A DNA stretch of 48,130 bases. Origin: Bacteroidota bacterium (lineage in GTDB: Bacteria > Bacteroidota > Ignavibacteria > UBA10030 > SZUA-254). Location: assembly GCA_033852415.1 (NCBI GenBank), contig JAWOMQ010000052.1:1-48130 (forward strand), in the 5' to 3' direction. A model generated the notes under the pieces. It did not search any database. It was not told the origin of the DNA and worked only from the letters and a program-made list of their open reading frames with translations. Made by a program: the position numbers and the translations under genes. The stretch's first letter is position 1, and every line of letters starts with the position of its first letter. Below, piece after piece: positions 1 to 48,130 of the stretch.

Positions 1-1
1 T

Positions 2-268
2 TCACAAAATTATCCCAATCCATTTAATCCATCCACTGAAATCCGCTTTGGAGTTCCTGTACCAAGTCATGTGCACTTGACGATTGTCAACGTCCTCGGG
101 CAGAACGTGGGGGAGTTGATGAACGAGGACGTCGTGGCTGGTGTGCACGTCATGGCATGGAGTCCTCAGCTTTCCAGCGGAACCTATTTCTATCGGCTGG
201 AGGCCACAAGTCTGTCTGAACCCCGCCAGATGTTCACGGAAACAAGAAAAGCAATTTTGTTGAGATAA
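2..268 (+). CDS. 3' end of a secreted protein carrying a type-A T9SS (Por) C-terminal sorting domain. The 5' end lies outside the window.
   Basis: Frame 2 is open from the window edge to TAA at 266-268. The translation SQNYPNPFNPSTEIRFGVPVPSHVHLTIVNVLGQNVGELMNEDVVAGVHVMAWSPQLSSGTYFYRLEATS...TRKAILLR fits the classic T9SS CTD pattern (NYPNPFNP..I.F.....V.L.I.N.LGQ.V..L....G.H...W....SG.YFYRL). The ORF track only lists it from the internal Met at 71. Confidence 0.75.
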   Translation, partial: SQNYPNPFNPSTEIRFGVPVPSHVHLTIVNVLGQNVGELMNEDVVAGVHVMAWSPQLSSGTYFYRLEATSLSEPRQMFTETRKAILLR

Positions 269-282
269 GTGCGTTTGACGGA

Positions 283-314
283 CAAAAAGAAAGGGCATCA
301 TAACGATGATGCCC
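283..314 (-). terminator. Intrinsic terminator between the convergent T9SS-CTD gene and the HerA-like gene
   Basis: Perfect 9-bp stem GGGCATCAT/ATGATGCCC (293-301 and 306-314) with a 4-nt loop. On the minus strand it is followed by TTTCTTTTTG (complement of 283-292) and lies 29 nt past the HerA-like stop at 343-345. It may also act weakly on the plus strand. Confidence 0.65.
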
Positions 315-342
315 TGTGTCATTATGCATTCTTGCAGTCTGT

Positions 343-1944
343 TCAGGTCCTGATCTGTCTCCACCAGTTGTTAACGACGTCAGTCACTTCGGTGTTGGCT
401 TCTTTTTTCTGCCATTTGTCAAAGTACTTGATGTCAGCGCTTGCAGGTTCGGGATTTGGCATGTCGATCAACACCCGCACCGGTACAGGAACAGCATCTC
501 CGATAAAATACGCCTCGCCCTGACGAAGCGTGGGAAGAACCTCGATAAGATTTGAGAGGCTGTCGGGGACAAGTTTTCGAATGTACTGTTGATCGTTCGG
601 ATTGAGCAACCGCATCGCAATGAAATTGTTGCATTGCGCAGTGATTGTTTCGGATATCTCAGACGGGCGCTGGCTGACGATCATGCTGCTCACGCCGTAT
701 TTCCGCCCTTCCTTGGCTATCCGTTCAACGGTCTTCCGCGCCGAGGTGCTTCGTCCTGTCATCGAAAGGTAGGTGTGCGCTTCCTCGAAGACGAGGAGAA
801 TAGGAAAATCGTGCCGGTGTTTGTTCCACAAATTGAAATCGAAGACGAGTCGCCCGAGCAATGAAACAAGGACGTTGATCACATCGAAAGGCACACGGCT
901 CAGATCGATGATGGTGATTCTTTTTCCGGAGTCGAGCCCGAACAATTTTGTCAGCAAACTCGCAAACGTGTCGGACGATTTGTAGTGTTTGGGCCGGAAG
1001 ATGAATTCATATCTCTTATCCATCAACTTACTTTCAAGGCGAACGAGGAAACGTGTAAACTGTCCGTAAAATGGTCCCTCTTTTCCACTCAATGTTCGCT
1101 CCGTATCGAGGGATCTCATTCGTGCGCTGACATCCAGAAAATCGAAATAGACCGGTGTATCGATCGTGAGATAATCCTTTAGCGGAAGATTTTTTCCTTT
1201 CTTGGAATCGAGGATGGCTTCCTTTAGTATCATAATCTGGTTGTTCGCGGAACCCTCATTTTCATCGACGAATGTTTCGACAAGTTCGTCAAAATTCATT
1301 AACCAGTAGGGAAGTTCGAGTTCAGTAATTTTAATGACATTTCCGGATTCGTGAAATGCGGGGCCATACTCCCCGTGAAGATCAAGAAGGAGAATATGGG
1401 TATTTTCGAACTTCCCGACCTTCTGCAGAAGGGAAGCTGTCGTGCAGGATTTACCCGAACCGGTAGAGCCAAACAGAGCAATGTGCTTTGCAAAGAATTT
1501 GTTGGGGTTCAAATACATCCGTTCATCCTGAAGCACCGAGATCGTGCCGGGGGAGTATCCATAGACCCGGAACGTGAGGAATATGCTCTTGAGATCTTCC
1601 GCTTGGGCACTGTACACAGCGCTCCCAATCAGCGGATATGTTGAGATGCTGCGTTCAAATTTCCCTTCCGTGACAGTACCGATGAGTTGGATCTCAATGG
1701 TCTGTTTGTGATCCTTCTGTGCTTCCGGAGGAGCTTTTGAGTCCCCGGCGCTAAACTGGCGGACGTTCGTAATGGATCCTACGACAGTTGTATCTCCCTC
1801 GGTCATGACGACGTAACTGCCGAGCCGGCTCGCCGCCGATGAGGCACCATTCGTTAAGATGGCGGAAACAGTCATACTGTTGACAGCCGATATGGTTCCG
1901 ATTTGTTTTGATGAATCTCCCATGGAGATAAAATCCTTTCGCAC
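343..1944 (-). CDS. HerA-like ATPase (FtsK-HerA superfamily, DUF87) with an N-terminal HAS-barrel
   Basis: 533-aa ORF. The HAS-barrel-like N-terminus reads IGTISAVNSMTVSAIL...LGSYVVMTEGDTTVVGSITNV. Walker A is GSTGSGKS (codons at 1447-1470), Walker B is ILLVFEEAH, and an SQRPSEI motif is typical of HerA. The track start at 1944 is GTG, 1 nt after the upstream stop. An ATG at 1923 preceded by AAAGGA is an alternative start. Confidence 0.85.
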   Translation of the reverse strand: MRKDFISMGDSSKQIGTISAVNSMTVSAILTNGASSAASRLGSYVVMTEGDTTVVGSITNVRQFSAGDSKAPPEAQKDHKQTIEIQLIGTVTEGKFERSISTYPLIGSAVYSAQAEDLKSIFLTFRVYGYSPGTISVLQDERMYLNPNKFFAKHIALFGSTGSGKSCTTASLLQKVGKFENTHILLLDLHGEYGPAFHESGNVIKITELELPYWLMNFDELVETFVDENEGSANNQIMILKEAILDSKKGKNLPLKDYLTIDTPVYFDFLDVSARMRSLDTERTLSGKEGPFYGQFTRFLVRLESKLMDKRYEFIFRPKHYKSSDTFASLLTKLFGLDSGKRITIIDLSRVPFDVINVLVSLLGRLVFDFNLWNKHRHDFPILLVFEEAHTYLSMTGRSTSARKTVERIAKEGRKYGVSSMIVSQRPSEISETITAQCNNFIAMRLLNPNDQQYIRKLVPDSLSNLIEVLPTLRQGEAYFIGDAVPVPVRVLIDMPNPEPASADIKYFDKWQKKEANTEVTDVVNNWWRQIRT

Positions 1945-1945
1945 G

Positions 1946-3178
1946 TTATTGATTTCTTTTGATAACTACGAGTGTCTTGTCGTCAGACTGAGCACCCGAA
2001 CTATTAAAAACCTGAACATCCTCCAGAACAAGCTGGGAAATTTCCTTCGGAGATTTGGAGCGGTGTTGCAACAACTGCTGCACGAGTCGATTCTCACCGT
2101 AGAATTCCCCCTGCTCGTTCATGGCTTCCGGAATGCCGTCCGTGTAGAGCACAAGGAGATCCCCCTTTTTCATATGTGTGCTCTCCGTCCTGAATACTTC
2201 GTTCGGGAACGGCCCGAGCATCTGACCGGTCGCATCCAGAAATTCTGGTTGGGATGATTCGGCACGCAGCAAAATTGGCATGTTGTGGCCGCAATTCGCG
2301 TAGATGATGAGCCCACTCTTATCGTTAGTCAGCTCCGCGTAAAAGAGAGAAACAAAATGTTCCTCGGAAAATGTTTTATGCAATAACTTATTGACGCGGG
2401 AGAGCAGGACGGCAATTTTTGTCTGATACTCAAATCCCATCCTGAGCGCCCCGGAAATGTACAACGCCTCGACCGCCGCCGATATTCCCTTGCTTGTCGC
2501 ATCGCCTATGACCACAGCTAACCTTTCGGGATCGTTTTCAAGCTGGAGATAGTCGAAAAAATCACCGCCAACGATTCGCTCAGGGATGGAAATGCCGTAA
2601 CTTTCGTAGGAGTGAAAGCGGATTTCATGCTGGGGAAGGATGCTTTGCTGGATTTCTCGAGCTTTGTCAAGATCGCGCTCAAGGACTTTCGCTTTTTGTT
2701 CAATCCTTTTGTTGCGCAACACCGAGCTCAGTGCGGCACTGATGATATTCAGTGTGGCCGTAATTCCCTCTCCCAATTCATCCGAGTTAAATGCTATAAC
2801 ATACCGAAAAAGCGTGTGACCACGCCAGACCAGCTTTTCACCTACACCCGTGGCTGAATACTTGAAGATGCCCCGTTTCCTGAGGTACTGATCGTTTTCG
2901 TTTGCGAGCACCGTTCTGACCTTCGGTAATTCGAGGAAGAGAGGGTAGTCTTTCAACTTTATTCGGTATTTCGCCCGGATCTGTTCGATATCACCGATCT
3001 GATATAAAAGTTCGTAGCTCCCTGTTTTCGGATCGAACTTCCATAGCCGGCCACCCCTGATTTTTATCTCCTCATTCTGGACAATCTCAACCAGCGCGTG
3101 CTCCAGAAGCTTCTCATCGCTTTCGAATTTCTGCGACCCGAAGGACTCAATTGTCCGATATAACTTACGTAACTGCAT
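1946..3178 (-). CDS. GAF-like sensor domain fused to a PP2C-type (SpoIIE/RsbU family) serine phosphatase
   Basis: 410-aa ORF. The C-terminal half has all the PP2C/SpoIIE metal-binding motifs: GGDFFDY, VIGDATSKG, LVLYTDGIPEA and SDDKTLVVIK. A coiled linker follows the N-terminal region of about 160 aa, which looks GAF-like. The TAA stop at 1946-1948 abuts the HerA-like start. Confidence 0.85.
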   Translation of the reverse strand: MQLRKLYRTIESFGSQKFESDEKLLEHALVEIVQNEEIKIRGGRLWKFDPKTGSYELLYQIGDIEQIRAKYRIKLKDYPLFLELPKVRTVLANENDQYLRKRGIFKYSATGVGEKLVWRGHTLFRYVIAFNSDELGEGITATLNIISAALSSVLRNKRIEQKAKVLERDLDKAREIQQSILPQHEIRFHSYESYGISIPERIVGGDFFDYLQLENDPERLAVVIGDATSKGISAAVEALYISGALRMGFEYQTKIAVLLSRVNKLLHKTFSEEHFVSLFYAELTNDKSGLIIYANCGHNMPILLRAESSQPEFLDATGQMLGPFPNEVFRTESTHMKKGDLLVLYTDGIPEAMNEQGEFYGENRLVQQLLQHRSKSPKEISQLVLEDVQVFNSSGAQSDDKTLVVIKRNQ

Positions 3179-3456
3179 TATCCCTGGCGATGGTCCTTAT
3201 AAAATCAACTAAATGTAGGGTGAAAATCAGTAAAACGCAATCTTTTTGAGAATTTGATAAACCTTCAATCTCATGATTCGAGGGACCACATGGTCAGACA
3301 TATATGGGGATGCAGGTTGGAATGGGGAACCGATGCCTACCGGTTTCAAGAATGGATTCGGGATGAACTTTCCCCGATTTTGCGGGGACTAACTCAATTG
3401 TGCACGGGTGTGGCATGTATATCGTGAAGAAGGTGCCCCCGACTGCCATCTTGAAC

Positions 3457-4125
3457 TCATTCGTGATATTTCTTCTCACCAGCATAAACAGCGAAGGGAA
3501 GATGATCTTCCTTCCTCGGGATCGCGCAGGAATACTTACTGCTGTATGCGCAGTATGGGTTGTAAGCGTCGTTAAAATTGATTGTATAAACGAAATTCGG
3601 ATTCGGTTCTTCTTCCCCGACATCGACGTATCTTCCAACATGATAAGTCTCTCTGCCGGTCGTTTCGTCCGTGAACCAGATCGACAAGGGCTCTTCGATT
3701 CCCGAATGATCGTTCTTTTTGTTTGGGGGATTCTTGTAGACGTTTAAAACGTACTGACGGCCGCCGAAATCGATAAGGAAATAGCCATACCGGATCATTG
3801 GGCGCTCTTCACCCTTGGTTCCAAAAATTGTGACATGTTCGGGGTTCTGATACCGGTTGAGTTTCGATAGAAAGCAATAATTCGAGTCCGGGGGAAACCA
3901 GCTGAGGCCATGGTACTGGATCGAGGTATCCTGTCGGAACGGAGATTCTGGATCATTCCGGAACGATGAGTCCTTCGAAGTTCTATAGGCAATGGTTTCG
4001 GAGAGAAAGTTTTGAGGCAAAGGCCGTCGTGTACAACAGCCCGGTGACACGAGGAGCACCATAAGCCAAAACGCGAAAAAGAAAACAATGTGATTCACCG
4101 TACATTTGAAGACTGGTCGAGCCAC
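3457..4125 (-). CDS. DUF1684 domain protein, probably secreted or a lipoprotein
   Basis: 222-aa ORF. The C-terminal motif FNDAYNPYCAYSSKYSCAIPRKEDHLPFAVYAGEKKY is characteristic of DUF1684. The hydrophobic N-terminus ends in ..SPGC. The track start overlaps the upstream gene by 31 nt, and an alternative Met is at 4062. Confidence 0.72.
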   Translation of the reverse strand: MARPVFKCTVNHIVFFFAFWLMVLLVSPGCCTRRPLPQNFLSETIAYRTSKDSSFRNDPESPFRQDTSIQYHGLSWFPPDSNYCFLSKLNRYQNPEHVTIFGTKGEERPMIRYGYFLIDFGGRQYVLNVYKNPPNKKNDHSGIEEPLSIWFTDETTGRETYHVGRYVDVGEEEPNPNFVYTINFNDAYNPYCAYSSKYSCAIPRKEDHLPFAVYAGEKKYHE

Positions 4126-5084
4126 GTGTCCCCTCCATCGCTTGTCTTAAGAATTGTGGCGTTTGTACCAACGATCCATCCGACTTTTCGGTTGAGAAAC
4201 TGCGCCGAGAAGAAGGTGGCGATTTTGGACGGCTTGATATTGACGAAATGCGCACCACCATCTGATGTCCGTAAAAGTGCGCCGTCAGTTCCGGCCACCC
4301 AACCATACTGGTCATCGACAAACGATAACCCGTATTCAAAATCGCTGGAAAGAAAAGATCCGAGATCTTCGCGAACATGTTGCCTCGACCATGTGATCCC
4401 GCTATTTGTGGTTTTCATGATCGCTCCGTATCCACCGCACACCCAGCCAAGGTTCGAGGTGAGGAATTGAGTCCCAAAAAAGAAACTCGTCAGGCCGCTC
4501 TGGAGAGGGACCCAGTGCGCACCGCTGTCGGTTGTTTTAAGGATGCGTCCGCTGGCCCCTCCTATGAATCCAATCGTCTCCGTCGGGAACGAAACCGACC
4601 AGAGATTGTCTCTCACGCCGCTCGTCATCGCCTTCCACGTATCTCCGCCGTCGCCGGTTTTCAGTATTGTCCCGCCGAATCCGGCAACATAAGCGGTAGA
4701 GCGAGAAAGGAATTGTATGCCGACAAGGTTAACATTAAACGGGGTCTTCTTCATCTTCCAATGAGTTCCTGTGTCACTGGTGATATAAATGGTCCCGTGC
4801 TGTCCGACGATCATCCCATATCGATGCGCGAAAAAAGCTATCCCGTACAACTCGGGTGAATCACCCTTGAGTGGTACTTTGTGCCATTGTGCTCCTCCAT
4901 TGGTTGTGCGGAGTAGAACCGAGGGCTTTCCCACGATGAACGCATTGTCACTATCAAGGGCGCATATGTGTAAATAAGTATCTTCAGGGCCCGGGTTCTT
5001 TCCGGGAACAATTCCCGGAGTAAGCGTTACCTGCGGAAAAGTATTGAGTAAAAACAAAAAGAAAAAATACATTCCAATCTCCAT
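4095..5084 (-). CDS. BNR/Asp-box repeat beta-propeller protein, Ycf48/Hcf136-like
   Basis: 329-aa ORF with six regularly spaced Asp-box motifs (TSDTGTHW, TGDGGDTW, TTDSGAHW, TTNSGITW, TSDGGAHF, TSDGGDTW) and a hydrophobic N-terminal signal. Confidence 0.75.
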   Translation of the reverse strand: MEIGMYFFFLFLLNTFPQVTLTPGIVPGKNPGPEDTYLHICALDSDNAFIVGKPSVLLRTTNGGAQWHKVPLKGDSPELYGIAFFAHRYGMIVGQHGTIYITSDTGTHWKMKKTPFNVNLVGIQFLSRSTAYVAGFGGTILKTGDGGDTWKAMTSGVRDNLWSVSFPTETIGFIGGASGRILKTTDSGAHWVPLQSGLTSFFFGTQFLTSNLGWVCGGYGAIMKTTNSGITWSRQHVREDLGSFLSSDFEYGLSFVDDQYGWVAGTDGALLRTSDGGAHFVNIKPSKIATFFSAQFLNRKVGWIVGTNATILKTSDGGDTWLDQSSNVR

Positions 5085-5202
5085 CTATGATTGATCGATA
5101 GGCCTCCCGAACGGTTGGTGGATACCTCGCTGCGACTGTTTCATGAGAGCCAGGTCCTGACAGGACTCGTGATCTTCAGTCGGAGAATATCGATGCGCAA
5201 GG

Positions 5203-7878
5203 TCATCGGGTCTCGATCCCTGCAGCAATATCGACATGCAGTTTTTGGGTTTGTTTCACTTTGCCGTACGTGAGTGTAACTGTGTAGTCGCCGGGGCTTA
5301 CAAATTTTTGCCCTTCACCACCATAATCGTTCAGAAACTCTTTTGCCGTCTTCAAATCCCAAACCGCGCGATTGATGCCCGGCGTTCCTGCAATCGAGAG
5401 GTTCGCGACTGGTTCGCCCTTTGGATTGGTGATCGAAATCTTCGGGGTTTCACCTGTGAATTCCTTCACATAGACATTGATCATCACTCCATCCGGCGGA
5501 TTCGCACCTCTGTAAACATACGCCCCATCCCAATCGTTTGTTCCCTCCAGGGAGTAGGAGCCAAAGGCGGCTCGTGGGGGGAAAAGGTAGGCGCTGGAGC
5601 GTTGAACCTCCGGCGTAAAGTCCTCGAGAGGGTGGATGTCATCAATGATGTACAGGCTCCGACCATGTGTCGCAATGGCCAGATCATGATCTCGTGGCTG
5701 AACGAGGAGGTCATCGACGGCTACCGTCGGGAGTTCTCCGAACCTGATCCATGCCTTTCCCTGGTCCTGACTCACGTACAACGCAAATTCTGTCCCGACG
5801 AACAACAGGTTCTGATTTGTAGGGTCTTCGCGGATCACGTTTACCGGGGCGTCGACAGGGAGATCGGATGAGATCGACCGCCATGTGTTTCCGCCATCTG
5901 TGGTTTTATAAACGAGAGGGGCATAATTCCCGGTCCAGTGAGCATCCACGGAGAGGTAGGCGACGTTTGAGTCGATGTGGCCGGGTTCGATGCGGCTAAT
6001 GAGTTGCCCTTTGCATTCTTTGGGGAGTTTTTGGGTGAGGTCGATCCATGTTAAACCGTCATTGGTTGTTTTCCACAACTTGCCGTCGTCTGTTCCTGCC
6101 CACAAGCATCCCACCTGCACTGGAGATTCTGCGAGAGAATACACAACACCATAGTTTTCAGCTCCGCTGCCTACGGTCATGATTTTGCCGGGGTCTTGTG
6201 TCGAGAGATCAGGGCTAATGAGTTTCCAGCTTTCCCCGTGAGAAGTGAGCTTGAAGACATGATTGCCTGCGAGGTAAAGTGTCCCCGGCTCATGGAGGCT
6301 GCCGATGAGAGGGGAGTTCCAGTGAAAACGAAAAGCGGGCTGTCCTTCCGCAGGCTGTGGACGCAATCCCTTTACCTCTCCGGTCCGGAGATTTAAACGA
6401 TGGACATAACCTTCCTGCGATTCTGCGTAGACGATCGTCGAATCCAGAGGATCAAATACGCAGTAAAAGCCGTCACCACCCCCGATGTTAATCCAATCTG
6501 TGTTAAGAATTCCATCCTTGGTTTTCGTCCTGCTCGGTCCTATCCAGTTCCTGTTATCCTGCAATCCACCCGCAAGCCGGTATGGATTGCTCATATCCGC
6601 AGTGATGTGGTAGAATTCGCCGGCAGCAAATTTGTTGAGGTATTCCCATCCCTTACCGCCTGCCAGACTCTGGTAGAGTCCGCCGTCCGTTCCCAGTACT
6701 AGCCGTTTTGGGTTTTTTGAATCGATTGCAAGCGCATGACAATCGGGATGAACTTTGTCAAAATAATCTTCCCGAAATATTGTTCCTCCATCTTCTGACA
6801 CATGGAGCATGTAGCCAAGGACGTATACCGTCTGATCATTCGATGGGTCTACCCGAATCTGGCTGAAGTAGAAGGGGCGAGGGTCAAGAGCACTCTGGCG
6901 TTTCCATGTTTCGCCCCCGTCTTCGGAACGAAATACGCCGCCGTGCTTACTGTGCACGTCGTCGATATCACTTGTTCCTCCCTCATCGCTCTGGATGACT
7001 GCGTAGACTATCGTGGGATTTTTCTGATAGATGTCCAAACCGATTCGCCCTGTTTGTCCCGGCAGGCCGTTCGTTAACTTTTTCCAGGATTCACCCCCAT
7101 CGGTCGTTTTGTAGATCCCGCCGACATCCTCACCGTTTGTGACCGCCGTCCCCACGGTGAACGACCAGGGAGTGCGAACCCGGGCATAGAGTGTGGCATA
7201 CAAAATTTTTGGATTTGAAGAGTCGATGACGACATCGCCACACCCTACCCGGTCGCTCAGACCTTTTGGTGCCTGGAGTACCACTTTCCAGTTCTTTCCA
7301 CCGTCAGTTGTTTTGTACAGGCCTCGCTCAGGACCCCGTCCCCACAGTTCTCCCATCGACGCAACCCACACAGTGTTTGTGTCGGAAGGGTGAACGACGA
7401 TGCGTGCGATTGATTTGCTCTTCTTGAGGCCCGCGTTCGTCCATGTACTCCCGCCGTCCGTGGAATGGTACACACCATCACCCCAGCCGGAACTGTTGCG
7501 ATCATTGGCTTCCCCAGTCCCTACCCAGATGTGTTTTGAATTTGACGGGGCGACAGCGATAGCTCCAATGGAAGCGACCGGCTCCTTCTCAAAAATTGCG
7601 TCAAAGGACGCTCCTCCATTGACGGTCTTCATAATCCCACCGGTCGCAAGACCGACATAAAAGGTATAATTGTCCTGTGGGTCGAGGGCAATGCTTGAAA
7701 CCCGGCCGCCCATGACCGCGGGTCCAATACTGCGCGCCTTAAAGCTCTTGAGCATTGAGGAGATCAAGACAGAATCGCCATGCGCTGCTGCGATTGACCT
7801 CTCTCCCGCGGAAGAAAACGTGATTGCCGAAAAGAGTGGAAGAACAATGAACGTAACCTTGATAGCGGTGAGTCTCAT
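5203..7878 (-). CDS. Large secreted BNR/Asp-box repeat protein (sortilin/Vps10-like or GH74-like beta-propeller)
   Basis: The ORF has at least 8 Asp-boxes (STDGGSTW, TTDGGKNW, TTDGGESW, SEDGGETW, SEDGGTIF, TTNDGLTW, TTDGGNTW, SQDQGKAW). I place the start at Met17 (ATG 7878), which gives a signal peptide MRLTAIKVTFIVLPLFSAITFSSA. The track start is 7926. Confidence 0.8.
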   Translation of the reverse strand: MRLTAIKVTFIVLPLFSAITFSSAGERSIAAAHGDSVLISSMLKSFKARSIGPAVMGGRVSSIALDPQDNYTFYVGLATGGIMKTVNGGASFDAIFEKEPVASIGAIAVAPSNSKHIWVGTGEANDRNSSGWGDGVYHSTDGGSTWTNAGLKKSKSIARIVVHPSDTNTVWVASMGELWGRGPERGLYKTTDGGKNWKVVLQAPKGLSDRVGCGDVVIDSSNPKILYATLYARVRTPWSFTVGTAVTNGEDVGGIYKTTDGGESWKKLTNGLPGQTGRIGLDIYQKNPTIVYAVIQSDEGGTSDIDDVHSKHGGVFRSEDGGETWKRQSALDPRPFYFSQIRVDPSNDQTVYVLGYMLHVSEDGGTIFREDYFDKVHPDCHALAIDSKNPKRLVLGTDGGLYQSLAGGKGWEYLNKFAAGEFYHITADMSNPYRLAGGLQDNRNWIGPSRTKTKDGILNTDWINIGGGDGFYCVFDPLDSTIVYAESQEGYVHRLNLRTGEVKGLRPQPAEGQPAFRFHWNSPLIGSLHEPGTLYLAGNHVFKLTSHGESWKLISPDLSTQDPGKIMTVGSGAENYGVVYSLAESPVQVGCLWAGTDDGKLWKTTNDGLTWIDLTQKLPKECKGQLISRIEPGHIDSNVAYLSVDAHWTGNYAPLVYKTTDGGNTWRSISSDLPVDAPVNVIREDPTNQNLLFVGTEFALYVSQDQGKAWIRFGELPTVAVDDLLVQPRDHDLAIATHGRSLYIIDDIHPLEDFTPEVQRSSAYLFPPRAAFGSYSLEGTNDWDGAYVYRGANPPDGVMINVYVKEFTGETPKISITNPKGEPVANLSIAGTPGINRAVWDLKTAKEFLNDYGGEGQKFVSPGDYTVTLTYGKVKQTQKLHVDIAAGIETR

Positions 7879-7943
7879 AAAATGTGAACCCTTTTGTCTA
7901 TAGTGATGGAGAATCGTTATTTCCACGCTTCAGACTCTGATCT

Positions 7944-8765
7944 TTACTCAGGTTTGAGAGATGATTGTACGTTATCGCGATGAGAGTTAAACCATCGGAC
8001 AATAGCGCTTATAAGAACTCGGGGGAGAATTCGTGTACAAAAAATCAGGAATTTGTTTCTCAGACCCGGGATAATCATTGGTCGACCTTTCATCAATCCG
8101 GTGTAACCCCGTCGAGCCACGGTGGAGGCCTTCATAATAAATGCTGGCCGGGTCAGGTTTGTGTCGGCGATTCCTGCGCGGCGTTGGAAGGCTGTGGAAG
8201 TTTCGCCGGGGCAAAGTACGGACACACTGACTCCGCTTCCCCGTAGCTCCTCCCGTAATGCCTGGGTGAAAGAAAAGACGAAGGCTTTTGTTGCATAATA
8301 CGTTGCCATGAACGGCCCCGGCGCGAAGGCAGCTGTCGAAGCGACATTGAGAATCCTTCCCGACTTGCGATGGATCATGTCCGGCAGGAGAAACCTTGTC
8401 AGTTTTGCGAGAGTAACGATGTTGAGCTGAATTTCTGCAATCTCAAGATCCAGATCCGATGTGCTGAAGCTCCCCCAGGTTCCGAACCCGGCATTATTGA
8501 TGAGAATGTCAACCCGATGGTGCGCCTGCTGGAGTGCGTGGTGAATGGTATTTGCTGCCTGGGGTTTTGAGAGATCGCAGGCGATTCTTGTGCACGAGAC
8601 TGAATACTGACCTTCCAGCTGTGCAGCTACTTCCGCGAGAGCTCGTTCATGCTGCGCGACAATGATGAGGTTGTAGCCGTCCCGCGCGAAAAGTTTCGCA
8701 AACTCTAAGCCAATCCCGCTCGTCGCGCCTGTGATAAGAGCGGTTTTCCCGCTGCTCACTCCCAT
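7944..8765 (-). CDS. Short-chain dehydrogenase/reductase (SDR) family oxidoreductase
   Basis: 273-aa ORF with the TGATSGIG cofactor motif, NNAG, and the catalytic YYATK. Its start is 1 nt after the upstream gene's stop (TAAcATG). Confidence 0.9.
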   Translation of the reverse strand: MGVSSGKTALITGATSGIGLEFAKLFARDGYNLIIVAQHERALAEVAAQLEGQYSVSCTRIACDLSKPQAANTIHHALQQAHHRVDILINNAGFGTWGSFSTSDLDLEIAEIQLNIVTLAKLTRFLLPDMIHRKSGRILNVASTAAFAPGPFMATYYATKAFVFSFTQALREELRGSGVSVSVLCPGETSTAFQRRAGIADTNLTRPAFIMKASTVARRGYTGLMKGRPMIIPGLRNKFLIFCTRILPRVLISAIVRWFNSHRDNVQSSLKPE

Positions 8766-8766
8766 G

Positions 8767-10431
8767 TTAATGCGTTATCTGAAACTCAGGCTCGATGTCT
8801 ACCGGGATGGCAGACAATTTGTCGAGGGATTTTCTCATCGCCGGTCGAACCACGCCGTACTTCTCAAGGAGCGATTTTGCTTTCTCATAGTCTCCATGTG
8901 CCTGGATTGTCATGATCTCACCGGTAAGTTTCTTGACGGCTGGTGCGATTTTTTCAAAGTCGACTGTGAACGTAGCATTTGTCGGATCCAACCGAAAGGC
9001 ACCTTCATCAAACAGATAGTTAAACTGAAGTGCGGTGCCTTTTCCGTGCGCTTCCTCAATTCCAAATCGAACCGATCGGAAAATGCTTGAAAGGTACGTT
9101 GCATATATCGACTTCTCCATGCCCTTGTCGATTACCCCGTTGTCGATCAGGAATTGGAGCGCGAATAAACCTGAGATGTCTGCTTTTGCCTCCTCAAGTG
9201 TGGAACTCAGTTCCTTCATCTCCTGACGGACGGTGGTTTGCTTGCCATTTACAGTGATCGTGTGCGGTCCTAATCCGTGCATCAGTTCGTGGGCAAGAAT
9301 GTGTGTGAAAAATGGTTCGAAGGCAACATATTGCTGAAGTCCCGGATCCAGCACGATCTTTGAGATTGGGATAAGGCATTGCGTGAATTTGGCTTCCTGA
9401 ACATTCTTCAGCATAACACGTTTGCTTCCCTTCTCACGCGTGACCCTCTCGTCGTTCGGGAGGTTGAACGCCGCGGTCTGAACACCGGCGCGCGCTTCGC
9501 CACCGATTGCGACCTCATTGACCACGCGAATGGGTGACAGTGCTCCCAATTTTGGATTACGATACTTGGGATCGATTGGCAGATTGTTCTCTATCTCCTG
9601 GAGATGATTTGAGAATGTTGCAAGCTTGGCGGTTTCCGCGTCGTCTCGCAGAGTAATGAAGGCCTCGAATGCGGCCTTATAGTTAAACAGGTCGTCCAGA
9701 TATACTTCATACGGTCCGATTGTTGGTTCGATCGGGCTATCTAGGTCCATCCAGGCCACGTCGCTCTCGTAATAGTCGTTCGACAGAAATGCATCTGCAC
9801 GCTTCATCAAAAAAGCTCTCAGCGATTGGTTATCGGTCAGATTTGCAGCATCATTCAGCAATTGTGCCGCGGGGCGCAAAAATTCCGCATAGACCTCGCT
9901 ATACGGGTGTAATGCCAGGGAGTGATCCGGGTTGCGCCCTACGATGTCGAAGAAACCGGTCGCTTTCTGCCTGTCGGACTCCGTCAATCGGTCAGCCCAT
10001 GTCGTGAACTCCTCCTTTGTCATGTCCTCAGGATAGTAATTCGCCCCTTTCGGCGGGTACTGGGGAGTCCCCGGGATAAACGACTCATCGCCATCGAGTT
10101 TGGACCATGGAGACATATTGATTAAGAAGTAATGAAGCTTCTCTTTTCCTTCCGTGGACGAATCAGATTGAAGTTTGTGGAGGAGTTCGATATTTCCGCT
10201 CCAGACCTGCCGCAGGTAGATTGAGTCCATAAATGCGGTAGCCTCGATGAGTTTTTCAAGCGCCTTTTGGTCTCCAGGTGTCAGTTTTGAAATGTCACCA
10301 GTGATGGGTGTCGGCGAGAATCGCTTGATTTTATCACTCAACGAGAGGTTCATTGTCGTGTTTTGTGAAACCGCGACCGTTACTCCGAGAAGGAGAACCA
10401 GCAAATGGCCGAAAATGTACATGCTTTTCAT
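8767..10431 (-). CDS. Secreted dipeptidyl-peptidase III (M49)-like zinc metallopeptidase with an atypical pentapeptide HEXXH motif
   Basis: The ORF carries HELMH (codons at 9277-9291) within ILAHELMHGLGPH, followed by a second motif EEAKADISGL. Overall length is about 555 aa. I place the start at Met27 (ATG 10431), which gives the signal peptide MKSMYIFGHLLVLLLGVTVAVSQ. The track start is 10509. Confidence 0.72.
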   Translation of the reverse strand: MKSMYIFGHLLVLLLGVTVAVSQNTTMNLSLSDKIKRFSPTPITGDISKLTPGDQKALEKLIEATAFMDSIYLRQVWSGNIELLHKLQSDSSTEGKEKLHYFLINMSPWSKLDGDESFIPGTPQYPPKGANYYPEDMTKEEFTTWADRLTESDRQKATGFFDIVGRNPDHSLALHPYSEVYAEFLRPAAQLLNDAANLTDNQSLRAFLMKRADAFLSNDYYESDVAWMDLDSPIEPTIGPYEVYLDDLFNYKAAFEAFITLRDDAETAKLATFSNHLQEIENNLPIDPKYRNPKLGALSPIRVVNEVAIGGEARAGVQTAAFNLPNDERVTREKGSKRVMLKNVQEAKFTQCLIPISKIVLDPGLQQYVAFEPFFTHILAHELMHGLGPHTITVNGKQTTVRQEMKELSSTLEEAKADISGLFALQFLIDNGVIDKGMEKSIYATYLSSIFRSVRFGIEEAHGKGTALQFNYLFDEGAFRLDPTNATFTVDFEKIAPAVKKLTGEIMTIQAHGDYEKAKSLLEKYGVVRPAMRKSLDKLSAIPVDIEPEFQITH

Positions 10432-10701
10432 ATCGATCCTTGAAAGTAAGGGGGCAAGTAGCGGAATAATATTGTATGCCAAGATAGGATAGTATGCAAA
10501 CAGAAGCAAACCAGGACGCTTCTAAGGGACTGATTGAGGAAATGCTCAATGCTCCTTAATACATATTAAATTTGCCGAGGGATGAGATATGGAGATTTCA
10601 TTCCTGCCCGGGAATCTGAATCCTCTCCTCACTGTCGCAGGTGGCAAACGAGACAATCCTCCTGCAGCTGATGAAAATCCGCTCATCGATTCAGGTTGCA
10701 G

Positions 10702-13437
10702 TCAGGACGATATACGCTCAAGATTGTGCCGAAGTTTCTCTATTGTTTCCCGGAACGATTGCAATTTCTCCCGTTCCTTGTCGACGATTTCTTTTGGAGC
10801 TTTTGCAGTGAAACTCTGATTCGCAAGCTTTCGCTCAGTGGTCTCGCAGAGGTTGGCGAGACGGGAGAGTTCCTTTTCGATCCGTTCCCTCTCCGCATCA
10901 AGATCGATGATACCTTCAAGCGGGATAAAGAGTTCTCCGCCTTGAATGACGAGACTGGCAGCGTGTTTGGGTTTTTGACCTCCTGTAAGATTGGAGATCT
11001 TCGTTACACGAGCGAGGCGAAGGAAATAATTCTGGTATTTTTTTACAATGTCGCCGTTTGCCCCTGTCGGGAAATGGAGTATGAGTTCGATTTCCCTTGA
11101 AGGGGGGACCATCAGTTCTCCGCGGGCGTTTCGCACGCTATTGATTGTGGACTGAACGAACGCCATTTCCTTCTCAACGGTCTCGTCGATCCACCGCGGG
11201 TCTGGCGTTGGGTATGCTGCGACCATTACCGACTCACGGGGTTTTCTTGTCTCGAGGTAATGCCAGAGCTCTTCAGTCACGAAGGGCATGAAGGGGTGGA
11301 GGAGACGGAGAATGCGGTCAAATATGGTGAGAGCGCGGGAAAGAACGGAACGTTTCACCTGGTCTGCGTCGTCCCCGTAAAGGCGCCCCTTGACCATCTC
11401 GACGTACCAGTCACAGAAATCATGCCATATAAAATCATAAAGAGTCTTGGCAGCCAGATTGATATCGAATGCCCCTAATGTTTCTTCCAGTGAAACGATG
11501 GTAGAATTCAACCGCGAGAGAATCCAACGGTCGGCAAGATCAAGATGTTGCTCATCGAGGTTCGAGGACATATTCACGTGCGACTCGATCCCGAGTTGAC
11601 TCCGATTCATGAGCAGGAAACGGCCCGCATTCCAGACCTTATTTGCAAAATTCCTCCCCATTTCACATTTGTCGTTGGAGTAAAGGACATCCTGGCCTAA
11701 CGGCGCCAGGTAAACGATTGTGAATCGAAGAGCATCCGCCCCGTATTCTGAAATGACATCGAGAGGGTCGGGCGAATTGCCCAATGATTTTGACATTTTT
11801 CTCCCCTTCAGATCCCTGATAATGCTCGTGAAATAGACGTCTCTGAATGGGACTAGTTCCGAGTCGCTTGCGCGCACTAAACCTTTGGAGGTAGGGATAT
11901 CTCCCATAACTTCCATTCCAGCCATGATCATGCGCGCAACCCAGAAGAAAATAATATCCGGTGCAGTGACGAGAGCATCCGTCGGATAGAAATATCGCAG
12001 GTCTGGATTATCCTTTGGCCAGCCAAGCGTAGAGAAGGGCCACAACCAGGAGGAGAACCAGGTATCGAGAACGTCCTCGTCCTGACTCAGATGCATTGAA
12101 CCACAATGCGGGCATTGGGTCGGCACGACCCGGGCGACAATAGGGTCCTTGCACCGCGGATTGTTGGTCAGACTCTTCACACAATACCAAACCGGAATCC
12201 TGTGACCCCACCACAACTGCCGTGATATGCACCAGTCCCTGATGTTGGACATCCAATGCTCGTATGTTTTCACCCAGCGGTCCGGATGAAATCTGACTGT
12301 CCCGTTTTGAACCACCCTCAGCGCAGGTCCGGCGAGCGGTTTCATTTTGACGAACCATTGATCCGAAAGATATGGTTCTATCATTGTATCGCAACGGTAA
12401 CAATGCCCGATGGCAGAGACGTGTTTTTCAATTTTTTCAATACCGTTTTGGTCCTGGAGATCTTTCAGGATAATCTTCCGTGCCTCGAACCTGTCAAGCC
12501 CACGGTATTTTTGCGGCACCGCATCGTTAAGTTTGGCCGAGACATCGAAAATGTTAATCTGCGGGAGGTTGTGTCGCTGTCCTACCCAGAAGTCGTTTGG
12601 ATCATGCGCCGGGGTGATCTTGACAATTCCCGTCCCGAATGCAGGATCGACAAACTGGTCTGCGATTATCGGAATTTCACGTTCGACAAGGGGAAGGATT
12701 ACCGTTTTCCCGAGCAGGTGCCTATGTCTCTCGTCATCCGGATGGATAGCCACTGCGACATCCCCGAGAATTGTTTCAGGGCGGGTGGTCGCAACACTGA
12801 TATATTGCTGGGAATTGGTGACCCGGTATCTCACATAGTATAATTGCCCCTCGTGATCGATGGAGTTGACCTCGTCATCACTGATTGCGGTGTGGTCCTT
12901 GGGACACCAATTCACGATATACTTGCCGCGGTAAATCAGACCTTTCTCGAAGAGTCGGACAAAAATTTCCTGCACTGCTCTGGAAAGGCCTTCATCCATA
13001 GTGAATCGTTCTCGTTCCCAATCACAACTTGTTCCAAGCTTTCGCAGCTGCTTTATGATTGTACCGCCATACTCCTTTTTCCATTCCCAGACGCGCTTCA
13101 GGAAATCCTCTCTCCCAAGGTCATGACGAGTCTTATGTTGTCTTGATAAGGATTTTTCGACTACGTTTTGTGTAGCGATTCCCGCATGGTCCGTCCCGGG
13201 CATCCATAGCGTCTCACGTCCTTTCATCCTGTTCCACCGGACAAACACATCCTGAATCGTGTTGTTGAGGACATGGCCCATCGTCAGGATCCCCGTGATG
13301 TTCGGCGGTGGAATTACGATCGCATAAGGAGTCTTGGCCGGATTTGGTTCTGCGTGGAACAGGCGGAGTTCTTCCCAGAAAGAGTACCATTTTTCCTCCG
13401 TATCAGCGGGGATATAAGCTTTTGGCAATTCAGTCAT
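10702..13437 (-). CDS. valS: Valine--tRNA ligase
   Basis: 911-aa ORF with the class I HIGH region PPPNITGILTMGHV, KMSKS as KMSKSLGN, and the C-terminal coiled coil typical of ValRS. Confidence 0.97.
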   Translation of the reverse strand: MTELPKAYIPADTEEKWYSFWEELRLFHAEPNPAKTPYAIVIPPPNITGILTMGHVLNNTIQDVFVRWNRMKGRETLWMPGTDHAGIATQNVVEKSLSRQHKTRHDLGREDFLKRVWEWKKEYGGTIIKQLRKLGTSCDWERERFTMDEGLSRAVQEIFVRLFEKGLIYRGKYIVNWCPKDHTAISDDEVNSIDHEGQLYYVRYRVTNSQQYISVATTRPETILGDVAVAIHPDDERHRHLLGKTVILPLVEREIPIIADQFVDPAFGTGIVKITPAHDPNDFWVGQRHNLPQINIFDVSAKLNDAVPQKYRGLDRFEARKIILKDLQDQNGIEKIEKHVSAIGHCYRCDTMIEPYLSDQWFVKMKPLAGPALRVVQNGTVRFHPDRWVKTYEHWMSNIRDWCISRQLWWGHRIPVWYCVKSLTNNPRCKDPIVARVVPTQCPHCGSMHLSQDEDVLDTWFSSWLWPFSTLGWPKDNPDLRYFYPTDALVTAPDIIFFWVARMIMAGMEVMGDIPTSKGLVRASDSELVPFRDVYFTSIIRDLKGRKMSKSLGNSPDPLDVISEYGADALRFTIVYLAPLGQDVLYSNDKCEMGRNFANKVWNAGRFLLMNRSQLGIESHVNMSSNLDEQHLDLADRWILSRLNSTIVSLEETLGAFDINLAAKTLYDFIWHDFCDWYVEMVKGRLYGDDADQVKRSVLSRALTIFDRILRLLHPFMPFVTEELWHYLETRKPRESVMVAAYPTPDPRWIDETVEKEMAFVQSTINSVRNARGELMVPPSREIELILHFPTGANGDIVKKYQNYFLRLARVTKISNLTGGQKPKHAASLVIQGGELFIPLEGIIDLDAERERIEKELSRLANLCETTERKLANQSFTAKAPKEIVDKEREKLQSFRETIEKLRHNLERISS

Positions 13438-13608
13438 GATCGGGGTATATCACGTTGCATAAGATTATGTTCGACACATCTTCTGATGGTCTATACGGCC
13501 AAGAGTCTGTCTTCCGAGATATGACGGGTGAACGATCAGACCTCGTTGGATATTATCGGGTCCGACCGGGGTTCGATGGAGTAGAGCGAAGGCGTTCGTG
13601 GAACGCAC

Positions 13609-15894
13609 TTATCGAACGGTGAATGTCCGTGAAACTTGTGATTCGTTCTTCATTCGATCTTTCATACTGATCGAAAGCTGATGTTTTCCCCGTTCGAGTC
13701 GATCGACGCCGTTGTAGAAAACAAGGCGATGTTCGCCGTCGATCTCGGGAATTACCAGACGGCCATCAATGTACGCCTTAATTTCGTCGGTATCAACACC
13801 GGAGAGATTGTCATGATACCGCCAGGAAAAGAAGACTAATCCCTTCCTCGTTGTAACCCGTAATCTCCCGATGCTCGGTCCCTGGTCATCGCTTAGCACA
13901 GCGAGTTCTCCGAGTGTACGGGTGAGGGTTGTAGAAATTGTCATTCCGCCGGAATCAGCTGAGTCGGTTTGAAATACCCAGCCTCCGTTTGATCGGAAGA
14001 ATAGACCCGCATGTTCTGAGTTCCCTTTTGGTTCGAACGGAATCGTGACACGGACTCCCCGGTTCAGCAATTGGTCCTCCGGCTCAAGGATGTACACTTC
14101 TGAGTTTCTGAACGATTCACTGCTGATTTGCATGAAAAGCGGTTTGTACACTGCAGCAGAGTCAAAAGCAACATGCACATTGCGGGCGGCATTACTAAAA
14201 CTGCCTGCCTGGGAAGGAGGTACCGCGTAAAGCTCGAATGAATCCGAGAACGAAGCAGGTTTTCCATTTATTTCCGCATCCACCTTAATTTTGTGCGTGC
14301 CGGCGTATGTTGGCGATGGAAGAATCGTTCCGACATATTTGTAGAGATCGACCGCCTGTAATTCCACCGGCCGATTGGCAGTTCCTTCTGATACCCTCAT
14401 TATCGGCGGTTCTGTGAAGACGCCCGTGGAGGTTAGCGTAAAGCGGACGTAATTCTCCAGTATCTCTGTCTTGCAGTAGACCGGCCGGGATGGTTCGGAT
14501 GGCTTGTTGTTGAATAGAAATAGAGGGGGAGTATGAGAACCCCATTTTGTCGTCGCGAGTACCTTCACGACGTCAAATCGTTTCACATCGAAAGGTATTC
14601 TGATCGTCGAATCTGATGTCGTATACCTCATGCCATCGAACAAACGTTCGTTCCAGACGCGGGAGGAATAGTTTTTACCGTCCACTTCATATTTATTGAC
14701 CAGGCCGAGATGACTTCCCCTCAGCACCAGATTGGAAGCGTCAGGAGCAATTGATGTTATCGTCGGAGAATGATTCACCGTGAAGCGGCCATTCAGCGAG
14801 GCCTTGTTTCCGCTGAAATCGCTGCAAACAATCAAATAATTGTGAGTGCCTTCGCCGAGTCTATCTGTGTTGATGATGCCGGTTCCCTCCGGCTTCCGGA
14901 AATAGAACGGTAAGGTGTTCCCTGAATCAATATAGAGTTTCTGGAATTTTCCCCATCCTTGAAGAATCATATGAAAATCGTAGTGCAAATCAATCTCTTT
15001 CGTCTCATCCGCGGGTACATGATCGAGCGACATGGAGTATGTGAGACTGTCGTCGATAAAAAATTGCAAAGAATGGATACCGGAATGGCTCCAGGTGCCT
15101 TCGGTGCGGTCGATTACTTCCACGCCAAATCCAATCTGACCGTGCAGGATAAAATTCTGCGGAACCTTCAGACCGTCATGTCCCCGGGGGAATCGGCTCA
15201 GGATTCTTGGCGTCGAATTATTGTCAATGGTCGATGAAAGCGTTAACGGCGTAACAAGGAGCCGCTTAATTTCCGGAGGGAGGCGGTCGTCTTGAGGATA
15301 ATGCGTGATGAGAAAGGGATTAACGGGATTGTAGTTCTCATCGCGCATTTCGAAATGGAGGTGGGGAGGCCCAAAGCCGGTATCACCCGTATAGGCCACG
15401 ACATCACCTTGATTCACGGGAAGTTTGCCTTCCGGAAAGGTGACGTCGATGGCATAGGTACCGCGCCTGTATTGTTCATTCCGCACCGCCTCTGTGATCG
15501 CATCATTGAATCCCTCCAGGTGTGCGTAGGTGCTGATGTAACCATCTTTATGACGGATGAACAACATCTTGCCGTATCCGTTTGGCGTTATCTTGATTCT
15601 GCAGACGTATCCATTCTGCACGGCGAACACCTTGTATCCCTTGACCCCCTTAGTACTGATATCTATACCGCCGTGAAAATGTGTCGATCGGTATTCTGCA
15701 AACGATGAAGTGATAGTATTGCTCGCATCGGTTGGCCAGATGTATGGAGAGAATGTTCGGGTGGCGGTGTCTTTCGGAAACGCGGATCCCCGGGACATCA
15801 ATGGAAGTGTCCGAGAATCCATTAAGTGCGAGACTATCAGAGCTCCCGCAATGGAAAAAAAGTACGCGAGTGATTTTCGGGCCGGAATCTTCAT
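13609..15894 (-). CDS. M23 family metallopeptidase with a long C-terminal extension
   Basis: 761-aa ORF with an N-terminal signal/TM segment. M23 motifs HFHGGIDIS and GDTGFGPPHLHFEMRD lie in the first 200 aa or so. About 570 further residues have no motif I recognise. Its start overlaps the upstream stop as ATGA (15891-15894). Confidence 0.85.
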   Translation of the reverse strand: MKIPARKSLAYFFSIAGALIVSHLMDSRTLPLMSRGSAFPKDTATRTFSPYIWPTDASNTITSSFAEYRSTHFHGGIDISTKGVKGYKVFAVQNGYVCRIKITPNGYGKMLFIRHKDGYISTYAHLEGFNDAITEAVRNEQYRRGTYAIDVTFPEGKLPVNQGDVVAYTGDTGFGPPHLHFEMRDENYNPVNPFLITHYPQDDRLPPEIKRLLVTPLTLSSTIDNNSTPRILSRFPRGHDGLKVPQNFILHGQIGFGVEVIDRTEGTWSHSGIHSLQFFIDDSLTYSMSLDHVPADETKEIDLHYDFHMILQGWGKFQKLYIDSGNTLPFYFRKPEGTGIINTDRLGEGTHNYLIVCSDFSGNKASLNGRFTVNHSPTITSIAPDASNLVLRGSHLGLVNKYEVDGKNYSSRVWNERLFDGMRYTTSDSTIRIPFDVKRFDVVKVLATTKWGSHTPPLFLFNNKPSEPSRPVYCKTEILENYVRFTLTSTGVFTEPPIMRVSEGTANRPVELQAVDLYKYVGTILPSPTYAGTHKIKVDAEINGKPASFSDSFELYAVPPSQAGSFSNAARNVHVAFDSAAVYKPLFMQISSESFRNSEVYILEPEDQLLNRGVRVTIPFEPKGNSEHAGLFFRSNGGWVFQTDSADSGGMTISTTLTRTLGELAVLSDDQGPSIGRLRVTTRKGLVFFSWRYHDNLSGVDTDEIKAYIDGRLVIPEIDGEHRLVFYNGVDRLERGKHQLSISMKDRMKNESQVSRTFTVR

Positions 15895-16547
15895 CGGACA
15901 GGGTTAGTAATTTTAGTATATCCCACCAATTCCGCTTCGATGATATCTCCGGCTTTTGCCTCCCCAACCCCCTCCGGAGTTCCGGTGAAAATAAGGTCAC
16001 CGCGTTCCAACGTGAAAATCGACGATAGATAGTGAATGATATAATCGATTTTGAGGATCATTTTGCCCGTGCTGCTGCGTTGTTTCTCCGAGCCATTAAC
16101 GCAGCATCGGATGGTGAGCGAATAAGGATCCTTGATATCCTCTGCGGGAATCAGTTCCGAGATGGGTGCTGACGTATCAAATCCTTTGCACACCGCCCAT
16201 GGCTGCCCCTCCTTCTTGGCACTATTCTGGAGATCCCGCAGTGTCATATCGAGTGCAACGCCATAACCTGCAATATGGTTATGTGCTTTATCTAACGAAA
16301 TATTTCTGCCTCCTTTTCCAATGGCTACATATAGCTCAACTTCATGGTGAAGGAGATTTGAGATGGAGGGCTTGAGGATTGGTTCATTGTCTTGAATCAC
16401 CGCCGTTGATGGTTTGAGAAATACGACAGGGGTTTCGGGGATGCCCGATGACATCTCTTTGGCGTGAGCCGCATAGTTGCGGCCCAGGCAAAAAATCTTG
16501 TTGATCCGCAATTGCTCTGATCTGTTTTTGATTCGAACTTCTGACAT
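15891..16547 (-). CDS. Fumarylacetoacetate hydrolase (FAH) family protein
   Basis: The pattern KIFCLGRNYAAHAKEM ... HHEVELYVAIG ... GDLIFTGTPEGVG is typical of FAH/YcgM-like enzymes. I place the start at Met32 (ATG 16547), because the track start at 16640 would overlap the divergent purM. Confidence 0.85.
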   Translation of the reverse strand: MSEVRIKNRSEQLRINKIFCLGRNYAAHAKEMSSGIPETPVVFLKPSTAVIQDNEPILKPSISNLLHHEVELYVAIGKGGRNISLDKAHNHIAGYGVALDMTLRDLQNSAKKEGQPWAVCKGFDTSAPISELIPAEDIKDPYSLTIRCCVNGSEKQRSSTGKMILKIDYIIHYLSSIFTLERGDLIFTGTPEGVGEAKAGDIIEAELVGYTKITNPVR

Positions 16548-16625
16548 ATCTTGTCCGAAAATATACCGATATCTCGCGATTTTCGCAAGGAAAATCAAGT
16601 TTTGCGTGAGTGAAATCAAGGTTAA

Positions 16626-17687
16626 ATGTCTTATATTCAAAATAATGACTATATTAACCCGAAATCAATGCAAAAAAGCTCTTTAGGCACAAAGACGTAT
16701 AAACTGGCCGGTGTCGATATCGAAGCCGGTAGTCATCTCGTCGAAAGCATCAAGAACGAAGTGCATTCAACATTCAGCCAGTCCGTGCTCAGTGATCTTG
16801 GCGGATTTGGTGGGTTGTTCGATGCTAAATTCCCCGATCTGGCCGATCCGGTCCTTGTGTCGAGTATCGACGGGGTCGGCACGAAGTTGAAGATTGCTTT
16901 TCTGATGGATCGTCATGATACCGTCGGGGAGGATTTGGTAAACCATTGCGTGAACGATATCGCTGTTCTGGGAGCACGTCCGCTGTTCTTTATGGATTAC
17001 TTCGCATCTGGTGCTCTTAAGTCGCGGATCGCTCAAACTGTCATCAAGGGAATGGCCAAGGGATGTCGTGAGAACATGTGTGCTTTGATCGGCGGTGAGA
17101 CCGCCGAAATGCCCGGCTTCTACCGCGACAACGAGTACGATATTGCCGGATCGATTGTCGGCGTCGTAGAAAAGAGGAAGATTCTTGATGGGAAACGGGT
17201 GAAAGCCGGTGATGTCCTGCTTGGCTTGCCTTCGACCGGGCTCCACACGAACGGATTTTCTCTCGCCAGGTCGGTCCTTTTTGAGCGATACGAAGTGGAC
17301 GATTTTATCGATGAACTCGGAGCAACACTGGGAGAGGTTCTTCTGACGGTACACCGTTCATACCTTGCTCCAATTCGTATGCTCCGCGAGTCAGCCGATG
17401 TCCACGGCTTTGCCCATATCACTGGTGGGGGGATTGTCGGCAATACGGTACGCATTCTGCCGCAGGGATTACAGCTCGACGTCCGCTGGCGTACATGGGG
17501 TCGGCCTCCAATATTTCAGCTTATTCAGAAGCTGGGGCGTGTACCGGAGAAGGACATGCGATCGACTTTCAATCTGGGTATAGGACTGGTTATTATCGTT
17601 TCAAAACGGGGAGCCGACAAGATAATCCGCCTCCTCGAAAAAAACGGAGAACTTCCGCTTGTCATTGGTTCAGTAGTCTCCGGATAA
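16626..17687 (+). CDS. purM: Phosphoribosylformylglycinamidine cyclo-ligase (AIR synthetase)
   Basis: Contains YKLAGVDIEAG, DGVGTKLK and GGETAEMPG motifs. An alternative start at Met15 (16668) would match the usual PurM N-terminal length. Confidence 0.95.
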   Translation: MSYIQNNDYINPKSMQKSSLGTKTYKLAGVDIEAGSHLVESIKNEVHSTFSQSVLSDLGGFGGLFDAKFPDLADPVLVSSIDGVGTKLKIAFLMDRHDTVGEDLVNHCVNDIAVLGARPLFFMDYFASGALKSRIAQTVIKGMAKGCRENMCALIGGETAEMPGFYRDNEYDIAGSIVGVVEKRKILDGKRVKAGDVLLGLPSTGLHTNGFSLARSVLFERYEVDDFIDELGATLGEVLLTVHRSYLAPIRMLRESADVHGFAHITGGGIVGNTVRILPQGLQLDVRWRTWGRPPIFQLIQKLGRVPEKDMRSTFNLGIGLVIIVSKRGADKIIRLLEKNGELPLVIGSVVSG

Positions 17688-17694
17688 ACTGCTG

Positions 17695-19530
17695 ATGAAT
17701 CAAAACGAACGCCGCATCCTGAACGTTTCCTCCTCTGCCGATCGCGAGAGATCAGCATTGGAGAAATCCGTTGCCCTCGGCCGGTTGATCGAAGGCTCCG
17801 AACTGATGCGGCGCCTTAGCCTCCTGCATGAAATCCAGCTACACATCGACGCGGCGAAGAACCGTGATGAAATATTCTCGATCCTCAGGGGAGAGACAAA
17901 ATGGCTTGTCGATCACGACCTTTGTCTGATGGGATTGGTCAATCGCTCTGCCACGCACTATGTTGTAAACATTATATCGTCCGCGGTTGATCTCAACGAC
18001 ATCAATCATAAACATTTCACACTTGATGAAGGGAGTCTGGGGTGGGTCATCCGCAACCGGACCGCGATGATCGAAGATTTGACCTCCCCGGGAGAAGCGA
18101 CGACAAACAGCATGGGTGCTCGTCTTCGCGCACTCGGAATAACCTCCCTCCTCATAGTGCCGATGCGGATTGAACGAGAGGTGATTGGAGCGCTTGCCTT
18201 CGGATCCCGGAAGCGGGATCCCTACAACGAAGTCGATTCGGGCGTCCTTCAGCTTCTTGCGCACTATTTTTCCGCTGCAATTAAGAACGCGGGGATCTTT
18301 GATGATATCCGCAAGCGGATTTCTCAGATCGAGCTGATCAATGATATTACCCGTAAGCTCACGTCGATGCTCAATCTGGAAGAAGTGCTGAAAACCGCAG
18401 CCACCTCGATCCAGAAGACGTTCAATTATTTTGATGTTACGGTATTTCTTCTTTCCCCCGATAAGAAGGAGCTCATCCTCGAAGCACATGCAGGCAGTTT
18501 TGTCGACTTCTTACCACATGGATACCACCAACAGGTAACCCGGGGAATCGTCGGATGGGTTGCGACGCACGGAACGAAAGTCCTTTGCAATGATGTCGCG
18601 CAGGATGCGAGGTATGTAACCTATGAGTATCATAACACGCGTTCCGAGCTCACACTTCCAATTAAAGTCGAGAATGAGGTTGTGGGGATCCTGAATGTCG
18701 AGGATACAAAACTTCATGCGTTTGATGAAACCGATGCGATGGTGCTTGAGACGCTGTCTGACCAGCTCGGTATTATTATCCGCAATGCGAAGCTGTATGA
18801 CGACATCCGCCAGGCGAACATGAAACTGACGGAACTCGACAAAATGAAATCGGAGTTTCTTGGCATTGTGTCGCACGACTTCCGGTCGCCTTTGTCGAGT
18901 ATTATTCTAGCTGGCAAGTCACTCCTCAAGAATGAGACCGTGCAAAGTATTAAACGGCTGAAGGAGTATCTCCAGATAATCGTCGACCAGGCAAACCGGC
19001 TGCATCAGCTTGCAGAGGATACGCTTTCCATTACCAAGATGGAGGCTGGACGACTGAATTATCACTTCAAAATAGTGAATGTGGGAAGATTGTTTGACGA
19101 CGCGATTTCCATGGTGAGATTGTCGAATCGGCATCAAATTCGATATGATGTTCATCCTGACGTTGCATTCATCAAGGGAGATCACTCGAAATTACGCCAG
19201 GTCATTCAGAACCTCGTCAGCAACGCGGTGAAATATTCACCCGGGGGTGGAAATATAGTTGTCGCGGCGCGACCTCACTCCGGCGATCAGATCTTGGTCA
19301 CAATTTCGGATGAAGGGATCGGTGTCCCGGCGGAGAAAATTGAGAAACTTTTTCAAAAATTCTCCCGTGTTGATTCTCCCGAAGCGAACCAGATCAAAGG
19401 AGCAGGATTGGGTCTGTGGATTTGCAGGGAAATCGTGGAGGCGCATGGAGGGAAAATCTGGCTTGAGAGCCAGGTCGGAAAAGGGACAACTGTGTTCCTT
19501 ACGTTGAATATTGCTCAGCCTTCAGGCTGA
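17695..19530 (+). CDS. Cytoplasmic sensor histidine kinase with two GAF domains
   Basis: 611-aa ORF. The H-box is SHDFRSPL, the N-box is NLVSNAVKYSP, and the G-boxes are DEGIGV and GAGLGLWICREIVEAHGGKIWLES. There are two GAF-like regions upstream and no TM segments. It starts 7 nt after the purM stop. Confidence 0.9.
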   Translation: MNQNERRILNVSSSADRERSALEKSVALGRLIEGSELMRRLSLLHEIQLHIDAAKNRDEIFSILRGETKWLVDHDLCLMGLVNRSATHYVVNIISSAVDLNDINHKHFTLDEGSLGWVIRNRTAMIEDLTSPGEATTNSMGARLRALGITSLLIVPMRIEREVIGALAFGSRKRDPYNEVDSGVLQLLAHYFSAAIKNAGIFDDIRKRISQIELINDITRKLTSMLNLEEVLKTAATSIQKTFNYFDVTVFLLSPDKKELILEAHAGSFVDFLPHGYHQQVTRGIVGWVATHGTKVLCNDVAQDARYVTYEYHNTRSELTLPIKVENEVVGILNVEDTKLHAFDETDAMVLETLSDQLGIIIRNAKLYDDIRQANMKLTELDKMKSEFLGIVSHDFRSPLSSIILAGKSLLKNETVQSIKRLKEYLQIIVDQANRLHQLAEDTLSITKMEAGRLNYHFKIVNVGRLFDDAISMVRLSNRHQIRYDVHPDVAFIKGDHSKLRQVIQNLVSNAVKYSPGGGNIVVAARPHSGDQILVTISDEGIGVPAEKIEKLFQKFSRVDSPEANQIKGAGLGLWICREIVEAHGGKIWLESQVGKGTTVFLTLNIAQPSG

Positions 19531-19546
19531 GAACACACATTGCACA

Positions 19547-20902
19547 TCAGGTATTGACCTCAAGCGCCGTCTCTTCCACCGGAATCGGGGGAACCCGACG
19601 GTGGGGAGTGACTTTCCAGAGTGGAAGCATGAGAATGGCACCGACGGCGGCGAAGCCGATCATTCCAGGACCCCAGACCGACCATCCGTACGCATCGAGG
19701 AGCGAACCCATGCCCCACCCCATCACCGAGCCGCCGAGATACTGCATCCCATCGAACATCCCTGTAGCGGTTGCACCCGCTCGTTTCCCCCCAAAATCCA
19801 TCGACGCCGTTCCTGAGAGCATTGAATGCACCATCGAAATCGCAAAGGAGTTGAGTGTAAACGCAATTGCTATGAGATTAACACTGGGTGCCTGCCACAC
19901 CACCAGCAAACAGAGGACTTGCATGATATACCCGATAAAAGCGACCGGCGGCCGACGGGTTCTGAAGATGCGGTCCGAAAGCATTCCCGCTGCAAACGCA
20001 CCCAGCACACCTGCCACAACTATGGCGAGTGCATTACGCTGGAAGATAGGATTATCGAGCTGAAGATGTTGGACCTCCTGCATGTAGCGTGGAAACCACT
20101 CCTCGAAACCCTTCCGGACCAACCCTGTGCAAAATTCTGCTGCGGCGATCGTGATCGTGATGGGGTTTGTAAAAATTTTCTTCGCGACGTACTTGAAGGT
20201 GATCTTTTCAGTGTCGCCGCTTGTGGCATCCTCCGGATCAAAGTCTCTCAAACCCGCGTCTACCGGCGTATCCCGTACAAACAATAGAGTGAATGTGGCG
20301 AACACAGCCGCGAAACCGGCGGGTAAGAAAAACTTCCACTGCCAGGGAAGAAGTACAACAGCCGGAACCGTCATGAGGGCATAGACTCCAAGCCTTCCCA
20401 TCTGGATCATCGAACCAAAGATTGCAGAAAACACGCCCCGTTCGCTTACGTGAAACCACGCCGCATTAACCTTGACCACTGCGAGTGCGCTGTAGGACTG
20501 GAAGTACATATTCAGTGTCCAGATTGTCGCGAGGTATCCAAGCACCAGAGCAGGACTCGAAAGCAGACCGATGTACGCAGCTAACCCGAATGCGAGGTTA
20601 AAGATGAACGCGCCCCAGGATCCGATGAGCATGGCCCTGCGACCGCCAATCCGGTCGGCCAGCGGACCGTTGAACATCGCTGCCAAACCGTAAACGAGTG
20701 TGGCGAACGTTATGATTGATCCTACCTCAGTTTTCGAGAATCCATAGGTGTCCGATAAATCCTTGTTCGCAAATGCAAAGTTATACCTTGCCATGTACAT
20801 TGCGGCATAGGTGAACCCCAAAGTCACCCAGTTGAGGGCTCTCCTCTTCCTGAAGGCTGTGGAATGCTCAGGTCGGTGGAGTGTAGCATCCATCGTTGGC
20901 AT
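19547..20902 (-). CDS. MFS transporter, possibly of the organophosphate:Pi antiporter (GlpT/UhpC-like) family
   Basis: 451-aa ORF with about 12 hydrophobic segments and the MFS loop motif GPLADRIGGRR. The N-terminal YMARYNF pattern resembles OPA-family members. The subfamily call is weak. Confidence 0.82.
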   Translation of the reverse strand: MPTMDATLHRPEHSTAFRKRRALNWVTLGFTYAAMYMARYNFAFANKDLSDTYGFSKTEVGSIITFATLVYGLAAMFNGPLADRIGGRRAMLIGSWGAFIFNLAFGLAAYIGLLSSPALVLGYLATIWTLNMYFQSYSALAVVKVNAAWFHVSERGVFSAIFGSMIQMGRLGVYALMTVPAVVLLPWQWKFFLPAGFAAVFATFTLLFVRDTPVDAGLRDFDPEDATSGDTEKITFKYVAKKIFTNPITITIAAAEFCTGLVRKGFEEWFPRYMQEVQHLQLDNPIFQRNALAIVVAGVLGAFAAGMLSDRIFRTRRPPVAFIGYIMQVLCLLVVWQAPSVNLIAIAFTLNSFAISMVHSMLSGTASMDFGGKRAGATATGMFDGMQYLGGSVMGWGMGSLLDAYGWSVWGPGMIGFAAVGAILMLPLWKVTPHRRVPPIPVEETALEVNT

Positions 20903-20987
20903 AAGGGATTACTAAAACTAATGTTGAAATTGTTGGAGAGAAGTGCTGCCGCGAATATAAGAAAAAACTAATTGATAAAAAACAAGC

Positions 20988-21323
20988 CTATCTCCCTTTG
21001 CTTGCCCGTTGTGCATGCTCGATGTTCTGTCCGACTTTGTTCAGCATATCCCTCCACCGGTCGAGGTGTCCGTGGTAGAATTCCATCGTTTGGTCAACAT
21101 CCCCCCGGCTGAAATGGTACGATTTTTGGAGGCTGTCTGTCTTGTGGAGGAGGGTTAGGGAGTCATGACCCAGAAGTTTCTCTTCCTGTGTTAGAATAAA
21201 AAGGGATGCTTCGTAGCTGACAAAGCGATCTTCCGGGATTTTCGGCTGTGACACCTGGACATCCCGGGAACAGGAAAACATCGTCAACAGGCAACCTGCC
21301 AGGAAGAAATGCGATCGGCTCAT
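20988..21323 (-). CDS. Hypothetical small lipoprotein
   Basis: I place the start at the internal ATG (21323), which gives MSRSHFFLAGCLLTMFSCSRD with a lipobox-like MFSC. No recognisable domain. The longer track ORF would overlap the upstream gene. Confidence 0.5.
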   Translation of the reverse strand: MSRSHFFLAGCLLTMFSCSRDVQVSQPKIPEDRFVSYEASLFILTQEEKLLGHDSLTLLHKTDSLQKSYHFSRGDVDQTMEFYHGHLDRWRDMLNKVGQNIEHAQRASKGR

Positions 21324-21447
21324 TTTGTACCGCCACAACGTACAAAGATTAGGAAGGAAATGCAACCGCCTTTCTCTCCTCAACTTATTGAGAGAACGTT
21401 GACAGATGAGTCTAAGCTCCCCAGGCGCGAAGATGCGGTCTGAATTC

Positions 21448-21831
21448 CTAATTCGAATCGACCATCTGCAACCGAACGATGGGATCAAGTGTGGTCGATA
21501 ACATTTTGGCTATCGCCTCGCGTTGATGTGCATCGACGATAATGAAGTACGTGAAGTAGCACTGGTAGCGTCGCATCACCTCGAAAACGTCATCTGGCAG
21601 GTCGCGCTTATTCTTCTCCAGAAGTGCTCTGAGAGCCCGGCCGATGTCCTCGGAACTCTTTGAAAAGATCGTCTTGAATTGCCCACTCGGAAGTTGTATT
21701 GCAAGGGTAAATACTCCGGCGCCGTGCGGAACGTTTTTGCCGATCCAATGCAACGTCAGGGGATAATAACCGTTGTGCTCGATTGAAACCATGATGGTGT
21801 GTCTCCCAAAAATATACACACCGGGCATCAA
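21448..21831 (-). CDS. Hypothetical protein (127 aa)
   Basis: The ORF lies in the same orientation as, and downstream of, the PhoR-like kinase. I recognise no family. Coding status is inferred from length and from the absence of any competing gene. Confidence 0.45.
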   Translation of the reverse strand: MMPGVYIFGRHTIMVSIEHNGYYPLTLHWIGKNVPHGAGVFTLAIQLPSGQFKTIFSKSSEDIGRALRALLEKNKRDLPDDVFEVMRRYQCYFTYFIIVDAHQREAIAKMLSTTLDPIVRLQMVDSN

Positions 21832-21974
21832 GAAGATATTAAGGAAAGGTTAAGCAATCATGAACTCTGTTGCAAAGAAGTTGGGCCCTGGAACCGACGA
21901 ATTTTGTCAGCAGCTCTCCCCGTTTATGAGATGCGACGGAGGCGCAAGCGAGGGATATCTCGCGTGGAAAGCCC

Positions 21975-23405
21975 TCATCCCTTCAGTGTAAAATGAAACG
22001 TCGTTCCAACCCCCACTGTGCTTTCCACCTGAATTGTACTTCCGTGCGCTTCGATGATGTGTTTTGCGATGGCAAGCCCCAAACCTGTACCTCCTGCTTC
22101 ACGCGAACGTTCCTTGTCGACCCTGTAAAACCGTTCGAATATTCTGGGGAGATGTTGTGGAGAGATTCCGGGCCCGGTGTCCTGCACCGCTATTGTGACC
22201 TGGTCGGGACGGGGTTCCATCGAAACCGTTACGCTTCCCTTTTCAGCCGTATACTTGATAGCGTTATCAATAAGGTTGTTCATCACTTGCCTCAGACGCT
22301 CTCTGTCACCTAAGGCTTCCGTTTTTCCACGCATCGGTGTGTAGGTTAGTGTAATCTCCTTTTTTGCAGCCTCAGGAAGAAACTCAGCGACAATAACGCG
22401 AAGAAATTCATCGGCATCAAAATAACGGAAACTCATTTTCATATCGCCGGATTCGATTCTCGAGATTTCAATCAGATCGCTGAGTAACGTTCCCAGCCGG
22501 CGGGTGTTTCGAAGTGCCCGTTCGATGAAATCCCTCCTCACGTCCTTATCGTCAAGCGCCCCGCCGAGAAGCGTCTCCAGTAACCCTTGAATAGCAAAAA
22601 TCGGCGTTCGGAGTTCATGCGATACGTTACCCAGAAATTCGCTCCGCACCCGTTCAAGCTTCTTCAGCTGACCGATGTCATTGTTTAGGCGGTCAATCAT
22701 GTCGTTCAATGTCTGACCTAACTGACCGAGCTCGTCATTTGTTGTGACTGGGATACGGAGATCCAGGTTTCCATTCCGGATCCTGTTGACAGTCTCATTC
22801 ATTGTGCGCACGGGCAGGGTCATTCGGTGGGCGACGAAAAGACTGATACAGCCGATGACCACGAGAATGATGACGCTGATAAAAATAATATTCGATCGGA
22901 CCTCTGCCAACCGCATATTCACCATGGTGAGTGGTAATCCCACGCGGACAATCGCGATACTGTCACTGCCGTAAGTGAGTTTTTCAGTCGCGAGCTTGGC
23001 AACATAGAGCATTTCAATGTCCAGCGTAGTACTGTGGCGTACGCTCACCCCCGAGCCAGAAGTGATTGCTTCCACTATTTCGGGCCTGTTTCTGTGATTT
23101 TCCAGAGTCTGTAACCCTGATTGTGGCAGCTCGGATTCAAAGATCACCGCTCCGTCCTCCCTGATGAGGGTCAGACGGACATCAGATGCATGCACGAGCC
23201 GTTGGATGAAGGCATAGGAGGCACTGTCATTGCTTCCATTTTGGCTGATAAGAGATTCAAACACCGTTGCTTGGGTGCTCAATTCATCGACCATCCTGTC
23301 CCGGTAGTAATTCCCAAGTGTGACAATCGAAAAGTAGCCAGCCACAAAGACAATGACCGCGCTCAGGACAATGAGCAAGAGGCTGAGTTTCGTGCGTATT
23401 TTCAT
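21975..23405 (-). CDS. Membrane sensor histidine kinase, PhoR-like (two TM segments, HAMP, HisKA, HATPase_c)
   Basis: 476-aa ORF. TM1 is LSLLLIVLSAVIVFVAGYF and TM2 is IIFISVIILVVIGCISLFVA. The H-box is SHELRTPI, the N-box is NLIDNAIKYT, and the G-boxes are DTGPGI and GGTGLGLAIAKHIIEAHG. The PhoR assignment rests on genomic context with PiT, DUF47 and the OmpR-family regulator. Confidence 0.9.
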   Translation of the reverse strand: MKIRTKLSLLLIVLSAVIVFVAGYFSIVTLGNYYRDRMVDELSTQATVFESLISQNGSNDSASYAFIQRLVHASDVRLTLIREDGAVIFESELPQSGLQTLENHRNRPEIVEAITSGSGVSVRHSTTLDIEMLYVAKLATEKLTYGSDSIAIVRVGLPLTMVNMRLAEVRSNIIFISVIILVVIGCISLFVAHRMTLPVRTMNETVNRIRNGNLDLRIPVTTNDELGQLGQTLNDMIDRLNNDIGQLKKLERVRSEFLGNVSHELRTPIFAIQGLLETLLGGALDDKDVRRDFIERALRNTRRLGTLLSDLIEISRIESGDMKMSFRYFDADEFLRVIVAEFLPEAAKKEITLTYTPMRGKTEALGDRERLRQVMNNLIDNAIKYTAEKGSVTVSMEPRPDQVTIAVQDTGPGISPQHLPRIFERFYRVDKERSREAGGTGLGLAIAKHIIEAHGSTIQVESTVGVGTTFHFTLKG

Positions 23406-23551
23406 TCTTTACGGTTTCCGGAATTGGATTGCCAGATAGACACAATTGTACAAAGATCCCGGGGGAATTCAAAGCCCCGAAAATTGATAATGTTCTGCCA
23501 AATGAGTATTTTCCGTGCCGGGAACCCTCTCAATCTCCAAAGGATCTTTCT

Positions 23552-24196
23552 ATGAAGCTCGACCGGCTAATCCAGATACTCCTGCCACATGATCAAAAAT
23601 TCTATCAGCTTTTTGAAGAATCTGCCGCCAATCTCGTTGAAGCATCGGAGTTGTTCAGACAACTCTTTGAAGGCACAATCACGGACCATGAGAGAGTTGT
23701 TGCGAAGATGCACGAATTCGAACACCATGGCGATTCCATCACGCATAGGATCTTTGCGGAGTTGAACGCGACATTCGTCACACCGTTTGATCGGGAAGAT
23801 ATCCACCTCCTTACTTCTGCACTTGATGATATCATGGATTACATCGATGGGAGTGCGTCGCGATTTGTTCTGTATAAAATCGAGGGATGTCCTCCTGATA
23901 TCCGCGTACTTTCGAGTATCCTGCTTGAATCGGTGATTGAATTGCAACGAGGTGTCTCTCTCCTGCGCGACTTTCGGAAGTCAAAAGAACTTCAAGAAGT
24001 TTTGGAAAAAGTGAATGAGTATGAAAACAAAGCGGATGATATTTTTCAGAAAGCGATTGCGGACCTCTTCGAGGAGGAAAAAGACCCCATTGTGATCATA
24101 AAGCTTAAAGAAATCTATGTCGGCCTCGAGACTGCTACGGATAAATGCGAAGATGCCGCAAATGTGCTCGAAACTCTCCTCATCAAACACGGTTGA
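23552..24196 (+). CDS. DUF47 (TIGR00153, PhoU-related) protein associated with the PiT transporter
   Basis: The helical 214-aa product starts MKLDRLIQILLPHDQKFYQLFEESA and sits immediately upstream of a PiT gene, which is the conserved DUF47-PiT pairing. I place the start at ATG 23552, preceded by AAAGGA. The track start is 23429. Confidence 0.85.
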   Translation: MKLDRLIQILLPHDQKFYQLFEESAANLVEASELFRQLFEGTITDHERVVAKMHEFEHHGDSITHRIFAELNATFVTPFDREDIHLLTSALDDIMDYIDGSASRFVLYKIEGCPPDIRVLSSILLESVIELQRGVSLLRDFRKSKELQEVLEKVNEYENKADDIFQKAIADLFEEEKDPIVIIKLKEIYVGLETATDKCEDAANVLETLLIKHG

Positions 24197-24205
24197 TCTG
24201 ACGCG

Positions 24206-25195
24206 ATGCTCTCCATTGTCGTTGTCGTTATTCTTGTCGCTCTCGTATTTGATTTTCTCAATGGGTTTCACGATTCCGCGAATTCGATTGCAACGGTCGT
24301 ATCGACGCGGGTCTTAACACCTCGCATGGCTGTTGCCTGGGCGGCATTTTTTAATCTCCTCGCGGCATTTATGTTTGATGTCCACGTCGCAAAGACATTG
24401 GGAAAGGGATTGATCGATCTGCAGGCTGTGACGGAGTATGTGATTCTTGCCGGCCTGTTAGGTGCAATAACGTGGAACATTATCACCTGGGTTTATGGCC
24501 TGCCAACCAGTTCCTCACACGCGTTGATGGGGGGGTACGCTGGCGCGGCAATCGCAAAATCCGGCATCGGCGCAATTATGTTGAGCGGTTGGATTAACAC
24601 GATTGTATTTATCTTTGTTGCTCCCCTCATGGGTCTGGTCATGGGCTTCGGTCTCATGCTCATTCTCATGTGGCTGTTTCATAAGAGATCTTCTTCGCGG
24701 GTCAATACAACATTCAGGAAACTGCAGTTGGTTTCCGCAGCACTCTATAGTCTCGGTCATGGGACGAATGATGCGCAGAAAACCATGGGGGTTATCACGG
24801 GCCTCCTCGTGACCGCCGGATTTCTCCAAAAGTTCGAAGTTCCGTTCTGGGTCATTCTTATGTCGCACTTTGCAATTGCCATGGGGACGCTTTTTGGAGG
24901 TTGGCGGATTGTCAAAACCATGGGTCAAAAAATCACAAAACTCAAACCCTCAGGGGGCTTTTGTGCGGAGACAGCCGGAGGGATCACACTTCTTATTACC
25001 GCATGGGCCGGAATTCCGGTAAGTACAACCCATACCATTACCGGGGCGATTATGGGAGTAGGCGCAACAAAGCGGTTATCGGGTGTCAGATGGGGCGTCG
25101 CGGGGAATATTATTATGGCCTGGATTCTCACCATTCCCGCTTCGGCGATCGTCGGAGCTGTTACATACTCCCTGATCGCTTTCTTCCTTAAATGA
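24206..25195 (+). CDS. pit: Inorganic phosphate transporter, PiT family
   Basis: 329-aa polytopic protein with the PiT signature repeats GFHDSANSIATVVSTR and GTNDAQKTMG. Confidence 0.93.
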   Translation: MLSIVVVVILVALVFDFLNGFHDSANSIATVVSTRVLTPRMAVAWAAFFNLLAAFMFDVHVAKTLGKGLIDLQAVTEYVILAGLLGAITWNIITWVYGLPTSSSHALMGGYAGAAIAKSGIGAIMLSGWINTIVFIFVAPLMGLVMGFGLMLILMWLFHKRSSSRVNTTFRKLQLVSAALYSLGHGTNDAQKTMGVITGLLVTAGFLQKFEVPFWVILMSHFAIAMGTLFGGWRIVKTMGQKITKLKPSGGFCAETAGGITLLITAWAGIPVSTTHTITGAIMGVGATKRLSGVRWGVAGNIIMAWILTIPASAIVGAVTYSLIAFFLK

Positions 25196-25212
25196 CAGCC
25201 CAGCCCCCCTCC

Positions 25213-25911
25213 TTACCTGTCCTCCTTCATCCTATACCCGACTCCCTTTATTGTCTCAATGTAATCCGCATAGGTCCCGAGCTTCTCCCGGATTTTCCGT
25301 ATGTGAACATCCACTGTCCGGTCGATCACATAGACGTTATGTCCCCAGATTGCATTGAGCAGTCGCTCGCGCGTTACTACTTCACCCTGGTAAGTAGCGA
25401 GATAGGACAATATTTCGAATTCTTTTTTTGGGAAAAAAATCTCGCGGTCATTGACTAGTACAAGATGCCGCGCCTGTTGAATTTTAATCACTCCGACCGA
25501 GAGCTCTTCACGGGCTTTGAGTGCCTCCTTCCCGGGTTCACGCTTTCGAAGAACAGTCTTGATCCTTGCGATGAGTTTTGGGATGCTGATTGGCTTTGTG
25601 ATATAGTCGTCCGCCCCGAGCTCCAGGCCTATAACCTCGTCAACTTCCGATCCCTTCGCTGTCAAAAAAACAACGGGAATTGACTGCGTAAGTGGATTTT
25701 TCTTCAACAATTTGAGTACCTCGATGCCATCGATTTCCGGCATCATCACATCGAGTAAAATGAGAGAGGGGAGTTTTTCAGCCACCGCGAGAGCTTCCTT
25801 CCCATTTCGGGCTGAATAGATGTAATACCCCTCCCGTTGAAGGTTATATTTTACCAGGTCAACGATATCTTTTTCGTCATCAACGACAAGGATGGATTTC
25901 TGAATGGCCAT
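25213..25911 (-). CDS. OmpR/PhoB-family response regulator (receiver plus winged-helix DNA-binding domain)
   Basis: 232-aa ORF. Receiver motifs are ILVVDDE, LILLDVMMP and LTAK. The C-terminal trans_reg_C pattern is LT.KEFEIL..L....G.V..RE.LL..IWG...... RTVDVHIRKIREKL. Confidence 0.93.
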   Translation of the reverse strand: MAIQKSILVVDDEKDIVDLVKYNLQREGYYIYSARNGKEALAVAEKLPSLILLDVMMPEIDGIEVLKLLKKNPLTQSIPVVFLTAKGSEVDEVIGLELGADDYITKPISIPKLIARIKTVLRKREPGKEALKAREELSVGVIKIQQARHLVLVNDREIFFPKKEFEILSYLATYQGEVVTRERLLNAIWGHNVYVIDRTVDVHIRKIREKLGTYADYIETIKGVGYRMKEDR

Positions 25912-26093
25912 AGGGAAGGTGTGCTTCCGAAAAATTTAAGCAAGTTTAATGATCTTCGCGTTCAGATGCAACAAGGGTGACGTTAAATCTGTGTTAATTC
26001 TCACTTGGGAGCAGAAGTCATCCTGTCGGCACTCGGAAAGAGAGTAAAAAGGCGGATTTTTCCCTTACTTCTGAGCGAAATCGTGGTAATTCC

Positions 26094-26122
26094 TTGACTT
26101 TAAGACGAGTTCTTCGTATCTT
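26094..26122 (+). promoter_or_regulatory. Putative sigma70-type promoter upstream of efp
   Basis: TTGACT (26094-26099), a 17-nt spacer, then TATCTT (26117-26122). It lies about 50 nt upstream of the efp ATG and is followed by a T-rich leader. The call is sequence pattern only. Confidence 0.3.
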
Positions 26123-26171
26123 TTTTTTCCAACTTTACATTTTTTTCACCTTTTTATTCAAGAGGATACCT

Positions 26172-26738
26172 ATGGCAACGACTTCGGACTTCCGGAGCGG
26201 CATGACTATTCGAAAAGATGGCGATCTCTGGGAAATCGTTGAGTTTCAACATGTCAATCCTGGAAACTGGCGCGCGTTTGTAAGGGCAAAACTTAAGAGC
26301 TTGAAATCAGGAAAAGTCGTGGAAACAAGATTCCGCGCGGGTGAATCGGTAGACGCCGTGAGAATCGAAACGAAGGAGTTCCAATATCTTTATCATGATG
26401 GGGCCTCGTACGTGTTTATGGATAAAGAGACGTACGATCAGATTAATGTAGAAGAAAAGACCATCGGAGAAGCGGCCCATTTTCTCAAGGAATCTGAAAT
26501 TGTCGAAATCGCTTTCAATGGAAATGAAATTGTGAGTGTCGAAGTTCCTGTCAACGTGGCGTTGAAAGTCGTGGAGACGGTCCCGGGGGTGCGCGGAGAT
26601 ACTGCAACCGGCGCGCAAAAACCGGCGAAAGTGGAGACTGGAGCGATGGTCAATGTACCGCTGTTCATCAATGAGGGGGATACCGTTCGTGTTGACACAC
26701 GGACGGGCCAATACATCGAGCGCGTCAGGGCGGCGTGA
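26172..26738 (+). CDS. efp: Translation elongation factor P
   Basis: The 188-aa product starts MATTSDFRSGMTIRKDGDLWEIVEFQHVNPGNWRAFVRAKLK and is collinear with E. coli and B. subtilis EF-P through the C-terminal GDTA...KPA..ETG..V.VPLFI..GD...VDTR.G.Y..R. The start at ATG 26172 is preceded by AGAGGA. The track start at 26094 is an upstream extension. Confidence 0.95.
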   Translation: MATTSDFRSGMTIRKDGDLWEIVEFQHVNPGNWRAFVRAKLKSLKSGKVVETRFRAGESVDAVRIETKEFQYLYHDGASYVFMDKETYDQINVEEKTIGEAAHFLKESEIVEIAFNGNEIVSVEVPVNVALKVVETVPGVRGDTATGAQKPAKVETGAMVNVPLFINEGDTVRVDTRTGQYIERVRAA

Positions 26739-26803
26739 GAGAATTCTGGTGTGAGAAGAGGTGAAAGGTCGATGATGTTCATAAACATTCCACCGGAGTG
26801 ACC

Positions 26804-27265
26804 ATGGATTTAGCATATTTGAAAAAGATTGTTCGAATCGTTGAGAACAGCGAAGTTGACGAGATCGAGATCGAGGAAGAGGGATTGCGGGTCCGCATCG
26901 CACGGAACTCCCACACCAATAATGCTGTTCCGGTCTCGACCCCTGCCCCCGTTGCCTCAATTCCCCCTGCACCTATGCTGGAACCGCGTGTCGCGGCGCC
27001 CCCACCCTCGGTTCCCGAGGTTAAATACCATGAGATTAAATCCCCAATCGTCGGGACATTCTATCGTGCACCCGCTCCCGACGCCGATCCGTACGTCAAT
27101 GTCGGCCAGATTGTCCAACAGAAGACTGTCCTCTGTATTATCGAGGCGATGAAACTGATGAATGAGATTGAATCGGATCTCTCCGGTAAGGTGGTCAAGA
27201 TTCTCGTGGAGAATGCTCAACCGGTCGAATATAATCAAACATTGTTTCTCATCGAACCGATGTAA
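26804..27265 (+). CDS. accB: Acetyl-CoA carboxylase biotin carboxyl carrier protein
   Basis: Contains the biotinylation motif [13 protein letters not shown] and a Pro/Ala-rich linker. ATG 26804 lies 5 nt after GGAG. The track uses GTG at 26798. Confidence 0.93.
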
Positions 27266-27317
27266 TCAGGAACTTCCGGGAAAGAGCATCGGTATTCCGA
27301 CAATCTCGTACTGACCT

Positions 27318-28661
27318 GTGTTTAACAAAATATTAATCGCCAATAGGGGGGAAATTGCGCTCCGCATTATCCGCGTATGTCGGGAACTCTCGATTAAGAC
27401 CGTCGCAGTATATTCAGAAGCCGACCGCAATGCCCTTCACGTGCGGTTTGCCGATGAGGCAGTTTGTATCGGACCGCCGCCTAGTAAGGAAAGTTACCTT
27501 CATATCCCACGGATAATTTCAGCAGCAGAGATTACCGGGGCGGATGCCATTCATCCCGGCTATGGATTCCTCGCCGAGAATGCCCAGTTTGCTGAAATCT
27601 GTGAGGCGCAGGAGATCAAATTCATTGGTCCATCCCCGGCGGCCATCTCGGCAATGGGCGATAAAGCATTGGCGAAGGAAACAATGAAGAAGGCTGGTGT
27701 TCCTGTGATTCCCGGAAGTGATGGCGCTGTCATAGATTTCAAGAAGGCGGCTGAGATCGCGACGGGGATTGGGTTTCCGTTAATGATCAAAGCATCGGCC
27801 GGAGGAGGTGGGAAGGGGATGCGGGTCGTCCGCGATATTGCCGATCTCGAAAAGGCATTTCAAATGGCAAGCAGTGAAGCAGCCTCCGCGTTCGGGAATT
27901 CCGAGGTCTATATTGAAAAGTTTGTCGAGGAACCGAGGCATGTGGAAGTTCAGGTGTTTGGAGATAGTTTTGGAAACGTTGTTCATTTCAATGAACGTGA
28001 TTGTACTGTTCAGCGTCGACATCAGAAGCTCATCGAGGAATCCCCATCACCTATTGTCGACAGTGACCTGAGGGAGAAAATAGGGACGGCCGCCGTTAAA
28101 GGGGCGAAGAGCGTCCAATATGAAGGGGCAGGGACAATAGAATTTCTTGTGGACAAGAGCAAGAATTTCTACTTTATGGAGATGAATACACGGATCCAGG
28201 TGGAACATCCTGTGACCGAAGCGGTGGTCGGAATGGATCTCATCAAACTTCAATTACGCATGGCTGCGGGTGAGCGCCTCCGGAAAAAGGAGTTCAAACC
28301 AAAAGGGCATGCCATTGAATGCCGAATTAACGCGGAAGATCCAGACCGCGACTTCAGGCCATGCCCGGGGGAAATGACGAGTTTCCATATCCCCGGCGGC
28401 TATGATGTGCGCGTTGACACCCATTGCTACACCGGATACCAGATTCCACCTTACTACGATTCACTGATCGCGAAACTTATTGTGCTTGGGGCCAACAGAC
28501 GGGAAGCGATTGACAAAATGGCCAGTGCACTGGAGGAGTTTACGATTGAGGGAATTCAGACAACCATTCCGTTTCATCGTAAGGTTATGAAGAATGAAGT
28601 ATTCCTGAGCGGGTTATATGACACAAGTTTTGTTGAACGAGAATACAACCGGAGTCAATAA
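27318..28661 (+). CDS. accC: Acetyl-CoA carboxylase biotin carboxylase subunit
   Basis: 447-aa ORF with a GTG start, giving [19 protein letters not shown]. It has the ATP-grasp motifs ([22 protein letters not shown]) and full-length collinearity with AccC. Confidence 0.97.
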
Positions 28662-28687
28662 AAAATGAAGGAGGGTGAGAATAGTCT

Positions 28688-29068
28688 ATGACATTTCCCG
28701 AAAATATTTCATACACGAAAGACCACGAGTGGATTCAGGTGGAAGGTGACCAGGGAATTGTGGGAATCACCGACTATGCGCAGAGTGAACTTGGTGATGT
28801 CGTTTTTGTCGAGCTGCCCAAGATCGGGCGGCAGGTCAAACAAGGTGAGAGCTTCGGAACTATTGAAGCCGTGAAGGCTGTGTCGGATATGTTTGCACCC
28901 GCCAGCGGCGAGATCGTTGCCGTCAATAATGACCTTGATAAGAAACCCGAGACTGTGAACAAAGATCCCTATCGGGCGGGCTGGATTGTCAAAATCCGGG
29001 TACAGGATCGGGGCGAGCTTAAAAATCTGCTTGATGCAAAAAAATATCGGGAATTGATCGGGAAGTGA
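28688..29068 (+). CDS. gcvH: Glycine cleavage system H protein
   Basis: 126-aa ORF with YTKDHEWI, the lipoyl-lysine motif TIEAVKAVSD, and a strong SD (AAGGAGGG) upstream. Confidence 0.95.
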   Translation: MTFPENISYTKDHEWIQVEGDQGIVGITDYAQSELGDVVFVELPKIGRQVKQGESFGTIEAVKAVSDMFAPASGEIVAVNNDLDKKPETVNKDPYRAGWIVKIRVQDRGELKNLLDAKKYRELIGK

Positions 29069-29217
29069 TAGCCGGCTCCGGTACCGGAACGCATTGACTG
29101 ATCTCCTGATCTTCGGCTGAAAATTCTCTCCCTCGGGTCGGTAAGGCAAGACCGGGGTTTAAGCCAGTTGTCATATATGCTTCTTAGTCTATTTTCCCTT
29201 TCGAATAATATACCACT

Positions 29218-32109
29218 ATGCCACTCAACCTAGAAAATACACCAGATTTCGTTTCCCGCCACATCGGTCCGACAGATCAGGATATCGAGGAAATGCTACG
29301 AGTCGTCGGATCCGCTTCGCTCGACGAGTTTATCGACAGCGCCATTCCACACGATATCCGGACGGTCCATTCGTTTAAGCTGCCGGCTCCTATGACTGAA
29401 CACGACACCCTGGAGGCGCTTCGGCAAATAGCGAGAAAGAATATCATGTTCCGCTCTCTCATTGGAATGGGATATTCCGATACAATCCTGCCCGCCGTTA
29501 TCCAAAGGAATATCCTGGAAAATCCGGGCTGGTATACTCAGTACACGCCCTACCAGGCCGAGATTGCTCAGGGCCGCCTCGAGGCACTCCTGAATTTTCA
29601 GACGATGGTGAGCGACCTGACCGGGTTTCCGATTGCGAATGCGTCGCTCCTCGATGAGGCGACAGCGGCTGCCGAGGTTATGACAATGTTTTTCAACAAC
29701 AAGAGCAGGGGAGAAGGGCGGCAATTTTTCGTTGCCGATGATTGCCATCCGCAGATCGTTAAAGTTGTTGAGACACGGGCCCGTCATCTCGGCATACGTG
29801 TTCTGGTCGGAAATTCTGGGACCTTCGAGTTCTCCGCCGAAGTCTTTGGCGCGCTCATTTCTTACCCCACGACCGATGGCGCCGTGCGCGACTATACACA
29901 GTTCTGCGAGCGTGCTCATCGATCAGGATCGCACGTTGCCGCTGCGGCAGATTTGATGGCGCTTACGCTCATCACTCCTCCGGGTGAGTTCGGAGCTGAT
30001 GCAGCAATCGGCAACACACAGAGATTCGGTGTGCCTTTGGGGTACGGCGGCCCCCATGCCGCGTACCTGTCGACGACTGAGGAGTTTAAACGCCTTATGC
30101 CCGGGCGAATCATCGGCGTCTCCATCGACTCTCGGGGTGAACGGGCGCTCCGGATGGCTCTTCAGACCCGTGAACAACACATCCGGCGGGAGAAAGCGAC
30201 TTCCAATATTTGCACAGCACAGGTTCTCCTTGCGGTGATGGCCGGGATGTACGCTGTCTACCATGGTCCGTCGGGTCTGAAAAGGATCGCAGAGAAAATC
30301 CATAACCTCGCATTGTTGCTTGCGCAAGGATTGCAATCGGTTGGATATTCCCTTCGCCACAAAGAGTTTTTCGATACGATCCGGATCCAGAGCGACCAGA
30401 AACGCACAGAGGCGCTGTTGCCGCTCTTTACCAGTAACAAAATCAACCTGAGATGGTATTCCGATTACTCCATCGGTATCTCTCTCGATGAGCTTTCATC
30501 CCCGGAGGAGATTGACAAAATTCTGTCCCTCTTTGGTTCAGTTGCCGGAAAACAGGCGAAATCAATGTCACGTGCGGCGGCTGTGCCGGATGGATATCAT
30601 GGTGTGATGAAAAGAGCTTCTGCCTACCTCACGCATCCGGTGTTCAATTCCTTCCATTCAGAGACTGAGATGATGCGCTACATCCGGTCTCTCGAACAAA
30701 AGGATTTGTCACTTACCCAAAGCATGATACCTCTTGGATCCTGTACGATGAAATTGAATGCGTCAACGGAACTCTTTCCGGTTTCATGGAGGGAATTTAA
30801 CGGCATACATCCCTTTGTCCCCGTGGAACAGGCAGAAGGGTACCAGGAGTTGTTCCGCCAACTCGAGAAACAGCTCACCGAACTTACGGGGTTTGCGGCG
30901 ATCTCCTTCCAGCCCAACTCCGGCGCGCAGGGTGAGTATACCGGATTGCTTGTGATCAGAACATTTCACGAGAATAACAATTCTGCAAACAGGGATATCT
31001 GCCTCATACCGTCATCTGCGCATGGAACGAACCCTGCGAGCGCGGTGATGGCGGGGATGCACGTTGTGGTTGTAGACTCTAACGATGACGGCTCGATCAA
31101 TGTGAACGATTTGCGCAATAAGGCCATCCAATTCAGGGAACGACTTGGCGCATTGATGATCACTTATCCGTCCACTCATGGCGTGTTTGAGGAGACAATA
31201 AAAGAAATCTGTGCCATCGTCCATGAACATGGCGGTCTGGTATACATGGATGGAGCCAACCTGAATGCACAGGTCGGCCTCTGCCGGCCTGCGGAGCTTG
31301 GAGCCGACGTTTGCCATCTGAATTTACATAAAACGTTTTGCATCCCGCATGGCGGTGGAGGCCCGGGTATGGGCCCGATCGGTGTGACGCGTCAGCTTCA
31401 GCCGTATCTTCCCACGAATCCTGTGATACCAGTAGGTGGGCCTCGTTCGCTTGGCTCGGTTTCGGCGGCACCATGGGGAAGTCCGAGTATTATGGTGATC
31501 TCTTGGGTGTATATCATGATGATGGGTATCGAGGGCTTAACCCGTGCGACCAAGATCGCTATCCTGAACGCAAATTACATGGCGAAGAGATTGGAGAAAT
31601 ATTATCCGACTGTGTATAAGGGAAAGAATGACCGGGTTGCTCATGAATTCATCCTCGACCTGAGGCAGGTCAAGGAGTCTGTCTCAATTGAGGTGGAAGA
31701 TGTCGCCAAGCGATTGATGGATTACGGTTTCCATGCCCCCACGACTTCGTTCCCGGTTCACGGTACGTTGATGATTGAACCCACCGAGAGTGAATCGAAG
31801 GTCGAATTGGACAGATATTGTGATGCATTGATTTCCATCCGGAAGGAGATTGCAGAAATTGAAGATGGGAAAGTATCTCGCGATGACAATGTCCTCAAGA
31901 ATGCACCTCATACCGTTGACATGGTGGCAGGTGATCAGTGGGCGCGTCCCTATTCGCGGGAAAAGGCCGCTTTCCCACTCCCATGGGTGAAAAAGCGCAA
32001 GTTCTGGCCGGCAGTTGGCAGGATTAATAATGCCTATGGAGACAAGAATCTTGTTTGTTCGTGCCCGCCGCTGGAAGAGTACGCGGAACTCACAATGGAT
32101 ATCAAATAA
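29218..32109 (+). CDS. gcvP: Glycine dehydrogenase (decarboxylating), single-chain P protein
   Basis: 963-aa ORF with FVSRHIGP at the N-terminus, YTPYQAEI[AS]QGRLE, and the PLP-lysine region [16 protein letters not shown]. Confidence 0.97.
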
Positions 32110-32241
32110 TGAAGATCGAGGTTGAGCCCCGGAATGATCGAGCGTTCTGTAGGTGGTGATCAAAGACAGCAAGTGTAGTAATATTTCATGGAACTTCGTG
32201 AGGTGTAAATTCCGGTAGACTGGTTCGCGTCCCGACCTGCA

Positions 32242-33795
32242 ATGGACCATAAAGACCTGATTGTCGTTCTGGATTTTGGCTCACAATACTCTCAGTTGAT
32301 TGCACGGAGGGTCCGGGAGCTTGGCGTTTATTCTGAGCTTCATCCGTTCAACATCTCGATTGAAGATCTCCGGGCGTTGAGACCTTCTGGAATCATTCTC
32401 TCGGGGGGACCTTCGAGCGTCTATGCACGCAATGCCCCGCATCCATCCCCTGAAATTTATGCACTTGGCGTTCCTGTCCTTGGCATCTGTTATGGTCTCC
32501 AGGTCATTGCGCACCAACTGGGAGGCAAGGTCGACTCGTCAGCCCGCCATGAGTATGGGCCGGCCAAGCTGATTGTAGAGAGGCCAGCAGACATCCTCCG
32601 TGGATTCCGACCGGGCGCAGCGCACGCCGCGCAGGTGTGGATGAGCCATGGAGACGCCCTGACGAAACTTCCAAAAGGTTTCTCTACTCTTGCACATTCC
32701 TCAAATTCGCGTTTCTGCGTCATTCGGGATCCCGTTCGCAAAATCTTTGGCGTACAATTCCACCCTGAAGTTGCACATACGCCCCGTGGAATCAACGTGC
32801 TGAAGAATTTCATTTTTACGATCTGCCGGTGCCATCCGGGATGGGATGCGGGTTCGTTTATCGAAGCGTCGATAGCCCGGATCAGGAAGACAGTCGGAGG
32901 GGGAACCGTCCTTTGCGCTGTCAGCGGAGGAGTCGATTCTACTGTTCTCGCAGTGTTGCTTCAGAGGGCGGTTGGAGCACGGCTTCACTGCATTCATATT
33001 GATAATGGCCTGATGAGAAAAGACGAGAGCAGCCAATTAGTCCGGCTTTACCGCGAACGATTTAAATTCAACTTTCATCACATCGACGCGGGGAACGTAT
33101 TCCTGAAGAAACTCAAAGGGATAAGCGAGCCCGAACAGAAGAGAAAGATTATCGGAGAGACCTTCATCAGGATTTTTGAGAAAGAAGCGAGGGCGATCGG
33201 TGGCGCAGGTTTCCTTGCACAAGGAACGTTGTATCCTGATGTGATAGAGTCAGTCTCGTATCGGGGTCCTTCGCATACAATCAAGACTCACCATAATGTC
33301 GGTGGCCTTCCCCGGAATATGAAATTTGAACTCATAGAACCTTTTCGGGAATTATTCAAGGATGAAGTTCGTCGCGTCGGTATTGCACTCGACATCGAAC
33401 CGTTCATTCTGAAACGCCATCCATTCCCGGGTCCGGGTCTTGCAGTGAGAATTATCGGCGATATTACGAAGGAAAAGCTCGAGTTGCTTCGGAGCGCAGA
33501 CGCAATCTTTAACGAAGAGATCCGTTCGGCTGGATTATATGAAACAGTGTGGCAGGCATTCGCCGTTCTTCTTCCGGTGCAAACCGTTGGTGTTATGGGT
33601 GACCAGAGGACCTACGAAAATGTCATTGCCCTTCGGGCTGTGACAAGTGTTGATGGGATGACGGCCGACTGGGCGCAGTTTACACCAACATTTCTTTCTA
33701 AAGTTTCGGGGCGCATTGTCAACGAAGTACGGGGGGTCAACCGTGTTGTCTATGATATCAGCTCAAAACCCCCTTCGACTATCGAGTGGGAGTAA
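32242..33795 (+). CDS. guaA: Glutamine-hydrolysing GMP synthase
   Basis: 517-aa ORF. It has the GATase motif GICYG, the ATP-PPase P-loop SGGVDS, and the C-terminal [14 protein letters not shown]. Confidence 0.97.
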
Positions 33796-33814
33796 TACTT
33801 CGACCGGGGTTTTG

Positions 33815-35803
33815 CTATCGGCGGGTAAAAATTAGTTTTTCGGTCGAGCGGTTCTTGACAGTTTCAAAGAGATTGCGCAGTTCGGAATATTTGTGCGCCG
33901 GGATGTAGGGTTGTTGGACGATGAACATCTCGTCTTCGACCAGTTGCTGTGCGTTTGCTGAGGTAAACCGGTTTACGTATGTCACATCGTCGCTCTTGAA
34001 CTGCAGCTTATCGGGGAGGTTCCTCACGACAAACTTATCCTGCGGATAGAACACTCGGATGTGTTTTCTGATCGTGTATGGATATTCGAGATCGATCGGA
34101 TAAATACGATTTTCCTTTGCCAACCAATTCAGGTCTGTGAACAACGTGAATGGATCGATATTCAGAAAATAGAGATCTCCCTGCTTTCTCAAGGCGTCCG
34201 GCACTGTAAATCCAAAGTTGAGCTGAAGATCGCAGGAAACTGAATCGTTGTTCGCAAATGAACAGCTCGTAATATTCGCATTGAAGAAGTCGTCGACGAT
34301 AAGATCCTTGCAGAAATCGCGCAATTCCTTTGGCGTGAAGTCATTGAAAAACGTCCGATTGCGATAGTTCTTCTCCCCCGTATAAGTCATCGAAACGGCG
34401 AAGCGTGTGTCGTGTGCGGTGTCAACACTAACGGAAACCTCGATGTCCGTAACGTTTTGATCGCACGATGCGTTCGGGGTATTCTCAATAGAGGAAGTTC
34501 CGTCATTGTGGATTGAAAGCACTGCGATGCCTTCGTCCTGCCATGGGAGCTGTCCAAGGCGGCAATAATTCACCGTCGGGTCGATCCAGAAGATCTGCCG
34601 GTCATCTGTTTCCACTCTGACAATGATGTGGTTGAAATTCCATGCTGGAAATGTCGGATCGAGAACTCCCTGGGAGGCCGTGAGAACCAGAACCGGATTT
34701 GCCTTGATTTGGAGGGCGTCAAGCAATGAAATGAGGAGAGCAGCCTTGTCCTTGCAATCGCCATACTTGCGTTCCAGGACGAGGTGCGGAGGAGCCGGCT
34801 GGAGGTATCCGGGTCCCAGGTCAATCGCCACATACCTCAGGGACTGGACAAATCTGGATACCCGCTGAATCTTGTCGATCTCCGAAAAAGAGTTTTGGGA
34901 TAACTCCTTCGCGAGATAACGGATTTCATCATTTACAGAAATCTCGGGCTCGAAATATTTCTGGTAGTACCATGATGAAATTGCATCCCAGGTCGACCAC
35001 TCGGAAAGTGAGAATTTCACATAGGCCATATTGAGAGACTGGGGCGGCATGTTAATTTCCTGCTGGAAGGCCGGTATGTCATGGAGGATCCAGGTGAACG
35101 AAACCTTGCCGTTGTTCGCCGAGCGTTCGTAGATATTGGTCGGTGACTGAACTGGTTTCGGCAGATCAGGATAATTGTAGCTCTTGTATCGCCAGGTCCA
35201 ACCAAGCCCCTGCCGCTTATCCATGAGAGAAATCGGGATCGTGAGCGTGTACTGATCCCTCATGGTAGGGAGGTAATTCTGAATCTGCCAGACGTCATAC
35301 CAGAAAGCCCGTTGCGTTTTCTTCGTGTATTCGTAATCGATAATACACCCTTTTTCAACCGCAGGAAATGTGAAACGGATAATCTTGGAATCAGAGTAGA
35401 GAGCTGGGCCATGTTCGCCGGCCGATATCGTGTAGAAATCCTGGTCCTTGAGAAAAACATTCCCTCCATCGGGCTTGATCGTGCGCGCGCGCAAATCCGT
35501 GATTGTCTCCCCGTCATAGAGTGGAATTTCCACAGTTGCGTGAGATTCGACATTGCGGAAAAGTTTCTGAATCTTGTGAACCTTGTTGTAGGTGTAGAGA
35601 TCGTTGTTGCCTTCGAGATTCATTTCGATCTCTTTCTGATCCAGCAACACGACTCCGTCTACTTCCGGGTAATCCTCCGGCACAGGCATGCGCTCAAGTC
35701 CCAGCTCTTCCCTCAATGCCGTCGCATCCATCAGTAAAGCGGTTGTGCACGACAACCACGCGAACGAGCAACAGATTGCAAAAGCACAGATCGCGGTCTT
35801 CAC
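33815..35803 (-). CDS. Lipoprotein with a DUF3857-like N-terminal region and a transglutaminase-like core
   Basis: 662-aa ORF. The signal/lipobox is AWLSC. The transglutaminase-core cysteine motif is GDCKDKAALLISLL. The domain order resembles the DUF3857-TGase-DUF3858 proteins common in the FCB group. Confidence 0.78.
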   Translation of the reverse strand: MKTAICAFAICCSFAWLSCTTALLMDATALREELGLERMPVPEDYPEVDGVVLLDQKEIEMNLEGNNDLYTYNKVHKIQKLFRNVESHATVEIPLYDGETITDLRARTIKPDGGNVFLKDQDFYTISAGEHGPALYSDSKIIRFTFPAVEKGCIIDYEYTKKTQRAFWYDVWQIQNYLPTMRDQYTLTIPISLMDKRQGLGWTWRYKSYNYPDLPKPVQSPTNIYERSANNGKVSFTWILHDIPAFQQEINMPPQSLNMAYVKFSLSEWSTWDAISSWYYQKYFEPEISVNDEIRYLAKELSQNSFSEIDKIQRVSRFVQSLRYVAIDLGPGYLQPAPPHLVLERKYGDCKDKAALLISLLDALQIKANPVLVLTASQGVLDPTFPAWNFNHIIVRVETDDRQIFWIDPTVNYCRLGQLPWQDEGIAVLSIHNDGTSSIENTPNASCDQNVTDIEVSVSVDTAHDTRFAVSMTYTGEKNYRNRTFFNDFTPKELRDFCKDLIVDDFFNANITSCSFANNDSVSCDLQLNFGFTVPDALRKQGDLYFLNIDPFTLFTDLNWLAKENRIYPIDLEYPYTIRKHIRVFYPQDKFVVRNLPDKLQFKSDDVTYVNRFTSANAQQLVEDEMFIVQQPYIPAHKYSELRNLFETVKNRSTEKLIFTRR

Positions 35804-36010
35804 TGGATTGCCTTTCGAATGGTTTCGGGAATTGTTTCCCTACTATTCACTAAAAATTTACTACAGTCCTTTGTTAATATCAAGAGGCAGGGCATAATTT
35901 CTTCCTCCAGTCCCGAGGTTGCACACGAGAAGCTCCCCCTCGGGAACAGGCGATGCGCCGCCAATACGAGCGCGATGCTCTAAGTGATTGAATTCTAAGG
36001 GGTTACTTTG

Positions 36011-36505
36011 TTAAAAGCCGCCCCGAAGGGGGCGCGCGACACTTAGTTCGATGACGGAGTATTTCCCATTGAGCACGGTGACATCACAGATAATGCTCTG
36101 GTCTGCCCATGGAGTCGAGTGCCGGATCATGTAGGTCCCTGCAGGCAAACTGAAGAATGCCTGCCGGAGATCGTTTATTTTCGAATACAAACGCTGAAAT
36201 GTGGTATCGAGATCGAGCCGGGCGCATTGAAGAATAGAGAACTGTGCATTGAGGGTCTTGCCTTCTTTCACTCCTTTGAATTCGATCATAATCCCGGTTG
36301 CAAATCCGGATGGAATGTAACGGGGCACCCATTTGACAATCGTATCAGGGGTTAAGGCAAATTGTCCGGCAAATTTTGGAAGAGGATGAAAGGGAATCGG
36401 GAGCCCGGGCTCGATCCGGGTGAGCGGTGGATAAAGTGGTGGAGCACAGTTCGACAGGATCAATGCGAAGATGCTACACGCACCAAGTTTTTGCCAGGAC
36501 TTCAT
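36011..36505 (-). CDS. Hypothetical lipoprotein
   Basis: The start at the internal ATG 36505 gives MKSWQKLGACSIFALILSNC, with lipobox LSNC. No recognisable domain. The track start is 36589. Confidence 0.55.
   Translation of the reverse strand: MKSWQKLGACSIFALILSNCAPPLYPPLTRIEPGLPIPFHPLPKFAGQFALTPDTIVKWVPRYIPSGFATGIMIEFKGVKEGKTLNAQFSILQCARLDLDTTFQRLYSKINDLRQAFFSLPAGTYMIRHSTPWADQSIICDVTVLNGKYSVIELSVARPLRGGF
36013..36034 (-). terminator. Possible intrinsic terminator overlapping the 3' end of the lipoprotein gene
   Basis: On the minus strand, CGCCCC-CTTC-GGGGCG (36019-36034) forms a perfect 6-bp GC stem. It is followed by GCTTTTAA, whose TAA is the stop codon (36011-13). The T-tract is short. 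Confidence 0.4.
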
Positions 36506-36651
36506 TTCTCTCGCGGAGAATAGACAGATGAACTCCGGTTTGCAACGGTGGCGGTTCAGCATAACCACGCGAGGGGGAATTGCCAGCATTGTACTATGCC
36601 CCCTCGCCTTTTCATCCGGCTCGAGGCGGAATTTCCAAACTCCCTGCGTGC

Positions 36652-37092
36652 CTACTGATTCAGGATACGGGAAATCTTCTTGTCGAGGCCGACCTTTTGA
36701 AAGTATATTGTAATCGATCCGCCAGGTGCATCCGCGGTGACGATCCCACTTTCCACCCCTTTCGATTGTAGCTTCCAGTTCCTGACGTTCGTCACATCCC
36801 AGCCGTGCGATGCGTAAAACTGGGAAAGCTTTTCAACTGTTGCGACCTTGATCTGGGATTTCTCATAATCAGTTGTGAGACTCATATACGCTTGCCCAAC
36901 CTCCTGGTCATTGCATCGCAGTGAATTCCAATCCATCAGATCGGCTGCAGATGGATCGTTTTTGACAAGTTTTTCGAACGTCGTCTTGGAAAGCCTTACG
37001 TATTCCCTTGCGTCGGATTCACAACCCGTAACGAAGCTACTGACAATGATGAAAGAGAGTGATAGTGTCACGTATGTTAGCCACGACTTCAT
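36652..37092 (-). CDS. Hypothetical lipoprotein
   Basis: The start at ATG 37092 gives MKSWLTYVTLSLSFIIVSSFVTGC, with lipobox VTGC. No recognisable domain. Confidence 0.6.
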   Translation of the reverse strand: MKSWLTYVTLSLSFIIVSSFVTGCESDAREYVRLSKTTFEKLVKNDPSAADLMDWNSLRCNDQEVGQAYMSLTTDYEKSQIKVATVEKLSQFYASHGWDVTNVRNWKLQSKGVESGIVTADAPGGSITIYFQKVGLDKKISRILNQ

Positions 37093-37123
37093 ATGTACGT
37101 TCTCCATAACTATGCCGGTGATG

Positions 37124-37159
37124 AAAAAAAGGCACGACCGGACATAGTCCCGGCGTGCC
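37124..37159 (-). terminator. Rho-independent terminator downstream of nrdJ
   Basis: On the minus strand, GGCACGCCGG-loop-CCGGTCGTGCC (37131-37159) forms a 10-bp stem with one bulge. It is followed by seven T residues (37124-37130) and lies 43 nt after the nrdJ stop. Confidence 0.78.
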
Positions 37160-37202
37160 GTATAACGGATTTACCGAAGAGGGTTATTATCTTCTCTGTT
37201 CC

Positions 37203-39947
37203 TCAAGAACAGCCCGATGTTTCCCCGCAATTTGCACATTTGTAACAGGTTCCGCTGCGCACCATGATGCTCCCGCAATTATGGCATGGTGGAGCGTCGG
37301 CTTGAGCTTGATAGACAGCCCGTTCGTCACGCTCCCGCGAACTCGCCGTGATGATCTTTTTATGATCGTTTATATCGCCTGCCGACAAATCACGGCTATC
37401 ATCGTTTCCCGGCGCTTCGTCAGGGGTAAGAAATTTCTTCGCAAGCCAACGGAAAATATAATCAAGGATCGATTTTGCTATAGGAATTTCCTTGTTATTG
37501 GTGAACCCGCTTGGCTCAAACCTCATATGAGAGAATTTCTCCGCAAGGACTCTGAGTGGCACGCCATATTGAAGGGCCATGGAAACGGAAGTTGCGAAGG
37601 CATCCATCAATCCGGAAATGGTCGAACCCTCTTTTGACATCGTTATGAAAATCTCACCCGGTACCCCGTCTTCGTATAATCCCACGGTGATGTATCCTTC
37701 GTGGCCGGCGATCGAGAATTTGTGGGTGATCGCCTGCCGCTCATCCGGGAGACGATGGCGGACCGCATTGTATACAGGTGCGCCGGTCTTTTGATCGATG
37801 CTGGTGTTGAGCGGCTGTGTGCGCTTGCATCCATCGCGGTAAATCGCAAGTGCCTTGAGCCCAAGTCGCCATGCTTCCACGTAGGTCTTGCTGATATCCT
37901 CCGGCGTGATATCGGTCGGCATATTGACGGTTTTGGAGATTGCTCCGGAAATATAGGGTTGCACTGCAGCCATCATTTTCACGTGGCCCATATAGTGGAT
38001 AGCCCTCGCTCCCCGGGCGGGTTTGAACGCGCAATCGAAAACGGGAAGGTGAGCCTCTTTCAGGTGCGGAGCACCCTCGATTGTATCATTTTTGTCGATG
38101 TACGCGATGATGTGCTCGATCTGTTCATCAATATATCCGAGCTGCTTCAGCGCCAGCGGAACAGTCTGATTAACGATTTTCAAGAATCCGCCGCCGACAA
38201 GTTTCTTATACTTCACAAGCGCAATGTCAGGTTCCACCCCCGTCGTATCACAGTCCATCATAAATCCGATCGTGCCAGTCGGGGCGAGAACCGTTGTTTG
38301 TGAGTTTCGGAAGCCATATTCTCGTCCGGCAGCATACACGTCATCCCACACCTTCCTGGCTGCGGTGAGTAAATCGCTGGGCACATAGCGATCCTCAATC
38401 CGGTCGGCTGCAAGGCCATGCATCTTCATCACCCGCATCATCGGCTCGCGGTTTTTTTCGAAACCTTTGAACGGTCCCATTTCTTTCGCAATGAGAGCTG
38501 ATTGTCTGTATGCTTGCCCGCACATCAGAGCCGTCACGGCTGCGGCGTACGCCCGTCCTTCCTCACTGTCGTATGGCAACCCTCTGGCCATCAGGAGGGC
38601 GCCAAGGTTTGCATAACCAAGGCCCAGCGGCCGGTAATCATAGCTGTTCTGGGCGATCTTTGTGGTCGGGTAACTTGCGTTGTCCACCTCTATTTCCTGT
38701 GCAGTGATCGTCATGCTCACTGCATGGCAGAATGATTCAATATCAAATTCTCCATCTTCAGTCCTGAACTTCATCATGTTCAGAGATGCGAGATTGCACG
38801 CTGAATCATCCAGGAACATATATTCACTGCATGGGTTCGAGGAATTGATGGGGGACGTATTAGAACATGTATGCCAGTTGTTAATTGTCGTGTGAAACTG
38901 GACGCCCGGGTCGCCGCAGATCCACGCTGCTTCAGCGATCTCCTTCATAATCTCCCGCGCACGGTAGGTTTCCATGACACGCCCGTCGATGACCGCTCGC
39001 GTTGACCAGGATTTGTCATCCACGACGGCACGCATGAACTCGTCAGTAACACGGACGGAGTGGTTGGCATTCTGATAGAAAACGGAATCGTAAGCACCGC
39101 CGGGGACGTTGAACCCGCCGTCGTAACCGGCATCGATGAGCGACCAGGCTTTCTTCTCTTCCTCGGCTTTGCACCGAATGAAATCCATGACGTCGGGATG
39201 GTCTGCATTGAGAATGACCATCTTTGCCGCGCGGCGTGTTTTGCCGCCCGACTTGATTACGCCCGCAAACGCATCATAACCCTTCATAAATGAAACAGGA
39301 CCCGAAGCGGTTCCGCCACCTGATAAGTTCTCTTTGGAAGAACGCAGCGTCGACAGATTGGAACCTGTCCCTGAACCCCACTTGAACAATCGACCTTCCG
39401 TTCGCGCGAGTTCGAGGATGGATTCCATCGTGTCATCAACGGAATTGATGAAACACGCTGAACACTGAGGTTTTTCCTCTATTCCGACATTAAACCAAAC
39501 CGGGCTGTTAAAGGACACATACTGGTGAACAAGGAGATAGGTCAGCTCCGCATAAAAGGTCTCAGCGTCGCTTTCTGTGACGAAGTATCCACCGTTCCTT
39601 CCCCAGGTTGTCATGGTTCGTGCAACACGGTCAACCAGTTGCCGGATGCTTGTTTCGCGCTCCGGACTGTCCATCTTCCCGTGAAAGTACTTCGACACGA
39701 CAACGTTCGCCGCGGTCATCGACCAGAATTTCGGAACTTCAACATCCTTCTGCTCGAAAATTGTTTCCCCGTGCTCATTGCTGATACTACAGGTTCGCAA
39801 TTCCCAGTCTATCTCATCGAAAGGATGGATCCCCGGCTTGGTGTGATATCGGCGGAATGTAAGACCCCGGCGCTGGGTTTTGGTCTCAATCCGTTGCGCA
39901 GCGGAGGTATCCGTACCACCGAGAATAGTGATTTCAGGGTTTGCCAT
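37203..39947 (-). CDS. nrdJ: Class II (adenosylcobalamin-dependent) ribonucleotide reductase
   Basis: The 914-aa ORF is collinear with the NrdJ-type RNR core. Motifs include NPCSEY around the active-site Cys, VLAPTGTI, and the C-terminal Cys-rich tail CHNCGSIMVRSGTCYKCANCGETSGC. A strong SD (AAGGAGGAG) lies upstream. Confidence 0.94.
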   Translation of the reverse strand: MANPEITILGGTDTSAAQRIETKTQRRGLTFRRYHTKPGIHPFDEIDWELRTCSISNEHGETIFEQKDVEVPKFWSMTAANVVVSKYFHGKMDSPERETSIRQLVDRVARTMTTWGRNGGYFVTESDAETFYAELTYLLVHQYVSFNSPVWFNVGIEEKPQCSACFINSVDDTMESILELARTEGRLFKWGSGTGSNLSTLRSSKENLSGGGTASGPVSFMKGYDAFAGVIKSGGKTRRAAKMVILNADHPDVMDFIRCKAEEEKKAWSLIDAGYDGGFNVPGGAYDSVFYQNANHSVRVTDEFMRAVVDDKSWSTRAVIDGRVMETYRAREIMKEIAEAAWICGDPGVQFHTTINNWHTCSNTSPINSSNPCSEYMFLDDSACNLASLNMMKFRTEDGEFDIESFCHAVSMTITAQEIEVDNASYPTTKIAQNSYDYRPLGLGYANLGALLMARGLPYDSEEGRAYAAAVTALMCGQAYRQSALIAKEMGPFKGFEKNREPMMRVMKMHGLAADRIEDRYVPSDLLTAARKVWDDVYAAGREYGFRNSQTTVLAPTGTIGFMMDCDTTGVEPDIALVKYKKLVGGGFLKIVNQTVPLALKQLGYIDEQIEHIIAYIDKNDTIEGAPHLKEAHLPVFDCAFKPARGARAIHYMGHVKMMAAVQPYISGAISKTVNMPTDITPEDISKTYVEAWRLGLKALAIYRDGCKRTQPLNTSIDQKTGAPVYNAVRHRLPDERQAITHKFSIAGHEGYITVGLYEDGVPGEIFITMSKEGSTISGLMDAFATSVSMALQYGVPLRVLAEKFSHMRFEPSGFTNNKEIPIAKSILDYIFRWLAKKFLTPDEAPGNDDSRDLSAGDINDHKKIITASSRERDERAVYQAQADAPPCHNCGSIMVRSGTCYKCANCGETSGCS

Positions 39948-40147
39948 TCATCTCCTCCTTCTCTTTGTATGATACATAAAAGAATGATGTCCCTCAAGAG
40001 ATTCCGATGTGGGAACCCTGGGAACTTAAGAACGATTTCAGGTGTAATTACGACTAGCTGGTCGTTATTTTATACTACCAACTGGGCAGCGGGAGTCGTA
40101 TAAAATCAACTGTACCATCATCCCTCACCTGCAAGAACATGGGTTGA

Positions 40148-40176
40148 AATATATACAGTTGCAGGTAAGAAGTCAA
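40148..40176 (-). promoter_or_regulatory. Near-consensus sigma70-type promoter for nrdJ
   Basis: On the minus strand, TTGACT (40171-40176), an exact 17-nt spacer, then TATATT (40148-40153). It lies about 200 nt upstream of the nrdJ ATG. The call is sequence pattern only. Confidence 0.4.
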
Positions 40177-40421
40177 GTGAAAAATGAAAAAAAATTTGTG
40201 ACGTCAAGAGAAATATTGCAACTCCATCTCTTCCCCCGGAGCGATCTATCGAAATCTAAACGCCAAGCGCTGGTTTTTTCCCGATAACGATCATATTATT
40301 CCACATCTCCATGTCCTGTATCCTCATCATATAATAGAGACACCTCAAATTAAGAGCTGAATGGGTGATTTTTTTCCGGCAGAATGTTACCTTAGTAAAA
40401 TACTGAAGGAGAGTGCACGCA

Positions 40422-42236
40422 GTGTCTACACTAGTAAATTTCGTTACCCTCGTGGAAATGTACGATCGGCTGATGGAACGTTTTTCCCGGACCGATCGGT
40501 GTGTCCTGCGATACAAGTCCGGAGGGAAGTACAAAACCATGGCCTTCGCTGAACTCGATGAGCATGTGACATCTGTTGCCGCCGGACTTGCCGCAGTGGG
40601 AGTTCACCGCGGTGACCGCATCGCACTCATATCGGAAAATCGCCCGGAATGGATCATCACTGATTTTGCCCTGATGCACCTCGGTGCGATCAATGTCTCC
40701 ATCTTTCCTACGCTTGCGCAGAAGCAGATTCAATTCATTCTTCAGAACGCAGGCGTCACGGTTGCCATCGTTTCCAATCTTCTCAGCATGAAGAAGTTGC
40801 TCCAGATCCGGGATGGGATCCCCTCATTGCGAATGATTATCCATTTTTTTGAAAATGATTCTTCCGATCCAATGCTTCTTTCCCTTCAGACGCTAAAAAC
40901 AAAAGGCCAAGCGTTCCTACGGGAACATCCTGACTATCTGAGAGATGAAAAAGCCAAGGTCTCCCCTGATGATCTCCTAACATTGATTTATACGTCCGGG
41001 ACAACCGGAACTCCAAGAGGAGTCGAGTTGACGCACCGAAACCTTGTCAGCAACATAAGCGCCTCGGCGGATTCAATCCCATTTTCGGACGGCGACAGTG
41101 TTCTTTCATTCTTGCCGCTCTGTCACTCGTACGAACGGATGGCGGGGTATTACGCGGCAATGGCATGCGGCGTTAATATCGCCTATGCCGAGAGTGTGGA
41201 TACGGTGTTCGAAAATCTGGTCGAGATCCGACCTACCGTTGTGACAACAGTGCCGCGCCTCTTCGAGAGAATGTACCAACGGCTGATGCGGCGCGCTGAA
41301 GAATCCGCACCCTGGAGACGTGCATTGTTTTACCGTTCAGTGGAAGTGGGCAAGAGATATCACGCTGCACGAAAATCCGGGAAGATCGATTTGCTTACCT
41401 CACTCCAGTACCGACTGGCCGATAAGTTGGTTTTTCAAAAAATACGAAAACGCACCGGGGAAAATGTCCGTTTTTTTATCTCGGGCGGTGCTCCCTTATC
41501 GCGGGATCTCGGGATATTTTTCGAGGCAGTAGGTATACTGATTCTGGAAGGATATGGTATGACGGAGGCATCGCCGGTCATCAGCTTTAACCGGTTAGAT
41601 CGGTATAAATTCGGAACTGTAGGGCTCCCGATTCCGAATGTTCAGGTTAAAATATCATATGACAATGAGATTCTGGTGAAGGGGCCCAATGTCATGCGCG
41701 GGTACTGGGGTGACCAGGCGGCTACGCGAGAGGTGATCGATGGTGAAGGTTGGCTTCATACAGGAGACATTGGTTTTATTGACCAGGATGGGTTTCTTGT
41801 GATTACGGATCGGAAGAAGCATCTCTTCGTGACTTCAGGCGGCAAGAATATTGCTCCGCAGCATATAGAGTCGCTTTTCCTCCGTAATTACCTTATTGAC
41901 CAGTTCATCCTTATCGGAGATGGGCGAAAATATCTAACGGCGATTATCGTTCCGAACTTTGAAGGGCTCCGACAGGTGGGAAGTGGAATGGGCCTCGCCG
42001 CGACAACTATTGAAGAGCTCGCACGGCATCAGAAGATCTATGAGCATTATGAACGTGAGATGAACAAAATGCAAAAAGAGCTCGCAAGCTATGAAAGGAT
42101 CAGGAAGTTTGCAATCCTCGATCATCCCTTGACCATCGAAGAAGGGGAGATCACTCCCGCGCAAAAGGTAAAGCGCAAGATCATTGAAGAACGATACAAA
42201 GCCATCATTGAGAAGATGTATTCTGAACTCGATTGA
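40422..42236 (+). CDS. Long-chain fatty acid--CoA ligase (AMP-forming, FadD/FAA1-like)
   Basis: Contains the AMP-binding motif IYTSGTTGTPRGVELTH, GYGMTE, and GWLHTGDIGFIDQDGFLVITDRKK. I place the start at GTG 40422, which is 9 nt after AGGAG. The track start at 40413 overlaps the SD itself. Confidence 0.9.
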   Translation: MSTLVNFVTLVEMYDRLMERFSRTDRCVLRYKSGGKYKTMAFAELDEHVTSVAAGLAAVGVHRGDRIALISENRPEWIITDFALMHLGAINVSIFPTLAQKQIQFILQNAGVTVAIVSNLLSMKKLLQIRDGIPSLRMIIHFFENDSSDPMLLSLQTLKTKGQAFLREHPDYLRDEKAKVSPDDLLTLIYTSGTTGTPRGVELTHRNLVSNISASADSIPFSDGDSVLSFLPLCHSYERMAGYYAAMACGVNIAYAESVDTVFENLVEIRPTVVTTVPRLFERMYQRLMRRAEESAPWRRALFYRSVEVGKRYHAARKSGKIDLLTSLQYRLADKLVFQKIRKRTGENVRFFISGGAPLSRDLGIFFEAVGILILEGYGMTEASPVISFNRLDRYKFGTVGLPIPNVQVKISYDNEILVKGPNVMRGYWGDQAATREVIDGEGWLHTGDIGFIDQDGFLVITDRKKHLFVTSGGKNIAPQHIESLFLRNYLIDQFILIGDGRKYLTAIIVPNFEGLRQVGSGMGLAATTIEELARHQKIYEHYEREMNKMQKELASYERIRKFAILDHPLTIEEGEITPAQKVKRKIIEERYKAIIEKMYSELD

Positions 42237-42337
42237 GCTAATCTTGACTATTTCCGTGAAATTGGATATTTTAGTCCTAGATTCGCTTGTTTTATCTTAT
42301 CTCTGGTAACAACTTCGTTCTTTGAAAAGGTGATTGC

Positions 42338-43462
42338 ATGAACTCAACCTATGAACTGGTGATTGATCCGCGGACTGACCTGGTCTCCGGGGGCTTATGG
42401 CTCCGGAGTAAAACGTGGGATCTTTCCTTCATTAGTCTGAGCGTGCTTCTGGTCCCGATCCCTTTTCTCACCTACTATTTTGCGAACGAAGCAACACCTT
42501 TCCTGAATAAGCTCTTTGCGTTGATTGGTCTGAACTTCACGTGGGATGACGACGCGAGCCGCAATCTCGTCAATGGAATGATCGCATTGTTCATCGGCGG
42601 ACCGCACATGTACGCCACGTATACGAGAACAGCGTTGGACAGAAACTTTACCAGGAGGCACAAGACGTTCATGTCGCTTTCGCTTCTGATTCCTGTCATG
42701 GTCATTCTCCTGGGCGTATTTCAATTCCGGCTCCTGATTACACTTTTCTTTTTCTGGGCGTCGATTCACATTATTCACCAGGCGTCATACATCGTCGACT
42801 GCTACTCGCGGAGACAGCCAAAGTTGCCCCCGCTCTCCTCGCGTTTGATCGATTACGCGGTCCTTTTTTCTGCTCTCTACCCGATTGCTACATACAAATT
42901 CATCCATGAGGAATTTACAATTGGCTCCAATAAAATCCTTTTTCCGGAGTTCCTCAGGAGTGATTATCTGTTCTATTTTGTGACGGCATTTTTTATCGCA
43001 TCCGTCACGATGTTTGTCTGGAAAACGGTTAACGAAATTAGATCCGGAACAGCTCACTATCCCAAAATTCTCCTGATTTCCCTTACGGCAATTGTCGCGT
43101 TTTTTATCCCTGCGTTCAAGAATCTGGATGTTGCATTTCAGGGTTTCAACACATGGCATTCATTCCAGTACCTCGGGCTGACCTATTATATCAACAGGCT
43201 GAGGCACGAGCGGGGAGAAATCGGGACGAAATTCATCGACAAGATCTCTCAGGATGGCAAGACATGGGAATATTATTTCTTTAACGTGGGTTTGACGGCG
43301 TGTGCCGTCGGGACGATCGCATTGCTTATTATCCTTAAGCCTGTGCTTGGGTTGTCTTTTGACCAGTGTTACTATATTGTTGTGCTTTCGTTTCTCCTTA
43401 TGCATTATCTGCACGACCACTTGCTCTTCACAAAATCGGAAGAAGTTGTATTGGCACAGTAA
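42338..43462 (+). CDS. Uncharacterised polytopic membrane protein (about 10 TM) with conserved-looking histidine motifs
   Basis: 374-aa ORF preceded by an SD-like AAAGGTGA, with about 10 hydrophobic helices. The His motifs sit at helix ends: GGPHMYATY, SIHIIHQASY, NTWHSFQY and MHYLHDH. I recognise no family. Confidence 0.7.
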   Translation: MNSTYELVIDPRTDLVSGGLWLRSKTWDLSFISLSVLLVPIPFLTYYFANEATPFLNKLFALIGLNFTWDDDASRNLVNGMIALFIGGPHMYATYTRTALDRNFTRRHKTFMSLSLLIPVMVILLGVFQFRLLITLFFFWASIHIIHQASYIVDCYSRRQPKLPPLSSRLIDYAVLFSALYPIATYKFIHEEFTIGSNKILFPEFLRSDYLFYFVTAFFIASVTMFVWKTVNEIRSGTAHYPKILLISLTAIVAFFIPAFKNLDVAFQGFNTWHSFQYLGLTYYINRLRHERGEIGTKFIDKISQDGKTWEYYFFNVGLTACAVGTIALLIILKPVLGLSFDQCYYIVVLSFLLMHYLHDHLLFTKSEEVVLAQ

Positions 43463-43547
43463 ATCCAGATAGACTGTCACCCCGTAAGGCTGATTTTCCC
43501 TTTCTTCGAAGAGTACCGTGTAAGTCCAGATGGTGATGGAGTTATCT

Positions 43548-44264
43548 ATGAAAGATGACCGCAGCTCTGGTAAAGTGAGTCTGGTCCGTACTCTCTCCAA
43601 GTTTGGGTATTGCTCCCGGTCCCGGGCAATAGTTCTTGTCAATCAGGGCAGAGTTATGCTGAACGGACGGATTGTGCGCAACCCGGCGCTACGATGTTTG
43701 CCGGACAAATCCGTAATCAAAGTTGATGGCAGGCGGATAAGACCATCCACTCGTGTGTACATCGCTATGAACAAACCTGCTGGTATCGTTACTACCCGCT
43801 CAGATGAGCGCCAGCGGCGGACAGTATATGATCTCCTTGGTGAATACGGACATTGGCTGTTCCCTGTTGGACGGCTCGACAAAGAAACATCAGGGCTGCT
43901 CATCTTTACGAACGACTCGCGTCTGGGTGATCAGTTGACCAATCCTCTCTCCAAACTCCCCAAAGAGTATCAGGTCACACTTGATAAGGAGTTGAAGGAT
44001 GAGGATCGTAGGAGCTTTGAAGCCGGCATGATGCTCGATGGCGTTAACCTGTTGCCGGTCAGCGTCAGGAACGTTCGCTCCTGTGAGATTCTCATGACCT
44101 TACGGGAGGGAAAAAACCGTCAGGTACGGCGCATGTGTGAACATCTTGGCTATCAGGTAAAGTGTCTTAAACGGATAAAGATCGGAAGGCTGGCTCTTCC
44201 CGCTCTGAAATCCGGAGAATGGCGCTATCTGACTCCTCGAGAAGTCGAATTACTCAGAGCATAA
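43548..44264 (+). CDS. Pseudouridine synthase, RsuA/RluB family, with an N-terminal S4 domain
   Basis: Contains an S4-like region (LSKFGYCSRSRAIVLVNQGRVMLNGRIV) and the catalytic motif VGRLDKETSGLLIFTND. ATG 43548 lies 6 nt after GGAG. The track start at 43530 is also possible. Confidence 0.9.
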   Translation: MKDDRSSGKVSLVRTLSKFGYCSRSRAIVLVNQGRVMLNGRIVRNPALRCLPDKSVIKVDGRRIRPSTRVYIAMNKPAGIVTTRSDERQRRTVYDLLGEYGHWLFPVGRLDKETSGLLIFTNDSRLGDQLTNPLSKLPKEYQVTLDKELKDEDRRSFEAGMMLDGVNLLPVSVRNVRSCEILMTLREGKNRQVRRMCEHLGYQVKCLKRIKIGRLALPALKSGEWRYLTPREVELLRA

Positions 44265-44291
44265 GAGAGGATAAGTACCGGAGGGCGTTGC

Positions 44292-44756
44292 ATGGCAAAC
44301 ATCCATTCTACAATGGTCGAAGTGTGTGTCTGGGCGATGAGCAAGGATCAGCCAATTTATCTTCTTCTCCGGAGAAGGGACGACGAACGGGTCTATCCGG
44401 GCATCTGGCAATATGTTACTGGATCGATTGAAGCTGGAGAAAAGGCTGATGAAGCTGCAATCAGAGAGCTCAGGGAGGAAACAGATTTCGAGCCGATCCA
44501 TTTCTGGTGCGTCCCTCATATAAACTCCTTCTACGATCCTTCTCACGATTCTGTCAACCTTATGCCTCTTTTTGCCGCGCAGGTGCGGGAAGGGATTCCG
44601 CCAAAGCTTTCTGCAGAGCACGCTGAATATCGGTGGCTTGAATTCACAGAAGCCAGGAGAAGGCTGGTCTGGCCCGGGCAACGGGAGGGATTGAGGATAG
44701 TTCATGAATATTTTGTTGGCGGCGAAAAGGCCTCAAACCTGTTGAAATTGATATAG
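44292..44756 (+). CDS. NUDIX hydrolase
   Basis: 154-aa ORF with the NUDIX box GSIEAGEKADEAAIRELREETDF and GGAGGG as an SD upstream. Confidence 0.88.
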   Translation: MANIHSTMVEVCVWAMSKDQPIYLLLRRRDDERVYPGIWQYVTGSIEAGEKADEAAIRELREETDFEPIHFWCVPHINSFYDPSHDSVNLMPLFAAQVREGIPPKLSAEHAEYRWLEFTEARRRLVWPGQREGLRIVHEYFVGGEKASNLLKLI

Positions 44757-44861
44757 TCTGCCTACCCAATATCTGGCCGTTGTCAACCAAATTGAACGGT
44801 AGATAGTCTAAATAGGTAGTTCGCGGGGACCAATTTCACAATTTTTTCAAAAGGAGATCGT

Positions 44862-45884
44862 ATGGCAGTGCACAGGTTTTTGGCGCTTTTTCTTGTCGTT
44901 TCATGCGCGTTGTGTTTTGTGAATTACTCATACGGGCAACGAGCGGTGGAATTAATGAACCTGAGTGAGGCACTTGGCCACGGTCGTCTCGGGGTCATGA
45001 TTCAGGATGTAACACCCCGACTCGCAAAAGACAAAAATCTTTCCGTTTCATCTGGAGCCTACGTCACAGATGTCGTCGAAGAGAGTCCCGCTGACGAGGC
45101 CGGAATTGAGGAAGGCGATGTCATCGTTAAATTTGGCGACCGGCAGATTGATGATAGTGGCGATCTGACGAACGCCGTACGGAAAGTCAAAGCGGCAACC
45201 GACATTAAGATCGAAGTGCTTCGTAAAGGTGATCACAAAACTTTGACGGCGACTCTCCCAAAAGAGCGGCGCAGGAGTGAGTATTCGTTCAATTTTACTC
45301 CGCCCCGAGTCCCGAAAATTCCTCCCATGCATTTTCGGTTCAGGTCATTTATGCAGGAGGATATCGAAGGGATGAATGTTGAGGAAATTTCGAAACAGCT
45401 TGCCGACTATTTTGAAGTTCCTTCTCACCGTGGGTTGCTCGTTGTTGAAGTGCGCGCGGGCAGCGAGGCGGATAAAGCGGGGGTGAAAGCTGGCGATGTC
45501 CTGATAAAGGTAAACGATGAATCGGTGCGCGATATCGAGGGGCTGAGGGATGGCTTGTCGGATGCCAAGAACCATGAATCATCTCTTGAGATCATCAGGA
45601 AGGGGAAAACGGTTTCCCTCAAAATCCACGTTGAAGGAGATGATGAGGATGATGATGCGTTGCTCAATGGGATTCAGACGACGCCGTGTCCGGATCATAC
45701 CTCGGCCGGAGTTCGGGGAAAGATTTTCTCAAAGGATTTCTTGCGAGATATGCTGCAATCCCTGGAAGAGATAAAGGATAGCATATTCCACAGCATCGAG
45801 GCGACGACGTCACACATCAGGGCGTCGTTCGCGAAACTGTGGATCAAGAAAGAAAATACAAGTATTCCTATCAGGCAGTCCTGA
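44862..45884 (+). CDS. Secreted tandem-PDZ protein (HtrA/DegP-like PDZ domains without a protease domain)
   Basis: 340-aa ORF with signal peptide MAVHRFLALFLVVSCALCFVNYSYG. Two PDZ-like units are present (GAYVTDVVEESPADEAGIEEGDVIVKFGD and GLLVVEVRAGSEADKAGVKAGDVLIKVND). There is no His-Asp-Ser protease region. AAGGAG serves as the SD. Confidence 0.8.
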   Translation: MAVHRFLALFLVVSCALCFVNYSYGQRAVELMNLSEALGHGRLGVMIQDVTPRLAKDKNLSVSSGAYVTDVVEESPADEAGIEEGDVIVKFGDRQIDDSGDLTNAVRKVKAATDIKIEVLRKGDHKTLTATLPKERRRSEYSFNFTPPRVPKIPPMHFRFRSFMQEDIEGMNVEEISKQLADYFEVPSHRGLLVVEVRAGSEADKAGVKAGDVLIKVNDESVRDIEGLRDGLSDAKNHESSLEIIRKGKTVSLKIHVEGDDEDDDALLNGIQTTPCPDHTSAGVRGKIFSKDFLRDMLQSLEEIKDSIFHSIEATTSHIRASFAKLWIKKENTSIPIRQS

Positions 45885-46157
45885 CGGTCCGGGCAAGAGC
45901 CGGTAAGCATATTGTTGCACAGGTTTGGGTACACCTGATCTCCGGGGAGTGTCCTTGGTCAACGTGAGGTCGACAGCTTCGTAAATTGTGTTGCGGCGCC
46001 AGCGACGGAAGAACCGGGACGGTCCGAGTTGACGTTCCAGAATTATTTTGTATATTTCTCCTACCGAATCGATTTCTGATCCCTTATTTGTGGGTTGCCA
46101 CAGACTCCAAGATCCCTAAAAAAATCACTACTCTATATTAGTAACGTCGGGCACATT

Positions 46158-47546
46158 ATGAAGGCAACAGCCTTGTTGTGTTTGTTGGTTTGTATTGCGA
46201 TAACTTCTGCCTCCTCACAAAAATTGGATTCCCTTTCAATCGAATCGTACACCGCTGCTGCCAACGGCATACTAAAATCCGGATTGACACGGATGGGAGC
46301 GTATAAGGTTCTGAAAGAGCTGACCTCAAAAGTTGGCGCCCGCTTGTCGGGTTCTCCTCAGGCTGCGAAAGCGGTCGAGTGGGGTCGGAAGGTCATGGGG
46401 GAGATGGGGTTTCAAAATGTTCACCTTGAGCCGGTCATGGTTCCACATTGGGTGCGGGGTCCGGTCGAAGATGCGCGGTTGCTCGGACCACGCGGAATCA
46501 ATCGGAAATTGCACATCTGTGCGCTTGGAGGGAGCATCGCCACTCCTCCGGGTGGAGTGACAGGTGAAGTCATAGAAGTGAAATCCTTTGAGCAGTTGCG
46601 GGCTCTCGGCGATAGCGCGAAAGGGAAGATTGTATTCTTTAATCGACCCTTTGATCAGACAAAGTTTAATACATTTGAAGCGTACGGTGGAGCCGTGGAC
46701 CAGCGTGGACGAGGTGCTGTTGAGGCAGCCAAGGTGGGTGGCGTTGCTGCAATCGTGCGTTCGATGTCCTCACGCATCGACTATGTCCCGCATACGGGTG
46801 CCATGCAGTATGTCGATTCCGTAACGAAAATACCCACAGCAGCCGTGAGTACGAGGGATGCCGATATCATCGATAGCTTGCTCGCGTCAGGCGAAAAGGT
46901 AATGCTCCGTCTTAAGCTGTCATGTAAACAATTGCCCGACGTAGAATCTGCAAATGTGGTCGGCGAACTTGTCGGCACGGAGCACCCGGAGGAGGTGATC
47001 GTAGTCGGTGGTCACCTGGATAGTTGGGACAAAGGGCAGGGGGCTCACGATGACGGTGCGGGTTGCGCACAATCTATCGAAGCGCTCCGATTGCTCAAGG
47101 AAATGGCATTGAAGCCGAGACGCACAATCCGTGCTGTCCTGTTCATGAATGAGGAAAACGGCCTCGCGGGGGGAAAAGCTTATGCTGCAAAAGATCGCCC
47201 CGGTGAAAAACCGATCGCGGCAATCGAAACCGACGCCGGAGGCTTTACCCCAAGGGGTTTCGGTGTCCAGGCTGATTCAGAAGTCTTTGAAAAGATTGCA
47301 CGTTGGGATTTCCTGTTTAAAGGGATGGATGCGGACAGAATCGTGCGAGGCGGAGGCGGCGCCGATATTTCACCCCTGGCAAGAAAAGGAATCCCGATGA
47401 TAGGTCTGCGGGTCGATGAGCAGCGGTACTTCGATTATCACCATTCGGATAGCGATACATTTGACAAGGTCAATGAACGGGAGCTGGAATTAGGGGCAAT
47501 CGCAATCTCAATACTATCGTACACGCTCGCACAAGAAGGTATCTAA
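46158..47546 (+). CDS. M28 family metallopeptidase (aminopeptidase-like), secreted
   Basis: The start at ATG 46158 gives signal peptide MKATALLCLLVCIAITSASS. M28 zinc-ligand regions are GGHLDSWDKGQGAHDDGAG, NEENGLAG and YHHSDSD. The track start is 46095. Confidence 0.88.
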   Translation: MKATALLCLLVCIAITSASSQKLDSLSIESYTAAANGILKSGLTRMGAYKVLKELTSKVGARLSGSPQAAKAVEWGRKVMGEMGFQNVHLEPVMVPHWVRGPVEDARLLGPRGINRKLHICALGGSIATPPGGVTGEVIEVKSFEQLRALGDSAKGKIVFFNRPFDQTKFNTFEAYGGAVDQRGRGAVEAAKVGGVAAIVRSMSSRIDYVPHTGAMQYVDSVTKIPTAAVSTRDADIIDSLLASGEKVMLRLKLSCKQLPDVESANVVGELVGTEHPEEVIVVGGHLDSWDKGQGAHDDGAGCAQSIEALRLLKEMALKPRRTIRAVLFMNEENGLAGGKAYAAKDRPGEKPIAAIETDAGGFTPRGFGVQADSEVFEKIARWDFLFKGMDADRIVRGGGGADISPLARKGIPMIGLRVDEQRYFDYHHSDSDTFDKVNERELELGAIAISILSYTLAQEGI

Positions 47547-47593
47547 ATCATAATGTGTAACTGCATGACTCTATCACAATTCGTGAGGTGATT

Positions 47594-48130
47594 ATGAAAG
47601 GATTTTGTGTCGGTCTGATTTTTCTTTCCCTGAGTTTGAGCACAGCATATACACAGGGTTTGCAGGAGAAGTACGATAGCAGTGCAATCGCACAGATTCA
47701 GGATGAAGGTTTCCACCATTCGAGGGTCATGGAAATCCTTAGTTATATCTCGGATGTCTATGGACCCCGGCTTACAGGTTCTCCTGGTTTTGCACGTGCG
47801 GCTGCCTGGGTTGAGAAGGAACTCCAGTCTTTTGGAGTCGAGAACGTCCATACTGAATCGTGGGGACCCTTCGGTCGTGGATGGACTCTGAAGAAGTATT
47901 CGGCAAATGTGCTTGCAGAACAGGATTTTCCATTGATTTCATATCCAAAGGCGTGGTCTCCCTCAGTGCACGCCACTGGTGAAATTATCTATTTCAACCC
48001 TGAATCTGACAGTGAGCTCAACACCTTCGCCGGGAAACTGCATGGCAAGGTCGTGTTGTTCGAACCACCGCGAGAGGTGAAGGCGCATTTTGAACCCGAA
48101 GCGACGAGAGATGCAGACTCAACGCTGCTC
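47594..48130 (+). CDS. Second M28-family peptidase, N-terminal 179 codons. The 3' end lies outside the window.
   Basis: This gene is not in the ORF track because it has no stop inside the window. The ATG at 47594 is preceded by GAGGTG, and the frame stays open to 48130. The product starts MKGFCVGLIFLSLSLSTAYTQ (a signal peptide). Its RLTGSPGFARAAAWVEKELQSFGVENVHTE region parallels RLSGSPQAAKAVEWGRKVMGEMGFQNVHLE in the preceding M28 gene. Confidence 0.75.
   Translation, partial: MKGFCVGLIFLSLSLSTAYTQGLQEKYDSSAIAQIQDEGFHHSRVMEILSYISDVYGPRLTGSPGFARAAAWVEKELQSFGVENVHTESWGPFGRGWTLKKYSANVLAEQDFPLISYPKAWSPSVHATGEIIYFNPESDSELNTFAGKLHGKVVLFEPPREVKAHFEPEATRDADSTLL

Follow-up and report, generated by a model that had tools for sequence, protein, structure and literature searches.

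A GAF–PP2C phosphatase and a HerA-family ATPase form a two-gene, core-chromosome operon in a single lineage of Ignavibacteria

Contig JAWOMQ010000052.1 of a Bacteroidota bacterium (Ignavibacteria, SZUA-254; assembly GCA_033852415.1) carries two minus-strand genes that form a real, previously undescribed operon, in which a GAF–PP2C phosphatase precedes a HerA-family ATPase. Within the window, by which we mean the whole stretch of 48,130 nt that was analysed, the locus comprises the following features.

283–315, minus strand: intrinsic terminator, a hairpin at 315–292 (AGGGCATCATCGTTATGATGCCCT) followed by a T-tract, directly past the HerA stop codon
343–1923 (alternative GTG start at 1944, 533 aa), minus strand: HerA-family ATPase, 526 aa, with a HAS-barrel-like N-terminal region and ATPase motifs
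1946–3178, minus strand: GAF-linker-PP2C (SpoIIE/RsbU-type) phosphatase, 410 aa; SpoIIE PF07228 at E 1.7e-44 over residues 217–408
1955–2629, minus strand: PP2C catalytic domain, residues ~184–408, with GGDFFDY, GDATSKG, YTDG and SDDKT
2639–2770, minus strand: predicted long linker helix, residues ~137–180, from the full-length model (low confidence, pLDDT <50, for residues 159–180)
2729–3178, minus strand: putative N-terminal GAF-fold sensor, residues 1–150, from an AlphaFold model and Foldseek
3209–3239, minus strand: promoter-like element TTGCGT-N17-TACATTTA, which stops 30 nt short of the PP2C ATG

The open reading frames are PP2C at 1946–3178 (410 aa) and the HerA-like gene at 343–1944 when read from the GTG (533 aa). 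From the PP2C stop it is 1 nt to this GTG and 22 nt to the ATG at 1923, exactly as the preliminary description had it. The ATG yields a protein of 526 aa (the called product P0001) and agrees with the conserved N-terminus MxxxKxIGxIxSV; the GTG adds seven residues that are missing both from P0001 and from the N-terminal consensus. The Walker A lysine is K158 in ATG numbering, and the K165 given previously applies in GTG numbering only. Across 48 orthologous pairs the gap between PP2C and HerA has a median of about 21 nt and ranges from −16 to 72.

Upstream, the 278-nt gap at 3179–3456 is confirmed. The possible promoter proposed within it is present, with TTGCGT at 3239–3234 and TACATT at 3216–3211 separated by N17, but by hand count it agrees with the sigma-70 consensus at only about 7 of 12 positions and was not called by a sigma-70 scan with a threshold of 9 positions. 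The pattern TTG..TTT..TC..TACATT(TG) recurs at this position, with conservation of 80% or more, in about 20 orthologous loci, so the element is more than chance. It often reads TACATTTG, lies 36–45 nt ahead of the start codon, and resembles the Bacteroidota-type promoter, for which the consensus is TTTG/TAnnTTTG. Downstream, the hairpin and T-tract were called by a terminator scan, with a 10-bp stem containing five G–C pairs and a TTCTTTTTGT tail. The common strand, short gap, conserved promoter element and terminator support the earlier view of the pair as an isolated, self-contained transcription unit.

The profile match to SpoIIE bears out the assignment of the phosphatase, and its metal-binding aspartates are intact: none of D206, D209, D226, D347, D399 and D400 varies among 60 orthologues. 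The fold of the catalytic domain is similar to the RssB, SiaA, Rv1364c RsbU-like and SpoIIE phosphatase domains, and the enzyme looks catalytically competent. The GAF-like sensor that had been proposed ahead of it is borne out by structure prediction but not by sequence profiles. A Pfam scan of the protein gave no GAF match, and a profile of the N-terminal domain searched against PDB sequences returned nothing at E up to 10. The AlphaFold model of residues 1–150 (pLDDT 81, pTM 0.79), however, matched GAF domains in all of its best 50 Foldseek matches in the PDB (3ci6, 5w10 and phytochromes among them; TM 0.45–0.73, best E 5.6e-5). This domain has 81 representatives among 1.84 billion proteins, the full-length ones being about 400–448 aa with the domain at the N-terminus. 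The modelling points to a divergent GAF fold specific to this orthogroup and a putative sensor.

The second protein contains Walker A GSTGSGKS, Walker B LLVFEEAH, EGRKYG and SQRPSEI, kept in all clades. All motifs quoted in the preliminary description are present in both proteins and conserved in orthologues, and the ATPase, like the phosphatase, looks catalytically competent. It matches Pfam DUF87/HerA (PF01935) at E 1.2e-33, with 117.5 bits vs a cutoff of 23.2; matches to FtsK, TrwB and VirB4 profiles are marginal, and the Pfam HAS-barrel scores 16.7 bits, under its cutoff of 25.2. A profile of the family gives a single end-to-end alignment with the solved HerA 8xau (query 9–527, chain 10–570), and the PADLOC HerA model spans residues 11–531 (8e-156). 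On sequence grounds the protein is a true HerA, as had been claimed, and not a member of the VirB4 or FtsK clades. Among solved structures it comes closest to the HerA subunits of DUF4297-HerA (9c1m, 8ziq, 8xau) and the HerA of SIR2-HerA (8wiv). In a midpoint-rooted tree, built by simple neighbour-joining, the Ignavibacteria HerAs are sister to plasmid-borne DUF4297-HerA proteins (37–39% identity).

HerA rings are known to drive or scaffold nucleases (NurA, DUF4297) and NADases (SIR2). The upstream slot held by DUF4297, SIR2 or NurA in those systems is occupied here by PP2C, directly upstream and on the same strand, as first noticed from the sequence. The pairing had been thought undescribed, and this agrees with its absence from PADLOC-DB v2, in which PP2C has no match, and from the literature searched. 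DUF4297-HerA, the nearest solved HerA (phmmer ~1e-96; profile 2.5e-134, full length for 8xau), shares the layout: the gene for its partner, a protein of about 400 aa, comes just before HerA on the same strand. That partner, however, is a Cap4-like DUF4297 nuclease instead of a GAF–PP2C phosphatase, and the DUF4297-HerA loci are mobile or in islands, whereas the pair described here is chromosomal, core and vertically inherited. SIR2-HerA (Nezha-type; 8wiv, E 1.4e-70) has the HerA family, a putative HAS-barrel plus RecA-like core and the upstream partner in common, but here a SIR2 NADase is lacking, the setting is unrelated to defence and the match is more distant than that to DUF4297-type HerA; 8j4u and 8su9 are probably of the SIR2-HerA type too. 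The pair adds a new kind of partner to the two-gene HerA theme, and is probably a signalling-plus-motor module.

In about 50 species-representative Ignavibacteria/Bacteroidota genomes the gene immediately before HerA is PP2C; across these, HerA identity falls from 80% to ~49%. The gene order is BNR-BNR-DUF1684-PP2C-HerA in clade A, surE-mutS-DinB-DUF3109-PP2C-HerA in clade B and EF-P-DUF1684-PP2C-HerA at locus L083; at locus L084 the order is rearranged and PP2C is still ≤1.3 kb from HerA. Clades differ in the genes on either side, yet the adjacency is kept, which speaks for a functional operon. In the collections searched it is confined to one Ignavibacteria lineage, and the pairing arose once. 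At 34 loci of deeper GAF–PP2C orthologues there was no HerA in the fetched flanks (in about 20 of these the downstream sequence extended for 4 kb or more), the neighbours being dapA, aspS, brkB and gcvH. PP2C is absent within about 6 kb of HerA in clade C, found in the context sucD-HerA-ndk-NUDIX, and in HerA lineage L081. Neither gene needs the other beside it. The preliminary description had asked whether PP2C is a conserved neighbour of HerA; it is so beyond close relatives, through rearranged flanks, but not across unrelated phyla, a result that goes partly against the proposal by its own criterion.

These distributions bear on a reading that we regard as possible, if tentative, in which adjacency is a matter of history and not of functional coupling. 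The phosphatase would act on a target elsewhere, in partner switching or metabolism, HerA would have an unrelated task on DNA or nucleoprotein, and the two would be co-transcribed following an ancestral rearrangement. A single origin fits this reading, as do the related lineages in which the genes stand apart and apparently work without each other as neighbours, and a PP2C family that predates the pairing and is always found among housekeeping genes. The HerA clade that lost its PP2C neighbour is no more divergent than the others in its HAS-barrel region, which therefore gives no co-evolution signal for docking. Mere history sits less easily with a pair that has outlasted divergence to ~50% identity while the genes on both sides were replaced, with gaps that remain very short, with the persistence of neighbourhood at the rearranged L084, and with a gene order that matches every characterised HerA-partner system. 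If the genes are not functionally coupled, the locus is merely a lineage-specific operon of two ordinary enzymes. The single origin and the naturally uncoupled lineages amount to built-in comparative controls.

The contexts of the genes, paired or solo, are all core chromosome (valS, mutS, surE, sucD, ndk), with no defence islands, plasmids or viral contigs among them. Locally the neighbours are valS, an SDR, peptidases and histidine kinases, and none of them gave a credible PADLOC defence match. GC is uniform across the window at 0.47–0.52, in line with the earlier remark on base composition, and core-gene synteny is long conserved. PP2C has no match on viral contigs, and the plasmid relatives of HerA are of the DUF4297 type only, at 34–37% identity. 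An anti-phage or anti-plasmid system fixed by vertical inheritance, in which HerA scaffolds a PP2C effector or PP2C reverses phosphorylation of HerA by a phage kinase, is unlikely in this setting. It would draw on the nearness of this HerA to the DUF4297-HerA and SIR2-HerA motors, on the PADLOC HerA match, on a partner that fills the effector slot and resembles an effector in size and spacing, and on a phage kinase reported to counteract SIR2-HerA and DUF4297-HerA (PMC13645617). The PADLOC match does not, however, indicate defence, because solo HerAs in the sucD-ndk context score equally on the same model (521 and 517 bits vs 518 here). Both NCBIfam anti-phage HerA equivalogs fall under cutoff (NF042944, 434.6 vs 850 bits; NF042943, 181.7 vs 800). 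Across orthologues both proteins show high conservation and a constant length, unlike typical defence genes, which are fast-evolving and patchy, and a phosphatase effector has no obvious abortive-infection activity. The candidate general HerA-partner or defence system of the preliminary description gives way to an adjacency of single origin, in one lineage and a core context. Its fallback, a housekeeping signalling role, becomes the better reading given the core chromosome and long-conserved synteny.

HerA is a DNA translocase in archaeal repair, and NurA-HerA (archaea, Deinococcus-Thermus; 4d2i) likewise joins a hexameric HerA translocase to an adjacent partner gene. By this precedent the pair could be an end-resection HerA of the NurA-HerA type placed under phosphatase control, and in clade B it does adjoin mutS and a DinB-family gene. 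We consider this very improbable: clade A has no mutS linkage, no NurA-like gene was found among the Pfam-scanned neighbours of the loci examined, the NCBIfam repair HerA equivalogs score far under cutoff (144 vs 800 and 123 vs 970), and the archaeal HerA 4d2i (3e-35) is far more distant than the anti-phage HerAs.

The phosphatase resembles the RsbU/RsbP/SpoIIE-type PP2C phosphatases of partner-switching pathways, and also SiaA and the C-terminal domain of P. aeruginosa RssB, in having PF07228 with all metal-binding aspartates and, as predicted here, an N-terminal regulatory domain on a long helix. The present protein differs in its sensor, a divergent GAF restricted to the orthogroup, in having a HerA ATPase as operon partner, and in that the operon and its conserved neighbourhoods contain no STAS substrate or anti-sigma kinase of the kind used in partner switching. 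A phmmer search of the window (E up to 10, with approximate B. subtilis seeds) found no STAS- or RsbW-like open reading frames, in line with what had been stated. Among conserved neighbours at more than 80 loci there was no STAS-domain protein or anti-sigma kinase, nor is any kinase, STAS-domain protein or other phospho-substrate kept in the vicinity of the pair.

We propose that the pair is a lineage-specific, chromosomally fixed Ignavibacteria operon encoding a regulator-plus-motor module that serves housekeeping or stress physiology, a reading that we rate at about an even chance. Since the pair is fixed in the core chromosome of one lineage, it has the look of housekeeping or stress signalling and not of a mobile anti-phage system. 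The first gene, an old core gene of the group, encodes a SpoIIE/RsbU-type PP2C Ser/Thr phosphatase with a putatively small-molecule-sensing GAF domain. The second encodes a presumably hexameric HerA ATPase with intact catalytic motifs, on an apparent sister branch of the DUF4297-HerA and SIR2-HerA motors; it was linked to the phosphatase a single time and has remained so. Ligand on the GAF domain would switch on PP2C through the linker helix, and the activated PP2C would act on or with the HerA ring. It could strip an inhibitory phosphate from HerA or from a HerA-bound client, with Ser163/156 of Walker A as a speculative candidate phosphosite. Alternatively, PP2C may dock on the HAS-barrel face, as to our knowledge every known HerA partner does. 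Physical or functional coupling of PP2C and HerA, its direction and the phosphosite are what we infer here. A related but unlikely version of events would derive the operon, by domestication, from HerA-effector immune systems; either the HerA ring would scaffold the phosphatase and activate it, or PP2C would hold HerA in its active state by taking off inhibitory phosphates, such as one on the Walker A serine.

A ligand-sensing phosphatase in a stable HerA operon would extend the range of HerA partners to phospho-signalling. Were the phosphatase scaffolded by the HerA ring, no HerA module before it would have had a signalling enzyme, instead of a nuclease or NADase, as effector; were PP2C to keep HerA dephosphorylated, the operon would tie in with the reports of phage kinases disarming HerA defence. 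The operon would also show clearly that a family of defence-type motors can live on as a fixed core gene, a point of interest for the exchange of parts between immunity and housekeeping.

Solo HerAs from Ignavibacteria (sucD-HerA-ndk, ~50% identity) and Sphingomonadales (Alph_Pro_TM-HerA, 32–35%) belong to the same family, with intact motifs and core chromosomal locations, but have no PP2C neighbour. Position 5 of Walker A is Ser (Ser163/156) in all PP2C-linked clades, in L084 and in the defence-type HerAs, and Ala in both unlinked HerA lineages (clade C and L081), the Ignavibacteria solo forms included. Two discriminating sites were observed vs about 0.9 expected by chance, and the Ser/Ala correlation is a single site picked post hoc; the difference offers a cheap, testable lead.

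The interval 343-3178 is filled by two minus-strand open reading frames (window ORF scan), with the following flanking features.

1946..3178, minus strand: PP2C phosphatase gene, 410 aa
343..1944 from a GTG (533 aa), or from an ATG at 1923 (526 aa), minus strand: HerA ATPase gene
315..292: terminator after the HerA gene, a 10-bp hairpin followed by a T-tract
3179-3456: 278-nt gap parting the PP2C gene from the DUF1684 gene upstream

The terminator and the upstream gap had been noted in the preliminary description, and all the motifs it quoted were found in the two proteins; both enzymes are intact. The ATG at 1923 is the start used in the called HerA product (P0001) and agrees with the conserved N-terminus of the homologues (MxxxKxIGxIxSV). 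On that basis the two genes are probably parted by 22 nt, and the Walker A lysine is K158; its earlier designation as K165 holds in GTG numbering only. On the far side of the terminator, window positions 1-268 carry the 3' end of a convergent plus-strand ORF, whose C-terminus (...GTYFYRLEATS...) resembles, on visual inspection, a sorting domain of type IX secretion.

The ATPase matches Pfam DUF87/HerA with an E value of 1.2e-33, and its matches to FtsK, TrwB and VirB4 are marginal. Among solved structures the ATPase comes closest to HerA as found in DUF4297-HerA complexes (9c1m, 8ziq, 8xau; ~1e-96), followed by the SIR2-HerA complex 8wiv (1e-70), the PDB entries of HerA complexes having been identified through papers. 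The archaeal repair HerA 4d2i is a much weaker match (3e-35), and we regard a NurA-like repair system as very improbable. The Pfam HAS-barrel match to the N-terminus falls below threshold. Despite this, the HerA family profile aligns to 8xau from residue 9 through the C-terminus, which suggests that the N-terminal, HAS-barrel-like region is homologous. The ATPase motifs are kept across the whole family. In a midpoint-rooted neighbour-joining tree without support values, the Ignavibacteria HerAs are sister to plasmid DUF4297-type HerAs, and nearer to defence-type HerAs than to alphaproteobacterial solo forms.

The phosphatase matches Pfam SpoIIE over residues 217-408 (1.7e-44), and its metal-binding Asp residues do not vary among 60 orthologues. 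The predicted PP2C fold resembles the C-terminal domain of P. aeruginosa RssB, SiaA, the RsbU-like domain of Rv1364c and SpoIIE. Residues 1-150 had been described as a GAF-like sensor; they gave no sequence-profile match (Pfam; domain profile against PDB sequences), but the predicted model has a GAF fold. Since a full-length Foldseek search was dominated by the PP2C domain, the N-terminal domain was modelled separately (pLDDT 81, pTM 0.79), and its top 50 Foldseek PDB matches were all GAF domains. In the predicted model a long helix (residues 137-180) joins sensor to catalytic domain. An exhaustive profile search with the N-terminal domain gave 81 matches among 1.84 billion representative proteins; all full-length matches are proteins of ~400-448 aa in which the domain occupies residues 1-150. 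Judged by its predicted fold, this domain is a divergent GAF confined to a single orthogroup.

Conservation of the pair was surveyed in 80 species-representative genomes with a relative of the window HerA. The PP2C gene lies directly upstream of HerA in about 50 of them, with a median intergenic gap of ~21 nt. Adjacency thus extends beyond close relatives (HerA identity 80% to 49%), but within one lineage only in the collections searched, the linked genomes all being Ignavibacteria or Bacteroidota MAGs.

Gene order around HerA in linked and unlinked lineages (L-numbers are fetched comparison loci)
Clade A, linked, including the window: BNR protein - BNR protein - DUF1684 - PP2C - HerA, then variable convergent genes
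Clade B, linked: surE - mutS - DinB-family - DUF3109 - PP2C - HerA
L083: EF-P - DUF1684 - PP2C - HerA
L084: HerA - opposite-strand asparaginase - PP2C; rearranged, the two genes still 1.3 kb apart
Ignavibacteria clade C, HerA without PP2C: sucD - HerA - ndk - NUDIX
L081, HerA without PP2C: HerA after a two-component cluster that includes two single-domain response regulators
Sphingomonadales relatives, HerA without PP2C: adjoin Alph_Pro_TM
Two Defluviicoccus loci, HerA without PP2C: adjoin a TENA/THI-4-family gene

PP2C-HerA linkage is maintained within this lineage, and the pair is kept while both flanks turn over, a classical sign of selection for linkage. In clade B (L029-L048; for example L029 6277-9265) HerA is followed by conserved same-strand genes that fit no Pfam family clearly: cluster 25 (~375 aa), cluster 6 (~155 aa) and cluster 3 (~427 aa, with a weak DivIC-like coiled coil). 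These may extend the operon in clade B and are absent from clade A.

The PP2C and HerA genes are very probably co-transcribed. The promoter proposed earlier, TTGCGT-N17-TACATT, is present on the minus strand (3239..3211), but is a weak sigma-70 match that went uncalled by the promoter scan. The pattern TTG..TTT..TC..TACATT is at least 80% conserved in the upstream regions of ~20 aligned orthologous loci, where it sits directly 3' of the preceding gene's stop codon. TACATTTG lies 36-45 nt upstream of the start codon in ten loci and at -15 in an eleventh, and TAAATTTG lies at -36 in the comparison locus L017. Bacteroidota primary-sigma promoters carry TTTG at -33 and TAnnTTTG at -7, which the conserved element resembles. 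Its conservation across these loci argues that the PP2C-HerA unit has its own promoter. In many orthologous loci the promoter almost abuts the upstream stop codon; relative to those, the 278-nt DUF1684-PP2C gap of the window holds ~190 nt of extra sequence, which has no Rfam match. A search for regulatory RNA in the leader (window 1-4300 scanned) gave no Rfam match at E values up to 1.

Both genes also occur apart. When the most divergent GAF-PP2Cs served as seeds for a metagenome scan, 34 loci with a full-length orthologue were recovered; HerA is missing from the fetched flanks of all of them, and in ~20 these flanks reach 4 kb or more downstream. As a clue to substrate, the neighbours of unlinked GAF-PP2Cs offered housekeeping genes only (dapA, aspS, brkB, gcvH, rnfC, M64 peptidase). 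In the deep HerA-less branch (L089-L122) dapA, encoding DHDPS, is directly upstream in 11 loci (for example L096 199-1092, L101 5085-5978) and two genes off in one more, L098; aspS lies downstream in two. No STAS or kinase neighbour was found in this branch, where GAF-PP2C belongs to the conserved core. In neighbour-joining trees, which carry no support values, all HerA-linked PP2Cs fall in one crown clade with successive unlinked outgroups, and the linked HerA clades are paraphyletic to two unlinked lineages. The simplest history is that GAF-PP2C is an old core gene which HerA joined once, the link later being broken at least twice. The uncoupled locus L113, nested within the linked PP2C crown clade, appears to be a further uncoupling. 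Historical adjacency alone, with no functional coupling between phosphatase and ATPase, would fit these separate occurrences; the persistence of the pair under flank turnover speaks against it, and we hold it to be rather unlikely.

One of the unlinked lineages has a signalling context of its own. At L081 (1-9620) HerA (56% identity) follows a large signalling cluster made up of a Peripla_BP-PAS histidine kinase, RR-HDOD, a PAS histidine kinase, RR-HD and the two single-domain response regulators, together with a 123-aa ORF. The arrangement gives this HerA clade a second tie to phospho-signalling, independent of the PP2C. A BrkB-family gene comes after HerA there, and BrkB is also directly upstream of the unlinked GAF-PP2C at L109 and L110.

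The reading we favour, ahead of historical adjacency, defence and NurA-like repair in that order, is that the pair serves stress or housekeeping physiology as a regulator-plus-motor module; that the two proteins work together in this way has about an even chance of being right. Coupling could take either of two forms. In the first, PP2C would dock on the HAS-barrel face of HerA. To our knowledge, the partners of HerA characterised so far all bind this face and have their genes upstream, and SpoIIE-family phosphatases are switched through a linker helix by oligomerisation. A domain-wise identity comparison of linked and unlinked clades showed no differential constraint on the HAS-barrel. In the second, PP2C would regulate HerA by dephosphorylation. 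According to one report, HerA defence complexes are countered by a phage kinase (PMC13645617). Position 5 of Walker A (Ser163 in GTG numbering, Ser156 in ATG numbering; window 1456-1458) is Ser in all PP2C-linked HerAs, and also in L084 and DUF4297-type HerAs, and is Ala in both Ignavibacteria lineages without a PP2C neighbour (compare L049-L062, L081). Of 198 conserved positions, no other has a derived residue common to both unlinked lineages; discriminating positions number 2 of 198 against ~0.9 expected, which is not significant overall. This Ser is a possible candidate phospho-site, picked out post hoc and statistically weak. No kinase for this mode was found near the pair; two histidine kinases lie 15-20 kb away, with no apparent link to it.

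17695-19530, plus strand: tandem-GAF-HisKA-HATPase histidine kinase
21975-23405, minus strand: HAMP histidine kinase

The pairing is uncatalogued, as first suggested: it is absent from PADLOC-DB v2, and the literature searched (HerA with PP2C, SpoIIE or phosphatase), including published HerA and Dnd comparative work, does not describe it. We class the pair as a variation on the HerA two-gene theme in which the partner is new.

A defence system would suit the relationships of the ATPase, but is improbable given its surroundings. The PADLOC HerA model matches the window HerA at 8e-156; we rejected this as evidence of defence, as solo HerAs in housekeeping contexts score the same on that model. 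On the NCBIfam anti-phage HerA equivalogs the window HerA scores below the cutoffs. Among the neighbours the sole PADLOC match is a weak one (PDC-M43B, 5e-09) in the HATPase_c region of the 17695-19530 histidine kinase. The neighbourhood comprises valyl-tRNA synthetase, SDR, M49 and M23 peptidases, FAA hydrolase, an AIR-synthase-like protein and an MFS transporter, besides the two histidine kinases; GC content is flat, bearing out the earlier view that base composition is not obviously foreign, and a viral contig scan gave no match to the PP2C. One branch of a defence-type motor family is thus fixed in the core chromosome. Plasmid relatives of the window HerA number 666 records at 34-37% identity, and inspection of the two annotated examples showed DUF4297-HerA pairs amid integrase, toxin-antitoxin and other helicase/ATPase genes. 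On a Peribacillus frigoritolerans plasmid (L086 2698-5674), a HerA of 36% identity overlaps an upstream gene for a 403-aa hypothetical protein, and an N-6 DNA methylase gene stands ~1 kb downstream; annotation has probably missed a HerA partner or defence locus here.
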